A stretch of 64,000 nt of DNA from Myxococcota bacterium (GCA_022447545.1 JAKVBI010000017.1:69512-133511); one strand, 5' to 3'. Positions 1 through 64,000 are shown, counted from the stretch's first letter. The notes: a model not told the origin generated them from the letters alone. Translations and numbers: made by a program.

Positions 1-2
1 CC

Positions 3-455
3 GATGCGCTTTACGTCGATTGTACGGCAGACGGTTTGTCTCGACGTGAGGTTCGTCCGTTGTTCGAAGGTCAAAGGGTCACGCTGCAATCCATGGTGAT
101 GTGCCAACAGGTGTTCAGTGCCTCGGTTGCGGGCTACATCGAGTCGCGTTACGACGACGACGAGGAAAAGAATAAGCTCTGCCGGGTTGTCGCCCATCCT
201 AATGAGCCCCGTGACTTTGTGATGGCGATGGCGATCAGTATGAAAAATCTAGATTCATGGGCCCGTGAATTTCGAGGCTGGTTGCGTCGTAGCCGACTCA
301 GTGCCGTCCATCACGAGCCCATCTTGGAACTGATTCGGAGCGGGCTCCAAGCTCGTAAGATCGTTCCCATGGCCGCAGAAAAAATGCGCTTGATGATGCA
401 GAACGAATTTCCGGAGGATGCGCTGAAGACCGTCGGTTTCGAAGAAGGAGTTTAG
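3..455 (+). CDS. C-terminal fragment of a gene entering from the left edge; family not securely recognised (possibly the C-terminus of an FAD/NAD(P)-binding oxidoreductase)
   Basis: The frame is open from nt 3 (DALYVDCTADGLSRREV...) to TAG at 453-455. ORF-track entry 36..455 is only the TTG-initiated tail. I can name no diagnostic motif. Confidence 0.4.
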   Translation, partial: DALYVDCTADGLSRREVRPLFEGQRVTLQSMVMCQQVFSASVAGYIESRYDDDEEKNKLCRVVAHPNEPRDFVMAMAISMKNLDSWAREFRGWLRRSRLSAVHHEPILELIRSGLQARKIVPMAAEKMRLMMQNEFPEDALKTVGFEEGV

Positions 456-3019
456 CGATTGGAGGGTTCGGGCATGGGTGGGGTGAGCTTCTTGTAGAGT
501 TCCATTGCTCCTCCATTCAACGGGTCGATCCGGACCGCCGCGCCGGAAAGTCGTCGAGCGGCTGTGTCGTCGTTGCGGAAGAACGCGCAGGCTGCCTCGT
601 GGTACTCCGCCATGGCCTGGAGTTCCCGGGAGGGCGGGATGGTTTGGAGCTGCTGGGCCTCGAACGTCCTGGCCTCGAGGAGCAGTGAACAGTTGTCGCT
701 CAAGATCTCCCCTGGCCGGTCTGGGGTCCGGAACGAGGAGAACTCCAAAACCGGGTGATTCCAAGAGTTCACCTGGGCGCCCTCGGCCACGCTGAGTAGT
801 GCTCGCTTTCCAGCGACGCGTCGAGCTCGAAGGGCCGAAGCTCCAGAGATGCCTAGCGCTGCAATTTCGTCTTTTGTTCGGAGTTGCAGTGAATCGTCGT
901 TTGTCAGGTTTTTCCTACCTTGGATCGGTTGGTTGGAGCCCACCAGCAGCAGCAGGGTCGGCGGGTCGAAGTAGGCCGCTGCGTATTCAAACGACTCCAT
1001 GAACGTCCGGAGAACGGTTCGGAAGTCGCCTGCTGAATCGAGAGGGATCCATTGAACGAAGAGACCACTCGGAGTCAAACGCTGGGAACTCAAAGCGTAG
1101 AACTCTGTGCTCAGCAATTTCGCGTTTCCTGAGAATCCCCTTGCGAGTTTTCCGTCGGATACGATGAGGTCGTAACGGCCCTGGCTTCGAAGGAGGAAAT
1201 GGATCGCGTCATCGACATGAACTTTGGCGCGTACGTCGGACAGAACCGAGGATTCGGGAAACAAGAGTGCTGCCTCGACGACGGCGCCGTTGATTTCGAT
1301 GGCGTCTAGGGCCGTGACTCCGGAATAGGCGGAGAGTGATTTTAGCGTCGATGCTGAGCCCAGGCCGATGTTCAGAGTTCTTTGAATGTTTGAATCGAGG
1401 GCCATGGGTAGATGGGCAAGGAGTTTCTGTTTCTTGTCCATTCTCTTGAAGATGGGAGTGTTGGAGCCGATGATCGTTCCGTCAATCGCCATCCCCATGG
1501 CGGAACGCCCCAATCCGAATCTCCATACTTGCACTGTCGCGAGGTCGCCTTCGTTTTCGTAGATGAGCTGAGCTGTGTCCATGGATCGCTGGTTACCCGC
1601 GCCGACGAAACCGATGCGCTCGGGAAGGATGAGCATGAAAAAGCCACTCATCAGGACGGCGATCGCGGAGCATGTGAAACGGAGAGCATCCCGTCCTCTT
1701 GCCGGTGTGACGAGAGCGACCCCCAGCGCGAGACTCACGCAAGCGATGATCTGCAGGCTGGCGACCGTTCCGAGGCTTGGAATCAACCAGACGGCGGAAG
1801 CGAATGCTCCGAGGATGCTGCCAGCGTTGGACAAGAACACCGCGAGACCCGCGTTTCGGCCGACCTGGTCTGCGGTTTTCGCGTCCCCGAGCAGCAAGGC
1901 GCTTGCCAGGGGGAAGGCCAACCCCATGAGCCATGTTGCGGGTAGGAGGATCGCGAATCCCGATGCCGAAAAGAGGAGCAGGCGTTGCCACCATGCGAGG
2001 TTTCCGACGAGTGGGGAAAAAGCGCTGATCTGACCCTCGATGCTGGGAGTGGCGATTGCAATGGATGCGAGTGCCATCCCGCCGAGTGATAAGACGGCGA
2101 TTGCCATGTGGCACCCGGCGAGGGCGAACTCGGCGGGCACCCGCCGAGAGATCCTTCTGAAAGTCAGGCTCCCGATGCCGAGACCTGTCAGAAACACCAC
2201 GAGCATGATGGTGAACGCATACGTGTTGTTGGCGAACAGGTATCGAAGCGTTCGAAACCATACGATTTCGTAGGCAAATGTCGCGAATCCTGAAATGAAG
2301 AGAGCCCCTGCGACGAGTGCAAAGCCCAATGGGTTTCTGGTTCCGTCCGGTTTTGGTTCAACACTTGCGGAGGGGTTGTCGAGTTTTCGCATGTGTCGGG
2401 AGAGGAGCAGCGATGCGACGCCGACGAGGATGTTGAGGGAGTTTCCGAACCAGACAGTGGCCTTGAGTCCGGAGAGTTCTATCCAAAGGAAGCCGGCAAG
2501 GAGTGCTCCAGTTGCAGCGCCCAGTGTGTTCAGTCCGTATAGCCATCCCAGATGGCGATCTACGCCCGAGGGTCCTCGAATCATCGCGGCGCACAGGGCC
2601 GGGAAGGTTGCCCCCATGAGAACTGCGGGTAGGGAAAGTACGACGAATGCGCACAGGACCCGTCCGAGGTCCAGCCCGACACCGGCTGGGAGGGCTTCTG
2701 CAGTATCGGCAAACAACCCAGGAAGGCTGGGCAAGCCGAGTGTCACGCAGAGTGCCGCGAGCGCGATTCCCAGTTCCAGGATCCCATATAGGGTGATCGG
2801 CGAGTGCCAGCGAGCGAGGACGCGGTGATACGCCCAGGCCCCGACTCCCATGCCGCCCATGAATCCGGCCAATGTCGCGCTGGCCGCGAGAGTCGTGCTC
2901 CCGAACGCCAGTGACAGGAGCTTGGTCCAAACCACCTCGTAGGAGAGGGCCGCCACACCCGATAGGAATGAAAAAAAGTAGAGCGCCAGGTCTGTGCCGC
3001 GTGATTCGCGACTGTTCAT
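452..3019 (-). CDS. fused polytopic membrane (MFS-like) / spermidine-synthase-like protein with TPR-like tail
   Basis: 855 aa, ATG at 3019. The N-terminal ~470 aa are a run of hydrophobic helices. A class-I methyltransferase/spermidine-synthase-like core follows (LNIGLGSASTL ... RYDLIVSDG), then a helical-repeat tail. This matches the widespread fused MFS/spermidine synthase architecture. Confidence 0.75.
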   Translation of the reverse strand: MNSRESRGTDLALYFFSFLSGVAALSYEVVWTKLLSLAFGSTTLAASATLAGFMGGMGVGAWAYHRVLARWHSPITLYGILELGIALAALCVTLGLPSLPGLFADTAEALPAGVGLDLGRVLCAFVVLSLPAVLMGATFPALCAAMIRGPSGVDRHLGWLYGLNTLGAATGALLAGFLWIELSGLKATVWFGNSLNILVGVASLLLSRHMRKLDNPSASVEPKPDGTRNPLGFALVAGALFISGFATFAYEIVWFRTLRYLFANNTYAFTIMLVVFLTGLGIGSLTFRRISRRVPAEFALAGCHMAIAVLSLGGMALASIAIATPSIEGQISAFSPLVGNLAWWQRLLLFSASGFAILLPATWLMGLAFPLASALLLGDAKTADQVGRNAGLAVFLSNAGSILGAFASAVWLIPSLGTVASLQIIACVSLALGVALVTPARGRDALRFTCSAIAVLMSGFFMLILPERIGFVGAGNQRSMDTAQLIYENEGDLATVQVWRFGLGRSAMGMAIDGTIIGSNTPIFKRMDKKQKLLAHLPMALDSNIQRTLNIGLGSASTLKSLSAYSGVTALDAIEINGAVVEAALLFPESSVLSDVRAKVHVDDAIHFLLRSQGRYDLIVSDGKLARGFSGNAKLLSTEFYALSSQRLTPSGLFVQWIPLDSAGDFRTVLRTFMESFEYAAAYFDPPTLLLLVGSNQPIQGRKNLTNDDSLQLRTKDEIAALGISGASALRARRVAGKRALLSVAEGAQVNSWNHPVLEFSSFRTPDRPGEILSDNCSLLLEARTFEAQQLQTIPPSRELQAMAEYHEAACAFFRNDDTAARRLSGAAVRIDPLNGGAMELYKKLTPPMPEPSNR

Positions 3020-3081
3020 AGGCGACTCTGCCTGCCCTCGGGCGAAGTGGCTCGGCGGGATTGCCTTCGGTTTCGTAGGAG

Positions 3082-4695
3082 CTACCGGCTCAAGTCGAAA
3101 CCCGAGTAACCGTTTCGGGCGATTTTTTCGCAGCGTTTTCGGTACTCGAAATGTCCACCTGGGTACGGCATGACCACCCGGGTCTTGCCGGGGATGTTGG
3201 CGCCGAGATACCAGGAGTCCGCTTGGCCGAGCAGGGTTTCTTTGGCGACATCACTGACGTGCTCGACCCACCGATCCTCGGCTTCCTGGGAGGCCTCGAT
3301 GGTTTCCAAGGCGTTGTCGCGCATGTGCTGGATGCAGTCGGAAATCCACTCGACATGGAGTTCGATGGAAACGGGCATGTTGGTCAACACCGACGGGCTG
3401 CCCGGTCCCGTAATGGTAAAAAGGTTCGGGAAGCCCGAGACCTGTAGGCCGAGGTAGGTGCGAGGTCCCTCGACCCATTTGTCCGCGAGTCGCAGGCCTT
3501 CCGAGCCACGGATATCGATGTTCAGGAGCGCCCCGGTCATGGCATCGAAGCCCGTGGCGAGAACGAGTGTGTCGAGTTCGAATTCGGCGTTCTTTGTGTG
3601 GAGGCCGTCTTGCGTGATCGCGGTGATGGGATCCTGACGGATGTCGACCAGAGTGACGTTCTTGCGGTTGAAGGTCTCGAAGTAATCGGTGTCGATGGGG
3701 GGTCGTTTGGCTCCGTAGGGGTGATCTACGGGAAGCAGACGCTCGGCAACGACGGGGTCCTTGACGACCTCGCGGATTTTGTCCCGGATGAACTCCGCAA
3801 CGGTGTCGTTTGCTTCCTTGTCTCTCATGACGTCGTTGAAGGAACCCCAGAGGAATGAGAATCCACCCTTTCCCCAAAGGTCCTCGTAGACTTCCGTGCG
3901 TTCGGCCTGGGTTGCCTGCAGGGCCGATCGCTCAACCGGTTTGTAGGGAAAGCCCGATGACGTCTCCCGGGTGCGACGGCGAATGTCACGGTAGTCGGAT
4001 TTGATGGTTGCCCATTGCTCCTTGCCGAGAGGAGCATTTCGAGCGGGAACGCTGAAGTTGGGCGTTCGCTGAAATACGGTCAGGTGGTCGGCCTCGGCCG
4101 CGATCACCGGTGTGGCCTGGATTCCGGTTGATCCCGTACCGATGAGTCCAACTCGTTTTCCGCTGAAATCAACGCCCTGATGTGGCCAAGCGCCCGTGTG
4201 ATACCAATCCCCGTCGAAGTCGTCTAGGCCGGGAATATCTGGAATGTTGGCGGCAGATAGACAACCGACTGCAGTAATGAGGAACTTGGCTTCGAAATGC
4301 TCTCCACGCTGCGTGAAGATCTTCCAGCGATTCGTTTCAGCATCGAAGGCTGCTTCGGTGACACGCGTTTCGAGTTGAATGTCGCGCAGAAGGTCGAAGC
4401 GGTCGGCGACGTGTTCGAGGTAGCGGAGGATTTCGGGCTGGTCGGGATATTTACTCGTCCACTCCCATTCCTGTTCAAGGTCTTCGGAAAAGGAATAGGA
4501 ATAGTAGTAGCTCTCTGAATCACAGCGAGCGCCCGGGTAGCGGTTCCAGTACCAAGTTCCACCGACCCCGTCTCCTGCCTCGAGGACACGGGCATCGAGT
4601 CCGAGAATGTCTCGAAGTCTGTGGAGCATGTAGAGGCCAGAGAAACCGGCACCCACCACCACCGCGTCGAGTGTTGTGTTGTTTTCCGGTGCCAC
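3082..4695 (-). CDS. Baeyer-Villiger (flavin, NADPH) monooxygenase, cyclohexanone-monooxygenase-like
   Basis: N-terminal GxGxxG (VVVGAGFSGLY). BVMO fingerprint FxGxxxHxxxWP is present (FDGDWYHTGAWP). Second Rossmann motif GLIGTGSTG. GTG start at 4695, 11 nt after the upstream stop. Confidence 0.9.
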   Translation of the reverse strand: MAPENNTTLDAVVVGAGFSGLYMLHRLRDILGLDARVLEAGDGVGGTWYWNRYPGARCDSESYYYSYSFSEDLEQEWEWTSKYPDQPEILRYLEHVADRFDLLRDIQLETRVTEAAFDAETNRWKIFTQRGEHFEAKFLITAVGCLSAANIPDIPGLDDFDGDWYHTGAWPHQGVDFSGKRVGLIGTGSTGIQATPVIAAEADHLTVFQRTPNFSVPARNAPLGKEQWATIKSDYRDIRRRTRETSSGFPYKPVERSALQATQAERTEVYEDLWGKGGFSFLWGSFNDVMRDKEANDTVAEFIRDKIREVVKDPVVAERLLPVDHPYGAKRPPIDTDYFETFNRKNVTLVDIRQDPITAITQDGLHTKNAEFELDTLVLATGFDAMTGALLNIDIRGSEGLRLADKWVEGPRTYLGLQVSGFPNLFTITGPGSPSVLTNMPVSIELHVEWISDCIQHMRDNALETIEASQEAEDRWVEHVSDVAKETLLGQADSWYLGANIPGKTRVVMPYPGGHFEYRKRCEKIARNGYSGFDLSR

Positions 4696-4706
4696 GATGT
4701 GTTGGC

Positions 4707-6422
4707 TCAGCGAGCGGCTCCGACGCCCCTGCGAAGCAGTGCGCCCGAATAGACGTCGGTCTGGCGGTCGTCCTCGATGGTGATTTGTCCGTTTACGAGC
4801 ACGTAGCGGTATCCCTCACCCGCAGAGGCGATCCGGTACTCGTCTCCCGGCAGGTCGGACCGGAAGTTCGGGAACTCGTAGTCGAGGTTTTCGTAGTCGT
4901 AGACCACGATATCAGCGGCTGAGCCCTCGCGAAGCGTTCCGCGGTCGCGGAAGCCGGCGCAGAAGGCCGGCAGCGCTGACAACCGCCAATGGGCCTCTTC
5001 GAGAGTCGTGAACCCATGGTCGCGAACGTATCGTGAGATGTACTCCGTCGCGTAGCTACCCGCCGCCAAATATTTGAGGTGGGCTCCACCGTCCGAGAGT
5101 CCGGGAATCACGTAGGGGTCATCGATGAGTTGCTTTATGCCCTCTAGCGAAATGTCGAACTGAGTGGTCTGGAAAATTGTCTTGAGACCGTCGCCAGCGA
5201 CGATGTCACAGACGACATCGACGGGATGTTTGTTGAGTTCTTTGGCGACTTGTCCGATGGTCTTCCCGGCCAGATTTCCTGCGGTTTCGCTCTCGACCAC
5301 GCTGGCCTCGTCGACGCCGCCGATGAATTGATGTCGGAGCGGTTCGGCCTTGAGCTTCTCGCGCACGGCAGGATCAGCGAAATTGGCGAGCTTTACGTCG
5401 TTGGGGACGTTGGGCCCTGTGAATTCATCCCAGACGGGTCCCCACAGATCCCAGTAGTCGAAGGTGAACACGAGAGGTGGGTTCTGTGTGATGCCCTGGC
5501 CGTAGATTCTGAGGCCACGTTCGTGGCAGCTGCGGAACCAACCGAGCAGTGCGTCGTGCATTTCGATCATCACGCCGGAGGCCGGCAGAGCCTGATAGAT
5601 GATGGGGGCGCCGCTGATCTCGGCCAGTTGCTCCCAATGTTCGTGAGGCATGCCCGCAGCCGAAAGCTCGATGAATCCTTCGCCGCGGTCTCCGAGAACC
5701 TTCGCAAGTACGAGCTGCGTTTCGGGCCACATCACGTCCGAGGGCATGGGGGATCCGTCGAAGTCCGATTGTGCCGCGCCTCCCATGGTGGGGACGCTCG
5801 GGTCGCCGGCGGTTCCGAGTGTCTGGGAAGACCAGCCGCAGGCACCGGCGTCCATCGCCTCGTGGAGGAGACGAGCCATCTCGGCATGCTCGGAGTCGGT
5901 GGGCTTGCGGCCTGCTTTTGCATCCTCGAGCCCCATCACCCAAATCAGGAGCGGGTTGACGCCCACATAGGGGAGAAGATTGACGGCCTTGGGCTGACGA
6001 TCGATGCTGTCCAACATCTCTGGGTAGGTTTCCCAGTCCCAGGGGATCGAGGCCTCCATGGTCGCCATGGGGATCGCCTCAACCTTGGTCATGGATTCCA
6101 TGGCGCGGTGGCGGAGATCCTTTTTCGTGGGGGCAAAGCCAAATCCGCAGTTGCCGATGACCACCGAGGTGACGCCGTTCCAACCGGAGGTTGTCAGGTA
6201 GGGATCCCAGAAGACCTGGGCATCGTAGTGGGTGTGGAGATCGATGAAGCCCGGAGCAACGACGAGCCCGGTCGCGTCGATCTCGCGATCCGCCTGGCCC
6301 GGTCCGATACGCCCCAGATGTGTGATGAGGCCGTCCTTGATCCCCACGTCGCCTCGGTAGCGTGGGTTTCGAGCGCCATCGACGATGGTGCCGTTTCGAA
6401 TTGCGATGTCGAATTCGCGCAT
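4707..6422 (-). CDS. N-acyl-D-amino-acid deacylase (D-aminoacylase) family amidohydrolase
   Basis: 571 aa. N-terminus is IRNGTIVDG...GFIDLHTHYD (HxH metal motif). Strong SD GAGGAGG lies 6 nt before the ATG at 6422. Confidence 0.85.
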   Translation of the reverse strand: MREFDIAIRNGTIVDGARNPRYRGDVGIKDGLITHLGRIGPGQADREIDATGLVVAPGFIDLHTHYDAQVFWDPYLTTSGWNGVTSVVIGNCGFGFAPTKKDLRHRAMESMTKVEAIPMATMEASIPWDWETYPEMLDSIDRQPKAVNLLPYVGVNPLLIWVMGLEDAKAGRKPTDSEHAEMARLLHEAMDAGACGWSSQTLGTAGDPSVPTMGGAAQSDFDGSPMPSDVMWPETQLVLAKVLGDRGEGFIELSAAGMPHEHWEQLAEISGAPIIYQALPASGVMIEMHDALLGWFRSCHERGLRIYGQGITQNPPLVFTFDYWDLWGPVWDEFTGPNVPNDVKLANFADPAVREKLKAEPLRHQFIGGVDEASVVESETAGNLAGKTIGQVAKELNKHPVDVVCDIVAGDGLKTIFQTTQFDISLEGIKQLIDDPYVIPGLSDGGAHLKYLAAGSYATEYISRYVRDHGFTTLEEAHWRLSALPAFCAGFRDRGTLREGSAADIVVYDYENLDYEFPNFRSDLPGDEYRIASAGEGYRYVLVNGQITIEDDRQTDVYSGALLRRGVGAAR

Positions 6423-6599
6423 GGTTGCCTCCTCACGGGTATGAAATTATGCCCTTCCATAATAACGGCTTCCTCGATTTGCGGTCGAGGGGCGACGGCT
6501 TTTCCTTGAGGGCACGATTTCAGTGGTTTGTCGGGCTCGGGGCGCCCACCGGGTTAGAATGCCGCGGTTCTGGCGTCTGATTGGGAGGAGCAAATTCGA

Positions 6600-7298
6600 A
6601 TGATCTTCTGGAGCTTGGCCGCCTACCTGCTCGTCGTCGGGGCGGCTCCCGCGTCCATGGCCTCCCCCACGGACGCCGAGATCTTGGACCGAATCTACCG
6701 CAGCGCCACAGCGTTTGGAGAGAAATACCCGGGCAATTACTCCCGCCGAAAAGTGACCGTGCGCGAATTCGATCCCGATGATGGTGAGCTGAAGAAGAGC
6801 AAGGTCATGCTGCAGGACGTCTGGGCCTATGCGGGCAAGAAAACCCGGGTCGAGGTTCTGAGTTGCACCATCGATGGCGAGGAGGCCGATCGCGAAGATT
6901 GCCAACCGATGGGCGACGGCGGCTCGGGCCCCACGTATCGGATGTTCGGCGACGAAGGCCGCAAACACTACCGCCTGGAGTTGTCGGGGAAAGTCGAATT
7001 CGAAGGGGTGCCCGTTTATCGGATTCGCGTGATCCCCCGAGAGAGGACGAAGAGACACTTCGATGGAGAGCTCTATTTCAAGACCGACGACTTGCGGCTG
7101 ATGGCCAGCATTGGAACTCTGGCCGACTATCCCATAGGCGTTCGGAAACTCGATCTCGAACTCACCTACGAGGAGCTCGATGGTTATCCGGTCCCGGGTC
7201 GTAATAAGATGGACATGACCCTCTACCTGCCCCTGGTGCTGAATATGCGGGTGGTCAGTGAGTCGATCGCTTCGGAACAGCGTCTTCTTACTGAGTAG
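6600..7298 (+). CDS. secreted hypothetical protein (LolA-like / lipoprotein-sorting-like fold suspected)
   Basis: 232 aa. SD GGGAGGAG lies 9 nt upstream of the ATG. N-terminal signal peptide MIFWSLAAYLLVVGAAPASMA. The family assignment is only a resemblance. Confidence 0.6.
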   Translation: MIFWSLAAYLLVVGAAPASMASPTDAEILDRIYRSATAFGEKYPGNYSRRKVTVREFDPDDGELKKSKVMLQDVWAYAGKKTRVEVLSCTIDGEEADREDCQPMGDGGSGPTYRMFGDEGRKHYRLELSGKVEFEGVPVYRIRVIPRERTKRHFDGELYFKTDDLRLMASIGTLADYPIGVRKLDLELTYEELDGYPVPGRNKMDMTLYLPLVLNMRVVSESIASEQRLLTE

Positions 7299-7348
7299 TG
7301 TCGTGCCTTTCGGTGCTAGGAGATGTGCGAACTCATCGTGGCGAAACC

Positions 7349-9058
7349 ATGGAGACCAGGGTGATCCGTAGATCGCGCATGCTGGTGCTCGCTTCGGTTG
7401 TCGTGATGCTTTCGCTCGCTGCCGGAGAGAGTAAGGGCGAGCGCTTCAATCCCCTCAAGCCACCGGATCGCTCGAGTCCTCGCGCCACGTTGAAGAGTTT
7501 TGTCGAGAGCCTCGACGCGGGAGCCGCACTCCTGCGCGAAATGAGGTCGGGGGGCGGATCCTTCGAGGAGAACGCCAAGATCGTTCGAGAGGCCGAGTCT
7601 CATTTCGATCACGCCATCGAGTGTCTGGATCTCGAGAGTGTGGCTCCGGAACTCGTTCAGGACACTGGCTTCGAGACGGTCCTGATGCTGAAGGATGTGC
7701 TCGATCGCATTCCTCTGCCTCCGTACGCTGAGATTCCCGATGCCGACGCGATGGAGGCGGAGGGAAGCGAATTCTGGGCAATTCCCGATACCGAGATCTT
7801 CATCGAATTCGCATCGGCCGGTCCCCACGCGGGCTCCTATCTCTTTTCGCAGGATACAGTGAGCCGTATCCGCGATTTCTTTGCCCGGGTAAAGGATGTG
7901 CCCTATCGATCCAATGCCGAGGGAGGTCTTTACACCTTCTATATTTCGGCGCCCGGACACTGGCTGCTTCCAGCGACTCCCTGGTTCGACAGTCTGCCTG
8001 ACTGGTCGCATTCACTCGTTCTCGATCAGGCAGTCTGGCAGTGGCTTGGCCTGATGGTGAGTCTTTTTCTCGGTGGGGCACTGTTGCTCCTCATCTGGCA
8101 CTGGACCGAACACGAGGAGCCCGGTCCCGAAAGCCGTTCCAGCCTGAAGGCTTCGCTGCGGCCGTTGGCTGTGATGGTCGTTGTAACCGCAGTCGAATTT
8201 ACAGCCGACGAGTGTTTCAACATCACAGGGGGGGTATTGAAGGCTTTGAGCCTTTCGCTCGGGGCTGTGTTCTACATGGCCGGAATTGGAGCGGTGTGGC
8301 TCGTTGCAGGGGGAATGGCGGAATTGCTGATTTCTGCCCAACACCTGCGGGTTCGCAGTATCGATAGCCAACTCGTTCGATTGGGCCTGCGTTTTGTGGC
8401 GTTGATTGGATCCGCAGCGATCGCGGTAGAAGGTGCCCAACGCCTGGGGCTTCCCGCGTATTCGGTTCTGACCGGCCTGGGAATCGGCGGTCTCGCCGTT
8501 GCTCTCGCCGCTCGTGAGAGCATGGCCAATCTGCTCGGTTCCATCGTGATCATGTTCGAGCGGCCTTTTCGAGTCGGTGATTGGATCCAGGCGGCCTCCG
8601 TGGAAGGCAACGTCGAGGGCGTTGGGTTTCGGAGTACGCGGATTCGCACTTTCTACGATTCGCTGGTCTCCATTCCGAACAGCGAACTCGTGAATACTGT
8701 CGTGGATAATATGGGCCGGCGCCGATATCGCCGGGTGAAGACGCGCCTGGTTTTGAATTGCGAGACGCCAATCGAGACAGTGGAAGCTTTCACGGAAGGC
8801 GTTCGTTCGATGATTCGCGATGATCAGGTGACGTGGAACGAGAAGATTCACGTGGTCGTCGAAGATTTCGGAGAGAGTGGGATTCCGGTGCTGCTGTATT
8901 TCTTCCTGGTCGTTCCGAGCTGGGAGTCAGAGCTCATGGAACGGCAGCGGCTCCTGCTGGAAATCATGAGGTTGGCCGACAATCTCGGAATCCGGTTGGC
9001 ATTCCCCACTCAGACGGTTTTCGTGGAAGGAACGAACGAGGCCGGCGCATCTTCTTGA
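7349..9058 (+). CDS. MscS-family mechanosensitive channel with a large N-terminal periplasmic domain
   Basis: The C-terminal half carries the MscS core (LGSIVIMFERPFRVGDWIQ...VEGVGFRSTRIRTFYDSLVSIPNSELV). The ORF is open from GTG 7298. I prefer ATG 7349 (METRVIRRSRMLVLASVVVMLSLAAG, signal-like). The start is uncertain. Confidence 0.8.
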   Translation: METRVIRRSRMLVLASVVVMLSLAAGESKGERFNPLKPPDRSSPRATLKSFVESLDAGAALLREMRSGGGSFEENAKIVREAESHFDHAIECLDLESVAPELVQDTGFETVLMLKDVLDRIPLPPYAEIPDADAMEAEGSEFWAIPDTEIFIEFASAGPHAGSYLFSQDTVSRIRDFFARVKDVPYRSNAEGGLYTFYISAPGHWLLPATPWFDSLPDWSHSLVLDQAVWQWLGLMVSLFLGGALLLLIWHWTEHEEPGPESRSSLKASLRPLAVMVVVTAVEFTADECFNITGGVLKALSLSLGAVFYMAGIGAVWLVAGGMAELLISAQHLRVRSIDSQLVRLGLRFVALIGSAAIAVEGAQRLGLPAYSVLTGLGIGGLAVALAARESMANLLGSIVIMFERPFRVGDWIQAASVEGNVEGVGFRSTRIRTFYDSLVSIPNSELVNTVVDNMGRRRYRRVKTRLVLNCETPIETVEAFTEGVRSMIRDDQVTWNEKIHVVVEDFGESGIPVLLYFFLVVPSWESELMERQRLLLEIMRLADNLGIRLAFPTQTVFVEGTNEAGASS

Positions 9059-9067
9059 GCGAGGGGG

Positions 9068-10561
9068 TCAGGAGGAGGCTCTCTGCGCGTCTTGGTTTGT
9101 CGCGGGTGCGATGGTGTTCGATTGGAGCATCCGCCGAGAAGCTGACTCTACTGGCGTGCCGTCAAAAAAGGACGGGTTCGCGCTTCCATGGAGTCGCACC
9201 GGGTTTTCGAACGTGAACTCCCTGAGGTCCTCTTCGTTGATGGTGCCTCGGTCGACCATCTCGTAGACCTCTTCTACGACGCGATCCATCTCGATCACGT
9301 CCCAATGCCCGATGTCGGACCCGAACATTGCCCGGAGTCTGGCCTGAAACGGGTTTACTCGCTCATCGAATGCCCATGCGCTGACGGGATCATCCGCTTC
9401 GCATCCGAAATAGAAGGAGCGAGTGAATCGCTCCCTGAAGTCGGACGCGTTGGAAATCTGCAGGGCGGCGAATTCGTCGAGTTCGTCGTGATCGATGGGG
9501 GCGCCGAGTAGCCCCACGCTCATCTGGTGGGGCTCTCCTGGAAACGGGCGATCCCCATAGCGCTGGATCAGATCGAGAAACTGCGGTCGGTCGAGCTTGG
9601 ATGGATCGAGGTTTTCCAGTGCTGTGGGGTTTCGTTTTTCCCAGTGGCCAATCATGTCTGCGTATTGATTGCATGCCCACCCGACCCCACATTCGAGGAA
9701 GCCGAAATTCAGATCCGGAAAACGCTGGCTCACCCCCCCCAGGAGGATGGATTTGCAGAGGAGGCTCTGTTGGTAGGCGTGAGTGCCGATGTGGTTGAAC
9801 ATGTGATTCGAGATCGAGCGGCCGTGCCAGGGAAGGTTGGAGACGACACCTCCGTGTGAAGTTACGGACACTCGAAGCTCGAGGCATTGGGCCCAGAAAG
9901 GGTCATAGTCGTAGGCACTATCCAGCCCGTAGTTGTCCAGCCAACCGGCATCCGGATAGGCGTCTGGGTGCTCTCGGTGCAATGCGGGGATGGGGCGCCA
10001 GACACCCGGGGGGATGGAGATGGCCTTGAGTCCCAGTTCTCCCACCGCGTGTTGGAGTTCGTCGATGGCCTCCTCGGGGGTGTGCATGGGGATCACCGCC
10101 GCCGGGGTCATGCGATCGGAATAGTCGCCGTAGGTGCAGGCCGCGTATCGATTGAAGGCGCGGATGGTGGCGCGTCGGATTTCGGCGTCGGGTTGGGTCG
10201 GGAGGATGAGTCCCAGGCCGGGGTAGAGGATGGTGAAGTCGATCCCCAGTTCGTCCATGCGCTCGTGAAGCAGTCGTGGTAGCAATGGGGTGGCACAGTC
10301 TCTTGCGCTGCGAGTCGGCATCGCCCACCAACTGCCCTTGACCCGACGCTCGTCGCGGCGCTTTGCTTCGTCCAGGCCGTCGCCTCCGAGCCAGCGCGGG
10401 CCCGCATACAATCCAGTCGCGACCTGGTCGGCCAATTCGGAACCCGCTGTTTCCGCCAGGATCTCGAGGTAGTGGGGGAGCAACTCGATCAGGTGTCCGT
10501 CGCAATCGACGATGGGATGACCGAGCTGCTCTCGGATTTCCTGGGACCGGGTTCGGGGCAC
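9068..10561 (-). CDS. amidohydrolase-2 family metal-dependent hydrolase/decarboxylase
   Basis: 497 aa. N-terminal IVDCDGHLIE (the DxH metal motif typical of the ACMSD/LigW-type family). GTG start at 10561 is preceded by GGGAGGA at 7 nt. Confidence 0.8.
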   Translation of the reverse strand: MPRTRSQEIREQLGHPIVDCDGHLIELLPHYLEILAETAGSELADQVATGLYAGPRWLGGDGLDEAKRRDERRVKGSWWAMPTRSARDCATPLLPRLLHERMDELGIDFTILYPGLGLILPTQPDAEIRRATIRAFNRYAACTYGDYSDRMTPAAVIPMHTPEEAIDELQHAVGELGLKAISIPPGVWRPIPALHREHPDAYPDAGWLDNYGLDSAYDYDPFWAQCLELRVSVTSHGGVVSNLPWHGRSISNHMFNHIGTHAYQQSLLCKSILLGGVSQRFPDLNFGFLECGVGWACNQYADMIGHWEKRNPTALENLDPSKLDRPQFLDLIQRYGDRPFPGEPHQMSVGLLGAPIDHDELDEFAALQISNASDFRERFTRSFYFGCEADDPVSAWAFDERVNPFQARLRAMFGSDIGHWDVIEMDRVVEEVYEMVDRGTINEEDLREFTFENPVRLHGSANPSFFDGTPVESASRRMLQSNTIAPATNQDAQRASS

Positions 10562-10572
10562 AGAAATTCCTC

Positions 10573-10590
10573 CCGACGCCTTGGCGTCGG
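10573..10590. promoter_or_regulatory. perfect 18-bp palindrome CCGACGCC-TT-GGCGTCGG abutting the SD of the 9068..10561 gene
   Basis: Read directly from the sequence. The arms are 10573-10580 and 10583-10590. On the minus-strand mRNA the palindrome is immediately 5' of, and overlaps, GGGAGGA. It is either an operator or a 5'-UTR hairpin. Confidence 0.35.
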
Positions 10591-10823
10591 CGACATTCTA
10601 CCGATTCCGACATGGGCCCGAAGGGGACCCGGTCAGCGGTAGCCCTCAGCCCCTCATTCGTATCGTAAGGCCTGGTTGCGACTCTGGATGGATTTGAAGG
10701 GGTATCAATTTGATCCCACCCCGGTAGCGTCTTGGTTCCGAACGTGTCTCGGTCGTTCCCAACGCGCAGTGAAGCTCATTCTGACGGACTTAGAGGTCGA
10801 AGCTTCCTGGCACGCGCCTTGAA

Positions 10824-10841
10824 ATAGCCCGCGGATAGCCC
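10824..10841 (+). promoter_or_regulatory. direct repeat ATAGCCC x2 with 11-bp phasing upstream of 10878..11771
   Basis: ATAGCCCgcggATAGCCC. The first copy abuts a TTGAAA hexamer (10819-10824). The repeat lies 37-54 nt upstream of the ATG. Statistical support is weak. Confidence 0.2.
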
Positions 10842-10877
10842 ACGCCTGATGCCTGGGCAATCACGGGAGAAGGAACC

Positions 10878-11771
10878 ATGAACCGGACTCTAGCCAGCCT
10901 CTGGGCCGTCGTCGGATTCTGCTCGGCGTGTCATCTCGAACCGACGGGAGGGCGAAGCGTGGTCGATTTCATCGGGGACGCCGAGTTGGTGGTGCTCGCC
11001 GAAGTCATCGATGTCTCTTATGCGGACTCAGAGGGTGAGGTTCAAATCCCTCATACCTATGTCACCTACGCGATCGACGAAGTTTTGAAGGGGCATTACG
11101 AGGAGCCCCACCGGAATCTGGTGCTCCGACTGGCCGGTGGAGTCGGGCGTTTGGAGATCGACCTCACCGACCTCCACAACGAAACGCTTCCCGCTGAGGT
11201 GGAGGTCGACGAAGAGCGCGGCGTGGCCTTCGTGGAAGATGCGATTTTCGGAGTGTCGGAAACGACGCTTTTCGATCCGGGAGAGCGGAGTGTTCTGATG
11301 ATCCGCCGCAATGGCGAAGTGCAGTGTCCGCTGGTGGGGTGTGCCGACGGGCGCTTCCGAGTGGTGAATGGCTTCGTCTTCACCGAGGACGGGCGCGAAT
11401 TGTCGATTCATCCCAACGGAGAGATCGTGGTCGGGGGCGCTCATTCCCTATACGAAGTGGAGCACAATCTCGTGGGCGGATACGAGGTGCGATACGCGGG
11501 CGGCGGGGACGCGAGTGGATCGGGCGACGGCTCCGAAGGCGAGGGCTACCGGGTCTATCCGGCGGGTGAGTCTCTTCGACTCGATGATTTTCTCGCATGG
11601 ATCCGGCTCCAGGTCGAAGCGGAATCCAACATCGGCGGAGAGGTGCCTTCCCTTGCGGTTCCAAATCTGGTCCCAGGCGAACCCTTCCAGGTTCCCGCGC
11701 CGACTGCCAAACCCTTCGGGGGTCTGCAAGAGGCGCCCGTGGTTTCGGCGCCGGAAGAGGAGGGTGCGTGA
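10878..11771 (+). CDS. secreted/lipoprotein-like hypothetical protein with an acidic Gly/Ser-rich segment
   Basis: 297 aa. SD GGGAGAAGGA. N-terminus MNRTLASLWAVVGFCSAC is signal plus a lipobox-like Cys. No family recognised. Confidence 0.65.
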   Translation: MNRTLASLWAVVGFCSACHLEPTGGRSVVDFIGDAELVVLAEVIDVSYADSEGEVQIPHTYVTYAIDEVLKGHYEEPHRNLVLRLAGGVGRLEIDLTDLHNETLPAEVEVDEERGVAFVEDAIFGVSETTLFDPGERSVLMIRRNGEVQCPLVGCADGRFRVVNGFVFTEDGRELSIHPNGEIVVGGAHSLYEVEHNLVGGYEVRYAGGGDASGSGDGSEGEGYRVYPAGESLRLDDFLAWIRLQVEAESNIGGEVPSLAVPNLVPGEPFQVPAPTAKPFGGLQEAPVVSAPEEEGA

Positions 11772-11842
11772 TGGCGGTTCGAGTCCGAAATCGTTCGAGT
11801 GTTCTAGTCGAAGCTAAACAGCCCCGTCACTTCGGGAGGAAA

Positions 11843-12925
11843 ATGACGATGAAAGTCCTACTTGCCTCGTTCTTTCTGACCTGCTTGCTGGCAGTTTCAG
11901 GACAGGCCTACACGGTGAAGACTTCGTGCGGATCCGAGGTCAAATGGGGGTCCGGTTCAGCCACCATGAGAATGGCTTCCGGGACGTTCCCTGCAGGTTC
12001 GGTTGCTCGGGACGTGATGCGTGCGGTGAGGGATGCCTGGAACGATGGTCCTGCCAATTTCAACTTCTCTCTCAGTTGGGGCGATTCTTCGGTTAGGACC
12101 GGAAATTTTCAGAATGAGGTCTGGGCGACCGGAAGCGAATATTGGCTGTCCGGGCACAGCGGAGTGACCGTCTATTGGCACGTTTGTGGATCCATGATCG
12201 AGGCGGATGTCCTTCTGGACTTGGACCACTCCTGGTATGTGGGGGAAGCCATGGCTGGATTGATGGCCTACGGCGGCACGAATCCCTCACTCCATACCGT
12301 GGGGATTCACGAATTCGGGCACGTACTGGGGCTCCATCACGAGAGTGGCACGTACAACGTGATGGGAGACGATTCGACGCATATTCACCTGAACAAGGGT
12401 CAGGCGACTTTCTATGCCGGAGAGGACGCAGCGAACGGCGCGGTTGATCTATATGGATCCGTGTCGAGCAACGTCACGGACCTCGGAGTCGTTCACTGGC
12501 GCCACGTGGGATCCTCGGGCGGATACAGCATTCACGACTGGACCCGCGTGTTGAGAAACTCCGGTGGCTCGAGTTACGGATGGTTCGAAAATCCCGATGG
12601 CTACCGCGTCTATGCGGTGCCGGCGCAGACGGAAGTCTTTCTCGAAGTCAGCTTCGAGAACAACGGCAACGCCTCCCGCTCACCGCTGGTTTGGTACGTG
12701 GTTTCGAGCAACGACAACATCACGGTCTCTGACACGTTGCTGGATACGCGAACCATTACTGTGGGTCGAAACACCGTCTATACAACGGATCGTGGCCTGA
12801 CCCTTCCGGCCACTCTCACGAAGGGCTCGACCTATTTTCTGGGTGCCATCGTGGACCCTCATGACACCATCACCGAGTGGGATGAAGGAAACAACTCCAC
12901 TCCCGTTGCGATCTGGGTCTACTGA
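11843..12925 (+). CDS. secreted metzincin (matrixin-like) zinc metalloprotease with a C-terminal CARDB-like domain
   Basis: Start at ATG 11843 (GGGAGGA upstream; MTMKVLLASFFLTCLLAVSGQA signal). Zinc motif HEFGHVLGLHH matches HExxHxxGxxH. The C-terminal ...DPHDTITEWDEGNNS resembles the CARDB signature. The upstream 82 codons of track ORF 11597.. overlap the previous gene. Confidence 0.8.
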   Translation: MTMKVLLASFFLTCLLAVSGQAYTVKTSCGSEVKWGSGSATMRMASGTFPAGSVARDVMRAVRDAWNDGPANFNFSLSWGDSSVRTGNFQNEVWATGSEYWLSGHSGVTVYWHVCGSMIEADVLLDLDHSWYVGEAMAGLMAYGGTNPSLHTVGIHEFGHVLGLHHESGTYNVMGDDSTHIHLNKGQATFYAGEDAANGAVDLYGSVSSNVTDLGVVHWRHVGSSGGYSIHDWTRVLRNSGGSSYGWFENPDGYRVYAVPAQTEVFLEVSFENNGNASRSPLVWYVVSSNDNITVSDTLLDTRTITVGRNTVYTTDRGLTLPATLTKGSTYFLGAIVDPHDTITEWDEGNNSTPVAIWVY

Positions 12926-12935
12926 TTGCACGGGA

Positions 12936-12983
12936 GCCTCCCCAATCCCGGCCTGCCTGATCGGGGTTGGGGAGGCGGTTTTC
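12936..12983 (+). terminator. Rho-independent terminator after the metalloprotease gene
   Basis: 15-bp stem GCCTCCCCAATCCCG (12936-12950) pairs with CGGGGTTGGGGAGGC (12962-12976) with one G-U pair. The loop is 11 nt. GGTTTTCGG follows. Confidence 0.65.
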
Positions 12984-12993
12984 GGCCTTGCTC

Positions 12994-13896
12994 TCAGGTT
13001 TCGCGCTGCTGAACCTCGAAGATCGTGCGAACCCGGGAGGGCCCGACCTGGCAGGGGCGCGGGTCGTGGCGCGCCCACCGCGCGGCTCGACCGCGGATCA
13101 GGGTATCTCCGCGCGGGCTCTTGGCTACGAGATCCGTGTAGGTGAAGGCATCAGCTGCCGCGTAGGTCTGAAGCAGGAGCGGCCGTTCGCAGTTCGAGTG
13201 GTTGGGGGCTGATCCGTGGACCGTGCGGCAATTGTGAATGGTAAGTGTCCCCGCCGATCCGGTGGGAAACACAGCGCGCTCGATCTTCGCCCGTTCGACA
13301 TCGGCGTCTGATAGACACCCCACCCAGTCGTCGCCCTCGTATTGGTCGAAGAGTTCTCGCTCGTGACTTCCGGGCACGAAACCCACATTCCCCATGTCCT
13401 CGCTGACGTCACTCAAGAAGACGCCGATGGTGAGCGGGCTGTAGTTGGTGTGGGGCCAGAACTGAATGTCCTGATGCCAGCGAACCTCTTCACCGCCGTG
13501 TGGGGCTTTGAAGTTCAATTTGCTGTGGTGAAATTTGATGTCGGGTCCGATGAGATCTTCGACGACGTCCACGAGAACCGATTCGCTGATGAATTCCCAG
13601 AAGGTGGGGTGGAGGTCCGCGGGTGAAACCAGCCTTCGGAGGCGCGGTGTTTCGGAAGTGTGACCCTGTTCGAGGTCGAAGAGTGGGTTGGATTCGGTGA
13701 GGGTACGGCTCTTCTCGATGAATTCGTCGGTTGCCTTTCGGAGTCGGTCCAGCCAGCTCGAATCCACGAGACCCTCGGCGACCACGAATCCATCGTGCTC
13801 GTAGGCCCGCACCTGGCTCTTCGAGAGGACCTTGGGACGTTGGGCTCGGCCCAGAGTGATGGGAGAGAGTTCTTCGGGCGCGGTCGGCGAAGTCAT
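12994..13896 (-). CDS. phytanoyl-CoA dioxygenase (PhyH) family Fe(II)/2-oxoglutarate oxygenase
   Basis: LSKSQVRAYEHDGFVV..., WHQDIQFW (HxD) and GFVPGSHE are all typical of PhyH. I prefer ATG 13896 (300 aa). The track ORF extends to 14139 with an atypical N-terminus. Confidence 0.8.
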   Translation of the reverse strand: MTSPTAPEELSPITLGRAQRPKVLSKSQVRAYEHDGFVVAEGLVDSSWLDRLRKATDEFIEKSRTLTESNPLFDLEQGHTSETPRLRRLVSPADLHPTFWEFISESVLVDVVEDLIGPDIKFHHSKLNFKAPHGGEEVRWHQDIQFWPHTNYSPLTIGVFLSDVSEDMGNVGFVPGSHERELFDQYEGDDWVGCLSDADVERAKIERAVFPTGSAGTLTIHNCRTVHGSAPNHSNCERPLLLQTYAAADAFTYTDLVAKSPRGDTLIRGRAARWARHDPRPCQVGPSRVRTIFEVQQRET

Positions 13897-14125
13897 GAAT
13901 TTCCGAACCTGGTGTTTCCCGGTACTGAAGGGTGCCGTCGACCAGAATACCACGCCGCTGGGACCCCCGAGTCGAACAGGAGCTATCGTGTGAACCGGCA
14001 CCGGGCGTGGACGTTTCGAGACATCGTGCATGGGGAGAGGGGATTGCTCCTGAGCGATCCTCCGGCCTAGGATGGAAGATCCAGCCGCGCATCCCCCCAC
14101 AGAACCCACCCCGCAAGAGAGGCCC

Positions 14126-14596
14126 ATGAGTTCCGACAAGCCCTTCGACCTGGCGCGGTCACGATGCGACGCCCAGACCCAAGCAAATCTCGATCAGGTT
14201 GAACGTTTCTTCGGCGCGCTGGATGCCATGGATTTCGCCGCGGTGGGTGCAATGTTCAGCGCTGACGGTCTCTACCGCGACATGCCCGTGGTGCCTGATT
14301 CCGATGCACGCGGGCCCGCAGCCATCGAGAAGAAACTCACCCAGGCTCTGGGGGGATTGGATGCTTTCGTCACGGGCGTCACGAGAGTGCTTGCTCAGGG
14401 CGATGTGGTCATGACCGAAAGGGTCGAGGTCTGGCACCTGCCCAGCGGTGAGAAGCCTGCGTTACCCGTCATGGCCATCCACGAACTCGAGGAGGGGAAA
14501 ATTACCGCGTGGCGCGAGTACTGGGACATGGCCACCTTCGTCGGGCAGTTGCCTGCTTCGTGGATGGAGGAACTGGCCCGACGCCGGGAAGCCTGA
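14126..14596 (+). CDS. NTF2-fold protein, limonene-1,2-epoxide-hydrolase-like / SnoaL-like
   Basis: 156 aa from ATG 14126 (AGAGAGG SD). The pattern LDQVERFFGALDAMDFAAVGAMFSADGLYRDMP...GKITAWREYWD is typical of the LEH/SnoaL group. Confidence 0.65.
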   Translation: MSSDKPFDLARSRCDAQTQANLDQVERFFGALDAMDFAAVGAMFSADGLYRDMPVVPDSDARGPAAIEKKLTQALGGLDAFVTGVTRVLAQGDVVMTERVEVWHLPSGEKPALPVMAIHELEEGKITAWREYWDMATFVGQLPASWMEELARRREA

Positions 14597-14645
14597 ATCC
14601 CAGCCGCATTGCCTCAGTATCCTCGTGCGCTCCCCGATGGAAGCG

Positions 14646-15830
14646 TCAGGTGGGCACTTCGGACATCTCCAGATGCAGGGCCTTCCCGTGGTAGGGGTGC
14701 GCCCGTGCGATTTCTTCGTTCAATTCCACGCCGAGCCCGGGCTCATCAGGAGGGATGACATATCCCTCTTCCCATTGGATGGGTCGTTCAAGGAGCTCGG
14801 CGTGAAAGCCGCCCCAGGTCTGGATTCCTTCGAGGATCAGGAAGTTCGGGCTACAGGTGCTGATCTGGATGTTCGCTGCACCCTCGATGGGCCCACAGTA
14901 GAGGTGCGGTGCAATCTGGGCTTGGTGGGCTTCCGCCATACCGGCGATCTTCTTGGCCTCGAGGAGTCCTCCGACGCGTCCGAGGGCCATCTGTAGGATG
15001 GACGCGGCCTGACTCTCCAGCACGCGGGCGAACTCGTATTTGGTGGTCAATCGTTCGCCCGTCGCGATGGGGATGGAGGTCTGTCGCGCGACCCGGGCCA
15101 TCTCCATGGGGTTTTCGGGGGGGGTCGGCTCTTCGAACCAGAGCGGGTCGTAGGGCTCGAGTTGCCGGGCCAGGCGAATCGCGCCGGCCGCAGTGAATTG
15201 TCCGTGAGTTCCCAGAAGGAGGTCGGCTCGCGTCCCCACGGCTTCGCGGATTCTTCTCAGGAATTCCACGGAACGTGCGATGTCTTCCAGGCTCGGTTGC
15301 CTGCCGTCGTACACCGAGTAGGGACCTGCCGGGTCGAATTTGACCGCGGTGAAGCCGAGGTCGACGTACTCTGCTGCCCGCTGAGCCGAGCGATCCGCGT
15401 CGCCGTAGAAATCGTCGGTCTCTCCCTCGTCGGGGTAGAGGTAGGTATAGGTTCGCAAGCGCTCGTGTACCTGGCCGCCCAGGAGTTCGTAGACGGGTTT
15501 GTTCAGTTCTTTGCCGATGATGTCCCAGCAGGCCATCTCGATTCCGCTCAGGACACCCATGAGAGATACGTCCGGTCGTAGCGTATAACCCGAGCCATAG
15601 ACGTTGCGCCAAAGCTTTTCGATCTTGAAGGGGTCGGTACCGATCACGCGTCGCTCGCAGACGTCTTCAATCATCCTGGTCATGGTGTGTGGGCCGAACG
15701 TGGCACCGTAGACCTCTCCCACGCCTTTGACGCCGCCATCGGTTGTAAGGATCAGGAAAACGAAGTATTGGCCGCCGAAGTGGGGCGGCGGATTGGCGAC
15801 GACGTGTGTTGCGACCTCGGTGATTTTCAT
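14646..15830 (-). CDS. enolase-superfamily enzyme (mandelate racemase/muconate-lactonizing, sugar-acid-dehydratase-like)
   Basis: 394 aa. MKITEV...GVGEVYG...IEMACWDIIGKELNKPVYELLGG and the downstream barrel-domain pattern. It lies 14 nt after the upstream gene. Confidence 0.85.
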   Translation of the reverse strand: MKITEVATHVVANPPPHFGGQYFVFLILTTDGGVKGVGEVYGATFGPHTMTRMIEDVCERRVIGTDPFKIEKLWRNVYGSGYTLRPDVSLMGVLSGIEMACWDIIGKELNKPVYELLGGQVHERLRTYTYLYPDEGETDDFYGDADRSAQRAAEYVDLGFTAVKFDPAGPYSVYDGRQPSLEDIARSVEFLRRIREAVGTRADLLLGTHGQFTAAGAIRLARQLEPYDPLWFEEPTPPENPMEMARVARQTSIPIATGERLTTKYEFARVLESQAASILQMALGRVGGLLEAKKIAGMAEAHQAQIAPHLYCGPIEGAANIQISTCSPNFLILEGIQTWGGFHAELLERPIQWEEGYVIPPDEPGLGVELNEEIARAHPYHGKALHLEMSEVPT

Positions 15831-15844
15831 GGATGTCTCGAGGG

Positions 15845-16924
15845 CTACGGCTCTACGGTGATGGAGATGGCGGGCCGATCCTCGGGAGTGGCGAGGGTTC
15901 GAACCGCTTCCACGGCGGATTCCAGGGGGAAGTGGTGGGTGTGGAGCTTCTCGATGGGGACCTCGCCGGATTCGATCAGACGCACCGCGCGTTGGAAACT
16001 CTGGTAGTCGACGGCTCGAACTCCTTTGAGGGTCTGGTAGCGCAGGGCAACGTCATCCGTCGGGAAATCGGAGATTCCACGACCCTTGAGGCCTGCGAGG
16101 ACGATGGTGCCGCCCAGACGGGCCATCCGAACTGCGTCGATGACAGGTTGGGTGGCGTGAGGCGTTGTGTCCACCACCACGTCGACACCTCTGCCGTCTG
16201 TTTCCTCGAGGATGCGCTCGAGCGCGGACTCGCGCTCGACGTCGATCACCACGTGGGCACCGAAATCGCGTGCGAGGGTCAGTTTGTGCGAGTCCCGTGA
16301 TCCGAGTCCCGTGACATGAATTTGACTGGCACCCGCCGCGGCAGCTGCGATCACGCAGGCCAGACCGCGTTGGCCGGGGCCGAGGATTGCGATCGAATCT
16401 CCGAACTGCAGTCCTGGCGCCGTGACCGCCCAGGCGAAGCCAGCGCCCAACGGGTTGTAGAGAGCTGCGACACGCGGTTCGATCCCGCTGGAGATCTTGT
16501 GAGGGACGGAACCGGGCGCCAGGTACATCATCTCCGCGTAACCGCCCCAGAGCGCCGGTGCCATGGCTGTGGGCATGAATCCGTGGGAGCCGGGTGACAC
16601 GACGCATGCCTGTTGATCCATGCAGCCACGGCAACGTCCACACCCGAAGTCGGACTGAACGACCACGCGATCGCCGACTTCTACCCCCCAGCGTCGAGCT
16701 GCCCGAGGGCCGATTTCTTCGATTAACCCCACGGGTTCGTGCCCGGGGATCACGGGATAGGGGAGTTTCATGACGCCGTTGAAGGTCTCGGCGTCGGTCC
16801 CGCAGATTCCACAGGCTTCGATTCGAAGCAGGCCATCGTTTTCGCGGATTTCGGGCCGCTCGAAACTCTGGAACTCGAGTTGTTCCGGTCCGGTCTGAAC
16901 CATTGCCCGGATGTCGCTGCTCAT
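15845..16924 (-). CDS. Zn-dependent medium-chain alcohol dehydrogenase (MDR) family
   Basis: ATG 16924 with GGGAGGTGAC upstream. RIEACGICGTD...PGHEPVG Zn motifs. Close paralogue of 38685..39785. Confidence 0.85.
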   Translation of the reverse strand: MSSDIRAMVQTGPEQLEFQSFERPEIRENDGLLRIEACGICGTDAETFNGVMKLPYPVIPGHEPVGLIEEIGPRAARRWGVEVGDRVVVQSDFGCGRCRGCMDQQACVVSPGSHGFMPTAMAPALWGGYAEMMYLAPGSVPHKISSGIEPRVAALYNPLGAGFAWAVTAPGLQFGDSIAILGPGQRGLACVIAAAAAGASQIHVTGLGSRDSHKLTLARDFGAHVVIDVERESALERILEETDGRGVDVVVDTTPHATQPVIDAVRMARLGGTIVLAGLKGRGISDFPTDDVALRYQTLKGVRAVDYQSFQRAVRLIESGEVPIEKLHTHHFPLESAVEAVRTLATPEDRPAISITVEP

Positions 16925-16968
16925 GTCACCTCCCGTAGATTCCGGGTCCATGATAAGGGCCGTGAACC

Positions 16969-16974
16969 TATAAT
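16969..16974 (+). promoter_or_regulatory. TATAAT -10 hexamer placed 6 nt before the GTG start of the nitroreductase gene (leaderless-transcript candidate)
   Basis: A perfect TATAAT at 16969-16974. There is no SD between it and GTG 16981. No good -35 is seen. Confidence 0.3.
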
Positions 16975-16980
16975 ACGCGC

Positions 16981-17637
16981 GTGAGTCCCGAACTCTCGAT
17001 CGATGCATTGCTGACGACGACGCGTACTGTGCGCAAGCGTCTCGATTTTGAGCGTCTCGTAGAACGCGCAGTGCTCGAGGAGTGCCTCGAAATCGCGCTC
17101 CAGGCGCCGAACGGCTCGAACCATCAGCAGTGGCGATGGGTCGTCATAGACGATCGTGAACGAATCGAGAATGCAGCTGAAATCTACCGATCGGCCATGG
17201 ATCAGTACGTGGAGGATATCGCGGCCGGGCGCGAGCAATACCTGCGTGGTGGATCTCGCTCAGAACAGATTGGGGAGTCGGTGGAGTACCTGAAGTTGAA
17301 TATGCACAGGGTCCCCGTTCTCCTCGTTCCAGTTCAGGAGGACCGCTTCGACGTTCACCGCAAGGGAGCGGCAGGCACGTATCATCAGGCGAGTCAGTGG
17401 GGTTCGATTCTTCCTGCGGTCTGGAATTTCATGCTCGCTCTGCGCAGTCGGGGCCTCGGGAGCGCATGGACGACGATTCACTTGTTGCGTGAGCGTGAGA
17501 TGGCGGAACTTCTCGGTATCCCCTACGAGAGACACGTCCAGGCGGGCTTGTTTCCCATCGCCTACACGATGGGTTCGGAATTCCGGCGTGCGGCGCGCAG
17601 ACCGGTGGATGAAGTGATCAGCTACAACCAGTGGTGA
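16981..17637 (+). CDS. nitroreductase family protein
   Basis: 218 aa. The N-terminus IDALLTTTRTVRKRLDFERLVERAVLEECLEIALQAPNGSNHQQWRWVVI is typical of nitroreductases. GTG start. Confidence 0.8.
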   Translation: MSPELSIDALLTTTRTVRKRLDFERLVERAVLEECLEIALQAPNGSNHQQWRWVVIDDRERIENAAEIYRSAMDQYVEDIAAGREQYLRGGSRSEQIGESVEYLKLNMHRVPVLLVPVQEDRFDVHRKGAAGTYHQASQWGSILPAVWNFMLALRSRGLGSAWTTIHLLREREMAELLGIPYERHVQAGLFPIAYTMGSEFRRAARRPVDEVISYNQW

Positions 17638-17774
17638 GAACTCTCAGGAATTGCTCTCGGTGGTTCCGAGGGAGGGTTGCGTTGAAGGCTATGCCCATTC
17701 TTCCATACCTTGTTCCGCGAGACGTTTTTAGCTTTGGTTCTCGATAGGGGTTCCTCACACGAAAGGAGATTTCG

Positions 17775-19007
17775 GTGCAGCAAGGAGAAGCTTGGATCAT
17801 TGATGCCGTTCGGTCCCCGCGCGGCAAGGGCAAGGCGACGGGAGGGCTCCATGAGGTCCACCCCCAGCGAATTCTGGCTCAGGTTTTGAATGGGCTACGG
17901 GACCGCAATGGCTTCGACACCGCAGAGGTCGATGACGTGGTGATGGGATGCGGAGCGGGGAGTGGCGATCACGCCATGGATATCGCTCGCATGGCGGCTC
18001 TCGATGCTGGATGGGATCTGGACGCTCCCGGCGTGACCCTGAATCGCTTCTGTGGTTCCGGTCAACAAGCGGTGAACTTCGCCGCCATGGGGGTCCGAGC
18101 GGGATTCCAAAACCTCGTCGTGGCGGGGGGTGTGGAATCCATGTCGAGGCCGGCATCCATGCACGTCGACGGTTTTTCGGCGAACAACGCTCACCTCCGT
18201 GAGCAGTACGCCATGGTGCCGCAAGGCATCTCGGCCGATCTGATTGCGACGATCGAGGGGTTCAGTCGCGAAGAGTGCGATCAGTTGGCGGTGGACAGCC
18301 AGAATCGCTGTGATGCGGCGGTGAAGGACGGAAGGTTCGGTGATGCGCTCGTGCCGATCCTGAACGATGAGGGCGACCTTGCGCTTGATCATGATGAGTT
18401 TCCGCGTCCTGGAACGACGGTGAGTGATCTTGGCAAGTTGCCTCCCAGTTTTGAGCAGATGGGTGCGCATGTCCAAAAAGGTCAGTCTCTTTCGATTGAC
18501 GCGACGGCACTGCTCGCATACCCGAACGTCGAGAAGGTCAATCACGTCCACCATGCGGGGAATTCATCGGGTGTGGTCGATGGCGCGTCGGCAGTGCTCG
18601 TCGCTTCACCCGAGTATGCCAAGGCCAACGGGATGAAGCCTCGAGCGCGCGTGGTGATGACGGCCGTCGCGGGAACCGAGCCCGTCATCATGTTGACAGC
18701 GCCCGGACCTGCGGCGAAGCGCTGCCTCGACAATGCGGGAATGACCTTCGACGACATCGAGCTGTTCGAGGTCAATGAAGCCTTTGCTGCCGTCGTTCTC
18801 AAGTTTCTGAAGGATACCGGTGTCGATTGGGACAAGGTCAATGTCAACGGGGGGGCCATGGCGCTGGGACACCCGATTGGTGCCACGGGCGGCATGTTGA
18901 TCGGTACCCTTCTGGACGAGATGGAGCGCCAGGACAAGCAGACTGGGCTCGTCACCATGTGCACGGGTGGCGGAATGGGGACCGCGACGGTCATCGAGCG
19001 GGTTTGA
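17775..19007 (+). CDS. thiolase (acetyl-CoA C-acyltransferase family)
   Basis: GTG start with GAAAGGAG SD. Active-site Cys context LNRFCGSGQQAV. C-terminal MCTGGGMGTA. Confidence 0.9.
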   Translation: MQQGEAWIIDAVRSPRGKGKATGGLHEVHPQRILAQVLNGLRDRNGFDTAEVDDVVMGCGAGSGDHAMDIARMAALDAGWDLDAPGVTLNRFCGSGQQAVNFAAMGVRAGFQNLVVAGGVESMSRPASMHVDGFSANNAHLREQYAMVPQGISADLIATIEGFSREECDQLAVDSQNRCDAAVKDGRFGDALVPILNDEGDLALDHDEFPRPGTTVSDLGKLPPSFEQMGAHVQKGQSLSIDATALLAYPNVEKVNHVHHAGNSSGVVDGASAVLVASPEYAKANGMKPRARVVMTAVAGTEPVIMLTAPGPAAKRCLDNAGMTFDDIELFEVNEAFAAVVLKFLKDTGVDWDKVNVNGGAMALGHPIGATGGMLIGTLLDEMERQDKQTGLVTMCTGGGMGTATVIERV

Positions 19008-19125
19008 GACTCTCGGTTTCTTTTTTTTCGATGTTCGCGTGGGCTCGAAAGGCGACGCAGCCGTTCGTCGAAGATGATCTTGTTGCGTTCGAGCTATTGG
19101 ATACGCGACACGTGAAGGAGAAGAG

Positions 19126-20040
19126 GTGAAAGATCTTTCGGGCAGAGTAGCGGTGGTGACGGGGGGCGCCGGAGGTATTGGGAAGGCGATAGGTGAGGCA
19201 TTCCTAGCGGAAGGAATGAAGGTCGTTCTTGCCGATGTCTTGGAGGCTGAACTCGATGCGGCAGTGAGTGAAATTTCCTCGGAAGACGTGATCGGTTGGG
19301 TGACGGATGTCACTTCTTTCGAGTCGCTGTGCTCGGTGCGCGATGCAGCGATCGAGAAGTTTGGCGCCGTACATGTCATCTGCAATAACGCAGGAGTGGG
19401 AGCCGGGGCCAAGGGGCACCTCTGGGAGCATCACCTCAATGACTGGAAGTGGTCCCTCGATGTCAATGTGCTGGGCGTCATCAATGGGATGAATGCGTTC
19501 GTGCCTACCCTGGTGGCGCAAAACGAAGGGCATGTCGTCAATACGTCGTCGGGTAACGGTGGATACACCCCTCTTGCCAACAGTGGGATCTATCCCGTTA
19601 CGAAGGCAGCCGTTACGACATTGACCGAATGCCTCTGGGGGCAACTCCGTGAGATCGGCTCGGAGGTGGGCGCTTCGATCTTGTTTCCATCAACTCGCTC
19701 CCCGGGTGTGATGGCGACAGGGATCTGGAAGGCAGGAGCGAACCGGCCTGACCGATATTCGCGTGGAGACGGAGGCACGGTCGTCCGGGATGCTCTCTCG
19801 GACTACCTCGCGCGGGCGAAAGCAGCCGGAGAGGAGGTCCCCATCGCACCGCTGTCGGAAGTGGGAGAACTGTGCGTGGAGGCGGTTCGAGATGACGTTT
19901 TTTGGGCCACGGTTCCCATGGATCGACAGACCGACAAGCTCCGGGCTCGCACGGAGTCGCAAATTCGACGAACACCGCCCGAATACCTACTAGAAGAGAC
20001 CCTGATGACTCAATCCGCGGACGAGCGCGAGCAGGACTGA
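19126..20040 (+). CDS. short-chain dehydrogenase/reductase (SDR)
   Basis: GTG start with GAAGGAGAAGAG SD. TGGAGGIG cofactor motif and YPVTK catalytic YxxxK. Paralogue of 45819..46658. Confidence 0.85.
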   Translation: MKDLSGRVAVVTGGAGGIGKAIGEAFLAEGMKVVLADVLEAELDAAVSEISSEDVIGWVTDVTSFESLCSVRDAAIEKFGAVHVICNNAGVGAGAKGHLWEHHLNDWKWSLDVNVLGVINGMNAFVPTLVAQNEGHVVNTSSGNGGYTPLANSGIYPVTKAAVTTLTECLWGQLREIGSEVGASILFPSTRSPGVMATGIWKAGANRPDRYSRGDGGTVVRDALSDYLARAKAAGEEVPIAPLSEVGELCVEAVRDDVFWATVPMDRQTDKLRARTESQIRRTPPEYLLEETLMTQSADEREQD

Positions 20041-20128
20041 GCAGGCCGCTCCGTTGAGGGAGTCCCCCTGTCCGGGCGGCAGGATGAGGCCCTTGGTTTC
20101 GAGGCACTGGAACAGAGGAGATGGAACA

Positions 20129-20584
20129 TTGAGCCATTCGAGGTCGGAGGTGGAATCTGCGTGGAGTCATTTCGTCGAGGTGGGGGACAGTGGGGATTGG
20201 AATGCCTGGGCGGATCTCCACACTGAGGACGGGGTTTGGGTCGAGCATGCCTTCGGCACCATTCGAGGACGGGAGGAAATCCGAGAAGTCATCACACGGG
20301 TCATGAAGCCCGTGCCCATGATGGTCTTCCCGGTCGAGTGGCACGTGATCGAGGGCGATCGCGTTGTCTACTATCCGTGGCAGGTTCTCCCGGATCCGAA
20401 AGGGGGGGATGCGATGTATCGATTCGGGTGCGTGACCATTCTGGAGTACGCGGGGAACGGGCAGTGGTCCTATCAGGAGGATCTCTACAATCCGCGAGAG
20501 GGCGAAAAGGTCATCAAGCAGTGGCTTGCCGATGGAGGGAAACTCGCCGCTTCGCCCGACGCCCTTGGCTTGCGCGAGGATTGA
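20129..20584 (+). CDS. NTF2/SnoaL-like domain protein
   Basis: The ORF is open from 20054. I prefer TTG 20129 (GGAGA 7 nt upstream), giving 151 aa. The pattern is WSHFVEVGDSGDWNAWADLHTEDGVWVEHAFG... Confidence 0.6.
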   Translation: MSHSRSEVESAWSHFVEVGDSGDWNAWADLHTEDGVWVEHAFGTIRGREEIREVITRVMKPVPMMVFPVEWHVIEGDRVVYYPWQVLPDPKGGDAMYRFGCVTILEYAGNGQWSYQEDLYNPREGEKVIKQWLADGGKLAASPDALGLRED

Positions 20585-20609
20585 GTGGCCGGGGTGGCCT
20601 GAGCCGGTT

Positions 20610-21056
20610 CTAACCCGTTTTGTCCGATGGGGTGAGGGGCTCGATGCCCGTTGTGCCTCCGAGTCGAGGGAGGCCATCGTCGACAAACGACCATTCCGCT
20701 CGGTCGTCGAAGTAGAAGTGCGTCTCGGGGGTGCGGTCGATGGAAGTTTCCATGTTGGCAAGCACGATATCGATATGGTCGGGGTGCCGTGTCGATTCGC
20801 AGAATAAGGTGCTTCCGCACCGGGCACAAAAACTCCGGGTGCCATGATCCGAAGAGGCGAATCGAACGAGATCGTTGTCTCCTTCGACGAGGCGGAACTG
20901 GTCATTGGGAACCGCGAACCAAGTCACGAACCCCGCCCCATGGCTGCGGCGGCACATTGAGCAATGGCAGTGCCCGCAGAAAAGGGTGGGCGGGGCGATG
21001 GTGAATCGCACGGTTCCACAAAAGCATGACCCGGTCGCGTTCGGTTCGGTCGCCAT
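20610..21056 (-). CDS. GFA (glutathione-dependent formaldehyde-activating / CENP-V-like) zinc-binding protein
   Basis: 148 aa from ATG 21056. Cys pattern CFCGTVRF...CHCSMCRRSHG...FCARCGS. The longer track ORF (to 21350) overlaps the divergent TauD gene. Confidence 0.8.
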   Translation of the reverse strand: MATEPNATGSCFCGTVRFTIAPPTLFCGHCHCSMCRRSHGAGFVTWFAVPNDQFRLVEGDNDLVRFASSDHGTRSFCARCGSTLFCESTRHPDHIDIVLANMETSIDRTPETHFYFDDRAEWSFVDDGLPRLGGTTGIEPLTPSDKTG

Positions 21057-21229
21057 GGGTCTCCTTTGAATCGTCCTGCAGGCTCGGTTGGAAGGCAGTG
21101 TACCGCAGGCAGTCCCGCGGCTTCCGGAGCCGGGTGCAGGGGGCGCCGGAGGTTCTCGGAGGGGCGGGCCCGGTCGTGCAGGGGAGTGCCTTGGGCGTGG
21201 TACGCTGCTTGGGGACCGAAGGAGGATGC

Positions 21230-22189
21230 ATGGCGAGTGCAGTGGCAATGGCGACCAACGCCTACCAGGATCTCGGGCTCGAGTTCCGGCCGGCATCAGG
21301 TCATATCGGCGCCGAGATCCGAGGCGTCGATCTTTCAAAACCGTTGACACCCGAGGTGGTATCGGCCATTCGAAACATCTGGCTGCGGTGGAAGGTCGTG
21401 TTCTTTCGTGATCAGGAGATCAGCCGCGACCAGCACGTGGCCTTCGGCCGTTATTTCGGGGAGGTGACGCCCGCTCACCCGACTCTTCCAGCTGCGTTTC
21501 CCGACCACCCGGAGATTCTGCTTCTCGACAACCGGCAATCAGAAACCATGGGAGGGGCGGTGATTGAGAATCGATGGCACACCGACGTGACCTTCGTGCC
21601 GAATCCGCCCATGGCCTCCATTCTTCGTGGTGCAGTCATTCCGCCCTATGGAGGAGACACTCAGTGGATCAACCTCGTGGTCGCCTATGAGCGATTGTCG
21701 GAATCGATTCGCTCGTTGATCGATGGATTGCATGCGGTGCACCACAACCACCTTCCGATCTCGAGGGGCGAGCTCTCGTCGGAATACGTTGAGAAATTCC
21801 AGTCTTCCGAAATTCAGTCCGTGCATCCCATGGTTCGCGTTCATCCCGAGACAGGGGAGAAGGCGCTTTTCGTAAATCCAAATTTCACAAGTCACGTCGT
21901 GGAGTTGTCGCGGCAGGAGGGCCGGCACCTACTTGCCATGCTCTACGAGCACCAAGCCAATCCGGAATTCACGGCTCGCTTTCGATGGGAACCTGGCAGT
22001 TTGGCTTTTTGGGACAACCGAGCGACTGCACATTTCGTTCCCACCGACATCCCGCCGGGAATGCACCGGTCGGTGGAGCGAATTACTCTGGCCGGGGGCT
22101 TGCCGGTGGGTCCTGATGGCTCGGAATCCCGTGCCTTGAAGGGAGAGGTGTTCAACAGTTCGGATACGAGCCGCCCGGAGGACGCGTGA
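21230..22189 (+). CDS. TauD/TfdA-family Fe(II)/2-oxoglutarate dioxygenase
   Basis: ATG 21230 after GAAGGAGGA. IGAEIRGVDL..., WHTDVTFVPNPPMASILR (HxD) and a C-terminal WDNRATAH-type motif. Confidence 0.85.
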   Translation: MASAVAMATNAYQDLGLEFRPASGHIGAEIRGVDLSKPLTPEVVSAIRNIWLRWKVVFFRDQEISRDQHVAFGRYFGEVTPAHPTLPAAFPDHPEILLLDNRQSETMGGAVIENRWHTDVTFVPNPPMASILRGAVIPPYGGDTQWINLVVAYERLSESIRSLIDGLHAVHHNHLPISRGELSSEYVEKFQSSEIQSVHPMVRVHPETGEKALFVNPNFTSHVVELSRQEGRHLLAMLYEHQANPEFTARFRWEPGSLAFWDNRATAHFVPTDIPPGMHRSVERITLAGGLPVGPDGSESRALKGEVFNSSDTSRPEDA

Positions 22190-22294
22190 ATCGGTCGGTC
22201 CGCGGAGCCTGTTCTTTACGCCCTTGGAACCCTCCTCTACCCTCGGTCGGACTCTAGAAGTCGAATCTCCCGGCCTTCGAGAGAGGAGAGTCCC

Positions 22295-22873
22295 ATGGCA
22301 GAAAAGAACCTTGTCTTGAGCGAGACCGCTTCCAACAAGATCAAAAGCGATCTGGGGAGTGAGAGGCTCGATACCACCGCCCTGCGTGTAACCGTGGGAG
22401 AAGACGGTGCGGCTTTCGATTACCAACTCGAGTTCGTCGATCGATCTGAGAAGGGACCCGAGGATCTGCTGGTCGAGACCAGTGGGGTGAGGGTCTTCAT
22501 CGATTCCGAGAGTGCACCGAGGGTGGCGGGAGCGACTCTCGAATACGTGGACGACCTCTCGGGAAGTGGATTTCGCTTCGATAACCCCAACTCTCCGGCA
22601 TTGATCGAGAACCCTCTGGCGGCCCGTGTGCAACGCGTGATCGAGGAATATGTCAATCCGGACGTTGCAGGTCATGGGGGCCACGTGAGGCTGATGGATG
22701 TTCAGGAGACTCGCGTGTTCCTGCGTCTCGGCGGAGGATGCCAGGGCTGTGGAATGGCCGATGTGACTCTCAAGCAGGGCATCGAGTCTACTCTGCGCGA
22801 ACATGTTCCCGAAATCACCGAGGTGCTCGACGTGACCGATCACGAGTCGGGCGCCGATCCCTTCTACGCCTAG
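22295..22873 (+). CDS. nfuA: Fe-S cluster biogenesis protein NfuA (HesB/IscA-like N-domain + Nfu C-domain)
   Basis: 192 aa. SD AGGAGAG. The C-terminal domain has GGHVRLMDV...LRLGGGCQGCGMADVTLKQGIE (CxxC). Confidence 0.85.
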   Translation: MAEKNLVLSETASNKIKSDLGSERLDTTALRVTVGEDGAAFDYQLEFVDRSEKGPEDLLVETSGVRVFIDSESAPRVAGATLEYVDDLSGSGFRFDNPNSPALIENPLAARVQRVIEEYVNPDVAGHGGHVRLMDVQETRVFLRLGGGCQGCGMADVTLKQGIESTLREHVPEITEVLDVTDHESGADPFYA

Positions 22874-22999
22874 GCCGGGAGAAGAGTCCTCGAGTCGTTC
22901 GGTTCCCAACCCGAGAAAGGCCTTGTCGTCGGATCGTCGGGGGGCGGGTGCAGCCCGCGAGGGCTGTGAGATGCACCACTCACAGGGGGAGACCGATCG

Positions 23000-23056
23000 G
23001 TGATGAGTTGGCTGGCCGGATTGTCCCTCGTCCTGGGTGTTGCAGGGGTGGTTTGA
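23000..23056 (+). CDS. candidate 17-18 codon hydrophobic mini-ORF (or the true 5' end of the next gene interrupted by an in-frame TGA)
   Basis: GGGGGAG (22985-22991), then GTG 23000 / ATG 23003, encoding MSWLAGLSLVLGVAGVV, then TGA 23054-23056. It is in the same frame as 23129..24319, and the 24 codons between them are open. Confidence 0.3.
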   Translation: MMSWLAGLSLVLGVAGVV

Positions 23057-23128
23057 GGTTGGAGCGAGGCCGGTCGCCTGGCGTTTTACGCAGGCCTGCT
23101 GGCACTGGCACTGGCACTGGGCTCGGGG

Positions 23129-24319
23129 TTGCTGTCATCGCGTGCCATTCGATCGGGCCGAACACCGATAGTGCTTGTGCTCAACACGATCGGCTGTCTG
23201 CTGGTTGGTATCGTGCTGGTCGATCTCGTCTGGGAGATTTGGCCCGCTGGGAAAACGCCGAAGATCGCAGGCTTTTCCTATCTCGAGGCGCAGGGCGATC
23301 CCGATGCCTTCGTGCGTTGGCAGGAGCGTTCGGTCGCCGAGCAGAAACGAACCGGAATGAATCTCATGCCGGATCCCCGAGGAATGAACCCCCACGCTCT
23401 TCGGCCAGGACCTGGGCGTTTTCTCGAATCCGAATGGAGCGTCAATGCGCTGGGGTTTCGGGGTCCTGAAATCGCGGTAGAGAAGGGTGAACACTACCGA
23501 ATCGTTGCACTGGGCGAGTCCACCACCTTCGGGTCTACGTTGTTCGAGGAGGATCGGCCGTGGCCCGAGGTTCTGGAGGGGCGCATTGCGAGGGAATTGG
23601 ATTGTGTGAAGCCGGTCCAGGTCATCAATGCAGATATCCCGGGTTTTACGCTGGCCAACAATCTGGCTCGACTCCCGGCTGAGATCTTTCCGCTAGAGCC
23701 GGATCTGATCGTCTCATACCACGGCTACAACGGTTTCCCCTTTCTACTGGCGCAGATCCCATCGGTTCGGGTCGGGGCACGTCCCGAGACACCTCCTCGT
23801 CGATCTCCGCTGCTGGGCCGGGTCGAAACCGCGTTGCGAATCTGGTGGTTCAAGCGTCGCTACGACGCCGCTCGTTCCATCGATGAGCGGGCATTGGAGA
23901 CCGATGTGCATCTCAGTCGCTATGCGGAGCTATACCGGAAGTTGATTTCGGAGACCCGTGCTCGAGGAGTGGGGCTCGTTCTCGCGACCTTCAGTATGGC
24001 GGTCAATCGCGAGAGCGCCGATGGGATGATTGGCTTTTATGAGCCCATCTTTCCGGATCTGCGGGCTCGCGTTCTTGCGAATTGGCTGCACACGGGAATG
24101 ATCCGACAGTTCGGAGCACACAGCGAGGTGCTTGTGATCGATACGTCACCGGGGCTGGACGGGGCCTATGAGGACGCCTATGTGGATCCGATTCACTTCA
24201 GCCAGGTGGGACGGGAACGGCTGGCCGCCCACATGCTGAACGGTCTTCGCAAGTGGCTTGCCGACAGCCCGGCAGAGTGCCGGGAGCGATCGTTGGGTCC
24301 GACAGACGCTCGCTCGTGA
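23129..24319 (+). CDS. membrane-anchored SGNH/GDSL-like hydrolase
   Basis: TTG 23129 is the first canonical start. TM helix IVLVLNTIGCLLVGIVLVDLVW. Block I is YRIVALGESTTFGS (GDS-like). The start is uncertain (see the mini-ORF). Confidence 0.7.
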   Translation: MLSSRAIRSGRTPIVLVLNTIGCLLVGIVLVDLVWEIWPAGKTPKIAGFSYLEAQGDPDAFVRWQERSVAEQKRTGMNLMPDPRGMNPHALRPGPGRFLESEWSVNALGFRGPEIAVEKGEHYRIVALGESTTFGSTLFEEDRPWPEVLEGRIARELDCVKPVQVINADIPGFTLANNLARLPAEIFPLEPDLIVSYHGYNGFPFLLAQIPSVRVGARPETPPRRSPLLGRVETALRIWWFKRRYDAARSIDERALETDVHLSRYAELYRKLISETRARGVGLVLATFSMAVNRESADGMIGFYEPIFPDLRARVLANWLHTGMIRQFGAHSEVLVIDTSPGLDGAYEDAYVDPIHFSQVGRERLAAHMLNGLRKWLADSPAECRERSLGPTDARS

Positions 24320-24354
24320 GATTCGCGGTGTTTTGGGCTTGCGCGACGGGCGAG

Positions 24355-25113
24355 TCATTGCGCGAGGAGGTGGCCAAGCCCGTCCCACAACAGAAGCCGC
24401 AGTGCCACTCCTGTGAGCACGATTTTGTAGAAGCGCACGAAGTACACCTCGGAGACGCGCTCGAGGAGCTGACTTCCCAGCCAAGTCCCCACGATGACGG
24501 CGATGCAGAGCAGGGTCAGCGGGAGGGCGTATTCGCCGAACGCGAATCCGACCCATCCGAAGATTACGATCTTCGTCAAGTGTCCGAGGGTTTGACAAGC
24601 GGCCTTGCTCCCCACTAGAGACTGTCGGGTAAGGCCGAGGCCGAGGAAAAAAGGTGCGATGAGCGGTCCGGTGGCACCCACGGTCAGATTGAGCGCGCCC
24701 ACCACCGTCCCCAGAAGTAGAAAGCGGCGCTTTTGTCGCATCTGTTCCGGCCTTGCCCCCAACAGCAACCAGCCAGGTGCCCAGGTGCCCAGGAGAACGA
24801 AAGCGCCGATCAAGCTGCGGGTCGTGGAAGGGTCGAGGGCCTGGAGGATCGCGAGTCCGACGAACCCCATGGGTAAAAGCGGAATCGCGTAGGGCGCCAC
24901 CAGACTCCAATTCACGTGACTTCGCTGGATGTAAGTTCGGGATGCATTCGAGACGAGTTGGACGACGGCGTGTAGTGGGATCGCGACCATCGGTTCCATG
25001 AAGAGAAGCATCACGGTCAGCAGAACGATTCCGCCGGCCATGCCCACGATCCCGGAGAGGACCGAAGTGGCCAGGGCGACGAGAGTTAGGACCGCGGTTT
25101 CGGTGCCACCCAT
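24355..25113 (-). CDS. TauE/SafE-family anion (sulfite/sulfonate) permease
   Basis: 252 aa from ATG 25113. A polytopic protein with SGIVGMAGGIV and GATGPLIAPFFLGLGL repeats typical of TauE/SafE. The 445-aa track ORF is an out-of-context 5' extension. Confidence 0.75.
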   Translation of the reverse strand: MGGTETAVLTLVALATSVLSGIVGMAGGIVLLTVMLLFMEPMVAIPLHAVVQLVSNASRTYIQRSHVNWSLVAPYAIPLLPMGFVGLAILQALDPSTTRSLIGAFVLLGTWAPGWLLLGARPEQMRQKRRFLLLGTVVGALNLTVGATGPLIAPFFLGLGLTRQSLVGSKAACQTLGHLTKIVIFGWVGFAFGEYALPLTLLCIAVIVGTWLGSQLLERVSEVYFVRFYKIVLTGVALRLLLWDGLGHLLAQ

Positions 25114-25124
25114 TCCAGGCTCTT

Positions 25125-25724
25125 CTACCCGGAGCGGGTGCGCGCTGTGACCCAGCGCAGGCCCGCTCCTATCCATAGGCTCGTAAGAGCCCATCCCTGC
25201 TGGGGGTGAGCACGGATGTCCCCAAAATATGTGAAGGTGAATACCGCCCAGTTGAACCAGAGGCCCATCCGGTGCAACCGGAACCAACGTGCTCTGCCCA
25301 GGCGTCGCACTGATCGATCCGAAGAGGTCAGCACCATGGCGGCGGTGAACGCATAGGCGAGTCCGCCCCCGGTGATGGTCAGGGCGTCGAGCTGGCTGAA
25401 GAAGGGCCCGGGAAATAGAACTCCGAGGGCAATCAACATGAGCAGGTGGAAACCCATGAAGATTCCGAACGACACGCCGAGATAGCGCCGGTTGGCGACG
25501 AGCCAGCGGGTCGTAGCACTCGACCACAAACTCCGAGCACTGGAGGAGACGAAGACGATCCAGAACGAGACCAGGGCCCCTCGCGCCGTCCAACGCACGC
25601 CTGCATGAAGCGCGTCGGCGTCGAATCCCTCCTGAAGGAAGAGCCCCAAAAGCGCAGTGAATGTCGCCAGGCCCGTTGCAAGCGTGATCCACCAGCCACC
25701 TGATGCACGCAATTGGGTGTTCAC
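25125..25724 (-). CDS. ferric-reductase-like (YedZ/MsrQ-like) haem-b transmembrane domain protein
   Basis: A polytopic protein. RRLGRARWFRLHRMGLWFNWAVF resembles the conserved LG..W..LH motif, and a second TM histidine is in GFHLLM. I prefer GTG 25724 (GGAGAAAG upstream) because the longer frame overlaps the upstream gene. Confidence 0.5.
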   Translation of the reverse strand: MNTQLRASGGWWITLATGLATFTALLGLFLQEGFDADALHAGVRWTARGALVSFWIVFVSSSARSLWSSATTRWLVANRRYLGVSFGIFMGFHLLMLIALGVLFPGPFFSQLDALTITGGGLAYAFTAAMVLTSSDRSVRRLGRARWFRLHRMGLWFNWAVFTFTYFGDIRAHPQQGWALTSLWIGAGLRWVTARTRSG

Positions 25725-25755
25725 TTCGATCTTTCTCCAGCCATTGCCCCGATTC

Positions 25756-26556
25756 TCATCGATGGCCGTCCGGTTCTCGAGACGCCTCGTATTCCAGAAT
25801 GAATTGGCGTTTCCTCGAACCCGGTTCGAGGGTGTCATAGCCCCCATAAAGTCGTGCTTCGCTCAGGGCTCGGGAATTGTCCCAATCGTCCATTTTTATA
25901 CGATACGCGGCAGCGGCAAGCCCCGTTCGTGAGACTCCGTGCCGGCAGTGAGCGAGGACGGGGTGAGAGTTTGAATCCTGCATGAGTTCGATGAACGTCC
26001 GCGTTCCCGTTTCGATGTCCTGCATGGGGATGTGGACCAGACGGATTCCTTTGTTTTCAGCGATCAGGCTTTCTCGCTCGAGAATTTCTGGAGAATCGCG
26101 CAGGACGACGACGGTGCGAATGTCGAATTCGTCGATGGCATTTTTCAGCACGGAGCCACTGAGTTGTGCGCTGCGGTAGAGCACCCCGTCGCGGACGACA
26201 CCCATCCGATGCAACAGAAAGTCCCGGTGGTCAAGGAAAAACATGCTCGCGGCCACGCTGAACACCACCACCAGCCCCCGAGCCCAGGGTGCAGCGCCTT
26301 CCGGTGCGGATCGGTGCAGGATACCGACGCCTGCAATACCCAGGACCCAAATGGGCACGAGGACCCAGGCATCCAAGAGGATCGGCAACGTCTCCTCAGA
26401 TACGCCGATGGTTTCGAGAAACTCCTCGAGCCGAAGCGTCACCGTCTGGGCTGCAGATGCCAGGATCAGCCAGAATCCCTGTAGGGCTATGAAGAGGCCG
26501 GCCATGGGCCAGCCGCGCGTGTCTGTCGTGCGGCTGGGAGGTGAATGGGTTTGCAT
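25756..26556 (-). CDS. membrane-anchored Cys-based (CX5R) tyrosine/dual-specificity or lipid phosphatase-like protein
   Basis: Three N-terminal hydrophobic helices, then the P-loop HCRHGVSRTG (nt 25927-25950), which matches HCxxGxxR(S/T). ATG 26556 is preferred because the upstream gene ends at 26606. Confidence 0.65.
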   Translation of the reverse strand: MQTHSPPSRTTDTRGWPMAGLFIALQGFWLILASAAQTVTLRLEEFLETIGVSEETLPILLDAWVLVPIWVLGIAGVGILHRSAPEGAAPWARGLVVVFSVAASMFFLDHRDFLLHRMGVVRDGVLYRSAQLSGSVLKNAIDEFDIRTVVVLRDSPEILERESLIAENKGIRLVHIPMQDIETGTRTFIELMQDSNSHPVLAHCRHGVSRTGLAAAAYRIKMDDWDNSRALSEARLYGGYDTLEPGSRKRQFILEYEASREPDGHR

Positions 26557-26605
26557 GTCGTTTTCCAAAGGCTGTCGCGATGGAAGATCGGGACTGCGAG
26601 AGTAT

Positions 26606-27685
26606 TCAGCGGTGTCGATGGCTCGGCGGGGGTAGTGCTTCCGCGTAGGGGGTGGCATCGAAACCGAGAGGTGCATACCGGGCGTTGACGGCCTCGACGG
26701 TTTCTTGGGTCCAGTAGGGATGTCCCGGAGGGGGGAAGCCGAGGACGCAGCGCTGGTCGATGCTGGCGCGAGCCACCATGCGTTCCGTGGACTGTGACGG
26801 GCGATACATTCCCCATGCCCAGCCCGAGTGGAGGGTGCTCACCCACTCGCTGGTGGAAAGGCGAAACGTCAGATTCTGAGCCAACCGGCAAGTGCCGGGT
26901 CGCAGTGGCGTGCCCCGGTGCCAGGTGTCGTGGCGATAGAAGAGGAGGGTGCCGCTGTGGAAACGCACTTGGCACTCTCGCGGATAGAGGTGTTGGGCAC
27001 GCCATTCTGCGATTTCGGGTGCTGTGTTGGCGAGGTGGGCCTCGGCCGTTGTTCGATCGTTGATCCATACGAGGTCACCGACCCCCGGCGTTTCCACGAT
27101 GGGCCAGGGATAGGCAGGGTCGTCACGGCCGTCACGTGGAACGAGTGCCGTTGCACCATCACACTCGGAGATGTCCGTCAAGTAGAGGATGATTTCAACT
27201 GCTTCGGGTGCGTTCCAACGGGGTGGGTGTGTGAGGGTGTGATTCGGGTAGTCGACATGAATGCGCTGGTCGTCGTTTTCAGCGGGGTGTTCGGGGGAAG
27301 AGTGGCGTCCGTACTTCGGCCACAGATCCGATTGGGTGAGGCGCAGGTCGCGAATGCGAGAGCCAAGCAGTTCGGCGACAGATCTCAGCAGGCGTGGGTG
27401 GAGGGTGATGTCATTGGCGGCGCTGCTGTGAAATGGGAACACCATGTGTCCGCCACTTCCGAAGTCTACGATGGATTCGCTCTCGGGGGTTCCCGCGGCG
27501 GGATAGGCGGCTCGAGCATCTTCGATTGCAGCTTCCAGAAGTTCCGACGGAATAACACCGTCCACGAGGGCGAAGCCCTGTTCGCGCCAGCGCTCGACCT
27601 GGGCGAGCGTGAGGACATGCTCGGAGTCGTTCGCCGCGCAGGGTTCCGGCTCGAGCCAACGGATTTGCGCAGCCTCCTTGTTCAC
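26606..27685 (-). CDS. phytanoyl-CoA-dioxygenase-like Fe(II)/2-oxoglutarate oxygenase (divergent member)
   Basis: 359 aa, GTG start. QVERWREQGFALVDGVIP, RIHVDY (HxD) and a distal WHRGTP histidine. More divergent than the other two PhyH-like genes. Confidence 0.6.
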   Translation of the reverse strand: MNKEAAQIRWLEPEPCAANDSEHVLTLAQVERWREQGFALVDGVIPSELLEAAIEDARAAYPAAGTPESESIVDFGSGGHMVFPFHSSAANDITLHPRLLRSVAELLGSRIRDLRLTQSDLWPKYGRHSSPEHPAENDDQRIHVDYPNHTLTHPPRWNAPEAVEIILYLTDISECDGATALVPRDGRDDPAYPWPIVETPGVGDLVWINDRTTAEAHLANTAPEIAEWRAQHLYPRECQVRFHSGTLLFYRHDTWHRGTPLRPGTCRLAQNLTFRLSTSEWVSTLHSGWAWGMYRPSQSTERMVARASIDQRCVLGFPPPGHPYWTQETVEAVNARYAPLGFDATPYAEALPPPSHRHR

Positions 27686-27734
27686 AGCTTCGACCTTAGC
27701 TCGTCGGGCGAGATCCTGGCACTCGGGGGCCTGG

Positions 27735-29129
27735 TCAATGGCCGGTGGCGGCGTCGAAGACTCGTTTGAACAGGCGGTTGGCGTCTCGTCCCGCGAACTC
27801 GGACCGGTCGGCGGCCTCGCCCATGCGCCGTACCGCCGAAATCCCCAGCCAGCGCAGGGGCTCGGGTTCCCATTTGGGAAAGTTTCGGTGGAGCCAGGGG
27901 AGTTCCATTGCTGGACTCGGGATTCCGCACAGCAAGTCGGCGAGAGCGTGGCCGATCAGGTGAGATGCGGCGACCCCCTCGCCTACATAACCGCCTCCGT
28001 GAGCGATCCCGGTTCTTTCGTCGATTCCAAAAGCGGGTCGGGAATCGCGAGGGACACCCAGGGCCCCACCCCAGTGGTGTGTCAACCGAACCGAAGCTAG
28101 CTGTGGGAGGATTGAGAACAATGCCTGTGTGACCACGCGGAAGTTACGATCGCGTTCGGAAAAGAGATTGCGTACGTGGGATCCGTAGTGGTAAAGCCCG
28201 CGGCTTCCGAAGGCAATGCGGTCATCCGCTGTACGTTGCCCGTAGGTCGTGATGCGCCGGGCATCGGCGAAAGTTTCGCGTCGTTCGAGCCCGATCGTCT
28301 CCCAGAGTGCGGGGGGGAGTGGCTCTGTGGCGACCATCATGGAGTGGATCGGAACCAGATGGCGCCGGAAACCTGGAAGTGTTGGCGTGTAGCCCTCGGT
28401 GGCGACAACCACCCGATCGGCCTGCAGTTGGGCGCGATCCGTTGCGATGCCATGCCGATGAATGTGGCGAACTGGAGATCGCTCGAAGATCCGGACGCCG
28501 CGAGCTTCCAGCGAGCTCGCCAAGCCCCTCACGAGTCGCGCGGGGTTCAAGGCCGCCACGTGGGGAGTATAGAGGGCTCCCAGGAAATCGCGGCCGCGAA
28601 TCCGCCTTCGGCATTCCCTGGGATCCAGCAATCGATAATCGTCTTGATTGAAACCGAGAGCTCGAAGACGGCTGATTTCCTCGTCCATCGGTTGCCGGTG
28701 TGCTGGTGTGCTCGCAAGCCGCAACATGCCACCCTTCGCGAACTCACAGTCGATCTTCAACTCTCGAGCCGTGCGACCGATCTCGTCCACGGTTGCGAAC
28801 AGTTGGCGCTGCAGACGGACGGCGCCGTCCCGCCGGTCGGGGTCGGAAAAGAGTGCGTGCAGGCCGGACATTGCGCCCATGCACCAGCCCCCATTGCGTC
28901 CCGACGCACCCGCTCCGGCAATCTCCGACTCGCAGATCTCGACCCGTAGCGAGGGGTCTCTTTCCAACAGGGCGTGGGCGGTCCAAAGTCCCGTGTATCC
29001 CGCTCCGACGATGGCGATGTCACATCGTCGGTCGGTGTCGAGTGCGGGGCGCGGCGCGAGATCCGAACCGAGGGTGGCGAGCCAGAAACTCTCGTTCTCG
29101 TAGCTTCTCACACCTTCCCTATACCTCAT
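27735..29129 (-). CDS. FAD-dependent oxidoreductase (DAO/glycine-oxidase-like family)
   Basis: DIAIVGAGYTGLWTA...GAGASGRNGGW dinucleotide-binding N-terminus. ATG 29129 is preferred because the longer frame overlaps the upstream gene. Confidence 0.8.
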   Translation of the reverse strand: MRYREGVRSYENESFWLATLGSDLAPRPALDTDRRCDIAIVGAGYTGLWTAHALLERDPSLRVEICESEIAGAGASGRNGGWCMGAMSGLHALFSDPDRRDGAVRLQRQLFATVDEIGRTARELKIDCEFAKGGMLRLASTPAHRQPMDEEISRLRALGFNQDDYRLLDPRECRRRIRGRDFLGALYTPHVAALNPARLVRGLASSLEARGVRIFERSPVRHIHRHGIATDRAQLQADRVVVATEGYTPTLPGFRRHLVPIHSMMVATEPLPPALWETIGLERRETFADARRITTYGQRTADDRIAFGSRGLYHYGSHVRNLFSERDRNFRVVTQALFSILPQLASVRLTHHWGGALGVPRDSRPAFGIDERTGIAHGGGYVGEGVAASHLIGHALADLLCGIPSPAMELPWLHRNFPKWEPEPLRWLGISAVRRMGEAADRSEFAGRDANRLFKRVFDAATGH

Positions 29130-29191
29130 GGCGCGGGCGATCGGGAGAGGAAAGGGAAGCGAAACGCTCGGCCCCTGCACGCGGAGAAGGT

Positions 29192-30709
29192 TCAGTCGAA
29201 TACTGGATCCGTCGGACCGCTGACTCCGTGCGTCCATGTCGAATCGAGGGGCTGCAGCGAATCGGTTCGCGTCCATTCATAGCGAAGTTCGCGTTCGACA
29301 ATACGCCATGAGCCCTCGCGCCGTTCGAATCGATCGAGATAGCGGCAGCCCGTCACCGTTGCGAAGCTGTCACCGGATTCCTCGGCCCGAATGGCGTGGG
29401 TGATGGCGTAGGATTCGCACCGGGCCATGTCTTCGTCGATCTCGATGAGCACCTGTCCGAGTTTGTGCACAGTGGTGCGTAGTGACGGATAAACGTGTGT
29501 CTCGAGATAATCGAGGAGTTCCTCGACGCCGCCCTGGAAAACCCCGAGGTTCTGAGTGGCATCGGGGTGGAATGCGCTGCGGATCAACTCAGTATCGCGC
29601 CGGTCGATGCCACGGCAGTACCGCATGAGTACGGCGTGGATTTCCGAGCGAGCGGCAGCAGGATCCCTGGTGTGAGGACCGCTGGCGGGGAGGTGTGTGC
29701 TCTGTGAGAGGACGGGGTCATTTCCGTCCCTCAGGCCGCGCGGGTAGGGGGCCAGTCGCCCTTGGGACCCGATTTCGACGCTGCGCTCCCATTCGAAACT
29801 CATCTGGCGGTGGGCGATCTTCCACTGTCCACCGCGCTGTTCGAGGCGATCGATGTAGCGTACGCCCATGATCAGATCGCTCGGTGTATCGATATTCGCA
29901 AGTACATGGTGTGCAACGGCGTAGGTCTCGGCGAAGGCCTGATCGCCTCGTACCTCGATCAAGGCGTTGCCGAGTTTGTGCATGGTCGTGGTGAAGGTGT
30001 CCATCACGGTGGGTTTCACCCAATTGACGAAGCCGTCGGCGTCGCCCTGGTAGCCTCCGTGGTCATCGTATGCGTCAGCGTGGTAGGTACTGCGTACGAG
30101 TTCTGGGTCGCAGCGGTCGACACCCCGGGCGTAGCGCATCAAAACGTCATAGCAGGCGAGTTTGGCCTCCAGTTCCCCGGCTTCCACCCTTCGATTTGGA
30201 CTCCGAGGGTGTGAGAAGACTGGATCTTCGCGGGAGTGATGACCGCGGAAGTAGGTGTCCGGCAGTTGAATGCCTCCGACTCGATCGATCCGGTGCCAAT
30301 CCCAGGTGCAGACGCGATGGGCGATGCGCCATTCGTCATCTCGGCGTTCGAAGAGATCGACGTAACGAAGTCCGTAGACGAGGTCTTCGAGGGTGCCGTC
30401 TTCCAGGTGCCGAATGTGGTGTGCGTCGGAGTAGGACTCGGCGTGTGCGGTGTCGGGTCCACGAAAGGTGACGGAGGTGTGACCGCTGAAATGTTGGGTG
30501 TTTTTGAAGTAGGCCCAGACGCCCGGTTGGAGCGACTCGATGAATCCTGAAACCGGGCCCTTGTAGTAGCCGTGGTCGTCGTATGCGTCGGAGTGATAGG
30601 CTTCGGACACCCAGGATGGATCCTGCCGGTCGATCCCACGCCAATAGCGGGCAAGGGCATCCCGGATGGCCTGCTCGTCTCCGAGTCGTCGTACCTGCTC
30701 GTCCAACAT
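29192..30709 (-). CDS. three-domain tandem SnoaL_4 / NTF2-like protein
   Basis: 505 aa from ATG 30709 (the track ORF starts at TTG 30757). There are three ~170-aa units with the same ordered landmarks (RG[IV]DRxD, [YF]HxDA, RY[VIL]D[LR][FL]E[RQ]R, W[RK]I[AV][HE]R), each ending in DPV[FL]. Confidence 0.8.
   Translation of the reverse strand: MLDEQVRRLGDEQAIRDALARYWRGIDRQDPSWVSEAYHSDAYDDHGYYKGPVSGFIESLQPGVWAYFKNTQHFSGHTSVTFRGPDTAHAESYSDAHHIRHLEDGTLEDLVYGLRYVDLFERRDDEWRIAHRVCTWDWHRIDRVGGIQLPDTYFRGHHSREDPVFSHPRSPNRRVEAGELEAKLACYDVLMRYARGVDRCDPELVRSTYHADAYDDHGGYQGDADGFVNWVKPTVMDTFTTTMHKLGNALIEVRGDQAFAETYAVAHHVLANIDTPSDLIMGVRYIDRLEQRGGQWKIAHRQMSFEWERSVEIGSQGRLAPYPRGLRDGNDPVLSQSTHLPASGPHTRDPAAARSEIHAVLMRYCRGIDRRDTELIRSAFHPDATQNLGVFQGGVEELLDYLETHVYPSLRTTVHKLGQVLIEIDEDMARCESYAITHAIRAEESGDSFATVTGCRYLDRFERREGSWRIVERELRYEWTRTDSLQPLDSTWTHGVSGPTDPVFD
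29192..30709 (-). repeat. intragenic triplication (three ~510-nt units: about 30709-30214, 30213-29707, 29706-29192)
   Basis: The periodicity is read from the protein: DPVF at residues 178-181, DPVL at 347-350 and DPVF at 517-520 of the 521-codon frame. The units are divergent, not recent copies. Confidence 0.7.
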
Positions 30710-30871
30710 CGTTTTTCCGGTTCGCTTGAAGTGTCTTGGGTTTGCAGGATAGGACAAATGAATCGAGGGCCCGACTGGTTTGGTAGTATCGTCAGTGGCG
30801 GGCTCGTGCTCCGGTCCGCACCTCGTTCGGAGCGCGGGTTCTCAGTCTGGTGTTTTTGGCGGTGAGGCAGT

Positions 30872-30880
30872 GGGGGGGGG
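30872..30880. repeat. G9 homopolymer 1 nt upstream of the ATG of 30882..31697
   Basis: Read directly from the sequence: t-GGGGGGGGG-c-ATG. Confidence 0.9.
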
Positions 30881-30881
30881 C

Positions 30882-31697
30882 ATGGATGAAGCCGTGAGGT
30901 TGGCCCACCTCGATTCCATCGAGCGGGATGGCTATACGATCGTTCCTGACGCGATCGACCCTGAACACGTGGCCCGTCTGCTCCAGCGGGTTCGGGAACT
31001 CGAACGCGAGACTCTGCCGGAGGTCGAGGAGGGGTCGCCGGTGGATGGCTCGTCGCAACTGCGTACCGGTGGCCTGTTGAGTTTGGATCCGGTGTTCTGG
31101 GATGTGCCCATCCACCAGGAGATCCTTCCCATCGTCGAAGGCGTACTGGGTCTGGGGTGTTTGCTGACGACTTTTTCGGCCATTGATGTCATGCCGGGTG
31201 AGAACCGACAGCCTCTTCATCCCGACGACGCCTTGATTCCCCTGAAGCGGCCACACCAACCCATCGTCTGCACTTGCATGTGGGCGATCACGGATTTTAC
31301 AGAAGCCAACGCGGCGACGAGGCTGTTGCCAGGGAGCCATCGTCTGGACGGTCCTCCGGAGTATGAGGCGGTGCGAGGCGAACTGATCCCTGCTGAGATG
31401 AAGGCGGGCTCGGTGTTGGTGTTCGACGGGAGTCTGTGGCACCAGGCCGCGGACAACGTTACCGAGGATGAATGGCGCCTTGGACTCCAGGTGTCGTATT
31501 GCGCTGGATGGATCAGGCCGTTCACGAACCACTTTCTATCCATCCACCGCGAAACAGCTGCGAAGTTTCCGGAGCGCCTGGTTGAATTGGTGGGTTACAG
31601 CACCTTCAATGGCGCCATTGGCACGATCGGCACACCGGGTACGCATCGGTACGCCAACTCGGCGTTCCGGCCACCCGCCAGCGCACTGGGGCGCTAA
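30882..31697 (+). CDS. phytanoyl-CoA dioxygenase (PhyH) family oxygenase
   Basis: 271 aa from ATG 30882. LDSIERDGYTIVPDAI, PLHPDD (HxD), LPGSHR and a distal LWHQA histidine. Confidence 0.8.
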   Translation: MDEAVRLAHLDSIERDGYTIVPDAIDPEHVARLLQRVRELERETLPEVEEGSPVDGSSQLRTGGLLSLDPVFWDVPIHQEILPIVEGVLGLGCLLTTFSAIDVMPGENRQPLHPDDALIPLKRPHQPIVCTCMWAITDFTEANAATRLLPGSHRLDGPPEYEAVRGELIPAEMKAGSVLVFDGSLWHQAADNVTEDEWRLGLQVSYCAGWIRPFTNHFLSIHRETAAKFPERLVELVGYSTFNGAIGTIGTPGTHRYANSAFRPPASALGR

Positions 31698-31726
31698 ACG
31701 AATTCTGCAGCCAGGGAGGAGGCCTC

Positions 31727-32521
31727 TTGTCGTATGCACTTGAGGGTCGGAGAGTGTTGGTGACCGGGGCCTCCACCGGCATCGGAGCGGCTCTGGCGGA
31801 GGGGTTCGCTCGGGCAGGTGCCGTGGTCGGGATCTGTGCACGTCGGGAATCGATGCTCGGCGAGGTCCTGCAGCGAATCCGGCAGTACTCGCCTCACTCG
31901 AAGATGTGGGCTGTAGATCTGGCGGATCTCGAAGGCATCGAGGGGTTTGCTCGGCGTGTCGAAGCCGAACTCGGGGGTGTCGATGTGCTGGTCAACAACG
32001 CAGGCATGCCGAAACGTCGGCGTGTGCAGGAGTTGACTCCAGAGGTCGTCGAGGCCGTCATGTCACTCAACTATTTCTCACCCGTCCGTTTGACCCTGGC
32101 CCTTCTGTCGGGCTTGGTCGAGCGGCAGGGCAGGATCGTCAATATTTCTTCGGTGGCGGCTCGTCTGGGGCCACCGGGCGAGGCCGCCTATACGGCATCG
32201 AAGGCGGCGTTGACGGGCTGGTCTGAATCCATGCACGTGGACCTCGCACCGGTTGGAGTGAAGGTTCACGTGGTGAATCCAGGGGTGATCGATACGGACC
32301 TATTTCATCTGCCGGACAACGATCCCGGGCCGACCGGCATCGAGGCCCTGCCGGTGAGTGCAATCGTTCAGCCGGTGCTCGATCAGCTCGAGTCTGGGAC
32401 TTTCGAAATCTATGTTCCCGATTGGTTTGTGGGAATCGTCGATCACAAATTTCCGGATACCGATGCTTATTTGGAGGGGACGATCCAATGGGCTCATGCG
32501 AATACAGGAGAATCGGGTTGA
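31727..32521 (+). CDS. short-chain dehydrogenase/reductase (SDR)
   Basis: TTG start 29 nt after the previous stop. TGASTGIG and YTASK motifs. Confidence 0.85.
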   Translation: MSYALEGRRVLVTGASTGIGAALAEGFARAGAVVGICARRESMLGEVLQRIRQYSPHSKMWAVDLADLEGIEGFARRVEAELGGVDVLVNNAGMPKRRRVQELTPEVVEAVMSLNYFSPVRLTLALLSGLVERQGRIVNISSVAARLGPPGEAAYTASKAALTGWSESMHVDLAPVGVKVHVVNPGVIDTDLFHLPDNDPGPTGIEALPVSAIVQPVLDQLESGTFEIYVPDWFVGIVDHKFPDTDAYLEGTIQWAHANTGESG

Positions 32522-32581
32522 GGAGCGATGGCGCACAGCGTCGGCGCGATGCGTTCGAAACGGTGGCCATGGGGGAATGAG

Positions 32582-33823
32582 ATGAAAGCCTTGGTATACG
32601 GTGTGGAACCCGAGAGGCAGGACGTTGGCGAAGGGGCCAACGAATTGCTCCGAGGTTTGGCGAATACGCCCATGAAATTGATGGAGGTCGACGATCCGAG
32701 GCCGCTGGCCTCGGACTGGGTGGTGGTCGAGTCGCGGTTGACCGGAATCTGTGGCTCCGACGCAAAGCAGGTCTTCATGGATTGGGGGGAGTCGGGCCCG
32801 GACAGCCCGATGATCTCACTCACGAGTTTTCCGCAGGTGTTGGGACACGAATATGTGGGGACGGTGGCGGAAGTCGGACCCGACGCGCGTGACCTGGAGG
32901 TGGGTCAACGCGTGGTTCTGAACCCCTGGCTTTCCTGTGCACCCAGGGGCGTTCGGCCCCTGTGTCCCGCTTGTCGCAACGGTGACTTCAGTTTGTGCTG
33001 GAATTTTCTTCAGGGGCCGATTTCAGCGGGGATTCACACCGGAACAGCGAGAGATGCCACGGGCGGCTTCGCCGAATATTTGCCCGCCCATCACTCGATG
33101 CTGTTTCCGGTGCCCGACTCGCTGCCCGATGAGGCCGCGGTTCTTGCCGACCCGTTCGCGGTTTCGCTCCACAGTATCACGCGTCATCCGCCGCCGAGAA
33201 ATGGGAAGGTGTTGGTCTATGGTGCGGGTGCTCTTGGAAGTATGGCGACAGCCATCTTGAGTGCCCTGTACCCTGACGTGGAAGTGGCAGTCATCGCGCG
33301 CTTCCCCTGCCAGGCCGAATTGGTTGCAAAGCTGGGGGCGGCTCGGGTTCTGGAGGACCCCTTCGATCGCCGCACTGTGATCGAGGTGTTGGCGGACTGG
33401 TCTGGCGGGGTGCTGCTTCCGCAGAATCAAGGTTTGCCCATGGCTCATCCCGGTGGGATCGATGTCGTCTACGACACCATCGGTAAGGCCGATACTCTCG
33501 AAGTGGGAGCGCGGGTTTTGCGTGCTCGGGGAACCCTGGTGCAGAGCGGCGTCCACGGACCTGAGCGTTGGGAGACGACGCCGCTCTACTTCAAGGAACT
33601 CTCCTTGGTGGGGTCCAACGCCTTCGGAGTCGAGGAAGTGGAAGGGGTGCGCCAGCACGGCATTCAGCATTACCTGGACCTGGCGAGCCGCGGACGCGTG
33701 GACGTTTCGAGCCTGCTCACTCATACCTATTCTTTGGAGAACTGGCGCCAGGCCTTCTCGGCGCTGGCGAGCCAGGGCGAATCCAATGCCATGAAGGTGG
33801 CCTTCGATTTCCGTGGGGGCTGA
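32582..33823 (+). CDS. Zn-dependent MDR-family dehydrogenase
   Basis: ATG 32582 (MKALVYG...). GICGSDAKQ and GHEYVG motifs. A Rossmann GAGALG segment. Confidence 0.8.
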   Translation: MKALVYGVEPERQDVGEGANELLRGLANTPMKLMEVDDPRPLASDWVVVESRLTGICGSDAKQVFMDWGESGPDSPMISLTSFPQVLGHEYVGTVAEVGPDARDLEVGQRVVLNPWLSCAPRGVRPLCPACRNGDFSLCWNFLQGPISAGIHTGTARDATGGFAEYLPAHHSMLFPVPDSLPDEAAVLADPFAVSLHSITRHPPPRNGKVLVYGAGALGSMATAILSALYPDVEVAVIARFPCQAELVAKLGAARVLEDPFDRRTVIEVLADWSGGVLLPQNQGLPMAHPGGIDVVYDTIGKADTLEVGARVLRARGTLVQSGVHGPERWETTPLYFKELSLVGSNAFGVEEVEGVRQHGIQHYLDLASRGRVDVSSLLTHTYSLENWRQAFSALASQGESNAMKVAFDFRGG

Positions 33824-33930
33824 AGGTTTTGTTCCGAAGCCTTCGTTGCCTTCTTCGAGGCTCTGTGGGCGCGATTCCGATGGCCCCAGCAGTTGTCGCG
33901 AGATTATTTCCGGTGCGTTCCTTCATCAGA

Positions 33931-34947
33931 ATGACGACTCAAATGATGAGCGTCCGCGTGGCGATGGTTTCGGCCGGGCTTGCCATGGTGGGGTTACCCG
34001 CCGAGGCCGCCTACGAGACAATTTTTCTAGACGGTTTTGAGGCGAGTAGCATCGACCTCGAGCACTGGAACCCCCAGGTCTACGATCACGACGGTGGCGC
34101 GGTCCTGGTGACCGTGGAGGAGGGGGGTGCGGTTCGTAGCGGGAAGCAGGCCCTGCGGATCAAGCTTGCAGTGGACGACGACACCGATCCGGGGGGCAAG
34201 CATCGCAGCGAACTTCGACCCCGGCGCTCATCGAGTGAGTTGTCGTATCGAGCGCCTTACGGCTTGCTGCACCGCTACGCGTTCAGCCTCTACCTGCCGG
34301 AAGATTGGTCGCCAGATGCTCCCGAGATCGTCGCGCAGTGGCATGGGCGCCCGGACCGCGATGAGTTCGGTGCGGACCTCGAGCCCCTCCGCTCACCGCC
34401 CATGGCTCTTCGCATGACGTACATCCAAGTGTCCGAGGAGCCTCCGAGCTACGTACCCGCCTGGGAGGTGCTGTTGCACTGGGATGACACTCGGTACACA
34501 CCGGAGGACAAGAGCACTGTGAGGCTCGTACGCCTGACCGACCCCACCGACGCCACCGGGGACCTGGGGCGCTGGGTGGATTGGGTGTTCGAAGTGCGCT
34601 GGTCGTATGAGCCCGAGGGGAAGGGTCGGGTCCGGGTGTGGCGTGATGGCGCACAGGTGGTGGATTACGTCGGCCCCAACGCCTTCAATGACGATCTGGG
34701 CCCCAATTCGAAGATCGGTATCTACAAGTGGATTTGGCCCACCTCCTCGGTGGATCTTCGTGTCGCGTATTACGACGACGTGAGCATCGAGAGGCAGACC
34801 ACAGCTCTGCCTGCTGTGCCGTTTGGGGGGCTCGTTCTGGGGTCCGCGGGCCTGTGTGTGTGGGCACTCACGATGGCGATGGGGGCCTGCCGAAGGGCTC
34901 GACCAATGAACCGAGACCGTTTGAGGCCTACTCCAAAGAGCGATTAA
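33931..34947 (+). CDS. secreted ConA-like / polysaccharide-lyase-like (heparin-lyase-I-like family) protein with a C-terminal hydrophobic anchor
   Basis: ATG 33931 with signal MTTQMMSVRVAMVSAGLAMVGLPAEA. IVAQWHGRPD...SPPMALRM...IGIYKW resembles the Polysacc_lyase family. The C-terminus is LPAVPFGGLVLGSAGLCVWALTMAMGACRRAR plus 16 aa. Confidence 0.5.
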   Translation: MTTQMMSVRVAMVSAGLAMVGLPAEAAYETIFLDGFEASSIDLEHWNPQVYDHDGGAVLVTVEEGGAVRSGKQALRIKLAVDDDTDPGGKHRSELRPRRSSSELSYRAPYGLLHRYAFSLYLPEDWSPDAPEIVAQWHGRPDRDEFGADLEPLRSPPMALRMTYIQVSEEPPSYVPAWEVLLHWDDTRYTPEDKSTVRLVRLTDPTDATGDLGRWVDWVFEVRWSYEPEGKGRVRVWRDGAQVVDYVGPNAFNDDLGPNSKIGIYKWIWPTSSVDLRVAYYDDVSIERQTTALPAVPFGGLVLGSAGLCVWALTMAMGACRRARPMNRDRLRPTPKSD

Positions 34948-35606
34948 AACTGGTAGCGGACCGACACCAATGCTTCGTGGGACGCGACCTCGGTGTCAAC
35001 CCCTACCGTGGCCCCCGCGAGAGTTCCATCGAATGTGGGGTCGCCGCTTCTCAGGTACCGGTATCCAAGATCGATCACCGTGTCTTCGGAGATCTGCCAG
35101 CCGAATCCAGCGAGTGCGTTGGCGGCCCATTGGGTTTGAGAGTCGTCGATCCTGAGGTCGGCACTCACCAGGTTCGTGGTGTCTGCGTAGATCCACGCGA
35201 TCCCGACGCCAATTCCGAGGTAGGGCCGCACGGCCCAGTTCGTTGGAATGTCGTAGTAGGCGTTGACCATGGGGGTCAGCACGCGCAGGGTGCCGTAGAG
35301 CGAGTCCTCAGTGGGGTCACTACTCGGGTTTTCGATGTCCGCCGAGCGGTAGCTCATGTTGACCTCGGCGCGGAAATGCCCCCAGCGGTAGCCACCGGCG
35401 GCACCCAGGGCGAAAAAGGGCTTGAAGCCTGGCCGTTCTGACTGGGGGGTCCCGACGATGCTGACCGTTGCCGTCGAGATCGCAGACATTCCCACTGATC
35501 CTTGTGCGTAGAATCCGTTTTCGGCCGTCGCTGGCTGGTTGAGCGCGACTGAGAGACCCAGTGCAATGCCCGGGACGGTCAGCATCCATCGGTTCGAGGA
35601 TCCCAT
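34944..35606 (-). CDS. outer-membrane beta-barrel protein (OmpA-barrel/OmpW-like small porin family)
   Basis: Signal peptide ...GIALGLSVALNQPATA. Alternating beta-strand pattern. Terminal VSVRYQF with C-terminal Phe. The stop codon overlaps the stop of the convergent gene. Confidence 0.75.
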   Translation of the reverse strand: MGSSNRWMLTVPGIALGLSVALNQPATAENGFYAQGSVGMSAISTATVSIVGTPQSERPGFKPFFALGAAGGYRWGHFRAEVNMSYRSADIENPSSDPTEDSLYGTLRVLTPMVNAYYDIPTNWAVRPYLGIGVGIAWIYADTTNLVSADLRIDDSQTQWAANALAGFGWQISEDTVIDLGYRYLRSGDPTFDGTLAGATVGVDTEVASHEALVSVRYQF

Positions 35607-35720
35607 GGCCGGTGGCCCTCCGTTTCGTGACGTTTTAACGGCCGCGAGGGACCGTGTGTGCGTGATTACACCACAATCTGATCCCTTGGATGGCAACCTT
35701 TCGGCCCGTGGACACTGCTG

Positions 35721-37355
35721 GTGGGAGATTCGGACCTCGGATATCTTCCTGGCTTGATCATCGATCGTCGCGATTTCTTTCGGGTTGCCGGCACGTTGAC
35801 GGCGGGAGCAGTACTGCCCCTGGCGTGCCGAACACCAGTTCCGTCGGTTTCACCGCCCCCCTTCGTACATGGTGTGGCCAGCGGTGACCCGCTGACGGAC
35901 CGGGTGATCCTGTGGACGCGGGTCAGCGCGCCGGCAGGAGTGCGACAGGTTCCTGTGCGCTGGGAGGTGGCCGAGGACCCGGGATTCGGGACGGTGGTGG
36001 CGCGGGGCTGGGGGATGACCGGGGCCCGGCAGGACTTCACCGTGAAGGTCGATGTCACCGGGCTCTCACCGGGACGCACCTACTACTATCGCTTCGATGC
36101 CCTGGGCCAGAGTTCCCCCATCGGACGGACCCGGACCCTTCCCGTCGGGTCTCTGGAGCGTTTGCGCTTGGCCGTGTGCTCCTGCGCCAATTATCCCCAG
36201 GGCTTCTTCAACGCGTATGCGCACATCGCCCAGCGAGCCGACCTCGATGCCGTGTTGCACCTGGGCGACTACCTCTATGAGTATGGTCGTGATGGGTACG
36301 GGGGAAACGCGGGTTTGGGGCGCGATGTCGAGCCCGTACATGAAACTGTGACTCTGTCCGACTATCGTGAACGCCACGCGCTCTACAAAAGCGATCCGGA
36401 TCTCCAGGCCGCACACCAGCAGCATCCGTTCATCGCCGTCTGGGACGATCACGAAAGCGCCAACGATTCCTGGATGCACGGTGCTCAGAATCATGATCCC
36501 GCTACGGAAGGGGCTTGGTTGAATCGCAAGGCTGCAGCCATTCGTGCCTATCACGAGTGGATGCCGATCCGGACCCTGCCGGGGGACCTGTCCGGAGGCC
36601 GCATCTACCGGGCGTTTCGGTTCGGGAATCTCGCGGACCTCGTGATGCTGGACACACGCTTGGGGGGACGCGAGAAGCAGGGCGACCGCGACGATCCTCG
36701 CGCTCTCGAAGATCCGAATCGGCGCTTGTTGGACGCGACCCAGGAGGCCTGGCTCCAGGCCCAATTGGATAATTCCATGGAGGCCGGTACGCGCTGGCGC
36801 CTGCTGGGACAGCAGATCTTGATGGGTTCCATGAGTGGGCAGGGGCAGCCCGTGAACCCGGACTCGTGGGATGGCTATCCGGGGAGTCGCAAACGCCTGC
36901 TCGGGCACCTCTCCCAGGCTGAGATCCGAGACGTCGTAGTCCTCAGCGGAGACGTCCACAGTTCTTGGGCGATGGAAGTGGCCCAGAACCCCTTCTCGGA
37001 AGAGGCATACGACCCGAACACGGGCCGAGGGAGCCTCGCTGTGGAATTCGTGGCTCCTGCGGTGAGTTCCTCACCTCTGGGAACCTTTCCGGGCGCCGAG
37101 TCCCTGCTTGCTCTGGACTCACGCCGACCCCACATTCGCTGGGTCGATGTCCACGCACGCGGGTACACGATCCTTGACCTCGATGAAACCCGCGCCCAAG
37201 CCGAGTGGTATTTTCTGGACACTGTCGAGCGGCGAGGTGCTGGGGAGCGCTTTGCTGCGGCCTTTGCCAGCGCACACGGTGAGAATCGTCTGCTGCCGGT
37301 TTCGAGTCCGAGTCAACAGCGGGTCGCCGCTCCTGCTCTGGCCCCCGTGGGCTGA
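35721..37355 (+). CDS. PhoD-family alkaline phosphatase/phosphodiesterase (Tat-exported)
   Basis: Twin-arginine motif IDRRDFFRVAG. GVASGDPLTDRVILWTRV is typical of PhoD. GTG 35721 or TTG 35754 is the start. Confidence 0.85.
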   Translation: MGDSDLGYLPGLIIDRRDFFRVAGTLTAGAVLPLACRTPVPSVSPPPFVHGVASGDPLTDRVILWTRVSAPAGVRQVPVRWEVAEDPGFGTVVARGWGMTGARQDFTVKVDVTGLSPGRTYYYRFDALGQSSPIGRTRTLPVGSLERLRLAVCSCANYPQGFFNAYAHIAQRADLDAVLHLGDYLYEYGRDGYGGNAGLGRDVEPVHETVTLSDYRERHALYKSDPDLQAAHQQHPFIAVWDDHESANDSWMHGAQNHDPATEGAWLNRKAAAIRAYHEWMPIRTLPGDLSGGRIYRAFRFGNLADLVMLDTRLGGREKQGDRDDPRALEDPNRRLLDATQEAWLQAQLDNSMEAGTRWRLLGQQILMGSMSGQGQPVNPDSWDGYPGSRKRLLGHLSQAEIRDVVVLSGDVHSSWAMEVAQNPFSEEAYDPNTGRGSLAVEFVAPAVSSSPLGTFPGAESLLALDSRRPHIRWVDVHARGYTILDLDETRAQAEWYFLDTVERRGAGERFAAAFASAHGENRLLPVSSPSQQRVAAPALAPVG

Positions 37356-37367
37356 GGCCACGCAGTC

Positions 37368-38546
37368 TCAGCGGAGTGTGATGGGGAACTTTGCGTATCC
37401 CTGAACGAACTCGGTACGCAAGCGTTCGCAGTCGTCAAGCATCACCTCGTATTCAGGGAACTCCCGGAGGATCTCCTGCAAAAGGACTCGCCCTTCCATG
37501 CGAGCCATGAAGGAGCCCAGACATCGGTGGGTGCCGTGCCCAAAGGTCAGGATTCGCGATGCGCGGCGCCGAACGTCGAAGCGGTCCGGTTCGTCGAACT
37601 CCTTGGGGTCCCGGTTTCCCGACGGATACACGAACAGGACGGGTTGGTTCTCGCGGATCGCGTGGCCTCGGATCTCGTGATCCGCGATGGCAGTTCGGCC
37701 AAGCCATTGGGTAGGCATGTCGTAGCGAAGAATTTCCGTGAGTGCGTCGTCGATGAGATTCGGGTCATCGCATAATAGGCGGCGTTGGTCGGGGTGCTCC
37801 CAGAGTCGCAACAAGCCCGTGGCGAAAACCTTCGGAAAGGTCTCGGTCGCACCGATCAGCAGGAGCGTGAGGTGTTGGGCGATCAACTCGGGAGTGAAGG
37901 GGCCGCGGTCGTCAGCGAATCCAGCGAGTACGCCGAGCACGTCATCACCCGGGTCGGGCGACTCCAAACGTGAGCGTACGAGCTGTTCCAGGTAATCCCA
38001 GGTTTCCTGGCGTGCTTTGAACCCCTCGTCGCTCATTCCTTCGGTGCCCTCTTCGCGCAGGAAGAAGCGGCTCACGAGGTCTACGAGATAGTCTGAGTCC
38101 TCCAATGGGAATCCGTTGACTACACACGCCACTCGCACGGCGATCTGTTGGCCGAGTTCTCGGATGGCATCGATCTGTCCAAGATCCCGGTGTTTTTCGA
38201 TGCACTGGCGGGTCCATTTTCGTACGTGGGGTTCCAGGCTGCGGGCGGACCGGGGGCTGAAGTGCGGGAATGCTTCCTTGCGCAGTTGCTTGTGTCGTGG
38301 CGGGTCCACCGAGGCAAGGGTTTCCATGGCCGCGGGTTCGCGCTCCAGGAACGATAGGTCCGAAGTCGCATTTCGCACCGAGTAGTGCAGGGTGTCCTGG
38401 GAGGCCTGCCAGATGTCTTCGAACTCGAAGAGAGCCCAGGCGTCGAAACGTTCCACGTAGTAGACCGGAGACTCGGCTCTCATGCGGGCATACACGGAAT
38501 TCGGGTCGCTGAGCACTTCGGGCATGTAGGGGTCGTAGGCCGGCAT
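37368..38546 (-). CDS. cytochrome P450
   Basis: Haem loop FGHGTHRCLGSFMA (FxxGxxxCxG). EILRYD (ExxR). SD GAGGAGAA. Confidence 0.9.
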   Translation of the reverse strand: MPAYDPYMPEVLSDPNSVYARMRAESPVYYVERFDAWALFEFEDIWQASQDTLHYSVRNATSDLSFLEREPAAMETLASVDPPRHKQLRKEAFPHFSPRSARSLEPHVRKWTRQCIEKHRDLGQIDAIRELGQQIAVRVACVVNGFPLEDSDYLVDLVSRFFLREEGTEGMSDEGFKARQETWDYLEQLVRSRLESPDPGDDVLGVLAGFADDRGPFTPELIAQHLTLLLIGATETFPKVFATGLLRLWEHPDQRRLLCDDPNLIDDALTEILRYDMPTQWLGRTAIADHEIRGHAIRENQPVLFVYPSGNRDPKEFDEPDRFDVRRRASRILTFGHGTHRCLGSFMARMEGRVLLQEILREFPEYEVMLDDCERLRTEFVQGYAKFPITLR

Positions 38547-38684
38547 GGTTCTCCTCGGAATGGGAGCACAAGCTAGCCCAGCCGGCGCCGGCTCTCAGGG
38601 CAGTGGGCAGGGTGTCAAACCTGTGCCCGTTTCGGCCATTCTGTCCAGCTATAGTGTGGGTAAGGGAATTCAAAGGAGTCGAGG

Positions 38685-39785
38685 ATGTCACTGCCCCGGA
38701 AGGCAATGGCCATGGTTCAGACGGCTCCTCGTCGTTTGGAAGCCAGAGATCTGCCGATTCCGTCCATCGATGATGATTCGGGGTTGATTCGCATCGAAGC
38801 CTGCGGGATTTGCGGAAGTGATTACGAGCAGTTCGAAGGGGTTCTTCGAACCCCCATGCCCGTGGTTCCGGGTCATGAGCCTCTCGGAATCATCGAGGCC
38901 ATCGGAGATCGCGCTGCCCAACGCTGGGGAGTGGACGTCGGGGATCGGGTGGCTGTGGAGACGATGCTCTCGTGTCACCATTGCAGCACCTGCATGGGCG
39001 GCTCCTATCATCTGTGTGACCGGCGCCGGATCTACTCCTACGTCCCGTTGTCCGAAGAGCCCGGTCTATGGGGCGCTTACGCGGAGTACATGTACCTCGA
39101 CCCGAATAGCATCGTGCACTCCATCGATCCGAACCTTCCAGCCTCAACGGCCGTCATGTTCAATCCGCTCGGCGCGGGCTTTCGGTGGGCTGTGGAGATT
39201 CCCGAGTCGGGTCCCGGGGACACAGTGTTGATTCTGGGTCCGGGCCAGCGAGGTCTTGCTAGCGTCATTGCCTGTCGTGAAGCGGGTGTGTCGAAGGTGA
39301 TCGTGACGGGGCTTGAAGCCGACGCGAAAAAACTCGACCTGGCCCGAGAATTCGGGGCCGATGCCACCATCGACGTGGAGAATGAAAACGTCACGGAGCG
39401 AGTGCGGGAACTCACCGATGGGCGTGGCGCTGACGTGGTGCTCGACGTTTCCGCCTACGCGGTGGAGCCCGTTGCTGAATCCGTGGACTACGTTCGAAAT
39501 GGTGGAACCGTGGTTCTCGCAGGGGTCAAAGGATTCAAAGAAATCCCAGGCTTTGTGTCGGACAAGGTCGTGCTGAAGGAGGTGACCCTGCGTGGCGCCA
39601 TTGGTGTGACGAGCCGCGGCTATCAGAACGCGATCCAATTGATCGAGTCGCAAAAGGTTCCAATCGAGCGAATGCACACCCATGACTTTGGTCTGGATGA
39701 AGCAGAACTTGCCATTCGAACCCTCGCTCGCGAGATACCAGGCGATGAGTCCATCCACTCCTGCCTTCTGCCCGGAAAGGACTGA
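38685..39785 (+). CDS. Zn-dependent medium-chain alcohol dehydrogenase (MDR) family
   Basis: AAAGGAG SD. RIEACGICGSD...PGHEPLG. Collinear with 15845..16924 from the N-terminus onward. Confidence 0.85.
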   Translation: MSLPRKAMAMVQTAPRRLEARDLPIPSIDDDSGLIRIEACGICGSDYEQFEGVLRTPMPVVPGHEPLGIIEAIGDRAAQRWGVDVGDRVAVETMLSCHHCSTCMGGSYHLCDRRRIYSYVPLSEEPGLWGAYAEYMYLDPNSIVHSIDPNLPASTAVMFNPLGAGFRWAVEIPESGPGDTVLILGPGQRGLASVIACREAGVSKVIVTGLEADAKKLDLAREFGADATIDVENENVTERVRELTDGRGADVVLDVSAYAVEPVAESVDYVRNGGTVVLAGVKGFKEIPGFVSDKVVLKEVTLRGAIGVTSRGYQNAIQLIESQKVPIERMHTHDFGLDEAELAIRTLAREIPGDESIHSCLLPGKD

Positions 39786-39810
39786 CCGGCGTGGAAGCCA
39801 CGCTCGAAGC

Positions 39811-39820
39811 GGGGGGGGGG
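39811..39820. repeat. G10 homopolymer in the 126-nt spacer upstream of 39912..40475
   Basis: Read directly from the sequence (c-GGGGGGGGGG-c). Confidence 0.9.
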
Positions 39821-39911
39821 CGTCAACGTGATGCGGGTGCTCGGGGGGAACACCGGGATCCATTGACGCCGCATCTTGGTGCCATTGAATGCCCCAAGGG
39901 AGGACGAGTGA

Positions 39912-40475
39912 ATGAGCGAACCCAGAATTCCGCTGCTGCTTCCCGAGGAAGCGGCTCGAGCAGCCAAGGGGGCGGGGATCGCTGAGGCCATTGGGCAGCT
40001 CAGTGTTTTTCGTGTTCTGCTGCGCCATCCGGAACTCGCGAAGCGGGTCAATGATCTGCTGATGCTGCTGTTGTTGCAGGGGAGTCTCGACGCCCGCCTT
40101 CGAGAACTCGTGATCATGCGCATTGGTTGGTCGACGCGCTCCGTCTATGAATGGACTCAGCATTGGCGAATCGCACTTAAACTCGGTGTGAGCGAGCGAG
40201 ATCTTTTGGCGCTGCGGAACTGGCGATCTCATGATCACTGGTCCCCGGCGGATCGCGCGGTTCTCGCTGCGACGGACGAAACACTGGATCAGGGAGCCAT
40301 CGGTCCGGCCACCTGGACGGAATGTGTCGCTGAGCTTCCGACTGTGGAGGAGCAACTGGAATTGGTTGCGGCGATCGGAACCTGGCGTTTGATCTCGCAG
40401 ATTTTGAAGAGTATCGAGGTGCCGCTTGAGGAGGGGGTAGCGCCGTGGCCGCCCGATGGGGCCTCGCCGCCCTAG
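39912..40475 (+). CDS. carboxymuconolactone decarboxylase (AhpD-like) family protein
   Basis: SD AAGGGAGGA. RELVIMRIGWSTRSVYEWTQH is typical of the CMD family. Confidence 0.8.
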   Translation: MSEPRIPLLLPEEAARAAKGAGIAEAIGQLSVFRVLLRHPELAKRVNDLLMLLLLQGSLDARLRELVIMRIGWSTRSVYEWTQHWRIALKLGVSERDLLALRNWRSHDHWSPADRAVLAATDETLDQGAIGPATWTECVAELPTVEEQLELVAAIGTWRLISQILKSIEVPLEEGVAPWPPDGASPP

Positions 40476-40538
40476 GTGGCTCCCGGTCTCGCGTTTTCTT
40501 GGCCGGCTGGCTGCGGGAGCGTGATCTATACTGGATCT

Positions 40539-41762
40539 ATGTCGGCAAAAGGCAGGGCCGTTGCTCGAGAGCGGTCAGAGGTGGAGAGAGAAGGGAAGGG
40601 AAAGAGCGTGGAGAACTTGCTGATGATCAGTGCGGACTGCCACGGCGGTCCGCTCCCCGAAACCTACAAGCAATATCTGGAAAAGGGACTCCACGGCGAG
40701 TACGACACCTGGCTTGCCCAGCTCGAGGAGCAGAAGCGAAAGCGCACAGGATTGTTTGAGAAGAAGTTCTTTGACAAGTTCGCGTCCGAGGGAGGGGATG
40801 ACGGGGTGTCGAGGGCATGGGATCCCGAGCGTCGAGTTCGCGAACTCGAGGCGGACGGAACCGTAGCTGAGGTGGTTTTCCCGGATTCCATCGTTGCCGG
40901 TGGCGTTCCGTTCGGTGCCGGAATCGGAATGAATTCGCGGGACGTCGATCCCAAGCTGACGCTGGCGGGCGCTCGTGCCCACAACCGCTGGCTGAAGGAT
41001 CTGTGTGAAGCCACACCGGGACGGCGGGGCGGAATCGCACCCATACCTATCGACGACATCGAGGTTTCCATCCAGGAGATCCATTGGGTTCGTGAGAACT
41101 TTGCTCAGGGCGGCGTAATGATCCCCGCCAGTACCGGGAATCTGCCCCTCTATCACGAACCGCGTTACGAACCGATCTGGTCCGTGTGCGAGGAACTCGG
41201 ATTGCCGATTCATATCCACACGGGGAGTGGCCCACCCGACTACGGCACGTTCCCCTTTTCCCCGATTCTCTACGTTTGTGAAGCGCCATGGTTCGCCCAC
41301 CGCCCTCTGACCTTCGTGATGTGGTCAGGCGTCTTCGAGCGGCACCCGAATCTGAAGTGGGTGATGACCGAACAGGGTGCAGGCTGGATTCCAGGAGTGC
41401 TGAAGCAGTGGGACGGATTGTGTGACCGTCCGATGTTCAAGCACCTGCGCGGAGAGATGAGTCTAAAGCCCAGTGAGTACTGGGCCAGGCAGTGCTATGT
41501 GGGCGCCTCCATGCTGACACCCCAGGAGTGTGCGGTGCGCCACAAGATCGGTGTGAATACGATCATGTGGGGCTCCGACTATCCCCATCCCGAGGGCACG
41601 TGGCCTCACACCAAGGAGAGGCTCCACGAAACCTTTGCCGGTGTTCCGGAGTCCGATGTGCGCGCGATTCTGGGCGAGACCGCCGCGCGGGTGTACGGCT
41701 TCGATCCCAAGGCTCTCGCCGGCGATGCCGAGCGCGTGTGCCCGCGGCCCGAGGAATTGTGA
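40539..41762 (+). CDS. amidohydrolase-2 family protein
   Basis: ISADCHGG metal motif near the N-terminus. DYPHPEG near the C-terminus. The start is ambiguous (ATG 40539 or ATG 40623, the latter with GGAGAA upstream). Confidence 0.8.
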   Translation: MSAKGRAVARERSEVEREGKGKSVENLLMISADCHGGPLPETYKQYLEKGLHGEYDTWLAQLEEQKRKRTGLFEKKFFDKFASEGGDDGVSRAWDPERRVRELEADGTVAEVVFPDSIVAGGVPFGAGIGMNSRDVDPKLTLAGARAHNRWLKDLCEATPGRRGGIAPIPIDDIEVSIQEIHWVRENFAQGGVMIPASTGNLPLYHEPRYEPIWSVCEELGLPIHIHTGSGPPDYGTFPFSPILYVCEAPWFAHRPLTFVMWSGVFERHPNLKWVMTEQGAGWIPGVLKQWDGLCDRPMFKHLRGEMSLKPSEYWARQCYVGASMLTPQECAVRHKIGVNTIMWGSDYPHPEGTWPHTKERLHETFAGVPESDVRAILGETAARVYGFDPKALAGDAERVCPRPEEL

Positions 41763-41866
41763 AGAGACTCGAGTCCGCAGCGGTCCTTGGCTGTCGGCTT
41801 CGAGGCGGCGAGCGCGGAACCTAGCGACGAGCGCCGTTCCCACGCTCGGCGAAGTGATCCACTAGA

Positions 41867-43585
41867 ATGATCGGGGGGGAGCGATCGTCTGGGCAGCCTG
41901 GGTTCGGTGGAGCGTGTCTGCGCTTGCCTGACGAGAGCGTTGGACTCCACGGGAAGGGCGGCTTGAAGGCGAAGGTAGCGAGACGAGGGCTTCGGTACGG
42001 ATTGTTGCTGGGGCTGCTTCTCGCCTTCGGGGTCTTGAAGGGCCGTTTCGACATCGACATTGGTCCGAGTGCCCGTGATGGTGACTACTACTACAGCATC
42101 GCCCGTTCCTGGATTGCAGGGGAAGGCTTTCGGTCCAACATTTCACTGTACTTCCAGGGCTTCCAGAGTTTTCCGCATCGCGTGAGTCAGAGCCCCGTTT
42201 GGCCTCTTACTCTGGGGGTGGTGGGAGGTTTTGTGGGCCTGGGGAATGCGGCGACAGGTCTTCCGAATTTGCTCTATCTGGTGGACCTGGTTCTCGTCTA
42301 CTTTCTGGCCCGTCGCTTATACCGGGGAATCGCGGGAGAGCGCCCGGGTTGGGCCTTTGGGCGTGATCGAGTACCAGACTTTGGGCACGCCGCGGTTTTG
42401 GTTCTCGGCGCCAATGTCGTCTTTTTCCGCTTCTCGTCCGTGCCCAACAATGAAGCGCTGGCTCTTTGCTTCGTGTTCTCGGGCTTGATCTTGTTCGATC
42501 GCGCGGTCCGTGAGGAGCGGCTTCTGTTTGCCGTGCTGGCTGGTTTGTCGAGCGGTCTGGCGTTGATGACACGAGTACAGGCCCTGGCACTTCCATTTGC
42601 GCTGTGGCTGACCCTCACCGGTTGGGTGCTGGTTCATCGCCGCTCGGCCCCGCTCTTTCCTGCTCTGCTGGCGGGCACGTTGTTGCCTTTCATTCCCTGG
42701 ATCCTCTACCTCGCGAGTTGGAACGATGCGCTGTCCCTGCGAATGATTCTCGGGATGGAGACCCTACGGGAGACTCCGACTCTGCCCGTCTTCGAGCACG
42801 CGGTGATTTCGCCGACATGGTGGGCGGCGATGGCGGATCGGATCTCGGGTCTGGTCCATGCATTTTCACCTTCGGGTCCCTATTCGTACACGCGCCACTT
42901 CGGCGGGCTCGTTTATCTATTGCCTCTGGCTGCGATCCATCTGGGGGTTGCCATGTTGCGAGGGCGACGACGCTTGCATCTGGCGCCGTCCTCCGGCCTT
43001 CTCATGCCCATTGCGGCGCTGATCACCGGTGTGGGAATGTTGTTGCCGGTTCATCTGCTGCACATGGCCTTCGACATCCCGTGGCTGTTCGGTACGCGTC
43101 ACGGTCTTCCTCTGTTGCTGCTGATTCTACCGGCGCTCGCATACCTGGACGCACGAACCGGGCGATTCTGGCGGGTCGTGGGGGTCGGGGGGTTCGTGGT
43201 CGCCATCCTGGGGAATCTGTCGGGCACTGTGGCTCTGTCGGGCGCTCAATTCAAAAAAGACCTAGGCCCCAACCGGGAAGCGCTGGTCGAGTGGCTCGAT
43301 GGCCAGGATCCGAAGCCCTCGGTGATTACGACGCGTCCATGGCAGCTTGGCGCATTCAGCCGGTCCGGCTTTCACTGGATCCTCTGTCAGCACAGTCACG
43401 AGACCAGCGAGATTCTTATGGAGGATGCGGGCGCCGACTACATTGTCGTGTTCCCCTCTGAGCGCAAATGTGACTTCGTGCACGGCTTCCAGCGGGGTAC
43501 CCTGCGAGTCGTGAAGTCGTTTGGCGAGGGCGGGGCAGAGATCCGAGTGATGGCTCGGCGGCGAAGGGCGGGGACGCCTCCGTGA
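41867..43585 (+). CDS. GT-C fold polytopic glycosyltransferase (ArnT/PMT, family-39-like)
   Basis: About 12 hydrophobic helices. First-loop motif SARDGDYYYSIARSWIAGEGF. An alternative TTG start at 41963 (GGGAAGG SD) would give MKAKVARRGLRYGLLLGLLLAF. Confidence 0.6.
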   Translation: MIGGERSSGQPGFGGACLRLPDESVGLHGKGGLKAKVARRGLRYGLLLGLLLAFGVLKGRFDIDIGPSARDGDYYYSIARSWIAGEGFRSNISLYFQGFQSFPHRVSQSPVWPLTLGVVGGFVGLGNAATGLPNLLYLVDLVLVYFLARRLYRGIAGERPGWAFGRDRVPDFGHAAVLVLGANVVFFRFSSVPNNEALALCFVFSGLILFDRAVREERLLFAVLAGLSSGLALMTRVQALALPFALWLTLTGWVLVHRRSAPLFPALLAGTLLPFIPWILYLASWNDALSLRMILGMETLRETPTLPVFEHAVISPTWWAAMADRISGLVHAFSPSGPYSYTRHFGGLVYLLPLAAIHLGVAMLRGRRRLHLAPSSGLLMPIAALITGVGMLLPVHLLHMAFDIPWLFGTRHGLPLLLLILPALAYLDARTGRFWRVVGVGGFVVAILGNLSGTVALSGAQFKKDLGPNREALVEWLDGQDPKPSVITTRPWQLGAFSRSGFHWILCQHSHETSEILMEDAGADYIVVFPSERKCDFVHGFQRGTLRVVKSFGEGGAEIRVMARRRRAGTPP

Positions 43586-43619
43586 GCGTTTTTCTTCTCT
43601 CGGCCGCCGGAGGTCGGAT

Positions 43620-45779
43620 ATGTCCGTAGGAATGAAGGGCGCGTGGGGGATTGTGTGGCCCGGTCTCGTGGCGCTCCTGGTATTGGCATCGTTCCACGCG
43701 GTTGGTGTGCGTTACGCCGGAGACTTTTCGTTGGATCTCGGGAGTCTTCGGTTTCCACGTCCGGGGATGCTGCGTTTCATGGCGGTCTGGACGTTCTTTT
43801 CGGCTCTGGCGTCGATCCCGCTGGGGCTCTGCCTGGCCCGTCTCTCAAGCAGATTGTCCGGGTCGGTGGCTTCGAAGGGAGAGGTCGTCGACCGATTCGT
43901 GCTGGTGCTCGGGGCGGGCATGGCTTTTCTGGTGCCCCTCGCGATTCGTTTTCTGGTGCTCGACAACGGTCCGTTGACCGATGACGAGAGTGCCTATCGG
44001 TTTATGGGGGAATTGCTCGCCAGTGGCCGGCTGAGCGTGGAGAGCCCTGAGCATCCGGAATTTTTCAGCCGCGGCTTCATGATCAACGACGGTCGGCTGT
44101 ACTCACAGTATTTCGTCGGGTGGCCTGCGCTGCTTGCGGTCGGGGAATGGTTTGGGGCCGCGGCAGCGATGAATGCAGTCTGTGCGTCTCTCACCGCGGT
44201 GGCCGCGTTCCGGGTCGCTCAAAGGTTGGCTGGAAGCGCAGTCGCACGCTGGGTGTTGTTGGTCTACGTGACTTCGCCAATGTCCATGATCGCTGCCGCC
44301 ACGGACCTCTCTCATACGAGCTGTGTCATGGCGTTGGCGTGGATGACCTGGTTCTCTCTGAGGACAGGCGGCGGCGACGCGAGGGCTCGGGATTTCGCGG
44401 GGGTCGCCATCGCCTTCGGTTTGGCGTTCTTCATTCGGCCCCTCGCTGCTCTGGGAGTGGGGGCACCGTTCTTGGTCGTGGTTGCTGCGCGATTGCTCGG
44501 GCCGCTTGGGTCTCGAACCAACCTGTTGGCTTTCGCGGCACCCGCATTGGCGTTGGCCGGGATGTTCTTCGCTGTGAATCACATCCAGAACGGGTCGTGG
44601 TGGACGACTTCCTATCAGCAGATGGTTTCCTATTCGGAAGAGTCATCGTACCTCTACTCGGGGATGTCCAGGGGGTTCATGTTGGCGGGGGGGGATGTTC
44701 CTGCGCCCTCCTGGGACTGGGACCGCGCGCTGGCGAATACGGGCAACGGTCTGTTTCGTTTGAACATCGCCCTCTTTGGATGGCCCTTCTTTCTGCTTTT
44801 TGCCGTGCTGTCCATTGGGATGAAGGAGTCGAGGATCCTATGGGCGAGCTTCGGCAGTTTTCTCTTGTTTCATCTCTTCCTGGATCACGCTGGAATCGAC
44901 AGTTTCGGACCGGTGTATTTCATGGAACTCTCCTGGCCAGTGTTGATCCTGAGTGGGTTGGGATTGGCCGAAGCAACGCGTCGTTTGGGTTCAGGGTTCC
45001 CGGATTCGGTGCTTTCGCGTCTTCCGGTCGGGATTTTGATGGCATTCGTTGCGGTTTCGACCGTCGGCTATGTCCCGATCCGACTGGGAGCTCTCGAGAA
45101 GATCAGTGAACGAACGACATCACCGCGTGACACGGTGGGCGCACTGGCGGTTGGCCGGGTCGTGGTGTTTGCTCAGCGCCCCTTTGTGGCTTCGTGCATG
45201 GGTCCAAGGGGCCACGTGCTCTGGCGCCCCAATAACGATCCTGATCTTGAGAACGACGTACTATGGGTCAACCATCTGGATGTGCAACGCGATCAGGCAT
45301 TGATGAAGTCCTTTCCTGGGCGGACCGGCTACGTGATGCTTTGGACACGAGACTGTCGCGTGGAATTGCTCGCACTTTCGGAGCTTGAGGCCGGTGATGT
45401 TCCTCCTGGCTATGTAGGACCCAACAAAACCTGGCCCCCGATCTGTGCGGACCCCTGGTTGTGTTGGGCCGGGGAGCAACTCACCGTCGAAACAGCGTGC
45501 GCCAATGAAGGGGCCGAGGCGGATGAAAAACTGGCCAGGGGGGATCGCGTCTTCGAGGCGAATTTCTCATGGGTCTCGGAGCATCCCAGGGTGCAGAGGT
45601 TTCTCGATATTCAGCGGGTTGGCGATTCAGATCACACCCGCTTGGGGGTCCGAGGGCTGACTTCCCGTTCGGTTCTGCTGGATCTCGACGAGCGGTACCG
45701 TTGGAAATTGGTTTCCGCTACTGACGGGAGAAGACGTTCGGCGGGTTGGTTGGAATTCGAATCCCCGAATTGCACGTGA
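43620..45779 (+). CDS. GT-C fold polytopic glycosyltransferase (ArnT/PMT-like) with a ~250-aa C-terminal soluble domain
   Basis: GGAGG SD. First periplasmic loop GPLTDDESAYRFMGELLASG (acidic DE motif as in PMT/ArnT enzymes). Many TM helices. The C-terminal third is non-hydrophobic and Cys/Trp-rich. Confidence 0.65.
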   Translation: MSVGMKGAWGIVWPGLVALLVLASFHAVGVRYAGDFSLDLGSLRFPRPGMLRFMAVWTFFSALASIPLGLCLARLSSRLSGSVASKGEVVDRFVLVLGAGMAFLVPLAIRFLVLDNGPLTDDESAYRFMGELLASGRLSVESPEHPEFFSRGFMINDGRLYSQYFVGWPALLAVGEWFGAAAAMNAVCASLTAVAAFRVAQRLAGSAVARWVLLVYVTSPMSMIAAATDLSHTSCVMALAWMTWFSLRTGGGDARARDFAGVAIAFGLAFFIRPLAALGVGAPFLVVVAARLLGPLGSRTNLLAFAAPALALAGMFFAVNHIQNGSWWTTSYQQMVSYSEESSYLYSGMSRGFMLAGGDVPAPSWDWDRALANTGNGLFRLNIALFGWPFFLLFAVLSIGMKESRILWASFGSFLLFHLFLDHAGIDSFGPVYFMELSWPVLILSGLGLAEATRRLGSGFPDSVLSRLPVGILMAFVAVSTVGYVPIRLGALEKISERTTSPRDTVGALAVGRVVVFAQRPFVASCMGPRGHVLWRPNNDPDLENDVLWVNHLDVQRDQALMKSFPGRTGYVMLWTRDCRVELLALSELEAGDVPPGYVGPNKTWPPICADPWLCWAGEQLTVETACANEGAEADEKLARGDRVFEANFSWVSEHPRVQRFLDIQRVGDSDHTRLGVRGLTSRSVLLDLDERYRWKLVSATDGRRRSAGWLEFESPNCT

Positions 45780-45818
45780 TGGACGATGATCGATGCCTTG
45801 AGGCACGAGGGAGTTGGA

Positions 45819-46658
45819 ATGAAGGATCTCCGTGAAAAAGTGGGTGTGGTAACCGGTGCGGCGAGTGGTATTGGACTGGCTCTCGTCGAAACCATGCTCG
45901 GCGCGGGCATGAAAGTCGTGATGGCGGATGTGGAAGAGGCATCGTTGACCGCGGAATCCGACAGGCTGGCTGGGCAGGGAGGGGCGGTGGAACCCGTACA
46001 CTGTGACGTGCGCGATCCCGTCTCGGTCGAGGCCCTTGCCACAGCGACCCTGACTCGTTTCGGGGGCGTTCATGTGGTCTGCAATAATGCTGGAGTCGCC
46101 CCTGCGGGCCCGATGCTCGAAACGACACCCGCCGATTGGAAGTGGATCACTGAGGTGAATGTTTTGGGGGTTGCCTACGGGGTGACGACCTTCGGCCCGC
46201 TGTTGGTCGAGGCGGGCGAGGGGCACATCGTCAATACCGCCTCCGAGGCTGGGTTGGTGACGAATTCGGTGCTGGGCATGTATTGCGCCACCAAGCATGC
46301 GGTGCTGGGTCTGAGCGAGTCGCTGTATCGGGAACTCGAGCCCCAGGGTGTCGGGGTTTCTGTGCTGTGCCCGAGCCTGGTTCGAACCAAGATCTTTCAC
46401 TCCGAGCGAAATCGTGACGAGTCCGTCGATCCCACGGCCGCGCAGACCTCGACGATCGGGAGCCTGCGTGAAGCGCTTTCGAGTATGGGCATTCCACCCA
46501 TGCAGGTGGCCGGGGACGTTCTAACAGCGATCCGTGAGCAGCGGTTTTGGATTCTGACCCACGGCATGACGGGTGTGGCGGCATCCAAGCGTTTTGAGGA
46601 TCTGCAGGCTAACCGGAATCCCAGTGACCCCTACGAGGGAGCGTCGGTCGAGCTTTGA
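45819..46658 (+). CDS. short-chain dehydrogenase/reductase (SDR)
   Basis: ATG 45819 after GGAG. TGAASGIG and YCATK motifs. The N-terminus is collinear with 19126..20040. Confidence 0.85.
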   Translation: MKDLREKVGVVTGAASGIGLALVETMLGAGMKVVMADVEEASLTAESDRLAGQGGAVEPVHCDVRDPVSVEALATATLTRFGGVHVVCNNAGVAPAGPMLETTPADWKWITEVNVLGVAYGVTTFGPLLVEAGEGHIVNTASEAGLVTNSVLGMYCATKHAVLGLSESLYRELEPQGVGVSVLCPSLVRTKIFHSERNRDESVDPTAAQTSTIGSLREALSSMGIPPMQVAGDVLTAIREQRFWILTHGMTGVAASKRFEDLQANRNPSDPYEGASVEL

Positions 46659-46670
46659 ACCGATCGTGGG

Positions 46671-47123
46671 CTATCGAGTCCAATCGTCGGGCGCCTGCCC
46701 GTCGTTGACGTCGGAATGAACAGCCGCGGCGGACACCTGTTCAACGTGAACGGTTACAGTGACACGTTCGTCGGCGGGGCCGTCGAATGGGTAGTCATCT
46801 TGTCCCATGTACTTCACCGCGATTGAATTGATGAAGCTTCGGTCCGTGTCGTCCTCCAGAGTGGCGCGCCCGCGGATCTCGAGATAGCGCCAGATGTTTG
46901 ACGGGTCGGGAATCGAAAGTGAGATTCGATCGTCGAAACGCAGGTTGCGGTACTTCTTGCGCGACTTGGTGATGCTGAACCGAATGTGTTCTCCATCCCA
47001 GATGAGACAGACCGGGTGATTGGACATCATTCCGTCGGGGCGCATGGTTGCGACGTGGGGAAAACATTTGCCCTCGAGAATGTCCATGTGGCTTGCCGGG
47101 ATCTCGGAATATGCCTGTGCCAT
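46671..47123 (-). CDS. pyridoxamine-5'-phosphate-oxidase (PPOX) family flavin/deazaflavin-binding protein
   Basis: 150 aa from ATG 47123. PHVATMRPDGMMSNHPVCLIWDGEHIRFSITKSRKKYRNL is typical of the PPOX split-barrel family. The 281-aa track ORF is a 5' extension into the upstream gene. Confidence 0.7.
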   Translation of the reverse strand: MAQAYSEIPASHMDILEGKCFPHVATMRPDGMMSNHPVCLIWDGEHIRFSITKSRKKYRNLRFDDRISLSIPDPSNIWRYLEIRGRATLEDDTDRSFINSIAVKYMGQDDYPFDGPADERVTVTVHVEQVSAAAVHSDVNDGQAPDDWTR

Positions 47124-47163
47124 GGGTCCTCTTTCGGTACTGGGTGGTATTGATCCGTAGGAC

Positions 47164-48354
47164 TCAACTCGTTCGCGACAGGATGAATCGCTCCCGGTAT
47201 TCGCGGAAATCTGCGGCCAGTTGGTCTTCGTTGAAGCCGAATTTCTCCATGCTGTACTCGTGCGGTGGCCGGTTTTCGCGACGGTTTTCCTGTGACCACC
47301 GGAGGACCTCCGCTTCCGCCTCGCTGGAGAGAGTACGGTTCGTCGCTTCGAGGATCTTTCGAACCTGGCCCACCGGGTCCGTGGCGACGTCCTTGTACCA
47401 GATGTCGACGAAGCGATCGGGGTAGCGATCGTTGCGCATTTCCAGGGCGTGGCGAAGCGCATGTTTCCAGTTGCTCCCCCAGACCCTTCCCACCTGGTGA
47501 GGGTCGGGTTCGTCACTGGCCAGCTGCCAGAGAAACAGTTGCAGGCTGCAGATCGATGGGATGGTTTCGAGGGCGTCGCGGTGGGTCTGAACGATTCGTG
47601 TGTCGGGGAAAGCCTCCAGGAGCACTTCGACGACGCCCAGATGGAAGGGAGCCTTGAGGACCCAGGAACTCGCCTCTTGCCCCGCGGCGCGCTTCTGCCA
47701 CTGCAGGAACCGCAACAAGGTCTTCAGGTATTCATACGCCTGGGTGCGGTCCTGCTCCCGGACCCACCGTCCAAATTCCGGCACGTTGGCATGAGATTCT
47801 GGCATCCACGACAGGAAGGTGTTCTCCAGCAGCATGATCTCTTCATCCGGACCTTCTGCGTCCCAGGGGTGTACGGTGGCGAGTTCGGGTACTGCTTCCA
47901 GGAGTTGGCGGACCTCTTCTTTTGCTGCGGGAATTCGTCCGTCGTCTTTCGTCCAGTCGTTTTCCGGAAATGGGGCTGGGTAGCGGCACTCGTACCAAAG
48001 CACCGCGTACGTATCCGGGTCGCTGGCCAATAGCCGGTGGAGCATGGTCGTTCCCGTGCGGGGCAACCCACAGACAACCACCGGCACGTGGAGTTCTTCA
48101 TCGTGAATCTCCGGGTGGCGGGTCAGCCAGTCTTCCAGGCTCAGGCGGTTGAGTAGCAGGCCGATGGTGCGTTCGCGCTGGGCTGCCCGCCCGTTTTCGT
48201 TGAGATTTGCCTCGCTCTCGTAGGCGTCGAGCATGCGTCGCATCGGTTCCTGGAAGGACTCGTCACCGAAGTTCTCCAGGCCACAGCGCTCACGCGCTTC
48301 GGCAATGATGGAATCCGCGTCCAAGCTTTGCGGATCGAAATTGGTCTGGCCCAA
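47164..48354 (-). CDS. sulfotransferase family protein
   Basis: 5'-phosphosulfate-binding loop GLPRTGTTMLHRLL. 396 aa. Confidence 0.8.
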   Translation of the reverse strand: MGQTNFDPQSLDADSIIAEARERCGLENFGDESFQEPMRRMLDAYESEANLNENGRAAQRERTIGLLLNRLSLEDWLTRHPEIHDEELHVPVVVCGLPRTGTTMLHRLLASDPDTYAVLWYECRYPAPFPENDWTKDDGRIPAAKEEVRQLLEAVPELATVHPWDAEGPDEEIMLLENTFLSWMPESHANVPEFGRWVREQDRTQAYEYLKTLLRFLQWQKRAAGQEASSWVLKAPFHLGVVEVLLEAFPDTRIVQTHRDALETIPSICSLQLFLWQLASDEPDPHQVGRVWGSNWKHALRHALEMRNDRYPDRFVDIWYKDVATDPVGQVRKILEATNRTLSSEAEAEVLRWSQENRRENRPPHEYSMEKFGFNEDQLAADFREYRERFILSRTS

Positions 48355-48464
48355 GACAACCTCCCGTGCTCTGTTGTTCGTACGCGCTCACCCATCGAGG
48401 GCGCCGGCGGCAGAATACAAGAAATTTTCCAGGCTCGGCGCCGATTCACCGCGCTCCCACGTCC

Positions 48465-49346
48465 TCAGAGTTCGGAGGCTGCAGGGATGATCTCGCGAGC
48501 GAACTGGGAGAGGCTGCTCCCCTGGTAGAGGTCCGGCAGGTTGACGATGGCATGTTGTACGCCGGCCCCGGCCAGATTCTTCAGATGGGTGATCGCTCCC
48601 CGGGGGCTTTGGCCGCCGGGGGAAAGGTCGATGGTCGAAAGCGTGGTGCGTTCGATATCGTCGTAGGTTCGATCGTATTCTTCGCAATGTCGCCGGAGAA
48701 TCTCCAATTTTGAGCGGATGCCATCCACCCCGACATAGTCGAATAGATTGCAGGCGTCTGCGTATTTCGCGACGAGACGGAGTGTTTTTCGCTCCCCCAA
48801 ACCGCCGATGAGGATGCGGGGGCGAGGATGGGAGATCGGTGCGGGTACCGACAATGTTTCTGCCAGTCGATAGTGTTTTCCTGTGAAGGGGCCGTTTTTT
48901 CTGGACCACATTTGCTGCACGATTTGAAGGGTCTCCTCTAATCGTTCGAAGCGTTCGTCGAGGGGCGGGAACGGGATTCCGAGTCCACGGTGTTCTCGTT
49001 CGAACCAGGCCGCACCGATTCCAAGGATGGCGCGCCCTCCAGATAGGACGTCGAGAGTGGTGGCGGTCTTGGCCAGGATGCCAGGGTGGCGATAGGTCAC
49101 GCCCGTGACGAGTGTGCCGAGGCTCACCCGCTCGGTCATTGCGCTGAGATAGGAGAGGGTGGAGTAGCCCTCGAGCATCTCTTGCTCGGCGGGGCCGATG
49201 AAATCGATTTGGAAAAAGTGATCCATGACCCACAAACTCGCAAAGCCTGAATCTTCGGCTCGGCGCGCTACGTCGGCCAATCGCTGGCGCAGAGTCGCGG
49301 GTTCCTCTCCTGTGGTGAAACTTGGAATTTGTAGACCGATGCGCAT
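48465..49346 (-). CDS. luciferase-like monooxygenase (LLM) class flavin/F420-dependent oxidoreductase
   Basis: The N-terminus MRIGLQIPSFT...FASLWVMDHFFQ is typical of the LLM class. 293 aa. Confidence 0.8.
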   Translation of the reverse strand: MRIGLQIPSFTTGEEPATLRQRLADVARRAEDSGFASLWVMDHFFQIDFIGPAEQEMLEGYSTLSYLSAMTERVSLGTLVTGVTYRHPGILAKTATTLDVLSGGRAILGIGAAWFEREHRGLGIPFPPLDERFERLEETLQIVQQMWSRKNGPFTGKHYRLAETLSVPAPISHPRPRILIGGLGERKTLRLVAKYADACNLFDYVGVDGIRSKLEILRRHCEEYDRTYDDIERTTLSTIDLSPGGQSPRGAITHLKNLAGAGVQHAIVNLPDLYQGSSLSQFAREIIPAASEL

Positions 49347-49504
49347 GCGGATCTCCTCGTGGCGCTAGTCAAGGGCCATGATAGTGTGGGGCACCCTAGA
49401 AGGGGCGGATTGGGGGCGAGGTCCGGTGGTTCGTGCGCCAGATTGACGGCCACGATGCGGGGCCGATGTGTGAAAATGCGGCCCGCGAGGGAGAAGAAGA
49501 AAAC

Positions 49505-50749
49505 ATGCGACTGGAATCGAGAGTTCTTCAATACGGTGGTGCGATGTACGACCAGGAGGAGATCGACGCGGTCATGGCTCAGTTGCATGCGCCCATGGGA
49601 CTCGTGCCTGGTGAAAAGGTCCGTGAGTTCGAGGGGCGGGTTTCGAGCTACATGGGGAAAGAGCATGGCGTGATGGTGAACTCCGGATCGTCGGCTCTAA
49701 TGGTGGCCATGAGGCTTGCTGATCTTCCGTTGGGCTCGGAGGTCGTGACTCCGGCCCTTACGTTTTCCTCGGATGTGGCCAGTATCTATCACGTGGGCTG
49801 CACGCCTGTTTTTATCGATTCCGGGCTCTCCGACTATCAGTTGTGCGTGGACCGCATCGAAGGAGTCCTGACAGAGAAAACTCGAGCGATCCTGATTCCG
49901 GACCTGGTAGGCGGAATCTGTGACTGGGATGTCGTGCGTGAAGTCGCAGACCGGCATGGTCTGTTCGTGATCCACGACAGCGCAGATACTCTGGGCGGAA
50001 AAATTCGTGGGCGGCCCACGGCAACTCGAGCAGATGTTTCAATCACGAGTTTCTCTCCACACCACATCATTACTGCTCTTGGTAACGGCGGCATGGTGTT
50101 CTTCGACGACGAACGTTTCCTCGACCGGGCCTTGGCGTTGCGTGCCTGGGGCCGATCTTCGGAGAAGTGGATGCATGGAACGCGACGGACGGACAGCGAC
50201 GGGCGTTTCCTAGAGGAACTTGATGGCGTCGAGTACGACGGTCTCTTCATTTTTGAGGAGAACGCGTACGGTTTCATTCCCAGTGAGTGCGGAGCGGCTT
50301 TTGGAATCGCTCAGATGAACAAAATCGACAAACTCTGGGAGTTGCGGGCCGAGCGCTTTCGGTGGCATACGGAATTTCTGGCACGGCACGAGGACAAATT
50401 CATTCTTCCAACCATCCTGCCTGAAACCGAAACCACCTGGCTCTGCTACCCGGTCCAATTGAGGCCCGAGACGGGTTGGAGTCGCCGCAAGCTGCAGATT
50501 CAACTCGAGGACTCTGGCATCGTGAGCCGAGTGATCTTTTCGGGCAACATTACTCGTCATCCAATGCTGGACGGCCATGAATACCGAGTGGATCCGCTAG
50601 GGCTCGCCAACTGCGATCAGATTATGGAGCACGGGATCATGTTGCCGTGCCATCCGACGTTGTCCCGAGAGGACTGCGAGTATCTCTATCAAGTCATTGG
50701 TGACTTCATCGATGCGAACGGGGAGGTCACGGTCGCCAATCGGGGGTGA
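49505..50749 (+). CDS. DegT/DnrJ/EryC1-family enzyme of the RfbH(E1)/ColD type (sugar 3-dehydratase-like; active-site Lys replaced by His)
   Basis: ATG 49505 after GGGAGAAG. GSSALMVAM and VIHDSADTLG (DxxD/H region). SFSPHHIITALGNGGMVF sits where aminotransferases have SFxxxKxxxxxxGGxV. The His codon is at 50063-50065. Confidence 0.7.
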   Translation: MRLESRVLQYGGAMYDQEEIDAVMAQLHAPMGLVPGEKVREFEGRVSSYMGKEHGVMVNSGSSALMVAMRLADLPLGSEVVTPALTFSSDVASIYHVGCTPVFIDSGLSDYQLCVDRIEGVLTEKTRAILIPDLVGGICDWDVVREVADRHGLFVIHDSADTLGGKIRGRPTATRADVSITSFSPHHIITALGNGGMVFFDDERFLDRALALRAWGRSSEKWMHGTRRTDSDGRFLEELDGVEYDGLFIFEENAYGFIPSECGAAFGIAQMNKIDKLWELRAERFRWHTEFLARHEDKFILPTILPETETTWLCYPVQLRPETGWSRRKLQIQLEDSGIVSRVIFSGNITRHPMLDGHEYRVDPLGLANCDQIMEHGIMLPCHPTLSREDCEYLYQVIGDFIDANGEVTVANRG

Positions 50750-50916
50750 GACCCGATCCGGTTCGTGTTTCCAGGTGTGGCTCGGGAACGATCGGATGGT
50801 TATCGGGAAACTGGAATTCTGCTGTAACGAACTCGTATGACTGGCAGTCTGCAATGGGTGCACTGGTCGAGTGTCCCGTCTTTTTTATTTCATCCATCTA
50901 TCTGGGAGATCCGAGT

Positions 50917-52152
50917 ATGTCCAATTCCAACAAACTCCTCGACGGCGTACGTGTCATCGAATCCAGCCTGCTCGGGCCTGGCCATGTCGCCACGTTCTTC
51001 GCCGATCTGGGTGCTGACGTGATCAAGGTCGAGCCGCCTGCCGGTGACTACATTCGGCAGATGACCTGGCCCATCGTTAACGGGGTCTCACTTCTACACC
51101 TGCATACCCATCGCGGAAAACGTAGCGTCGTTTTGAACCTGAAGACTTCCGAGGGGGTAGATCTCTACAAGGAACTCGTGGCCAATGCCGATGTGGTGGT
51201 GGAAGCCATGCGCCCCGGATCTCTCGCGAAGTTGGGTCTTGGCTACGAGGATCTGAAGGCGATCAACCCCCGGATCGTGTTCGCCACTCTTTCGGGTTAT
51301 GGGGCGACGGGTCCCTACAAGGACATGCCCAGCCATGGGATCGCCTACGACACCTGGTCAGGAATCGTTCAACCCATCGTAGACGATGAAGGGTTTTGTC
51401 GGATTCCACCGAACATGCCCAATGTGGGAATCAATGTGGGCCCCATGCTGGGAGCCATCGCGATCCTGGCCGGTGTCATTAAGGCCCGAGAGTCCGGGCA
51501 GGGCTGCGAGATGGAAATGGCTCAGTCCGATGCCTCGGCTTACATGGATTGGTACCGGATCGAGAGCGAGCGGGCGTATCTCAGGCCCGAAGATGAGGTA
51601 ACCGGAAACCCGGCGGACAATTACGAGCGGCGTCCGGCGGGTCTGGCCGGGATGTGGGGTGGTGTTCGTTATCAGGCCTACGAGGCCAGTGATGGGCACG
51701 TTTTGTTCATGGCATCCGAGCGCGCGTTTTGGAAAAACTTTTGTCAGGGAATCGACCGAATGGATCTGTTCGAGAAGTGGCCGGGTGAGCGGGTTGCCGA
51801 TCATGCGCGTGGCAATGTCGAACTCCAGAGGGAACTTCGGGAGATCTTCCGCACGCGGACTGTGAACGATTGGCTCACGTTCAGTAACGAACACAACACC
51901 ACGATCGCTACCTTTAATACACCTGCCAACATCGGGGACGATCCCCAGTTCAAAGCGCGGATGGACTTCCTTCCGATTGACGCTGTGGGCTGCGAGCAAC
52001 TGCCTTTGCCGGTCTTCGTAGGGGGTGAGGCGCTGCCTGTTCCTAGCATGGCGCCTACTGTGGGGGAACACACGGAAGAGGTTGTACGTGAGGTCCTCGG
52101 CCGTGATGACGCGGGCGTGGAATCTTTGCGCGAAAAGGGTGCGTTCGGCTGA
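50917..52152 (+). CDS. CaiB/BaiF family III CoA-transferase
   Basis: LLDGVRVIESSLLGPGHVATFFADLGADVIKVEPP is a typical N-terminus. 411 aa from ATG 50917. Confidence 0.85.
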   Translation: MSNSNKLLDGVRVIESSLLGPGHVATFFADLGADVIKVEPPAGDYIRQMTWPIVNGVSLLHLHTHRGKRSVVLNLKTSEGVDLYKELVANADVVVEAMRPGSLAKLGLGYEDLKAINPRIVFATLSGYGATGPYKDMPSHGIAYDTWSGIVQPIVDDEGFCRIPPNMPNVGINVGPMLGAIAILAGVIKARESGQGCEMEMAQSDASAYMDWYRIESERAYLRPEDEVTGNPADNYERRPAGLAGMWGGVRYQAYEASDGHVLFMASERAFWKNFCQGIDRMDLFEKWPGERVADHARGNVELQRELREIFRTRTVNDWLTFSNEHNTTIATFNTPANIGDDPQFKARMDFLPIDAVGCEQLPLPVFVGGEALPVPSMAPTVGEHTEEVVREVLGRDDAGVESLREKGAFG

Positions 52153-52171
52153 TCGGGTCGGTCGTGAAGGG

Positions 52172-53341
52172 CTAGTCGAGTCCGTACAGTTTGGCGGCGT
52201 TGTCGTGGAGGATCTTTCGCCGGGTCTCCTCATTGAGGTGGCCCATTGCCGCCTCGACGTAGTCACGGGGGTGCTGCGCCAGGCCGTCGACGAGCCCCGG
52301 GTGCTGACAGGTGGGATGAGGGAAGTCTGTCTCCCACAGAATATTGTCTACGTATTGCTCGACGGCTCCGTGCATTCCCTCGCGCTCGAGCCAGAAGCAA
52401 CCGTAGATCTGTCGTCGGAAATACTCACTCGGAAGCAGGTCGTACTCGGGGTGCTCCTTGCGGATCTGTCCGTTCACCCACTGCCAGTCGGCCATTTCGA
52501 GGTAGGTGGGGATCCAGCCCACTCCGCTCTCGACGGATACCATGTCGAGGTTTGGGAAGCGGTGGCAAACGCCCCCAAAGATGAGATCGGCGAAGCAATT
52601 TGCGTTCTGCATGAAGACCAACGACGAGATGCGGCCGAAATTGGCCCGGGTGCCGATCTTCATGGAGTCATTGACGAGATCACTGAGGTCCCCAGCCCCG
52701 ATGTGGAAGCTGATGGAGACTCCGGCCTCTTGGGCAGCTGCCCAGAAGGGGTCCCAGTGGGCATCCGCCAGTCGTGGCTGGCCGAAGGCCTGGGGCTCGG
52801 AGCAGGCGAGAACGGCTTTGTGGCCGATGGATGCCGCACGCTGTACTTCGGCCACGGCTTGATCTCGGTCCCAAAAGGGCATGGCGGCAACCGCCACGAG
52901 GCGCTCCGGGGCGACACTGGCCCATTCGACTAGGAAGTCGTTGTAGGCACGCACGCACTCGAGCATCAATTCTGGCTCCTTGAGGCGTAGGAAACCGCCC
53001 GATCCGAAACCTCCAACATTGGGGTAGAGGACCTGCACTTGGATGCCCTCGGCATCCATATGCTCGATGCGTGCCGCGGAGTCGTAGGCGCTCTTGGGAA
53101 TGTCGTCGTATCCCATGGGTCCCTCGGGATAGGAACCGTCGAAACCTGCCATGGTGGTTGGCCCGGGAGCCCCGCATGGCTGTCCTTCGATGAGCCAGAC
53201 GTCTCGTCCTTCGATTCTTTCGATGTGGGGGATGGCTTCACCCCATTTGCTTGCCACTCGGGAGGTCCAGAGGTCAGCGGGTTCGGTGATGTGGGTGTCG
53301 GTGTCGATGGCTCGATATTCTTCGAATGCGGGTGCGCTCAT
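52172..53341 (-). CDS. amidohydrolase-2 family protein
   Basis: ATG 53341. AIDTDTHITEP metal motif. ETDFPHP near the C-terminus. Confidence 0.85.
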   Translation of the reverse strand: MSAPAFEEYRAIDTDTHITEPADLWTSRVASKWGEAIPHIERIEGRDVWLIEGQPCGAPGPTTMAGFDGSYPEGPMGYDDIPKSAYDSAARIEHMDAEGIQVQVLYPNVGGFGSGGFLRLKEPELMLECVRAYNDFLVEWASVAPERLVAVAAMPFWDRDQAVAEVQRAASIGHKAVLACSEPQAFGQPRLADAHWDPFWAAAQEAGVSISFHIGAGDLSDLVNDSMKIGTRANFGRISSLVFMQNANCFADLIFGGVCHRFPNLDMVSVESGVGWIPTYLEMADWQWVNGQIRKEHPEYDLLPSEYFRRQIYGCFWLEREGMHGAVEQYVDNILWETDFPHPTCQHPGLVDGLAQHPRDYVEAAMGHLNEETRRKILHDNAAKLYGLD

Positions 53342-53510
53342 GGGGCCCTCTTGGGTACGAGTTGACCCAACCAAGATAACAGTGACTTACAACCGCGTAT
53401 ACCATCGTTCTTCTGCAACCCAGCCCACGGAATTTCGGAGGTTGCTGGCGGTTGAGCGAGGAGCGATGGTGTGGGTGTCTGCTGAGCCACCGATGGAGGT
53501 TTGACTTTTT

Positions 53511-55019
53511 ATGGCCGAGAACGATTCCGACTACAATCCGAGCCGTGCCTGTCCTCTGAGCGAAGTTTCTTCGTGGGATCTCGAGACGGATGTCATCGTC
53601 GTTGGCTACGGAGCTTCAGGGGCTTCTGCGGCCCTGGAGGCTGCGGTCGAAGGCGCCGAGGTCACGCTATTCGAAGTGGCCTCTGGCAGCGGTGGGACCA
53701 GCGCCATGGCGGGTGGTGACATCTACCTCGGTGGAAACGGGGGGACTCCCGCTCAGCGGGAGAATGGTTTCGAGGATGATACCGAGGACTTCTATCGATA
53801 CATGTTGATGGCGGGAGGTGCCGATGCCGATGAGGCCCGGGTGAGACTCTATGCCGACCATGCCCTGGAACACTATGTCTGGTTGAAGGAGCAGGGCATT
53901 CCATATCGGAACTCATACCTGCCCGGGAAGGTGCAGGCGCCCGGTACAGGCGACTGTCTGATTTGGTCGGGCAATGAGGATGCGTGGCCCTACAATGAAA
54001 CCGCCAAGCCCTGCCCTCGGGGACATCTGCCAGAAGCGATCGGAGAACTGGGCGGGGGAGGGCGCATGCTCGTGGACAAGCTCGCCGCTCGGGTTGAAGC
54101 GCTGGGCGTCGACATCCACTGCGATGCGCGAGTCCTGTGTCTGGTGGCAGATGAGGCGCAGCAGGTGCAGGGGGTGGTGGTTCGGCTCGAAGGTCAACCG
54201 CGCTTCGCTCGTGCTCGGCGTGGAGTCATCCTGTGTGCCGGGGGGTTTGCGTTGAACGAAGAGATGGTGAAGAAGTACGCGCCGGTCATTTCACGGCTGG
54301 GTGATGATGGCCTCAGCGCAGGCCATGACGATGGCAGTGGTATTCGAATGGGGCAGAGTGTCGGCGGCGCGGCGATCCATATGGACGAGATCTTCACCAC
54401 TCTTCCCATCTATCCCCCTGCCTCCCATGTGAAGGGCATTCTGATCAACGAACAAGGCCAGCGATTCGTCAACGAAGACGCCTATCCGGGGCGAGTTGCC
54501 ATTCATTGCTTGCGGCAGGTGGGCGATCACATCTACATGTTGGTCGATGACAGCATCTTCGAGCAGCCTTCGGAATTCTCGCGAATCGAGATCGCGGCTG
54601 TGGGCGAATCGTGGTCGGAGATTGAATCGGAACTCGGTCTCTTGGAAGGGACGCTGACTTCCACCATCTCGTTGTTCAACCGGCACGCCGCGGAAGGGAA
54701 GGATCCGCTATTCCACAAGAATCCGAACTACATCAAACCCCTGATCGACCCGCCCTTTGCGGCCTTGGCGTGCCACATCGGCCAGGCCTTCTATCCATAC
54801 TTCACGCTGGGAGGGCTCAGTACTCGACCCACCGGAGAGGTGTTGACTGTCGATGCTGAAGTCGTCCCCGGCTTGTACGCTGCCGGCCGTACCTGCAGCG
54901 GACTGCCGCGCTCGGGGGAGGGGTACAGTTCGGGGATGTCGCTGGGCGACTGCACCTTTTTCGGTCGGTACGCAGGGCGGGCGGCGGCTCGGCGTGATCC
55001 CGCATCCACGGCCCGCTGA
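53511..55019 (+). CDS. FAD-binding dehydrogenase (fumarate-reductase / 3-ketosteroid-dehydrogenase-like flavoprotein family)
   Basis: DVIVVGYGASGASAALEA...GSGGTSAMAGGDIYLGG. Paralogue of 60267..61730. Confidence 0.8.
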   Translation: MAENDSDYNPSRACPLSEVSSWDLETDVIVVGYGASGASAALEAAVEGAEVTLFEVASGSGGTSAMAGGDIYLGGNGGTPAQRENGFEDDTEDFYRYMLMAGGADADEARVRLYADHALEHYVWLKEQGIPYRNSYLPGKVQAPGTGDCLIWSGNEDAWPYNETAKPCPRGHLPEAIGELGGGGRMLVDKLAARVEALGVDIHCDARVLCLVADEAQQVQGVVVRLEGQPRFARARRGVILCAGGFALNEEMVKKYAPVISRLGDDGLSAGHDDGSGIRMGQSVGGAAIHMDEIFTTLPIYPPASHVKGILINEQGQRFVNEDAYPGRVAIHCLRQVGDHIYMLVDDSIFEQPSEFSRIEIAAVGESWSEIESELGLLEGTLTSTISLFNRHAAEGKDPLFHKNPNYIKPLIDPPFAALACHIGQAFYPYFTLGGLSTRPTGEVLTVDAEVVPGLYAAGRTCSGLPRSGEGYSSGMSLGDCTFFGRYAGRAAARRDPASTAR

Positions 55020-55028
55020 GTTCAGGGA

Positions 55029-57014
55029 TCAAGGGGGACTCGTCGGGGGCGAATACCAGATTGGCGAGGTCCATGCGCGTTCTTGAATCACAGGGCGGTG
55101 CCCAGCACTGCAACAGGGCTCGTAGCCTCGGGTGAGGGTGCTGGGGTCGCTGCAGACCACGCCGGCAGCGACGCAGAGTTGTTGGCTCCAGCGGCAGGTG
55201 GGGTTTTCGAGGACGCGTGCGTAGTAGAAAGCGCGCTGCTCGGGGTCGAAGTCGGGGTCTCGCCAGACGGTGCAGAGGCTGGAGTCACCTTGGCCCTGGG
55301 TCTGGCAAGTACGGGGGTCCACCGAAGCGCCGTTTTCGCCACCGGCAACATCCATGACGGTCTCACGAGTCTCACCCTCCTCGACCCAACCCTTCACGAT
55401 CTGGATGCGTTGTAGCCCCGTGCCTGGGCGGTTCTCGGTTCCAGGATCTCGAAGTGCTGATACGGCAAAAGTGGGTGCGCGAGACTCCTTTGGACGTGGA
55501 GGCAGGTCGCTTCCCATGGGTACGCCCCCTGCGTAGCCTCGGCTTGCGAAATCGTTCCCACAGAGGTCATTGTCGTAGTCCCAACCGCCGAAGAAGCGGA
55601 CGGCTGGTCGGGTGCCGCTCGTCCCATAGGTCTCCCGCCGTTTCAATGCAGCAAAGATCGAATCCCGACTGTTTTCCTCAGCCCAGACCACTGCGAGTCC
55701 GCCCGGGTTGAACTCGATGTTGTCGGGGAGTCCCGTCGGTAGAGTCGTAGACGCACTCATGCCCGCTCCGCCATGGCCCTTGGAGTCGGATTCCAAGACC
55801 ATGCCCGGAGTCGCGAGGTGGGTATCCGTACTGGCAATGATGCCGTACTTGAGGGGATTGACGCCGAGGCTTTCCTCCAAGAGGAGTCCCTTCTTCAGGG
55901 CTTCGCGCACCATGGCCGAACGCTTGGGCTTGGGGACGTTCTGGGAGGCGACCATGCCGATGCCAGCGATGCGTCGGACGCCAGCGAAGCTGTCGTAGTC
56001 GAGTTTTTCGAATGCGCAGGCTTCATCCACGGTATCGCCCACGAGTAAACACTCGGAATCCCCTTTGTGTTGCATGATCTCAACCAGTGATTCATAGCGC
56101 TGGCGTCGCTGGGCCTCTTCGACGTCCACGGTCATTTGGGCGTCGGCAGCGGTTCGGAGCTTTGCGCTCTGGAACATCAGACCGTCACCGCTGATGTTGG
56201 AATTGTGGGGGATCGTGACGACATCGCAGCCCTCGCGTCCCTCAATACAGTCTCGCTCGAGACCGATCCAGAGGTCATACGCCGAGGGGGTGTCGACCCA
56301 CGATAGTGCATAGCTAGGAACTCGGTCATTGCGGAAGATCACGTTGCGATGCAGGTTTTCGCCATTCCCCACCGAAGCGGTCCACTCGTAGCCTACGAAG
56401 CTCGTGAACGTGCAGGCCGATGATCGATCGTAGGCCTCCTCAGCGGCGTCCTGGATGTCTTGCCAGGCCTCGCGGTGATTGCTCGCGCAGAGTTCGCCGT
56501 TCTCGCCACAGAATTGAAAACGATTGCGGGCGATCAGGGTGCGTGAGGCGGTGACCATGGCAAGAGGGCCCAGGTTGCGGATGAACCAACAAGCGTCGGA
56601 GTCGTATCCTGGCTGGCCCTGGGTATAACAAGAACGGACTTCGCCGAGCATCTCCGAGTGGTCGGAGACGGCGGTCCAATCGAGAGGGCGGTCTATGCGA
56701 ACCTTGCGCAGGGCCTTTCCGTCGGGCGTGTACGGTTGAATCCCCACCTCCTCGCCCTTGGCGAATCGGTAGGCATCGCCTGGAGTACCACGAGTCGATT
56801 GGGAGGCAGCATCGAACGAGTAGGCGGTATGGACGTGGGTGTCACCGAAAAGGGGTTGGCGAAGCGCTTCGTGGTGATCGCAGTCGTCGCGCTGCTCCGT
56901 ACGTTCGAAACTCCGTTTCGGTGGTTCGGTGGCCAGGCTGGCTGCCGGGGGGATTGCCAGGACGATCGCGCAGACGGTGAAGCGGGCGACTCCTCCGAAG
57001 TTTTTTGCAGTCAT
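55029..57014 (-). CDS. DUF3604-family secreted protein
   Basis: Signal peptide. FGDTHVHTAYSFDA is the hallmark of DUF3604. SD AAAGGAGAAG. Confidence 0.8.
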   Translation of the reverse strand: MTAKNFGGVARFTVCAIVLAIPPAASLATEPPKRSFERTEQRDDCDHHEALRQPLFGDTHVHTAYSFDAASQSTRGTPGDAYRFAKGEEVGIQPYTPDGKALRKVRIDRPLDWTAVSDHSEMLGEVRSCYTQGQPGYDSDACWFIRNLGPLAMVTASRTLIARNRFQFCGENGELCASNHREAWQDIQDAAEEAYDRSSACTFTSFVGYEWTASVGNGENLHRNVIFRNDRVPSYALSWVDTPSAYDLWIGLERDCIEGREGCDVVTIPHNSNISGDGLMFQSAKLRTAADAQMTVDVEEAQRRQRYESLVEIMQHKGDSECLLVGDTVDEACAFEKLDYDSFAGVRRIAGIGMVASQNVPKPKRSAMVREALKKGLLLEESLGVNPLKYGIIASTDTHLATPGMVLESDSKGHGGAGMSASTTLPTGLPDNIEFNPGGLAVVWAEENSRDSIFAALKRRETYGTSGTRPAVRFFGGWDYDNDLCGNDFASRGYAGGVPMGSDLPPRPKESRAPTFAVSALRDPGTENRPGTGLQRIQIVKGWVEEGETRETVMDVAGGENGASVDPRTCQTQGQGDSSLCTVWRDPDFDPEQRAFYYARVLENPTCRWSQQLCVAAGVVCSDPSTLTRGYEPCCSAGHRPVIQERAWTSPIWYSPPTSPP

Positions 57015-57037
57015 GGCTTCTCCTTTTCGGTTCTCCT

Positions 57038-57046
57038 GGGGGGGGG
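57038..57046. repeat. G9 (C9 on the coding strand) homopolymer just 5' of the SD region of 55029..57014
   Basis: Read directly. The minus strand reads CCCCCCCCC-AGGAGAACCGAAAAGGAGAAGCC-ATG. Confidence 0.9.
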
Positions 57047-57247
57047 CGGTGTGGGGGCGGCCAAAAGGAGAGGCGGTTTCCGCCGGTCCCGGTGAGCCAA
57101 ACCACGCGTATCATGGGGGTGGAAGCGTCGACATCGCAACTGCTATGGACGCAGATCTTTCGGACGTTCGCGCTCGATGCGAATCCGACCGATGAGTCGG
57201 GGGGACGGAGTGAGTCATTTGCGTTTTAGAGCCGGGTTCCCAGGTCG

Positions 57248-59518
57248 ATGAAACGGCGTCGGCGAAACGGCGGCCGCGAGGCGCGACCCAAGAAGGGTGG
57301 GGGCAAGGCGGATCGGCGGCGGACCCGACGAACCCAACGGGTCGATCTTGACGGTGTGCTGCAGGTGATCGAGAGGAGAGGCCGTCGGCCCATCACGGCT
57401 GCAGCGATCGGGCGCGTGCTGGGAATCCAGCGGGACGCAGCCCGGCGCCTCAAGAAGCCTCTCACGCAATTGCTCCAGCAGGGCAGTATCGAACGGGTGG
57501 CCGCGGGGTACCGCATGTGCCGGCGCGATGGATTGGTGGAGGGCACCGTAGAAGTGCTGAGTCGGGCGGGTTCGCGCGATCTTAGCGTGGTTCGTGACGA
57601 CGCCAGGCGGGAATGGTCTGTGCACAAGACTCCCGCCACCCCGGAGTTCCGGTTGGGCGATCGTGTTCTGTTGTTACCGCGAACCGAAGCCCAACGGGGC
57701 CGAAAGGGGAGGGGCGAAATCCTCCACGTGCTCGACGGCGCTCGAGAGGGTTGGCTGGGACTCCTTCAAACCCACTCTGGGGGTGCCGTGGTGTTGCCCT
57801 ATTACGACGACGCGGATTGGTCGGTTCAAATCGAGAGCAGGCACCTAGGAGCGGGGCGCGATGGGGACGTGGTTGTGGCGGCTCCCATGGACACATCGGG
57901 CTCCGGTCGGAAACGCCGCGTGCGAACCCCGGGGGTTCCGAGGGGGAGGGTTACCGAGGTACTTGGACGGCCTGGCGATGCCGAGGCCGATACCCGGGCC
58001 ATCGCCTGGCGGCATCGCTGGCCTCTGGAGTTCACGGAATCGGTGATTCGGGAGGCGACGGCGATTCCCGAGGGCCTGGAGGAGGAGGAGGTTGCGGAGC
58101 GACGGGATCTGCGAGACCGCTGCTTCGTCACCATCGATCCCGAGTCCGCGCGGGATTTCGATGATGCGGTGTGTGCAGAACCGCGCGCCGGAGGCGGAAC
58201 GTGCCTCTGGGTCGCGGTTGCAGATGTCGCCCACTTCGTGGTTCCGGGCTCAGCCGTCGATGTGGAGGCCCTGGCCCGCGGTTTCAGCGTGTATTTCCCA
58301 GAGCGCGCCATTCCCATGCTCCCCGAGCGCCTCTCCAGTAATTTGTGCTCTCTGCGTCCAGGCGTCGACCGTCTCGCCATGGTGGTGGAGATGGCATTCG
58401 ATGCAGAGGGGAAGCGGGTCGGTCGGCGTTTTCACCAGGCAGTGATTCGAAGCCACGCGCGTCTGAGCTACGCCCAAGCTGCGTCGCGAATGGACGCCCG
58501 GGAGGCGGGTGCGGATCGGAAGCGAGATGAACCACGAGAGCGTGCCATCGACGGTTGCTTGGCCCAACTCTTTGATCTCGCCGCCCGACTCGAGCGGCGC
58601 CGGAGCCAGGAAGGCTACCTGGAATTGCAGATCCCCGAGCCCGAGGTGGTCATCGATCCCGAAGGGCGTGTGGTCGATGTCGTGCGGGCATCTCGAGCCA
58701 GTGCGCATGGGGCGGTAGAAGAAGCCATGTTGGCAGCCAACCGGGCGGTGGCCGAGGCTCTGGCGGCTTCGGACCACCCAGCGATCCGGCGCGTCCATCC
58801 CCCGCCGAGTGAGCGTGCCGCGGGCCACTTGCGGGAGGTCCTGCTGGAATTCGGGCTGGAGGAGGAGGCCGCGGCTGAATTGTCTCCGCGAAATCTTGCC
58901 CGTGCCCTCCAGCGGGTAGAGGCAAGACCCGAACGGGCAGTTATTCACGGTCGCGTTCTGCAAAGCCTTTCACAAGCACATTATTCCGTCGGTCATGGCG
59001 GGCATTTTGCACTGGGTTTTGGTCACTACACGCATTTCACGTCACCGATTCGGCGCTACGCGGATCTCATGGTTCACCGGGCACTGAAGTCCGTCATGCA
59101 AACAACGGGTGAGTCTCCGGCGTATCGACTCGAAACGGCTCGGCGCGTGGCGAGACGTACGTCGTGGCGCGAGCGGTTGGCGATCCAGGCCGAACGGGAT
59201 CGTGTCGCATTGAGCCGCTGTGCGTTGATGGCCGAGCGGGTCGGTCAGCGATTCGAGGGAGTCGTGACCGGGGTGGCATCCCATGGGCTCTATGTTGCCC
59301 TCGACGCACCTTTTGTCGAAGGAATGGTACATGTCTCGCAGCTTCGGGCTCCCACTCGCTTCGATGAGCGTCGCCGGGAACTCTCTTCGGGGCGCCCGCC
59401 TCAGCGGTTTCGCATGGGGGACCGCATCCGGGTTGAACTCGTGGAGGTCGATGCCCGTAGAGCACGAATTGGTTTTGCGTTGGATCTCGCCACCTCGCCG
59501 GGAAAGCGCAGGGGCTGA
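57248..59518 (+). CDS. rnr: ribonuclease R (RNB-family 3'-5' exoribonuclease)
   Basis: 756 aa. RNB motif CFVTIDPESARDFDDAV. HFALGF...YTHFTSPIRRYADLMVHR. C-terminal S1 domain and a basic tail. Confidence 0.9.
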   Translation: MKRRRRNGGREARPKKGGGKADRRRTRRTQRVDLDGVLQVIERRGRRPITAAAIGRVLGIQRDAARRLKKPLTQLLQQGSIERVAAGYRMCRRDGLVEGTVEVLSRAGSRDLSVVRDDARREWSVHKTPATPEFRLGDRVLLLPRTEAQRGRKGRGEILHVLDGAREGWLGLLQTHSGGAVVLPYYDDADWSVQIESRHLGAGRDGDVVVAAPMDTSGSGRKRRVRTPGVPRGRVTEVLGRPGDAEADTRAIAWRHRWPLEFTESVIREATAIPEGLEEEEVAERRDLRDRCFVTIDPESARDFDDAVCAEPRAGGGTCLWVAVADVAHFVVPGSAVDVEALARGFSVYFPERAIPMLPERLSSNLCSLRPGVDRLAMVVEMAFDAEGKRVGRRFHQAVIRSHARLSYAQAASRMDAREAGADRKRDEPRERAIDGCLAQLFDLAARLERRRSQEGYLELQIPEPEVVIDPEGRVVDVVRASRASAHGAVEEAMLAANRAVAEALAASDHPAIRRVHPPPSERAAGHLREVLLEFGLEEEAAAELSPRNLARALQRVEARPERAVIHGRVLQSLSQAHYSVGHGGHFALGFGHYTHFTSPIRRYADLMVHRALKSVMQTTGESPAYRLETARRVARRTSWRERLAIQAERDRVALSRCALMAERVGQRFEGVVTGVASHGLYVALDAPFVEGMVHVSQLRAPTRFDERRRELSSGRPPQRFRMGDRIRVELVEVDARRARIGFALDLATSPGKRRG

Positions 59519-59530
59519 GAAGTTTCCGGT

Positions 59531-60232
59531 TCAACGTTCGAACACGTACTCGCTCATGGCGGTCACGTCCGTTGCGTCCATCTGGAGAAAGCGCTCGACG
59601 GTATCCATCATACGCTTGAGGTTCGCGTCGAATTTCTTCTGGTCGCCGACGGCGTCGTAGAAGACGTGTGGGTCGCTGAGCGCCCCGATGGGGAAGCCTT
59701 CCTCGACGATGGCCGACCAGTCGGGTGGAGTGCCGGTCAGCACGCGCACGATTTCGTTTCGAACGTATTGGAATGTCGATTGGGTTTCGATGGCACACGG
59801 GCGTTGCTCTTCTTGCCAGATGCGAATGAATTCCTCGTAGGGAATGTCCTGTTTGGCGGTGACACAGGTCACTTGGGAGAAGCCGGGTGTGCGTTCGCCG
59901 GGAGCTGCCACGTGCTTCGTGTTCACGATGGGGCTGGACTCGACCACGAGGAAGCTCGTCAGGGATGCACTGGCTTCCGAGAGCACGGCTTCGATGGGGC
60001 CCCGGTCCTGGGCCAGTTCGATCCAATAGGAGACGAAGGCCGATTTGGGGGGGCCCACCGGGGTCATTCGCAGGGATTGGCCTTCGGCTACGGCGTTGTC
60101 TTCAGCGCAGATCTTCAGCTTCAGGGCACCGAGTTCCCGGAGTCTCGGAGCGATGCGTTGGAGTAAAACGTCGCAGAATTCCTGGGGGCTCTGGTTTTCG
60201 GGTCGCCATAGCAGGGTCGTGATCTTTTCCAT
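59531..60232 (-). CDS. hypothetical protein, EthD-like (dimeric alpha/beta-barrel) suspected, two half-domains
   Basis: 233 aa from ATG 60232. The N-terminus MEKITTLLWRPENQSPQEFCDVLLQRIAPRL resembles EthD-family starts. Assignment is tentative. Confidence 0.45.
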   Translation of the reverse strand: MEKITTLLWRPENQSPQEFCDVLLQRIAPRLRELGALKLKICAEDNAVAEGQSLRMTPVGPPKSAFVSYWIELAQDRGPIEAVLSEASASLTSFLVVESSPIVNTKHVAAPGERTPGFSQVTCVTAKQDIPYEEFIRIWQEEQRPCAIETQSTFQYVRNEIVRVLTGTPPDWSAIVEEGFPIGALSDPHVFYDAVGDQKKFDANLKRMMDTVERFLQMDATDVTAMSEYVFER

Positions 60233-60266
60233 GGTGGATGCTCCGTTGGTTGGCTCGGGTTTGCGA

Positions 60267-61730
60267 TCAGACGGGCTTTGCACGGGCCAGGGCCTGGCCG
60301 GCCCGACGGCCGAAGAAGCTGCCATCGCCGAGTGAAATTCCACTGCTGTAGCCCTGTTTGCTGATCCCAGAGGTGGTGCGCCCGGCCGCATGGAGGCCCG
60401 GGATGGGTTCGCCGCCTGGAGTCTTTACCCGACCGTGGGAATCGATGTGCAGACCTCCCAGTGTGAATCCGCAGTAAACGGAATGTTCGGGTCGAAGGTC
60501 GAGGGCTCCAAAGGGAGGGTGCTCGAGGGGACGGACATGGCTCGGGTGTTTGTGAAAGAGTGGGTCGCGTTGGTGTTTCGCGTGCTCGTTGTAGAACGCC
60601 ACGGTCTGCTGGAGTGCGCCTGTGGGCATACCGATCTCGGCCTCCAATTCCTGGATGGTCTCACCGGCCATGACCTGAAGGTCGGGGATGTTCTTGGTTT
60701 GCCCGAAACTCTTCTCGTCGACGATCAACCACGCCTGGCCGTCCTGGTGAAGGAGGGAAAATTCTCCCCAGCGGCCCATATAGGCGTCTTCGTTGAGGAA
60801 GCGCTGGGCGTTGGCGTTTACGAGCAAGCCCTGCTTGAGCGACACCGGCGGGAAGATGGGCAGGGTGATGTCGCCGGAATCCATGCGGATGGTGGCCGCC
60901 CCCACGGCGATTCCCATCTGGATCGCGCTGCCGTCATCGTTTTCTGTCCCCACCTTCATCTTGCAACGTCGCAGCCAGGGCGCGTGGCGCTCGAGCATTT
61001 CGTCGTTCCAGATGAACCCACCAGCGGTCAATGCTACTCCGCGTCGCGCGCGTACGCAGATTTCCTCACCAGCGTGGCGCAACACCACACCTACCACGCG
61101 CCCATCGGATTCGGTGATCAGTCGCTCTGCCAGGTGATCCCCACGAACGCGTACTCCACTGCGCTGGGCGGATTCGATCAGGCTGTTCATGAGGATCGCG
61201 CCCTTGGAGCCCATGACACTGGCGCAATGCCCACGCGGGGCGGGTTTGGCGATTGTGCTGAAGGGGTGGCAGTCCTCACTGCCCGAATAGGTGAGGCTTT
61301 CATCGGTTTCGGGTTCATGAGCGTCAGGAAAGAAGGCCTCCTTGAAGAAGACGCCCTGTTTTATGAACCAGTCGAAGTGGTCGACACTGTGCTCGACGAA
61401 GGGCGCCACCAGGCTCTCATCGGGGGCGGGTCCGCAGGCCGCCATCAGGTACTTGAACATCTCTTCGGGGGTGTCCTCGAATCCCAGGGCGGTTTGCAAT
61501 GCTGTGCCGCCCCCCATGTAGATCAGGCCGCCGGAGTTGGCGGATGTGCCTCCGCCCGCCGATGCCCGTTCGGTGACGAGAACGTCGGCCCCGAGTGCGG
61601 CAGCTTCGATGGCGCAACTCGCGCCTGCGATTCCGTACCCCACCACCACGACGTCGGCCTCGTCGTCGTAGTGGGTGATGGTCGCGGCAGCGCGCGGAGA
61701 TCGGGAGTCGTGGGCAGCGTCGGCGGTCAC
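60267..61730 (-). CDS. FAD-binding dehydrogenase (fumarate-reductase / 3-ketosteroid-dehydrogenase-like)
   Basis: DVVVVGYGIAGASCAIEA...GGGTSANSGGLIYMGGG. I prefer GTG 61730 (GAGG 6 nt upstream) because the longer frame overlaps the upstream ACAD gene. Confidence 0.8.
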   Translation of the reverse strand: MTADAAHDSRSPRAAATITHYDDEADVVVVGYGIAGASCAIEAAALGADVLVTERASAGGGTSANSGGLIYMGGGTALQTALGFEDTPEEMFKYLMAACGPAPDESLVAPFVEHSVDHFDWFIKQGVFFKEAFFPDAHEPETDESLTYSGSEDCHPFSTIAKPAPRGHCASVMGSKGAILMNSLIESAQRSGVRVRGDHLAERLITESDGRVVGVVLRHAGEEICVRARRGVALTAGGFIWNDEMLERHAPWLRRCKMKVGTENDDGSAIQMGIAVGAATIRMDSGDITLPIFPPVSLKQGLLVNANAQRFLNEDAYMGRWGEFSLLHQDGQAWLIVDEKSFGQTKNIPDLQVMAGETIQELEAEIGMPTGALQQTVAFYNEHAKHQRDPLFHKHPSHVRPLEHPPFGALDLRPEHSVYCGFTLGGLHIDSHGRVKTPGGEPIPGLHAAGRTTSGISKQGYSSGISLGDGSFFGRRAGQALARAKPV

Positions 61731-61773
61731 CGGAGAACCTCGATGGGGTGGGGTGTCGAAGAGGACAGTGTTT

Positions 61774-62913
61774 TCAATAGCCGCGCAGGTTGGCGTAGCG
61801 GTCCCGGTGGAAGGAGGCGTCGCCGAAAGTGAACTGCTGGACTCTGAACCGTTTGAGGTAGAGACCAATGTCTTCCTCGTCGGTCATCCCGATGCCGCCG
61901 AGCATCTGTACGCCTTCGTTTCCCATGAGAAAGGCGGTCTCGGACAGCCTGGCTTTGGCGGTGCTCACGAGTTCGGGGACGGCTTCGTCGCCGGAGTCTA
62001 TGGCTTGCTGTACTTCGATCACGATGGAGCGTGACAGTTCGATCTCTACATGCAGTTCAGCGGCACGGTGCTTCAATGCTTGGAAGGAACCGATCACTGT
62101 CCCGAATTGTTCGCGAACCTTGAGGTAGTTCAGTGTGTGCTCGAAGGCGGCCTCGATCCCTCCGAGCATTTCGGCACACAGACCCGCCGTGGCTCGGTCG
62201 AGTACCGGGTCGAGAATCTCTGCTCCTCGGTCGATTTCGCCCAGTAATCGTTGGCCGTCGACCTCGACATCCCGAAACTCAATGCGTGCTGCGTTGCGCC
62301 CGTCGACCTGAAGCGTCCGAGTGCGGGTGATGCCCGGTGTCTCCGCGTCGACGAGAAAGAGCGAGAGTCCGTTCCGGTCTCTGCTCGATCCCGAGGTGCG
62401 GGCTACGACGAGGAGTTGGTCCGCGACGTGACCGTCCAGAACGAAGGTCTTGCTTCCGGCGATGGTGTATCCGCTGGGCGTCTTCGTTGCGCGCGTCTCG
62501 GTCGCGTAAGGGGCGTGGCGTGTTTGCTCCTGGTGAGCCACGGCCAATATCCGCTGACCGCTGCATACCCCAGTCAGAACCTCCTTGCGCAGAGCCTCGC
62601 TGGCCCCGAGGTCGATGGCCGTTCCTCCTAGAGCGATGGTCGATAGGAGGGGACTGGCAGTCAGGGTCCGTCCGCACTCCTGCAGAACCACACCGAGTTC
62701 GGTATGCCCGAGATCGGCGCCGCCGAATTCCTCTGCGAAGGGAATTCCTGCCCAGCCGAGTTCCGCCATCTCCTTCCAGAGGCTCTTGGAGAAACCTATG
62801 GGGTCGGGTTCATCCCGCAGGCGTCGGAGTTCGCCGGTGGGGGATTTTTCACTGATGAAGTCCCGGGCGATTTCCCGGAGCAGAGTCTGTTCTTCGCTGT
62901 GTACGAGGGGCAT
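61774..62913 (-). CDS. acyl-CoA dehydrogenase family protein (degenerate C-terminal signature)
   Basis: 379 aa with the ACAD fold pattern (N-terminal EEQTLLREIARDF, middle beta domain, C-terminal GGIGMTDE). The usual I-[YF]-[EG]-G-T-x-E-[IV]-Q block reads FTFGDASFHRD. Confidence 0.8.
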   Translation of the reverse strand: MPLVHSEEQTLLREIARDFISEKSPTGELRRLRDEPDPIGFSKSLWKEMAELGWAGIPFAEEFGGADLGHTELGVVLQECGRTLTASPLLSTIALGGTAIDLGASEALRKEVLTGVCSGQRILAVAHQEQTRHAPYATETRATKTPSGYTIAGSKTFVLDGHVADQLLVVARTSGSSRDRNGLSLFLVDAETPGITRTRTLQVDGRNAARIEFRDVEVDGQRLLGEIDRGAEILDPVLDRATAGLCAEMLGGIEAAFEHTLNYLKVREQFGTVIGSFQALKHRAAELHVEIELSRSIVIEVQQAIDSGDEAVPELVSTAKARLSETAFLMGNEGVQMLGGIGMTDEEDIGLYLKRFRVQQFTFGDASFHRDRYANLRGY

Positions 62914-62925
62914 GGGATGGGTTCC

Positions 62926-64000
62926 TCAGTCGGGAAGGCCGAGCACGCGCTTGGCGATGATGTTGAGTTGGACCTCGGAGGTGCCTCCCTCGATCGAGTT
63001 CCCCTTGGAACGCAGCCAGGTGCGTGTCTGGTCGATCTCGAAAGGTTCGTAGCCGTCACCCTCCCAGCCCAAGCCCTGGGTTCCCAGAATTGCCACCATG
63101 AGTTCGCCGCGCTTCTTGGCGTCTTCCGATGCCTTGTACTTGAAGATCGACGAGGCGGTTCCCACGTCATTTCCCGCACGTGCCTCGTCGGCAGTGCGTC
63201 GAACGGTGGAGTTGAAGCAGTGCTGGTCCATCTCCATCCGGGCCAGGCGGTCGCGGATGATCGGGTCCGCCACTTTTCCGTCCGAGGTGCCGCAATAGCG
63301 TTTAGCCAATTCCGGGGGGGCATCGGTCCCACGGGTGGGTCCCATGAAACCGGAAGAGGAAATGCCCTGGCGCTCGTACTGAAGAAGGCGCTTGGCCACC
63401 GTCCAACCCCCGTGGAGAGGGCCTACCAGGGCGTTCTTCTCGGCTCGGACCTCTTCGAAGAAAGTCTGGCAGAAGGGTGACGAACCGCTGATCAGCTTGA
63501 TAGGACTCACACGCACGCCCGGCTGGTTCATGTCGATCAGAATCAGGCTGATTCCTTCGTGCTTGGGCGCACCGGGATCGCTGCGAACCAGGCAGAACAT
63601 CCAGTCTGCGACGTCCGCTCCCGAGGTCCAGATCTTCTGACCTGTGATCGAGTAGTGGTCCCCGCGGTCTTCACAGCGGGTTTGCAGCGAAGCCAGGTCG
63701 GAGCCCGCACCAGGCTCGCTGTAGCCCTGGCACCAACTGATTTCACCCCGGGCGATGGGAGGAAGATGTTGTTGCTTCTGCTCCTCGGTACCGAACTCGA
63801 GGAGCGTCGGGCCGAACATCAGGAGCCCCATGCTCACAACGGGGGGGGGTGCCCCGAGGCGCAGCATCTCTTCGCGAAGCACGGCCGCCTGGGCACGCTC
63901 GAGGCCGGCACCGCCGTACTCCCGGGGCCAGGTGGGTGCGCAATAGCCCCGTTCTACTGCTCGAGAGAGCCACAGGTGCGAGTCTTCAGCGGGCTCGGCG
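62926..64000 (-). CDS. acyl-CoA dehydrogenase family protein (5' end beyond the right edge)
   Basis: The frame is open to nt 64000 (AEPAEDSHLWLSRAVERGYCAPTWPREYGG...). WCQGYSEPGAGSD. C-terminal SIEGGTSEVQLNIIAKRVLGLP. Confidence 0.85.
   Translation of the reverse strand, partial: AEPAEDSHLWLSRAVERGYCAPTWPREYGGAGLERAQAAVLREEMLRLGAPPPVVSMGLLMFGPTLLEFGTEEQKQQHLPPIARGEISWCQGYSEPGAGSDLASLQTRCEDRGDHYSITGQKIWTSGADVADWMFCLVRSDPGAPKHEGISLILIDMNQPGVRVSPIKLISGSSPFCQTFFEEVRAEKNALVGPLHGGWTVAKRLLQYERQGISSSGFMGPTRGTDAPPELAKRYCGTSDGKVADPIIRDRLARMEMDQHCFNSTVRRTADEARAGNDVGTASSIFKYKASEDAKKRGELMVAILGTQGLGWEGDGYEPFEIDQTRTWLRSKGNSIEGGTSEVQLNIIAKRVLGLPD
63841..63849. repeat. G9 homopolymer inside the ACAD coding sequence (encodes Pro-Pro-Pro on the minus strand)
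   Basis: Read directly. It corresponds to LGAPPPVV in the protein. Confidence 0.9.

Follow-up and report, generated by a model that had tools for sequence, protein, structure and literature searches.

Within a 64,000-nucleotide stretch of DNA from a Myxococcota bacterium, hereafter the window, lies a gene for a DegT-fold enzyme in which histidine takes the place of the Schiff-base lysine, as it does in the nucleotide-sugar 3-dehydratases E1 and ColD. The gene stands outside any nucleotide-sugar cluster, and the question that it raises is which substrate such an enzyme would act upon. All the His-type members that have been characterised biochemically use an NDP-4-keto-6-deoxy sugar as substrate (PMC8987622), and homology by itself would point to a nucleotide sugar. 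On the strength of sequence comparison, a predicted fold and analogy with known enzymes, we prefer to read the gene, with a probability of about 60%, as encoding an active, dimeric PMP/PLP-dependent His-type dehydratase belonging to an orphan clade that arose from the Fe–S-free NDP-hexose 3-dehydratases. The enzyme would probably carry out the same chemistry as the sugar dehydratases on a different substrate, since the Fe–S cluster, several near-invariant residues and all links to sugar genes have been lost.

The product of the open, intact frame is a DegT-fold protein of 414 residues, P0001; its features and those of the surrounding DNA are collected in Table 1. A longer frame opens at GTG 49433, upstream of ATG 49505. 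The latter is the likely start because the relatives begin there (MRL, MRI or MPL) and because a GAGGGAG Shine–Dalgarno sequence lies upstream; a promoter scan of the 158-nt divergent intergenic region found no sigma-70-like consensus. In profile searches, P0001 scores 247.2 bits against PF01041 (cut-off 19.8), which places it among the DegT/DnrJ/EryC1/StrS enzymes of fold type I. Its best NCBIfam match is the RfbH equivalog NF011936 at 249.6 bits, below the cut-off of 423, and the source genome contains no copy of this equivalog above that cut-off.

Table 1. Positions of the gene, its predicted functional residues and its neighbours, counted from the first letter of the window
Feature	Coordinates	Strand	Remarks
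LLM-class oxidoreductase (F420-type subfamily), divergent, upstream	48465..49346	-	PF00296 158.6 bits; TIGR03560 305.9 bits, cut-off 231.4
Divergent intergenic region between LLM gene (-) and DegT gene	49347..49504	.	158 nt; contains Shine–Dalgarno GAGGGAG
His-type DegT-fold gene (P0001)	49505..50749	+	Open frame; PF01041; AlphaFold2 model; best PDB fold match E1 3bcx
S60-G61-S62-S63 (SGSSA motif), predicted cofactor phosphate-binding turn	49682..49693	+	Aligned with E1 SGSSA
Leu65, replaces Asn of SGSSAN (N65L)			Clade-specific comparison
Asp90, replaces Thr of FxTT (T90D)			Clade-specific comparison
Gly137, replaces Asn of LGN (N137G)			Clade-specific comparison
His157, replaces Glu preceding cofactor Asp (E157H)			Clade-specific comparison
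Asp158, predicted partner of cofactor pyridine nitrogen	49976..49978	+	Invariant; aligns with E1 Asp191
Ala160, position of E1 Fe–S ligand Cys193	49982..49984	+	HDSADTLG aligned with EDCCDALG
Ser182 of SFS motif, predicted cofactor-site serine	50048..50050	+	Invariant in 60-sequence alignment
Ser184, replaces Tyr of SFY	50054..50056	+	Ser in 118/118 clade members
His187 (codon CAC), Schiff-base Lys position, predicted general base/acid	50063..50065	+	Aligns with E1 His220 and ColD His188
Loop Ser219 to Asp230, carries Cys251, Cys253 and Cys261 in E1	50159..50194	+	Cys-free here (S219, W222, D230)
Leu247, replaces Lys of YDxK	50243..50245	+	Leu in 97% of clade
Gly256, replaces Asn of GYN	50270..50272	+	Gly in 100% of clade; column of ColD chain residue 250, native 248
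Arg342	50528..50530	+	Invariant; column of ColD chain residue 333, native 331
Family III CaiB-type CoA-transferase, downstream, revised start	50917..52152	+	PF02515 258 bits; domain from residue 65 of long ORF

An AlphaFold2 model of P0001, built on an alignment of 60 sequences, has a mean pLDDT of 95.9. E1, perosamine synthase, ColD and ArnB all match the model at TM scores of 0.8–0.9; E1 (3bcx) is the best of these at 0.89, and perosamine synthase and ColD follow at 0.82–0.85 (0.83–0.85 for ColD). E1, the CDP-6-deoxy-L-threo-D-glycero-4-hexulose 3-dehydrase of Yersinia pseudotuberculosis (AscC/DdhC/RfbH; 3bcx, 3bb8), is also the best match in sequence, with 160 bits and an E value of 4e-46. 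ColD, the GDP-4-keto-6-deoxy-D-mannose 3-dehydratase of E. coli O55 (WbdK; 2gms, 2r0t, 3b8x, 3gr9), is more distant, at 105 bits and with a shorter loop. A previous reading of the window, made from the sequence only, had judged the length of the protein to be nearer to RfbH than to ColD; sequence and fold likewise place it closer to E1/RfbH.

The Schiff-base lysine of the DegT-family sugar aminotransferases (SFxxxK) is absent from P0001, and His187 occupies its column. This residue lies in the block SFSPHHIITALGNGGMVF (SFSPHHIIT), which begins at residue 182. In a phmmer search against solved structures it pairs with His220 of E1 (3bcx), a column that holds lysine in the H220K mutant 3bb8, and in a profile alignment it shares the column of ColD His188; the ColD mutants 2r0t and 3b8x have lysine and asparagine there, respectively. 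The register in which the sequence-only reading had set histidine against the lysine is thus right. Histidine fills the His187 column in all 120 of the closest homologs and in 112 of 115 full-length sequences representing the 50%-identity clusters nearest to the query; the adjacent His186 is not conserved, being F, Y or H in relatives. In an alignment of 60 diverse His-type sequences, S60, G61, D158, S182, H187 and R342 are invariant, and S62 and S63 of the SGSSA turn are nearly so. His187 together with this conserved cofactor set (D158, S182 and S60–S63) gives P0001 the features of the His-type PMP-dependent 3-dehydratases (E1, ColD, SpnQ); the histidine by itself had been named as their hallmark in the sequence-only reading. 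By analogy with the fold family, the SGSS turn would bind the cofactor phosphate, and the role given to Asp158 in Table 1 is the one that its counterpart has in fold type I enzymes. Arg342 falls in the column of ColD Arg331, which we take to bind an anionic group of the substrate.

With E1 the protein further shares the S-F-x-P-x-H spacing, a WGR motif, GNxTR and a long loop after WGR. The WGR and GNxxR motifs typical of sugar dehydratases are kept in P0001, and their retention counts against an altered substrate.

The resemblance to E1 ends at the iron–sulphur site. E1 and SpnQ bind a [2Fe–2S] cluster through four cysteines, and the cluster is absent from ColD (PMC8987622). A search for these ligands, which the sequence-only reading had recommended, found that the phmmer alignment to 3bcx places A160, S219, W222 and D230 in the four columns, so that all four cysteines are missing. 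In E1 we take the ligands to be Cys193, 251, 253 and 261, numbers that reportedly come from the work of Agnihotri et al. in 2004, in the motif C-X57-C-X1-C-X7-C; this spacing fits the 3bcx numbering counted on the phmmer alignment. The loop from Ser219 to Asp230 is without cysteine throughout the query clade. Among the 115 cluster representatives, 78 have histidine without the cysteine triad, 34 have histidine with it and three have lysine.

With all four cluster cysteines missing, a reductive route of the E3 type or an electron relay through ferredoxin is, as judged from the sequence, excluded for P0001. Their absence makes the protein E1-like in sequence and ColD-like in its expected mechanism: ColD is likewise His-type and Fe–S-free, and by analogy a hydrolytic, glutamate-recycled mechanism of its kind is likely, in which the ene-amine is hydrolysed and PMP is then regenerated with glutamate (PMC8987622). 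The reaction may be pictured as follows. PMP, held by the conserved SGSS turn, Asp158 and Ser182, would condense through its amine with the carbonyl of the substrate to form a ketimine. His187 would then abstract the proton from C4', and loss of the hydroxyl adjacent to the carbonyl would give an ene-amine adduct by the path known from E1 and ColD. With no relay to reduce the adduct, its hydrolysis in the manner of ColD would yield a deoxy-ketone, ammonia and PLP; an amino donor, for example L-glutamate, would then convert the PLP back to PMP.

The phylogenetic placement that the sequence-only reading had called for was obtained with FastTree from 114 sequences, a quick tree rooted on three Lys-type rows and carrying local support values only. 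The query and three other members of its clade form a group (support 100) with short tips, whose stem measures 0.62 changes per column. This clade joins, with a support of 99, a sister orphan clade with the signature WGRRSE...FGSK, to which belong two paralogs from the source genome (C6:127460-128668 and C1:21654-22877), the Rhodococcus erythropolis pLRE138 gene and an Embleya gene. Its members are 43–46% identical to the query and, like it, lie in non-glycan contexts; their neighbours differ, being an MFS transporter, a VOC protein and TetR, LLM and Amidohydro_2 proteins.

Together, the two orphan clades form a group of 13 rows that is nested in a 95-supported group of Fe–S-free enzymes. This larger group includes uncharacterised His-type enzymes of Roseibium, Leisingera and Ensifer plasmids, which are 41–43% identical to the query and also lack the Fe–S cysteines. 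Unlike the query's, their genes come immediately downstream of rfbF and rfbG (glucose-1-phosphate cytidylyltransferase and CDP-glucose 4,6-dehydratase) and are followed by genes for a methyltransferase, a reductase and glycosyltransferases. Within the 95-supported group, or the wider Fe–S-free clade around it, the long forms either contain inteins or have 4,6-dehydratase, RmlC-like or RmlD-like domains fused to them. From this nesting among enzymes linked to rfbF–rfbG or fused to NDP-sugar enzymes, we conclude that the orphan clade, as the tree places it, has its ancestry in the Fe–S-free NDP-hexose 3-dehydratases.

Members of the query clade, which are 69–86% identical, occur in Myxococcota MAGs, in Halieaceae and in other Pseudomonadota MAGs. 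Only eight of 300 other sampled species genomes of the source phylum carry one, and all eight belong to one order. Since the gene is patchy in its own phylum and present in these other lineages, it is accessory and is probably moving horizontally. Retention of histidine in all 120 homologs at 70–86% identity indicates, at the level of sequence, that the clade is under strong purifying selection. Literature searches found no characterised orphan His-type member. Rv3402c of Mycobacterium tuberculosis, considered as an orthologue, was dropped as a biochemically supported aminotransferase (PMC12910592), and a match to 'DegT50' proved to be a term for pesticide half-life and not a DegT enzyme.

To define what sets the clade apart, residues were compared between 118 clade members, 27 relatives from the sugar-linked branches and 20 Fe–S types, with the sister clade alongside. 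Seven columns that are near-invariant elsewhere carry replacements fixed at 96–100% in the 118 clade members. The tyrosine of SFY is present in 100% of the 27 sugar-linked-branch relatives and in 95% of the Fe–S types, and is alanine in 78% of the sister clade. The lysine of YDxK is found in 93% and 90% of the same two sets. The asparagine of GYN is present in 100% of the sugar-linked-branch, Fe–S-type and sister-clade sequences; in ColD it is Asn248, presumably an active-site residue that contacts the ligand. Thus, the query differs from E1 in all three of these motifs, as it does in standing without rfbF and rfbG, and it differs from ColD, which has the GYN asparagine and a GDP-colitose cluster, in having Gly256 and no such cluster. 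The Roseibium, Leisingera and Ensifer enzymes keep SFY, GYN and YDxK. Replacement of the SFY tyrosine (Y184 to A or S in the sister clade), N65L and T90D are common to the query and sister clades, whereas the sister clade, unlike the query, keeps the GYN asparagine, Glu157 and Asn137.

The immediate neighbours of the gene are, as the sequence-only reading had stated, an LLM oxidoreductase and a CaiB-family CoA-transferase. For the latter, the start is most likely ATG 50917 and not GTG 50746, because a GGGAGA Shine–Dalgarno sequence precedes the former and the Pfam match does not start until residue 65 of the long open reading frame. With this start, 167 nt separate the DegT stop from the CoA-transferase gene. 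Nothing then points to translational coupling of the two, and a coupled DegT–CaiB pair was rejected. Beyond the CoA-transferase lie an Amidohydro_2 gene, a gene for an FAD-binding dehydrogenase and a DUF3604 gene. The source genome contains some 80 CaiB, 125 Amidohydro_2 and 21 DUF3604 genes, and we therefore discount these neighbours as functional partners and regard the local context as weak evidence. Nor is the CaiB-type gene adjacent in relatives, the sole match being a 29%-identical CoA-transferase 2.5 kb away in locus L022.

Sugar-pathway genes were sought more widely. The whole contig (C9) carries no nucleotidyltransferase, 4,6-dehydratase or extended SDR, and a deoxysugar cluster just beyond the window, which the sequence-only reading had named as a possible ground against itself, is not found on it. 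Homologues of rfbF and rfbG (TIGR02623 and TIGR02622), which it had proposed to look for, are not found above the cut-off in the genome, and there is no match at all on contig C9. RmlB (481 bits) and Gmd (440 bits) are encoded in the source genome on contigs C2 and C8, respectively. Gmd is absent from the window and the related loci and present only on contig C8, so the GDP-colitose context is lacking. The genome contains three such paralogs, the query included, all in non-glycan settings, and the one on contig C1 is followed directly by an MFS transporter gene.

We then compared the neighbourhoods of 24 genome and 20 metagenome loci, all of them 69–86% identical to the query except L070 (31%). 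In the genome loci, the neighbours seen in the window do not recur adjacent to the DegT gene; homologs of the SDR, Amidohydro_2 and DUF3604 families are scattered within 10 kb of it. In 40 loci, the Pfam families found within two genes were SDR (11), MarR (8), Amidohydro_2 (4), chromate transporter (4), sulfatase (3) and KshA-type Rieske (2), with no nucleotidyltransferase, glycosyltransferase or other glycan enzyme by Pfam. Seven sugar-pathway queries (rfbF, rfbG, a reductase, GT2, GT4, RmlB and Gmd) were run by tblastn against 489 kb comprising 43 closely related loci, the window and the two paralog loci. No match adjoined the DegT gene; the only matches were an extended SDR 6 kb away in L011 and a weak GT2-like match 6 kb away in L030, and the same queries detected the positive controls from Roseibium and Ensifer. 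The claim that the gene stands outside a nucleotide-sugar cluster thus extends from the window to the contig and to the genes adjoining it in 43 related loci.

Some of the related loci are arranged as tight operons. On a Sediminihaliea chromosome, the DegT gene is translationally coupled to a gene for a KstD-family flavoprotein, through an overlap of stop and start codons (TGATG), and this gene in turn to one for a KshA_C-type Rieske oxygenase (ATGA); this genome has only four KstD-like and seven KshA_C-type Rieske genes. In L025, another Halieaceae genome, the DegT gene follows 2 nt after genes for an Ltp2-like thiolase and a DUF35 protein. The order is BVMO then DegT in L028, and MBL, DegT, SDR in L010, and MarR, TetR or AraC regulators flank the gene in several lineages. 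The tight-operon partners are catabolic in type. They are not orthologous between lineages, which points to an association with a type of pathway and not with a fixed partner.

Two candidates for a fixed partner were considered and rejected. An SDR gene lies within two genes in about a quarter of the loci, but the proteins are only 28–33% identical between arrangements. The Rieske proteins are 30–35% identical across lineages, and no copy is found near the paralogs in the source genome. The absence of any conserved partner gene counts against our best explanation.

The substrate of P0001 is most likely something other than the CDP-, GDP- or dTDP-4-keto-6-deoxyhexose that a linked pathway classically provides. 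On balance we favour a different, non-nucleotide ketol, perhaps a catabolic intermediate that is alicyclic or resembles a steroid; an unlinked NDP-sugar, which the general explanation also accommodates, is the less probable candidate. RmlB and Gmd, on their other contigs, could supply NDP-sugar substrates, and this argues against an altered substrate. We continue to infer, with added support from the tree and from the clade-specific loss of residues, the repurposed chemistry or unusual substrate that the sequence-only reading had suggested. A bolder proposal is suggested by the translational coupling seen in Sediminihaliea with genes of the KstD-like and KshA types, and by the loss of residues that are invariant in sugar-linked relatives. 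It is that P0001 represents the first PMP-dependent His-type C–O cleavage recruited outside nucleotide-sugar biosynthesis, a stand-alone, glutamate-driven ketol deoxygenase of non-nucleotide alicyclic or steroid-like catabolism. We put this forward tentatively.

The most serious alternative is that P0001 is an ordinary NDP-hexose 3-dehydratase of the ColD type whose pathway genes are scattered, and which converts GDP-4-keto-6-deoxymannose or dTDP-4-keto-6-deoxyglucose, provided by Gmd or RmlB, into a 3,6-dideoxy sugar for a glycan. The two enzymes that would supply it are indeed encoded in the genome, all the characterised relatives are NDP-sugar enzymes (PMC8987622), and the nearest relatives that can be labelled by context either belong to CDP-sugar clusters or carry a fused NDP-sugar enzyme. 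Two genes for GT-C glycosyltransferases also lie 4–7 kb upstream in the window, yet these are not found near relatives, and nucleotide-sugar or glycosyltransferase genes adjoin the DegT gene in none of the 43 related loci. Further, the residues invariant in sugar-linked members have been replaced, and the clade shows a long stem branch followed by tight conservation. The settings of the three paralogs, one of them with its MFS transporter, and the ligand-type regulators (MarR, TetR, AraC) that adjoin the gene also speak against a glycan pathway. We therefore regard this alternative as unlikely.

It is improbable that P0001 is mainly an aminotransferase or deaminase, using histidine in place of lysine to interconvert ketone and amine on a small molecule. 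Loss of the Schiff-base lysine normally slows product release, which counts against such a role. SpnQ without its reductase does show aminotransferase activity, with PLP and glutamate, but ColD and E1 lack this activity under similar conditions and E1 H220K transaminates only non-catalytically (PMC8987622). The intact fold and cofactor site would suit an aminotransferase, and in Rhodococcus a gene for a primary-amine oxidase is located some 5.5 kb from that of the orphan relative, but no amine-related partner recurs near the clade. Finally, the replacement of several residues invariant in active relatives and the absence of a pathway context might suggest that P0001 is what remains of a sugar dehydratase, either dead as a catalyst or regulatory. 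This is highly improbable, given that the replacements are themselves fixed in the 118 members, that every cofactor and catalytic residue is retained at 69–86% identity across phyla and that the model is of such high pLDDT.

The known His-type PMP enzymes form a small and well-studied group (E1, ColD, SpnQ and a few others), all acting on nucleotide-activated 4-keto-6-deoxy sugars. To these the present analysis adds a large clade, strongly conserved and probably spread by horizontal transfer, together with its sister clade, in which the catalytic machinery is kept. Gone from the clade are the Fe–S cluster, several of the residues that are invariant among sugar-linked relatives, and every genomic connection with glycan synthesis. 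The question of the substrate can be put to the test in Sediminihaliea albiluteola F7430, a cultured host; the S. albiluteola orthologue is 71% identical to P0001. If these proteins are ordinary sugar dehydratases after all, their automatic names (aminotransferase; CDP-6-deoxy-D-xylo-4-hexulose-3-dehydrase) are still corrected, and they would show that the genes for 3-deoxy sugars can be fully unlinked from their pathways. If other ketols are the substrates, B6-dependent deoxygenation would be extended into catabolism, and the removal of a hydroxyl next to a ketone by a cofactor-only, reductase-free route would be of interest for biocatalysis.

The genome carrying the query, a His-type, Fe-S-free DegT-fold protein of 414 residues resembling RfbH/E1, encodes two paralogs belonging to the sister orphan clade, each sharing 42–44% identity with it and each in a non-glycan setting. 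The paralog on contig C6 adjoins genes for an LLM oxidoreductase, a PhoX-like protein and Amidohydro_2 proteins. That on C1 is flanked on one side by an unannotated 501-aa open reading frame, with an acyl-CoA dehydrogenase farther out, and on the other by an MFS transporter and, beyond it, a Cof-type HAD phosphatase; the transporter's longest reading frame has a 4-nt overlap with the paralog's stop. Near the C1 paralog (L048:4197-6695, minus strand) lies a gene for an 832-aa protein whose N-terminal 400 residues have no Pfam match and whose residues 401–830 form a C-terminal RPE65/carotenoid-oxygenase domain.

Coordinates of the paralogs, the upstream genes and the related three-gene unit
Feature	Coordinates	Strand	Location
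His-type, Fe-S-free RfbH-like paralog	G000:C6:127460-128668	-	Locus L047, same genome
His-type, Fe-S-free RfbH-like paralog	G000:C1:21654-22877	+	Locus L048, same genome
LLM and PPOX genes	window 46671-49346		Query genome, probably Myxococcota judging by its relatives
His-type DegT orthologue, KstD-family flavoprotein and KshA_C-type Rieske oxygenase	L024:10001-13994		Sediminihaliea sp. chromosome OZ244944.1

In Sediminihaliea, the query's orthologue belongs to a three-gene unit in which the stop and start codons of successive genes overlap, with an SDR and a DUF3604 gene upstream in divergent orientation. The flavoprotein of this unit scores 581 bits against the 3-ketosteroid delta-1-dehydrogenase model, under the model's cut-off.

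Inteins are present in some E1-type and Fe-S-free homologs from the search of cluster representatives (P0243, P0251 and P0133); the intein of P0243 and that of P0251 interrupt the Fe-S loop, inside the cluster-binding motif, right after WGRDC/WGREC and ahead of CWCAPG/CTCPPG.

Catabolic families are extremely expanded in the 5.9-Mb genome. Family III CoA-transferases give about 80 matches, many of them tandem or fused pairs in open frames of 800–900 aa, and Amidohydro_2 is represented by about 125 genes. DUF3604 accounts for about 21 full-length genes, with zero matches across all 14 control genomes.

Upstream of the query, the LLM and PPOX genes match F420-dependent subfamilies (TIGR03560, 305.9 against a cut-off of 231.4; TIGR03618, 97.7 against 79.05). 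The PPOX reading frame as listed (46671-47516) runs into the sulfotransferase gene, and the real gene is probably shorter. Downstream, the longest frame of the CaiB-type CoA-transferase starts at GTG 50746, overlapping the DegT stop; its Pfam domain begins only at residue 65, and a GGGAGA Shine–Dalgarno sequence precedes ATG 50917. Judged from these sequence features, the gene probably spans 50917-52152, which would leave an AT-rich spacer of 167 nt on its 5′ side (within 50746-50916). Across window positions 50001-52000, G+C falls to 0.567 from 0.60–0.63 in the flanks; the dip covers the DegT gene's 3′ portion together with the CoA-transferase gene and is consistent with the patchy, accessory distribution of the DegT clade.
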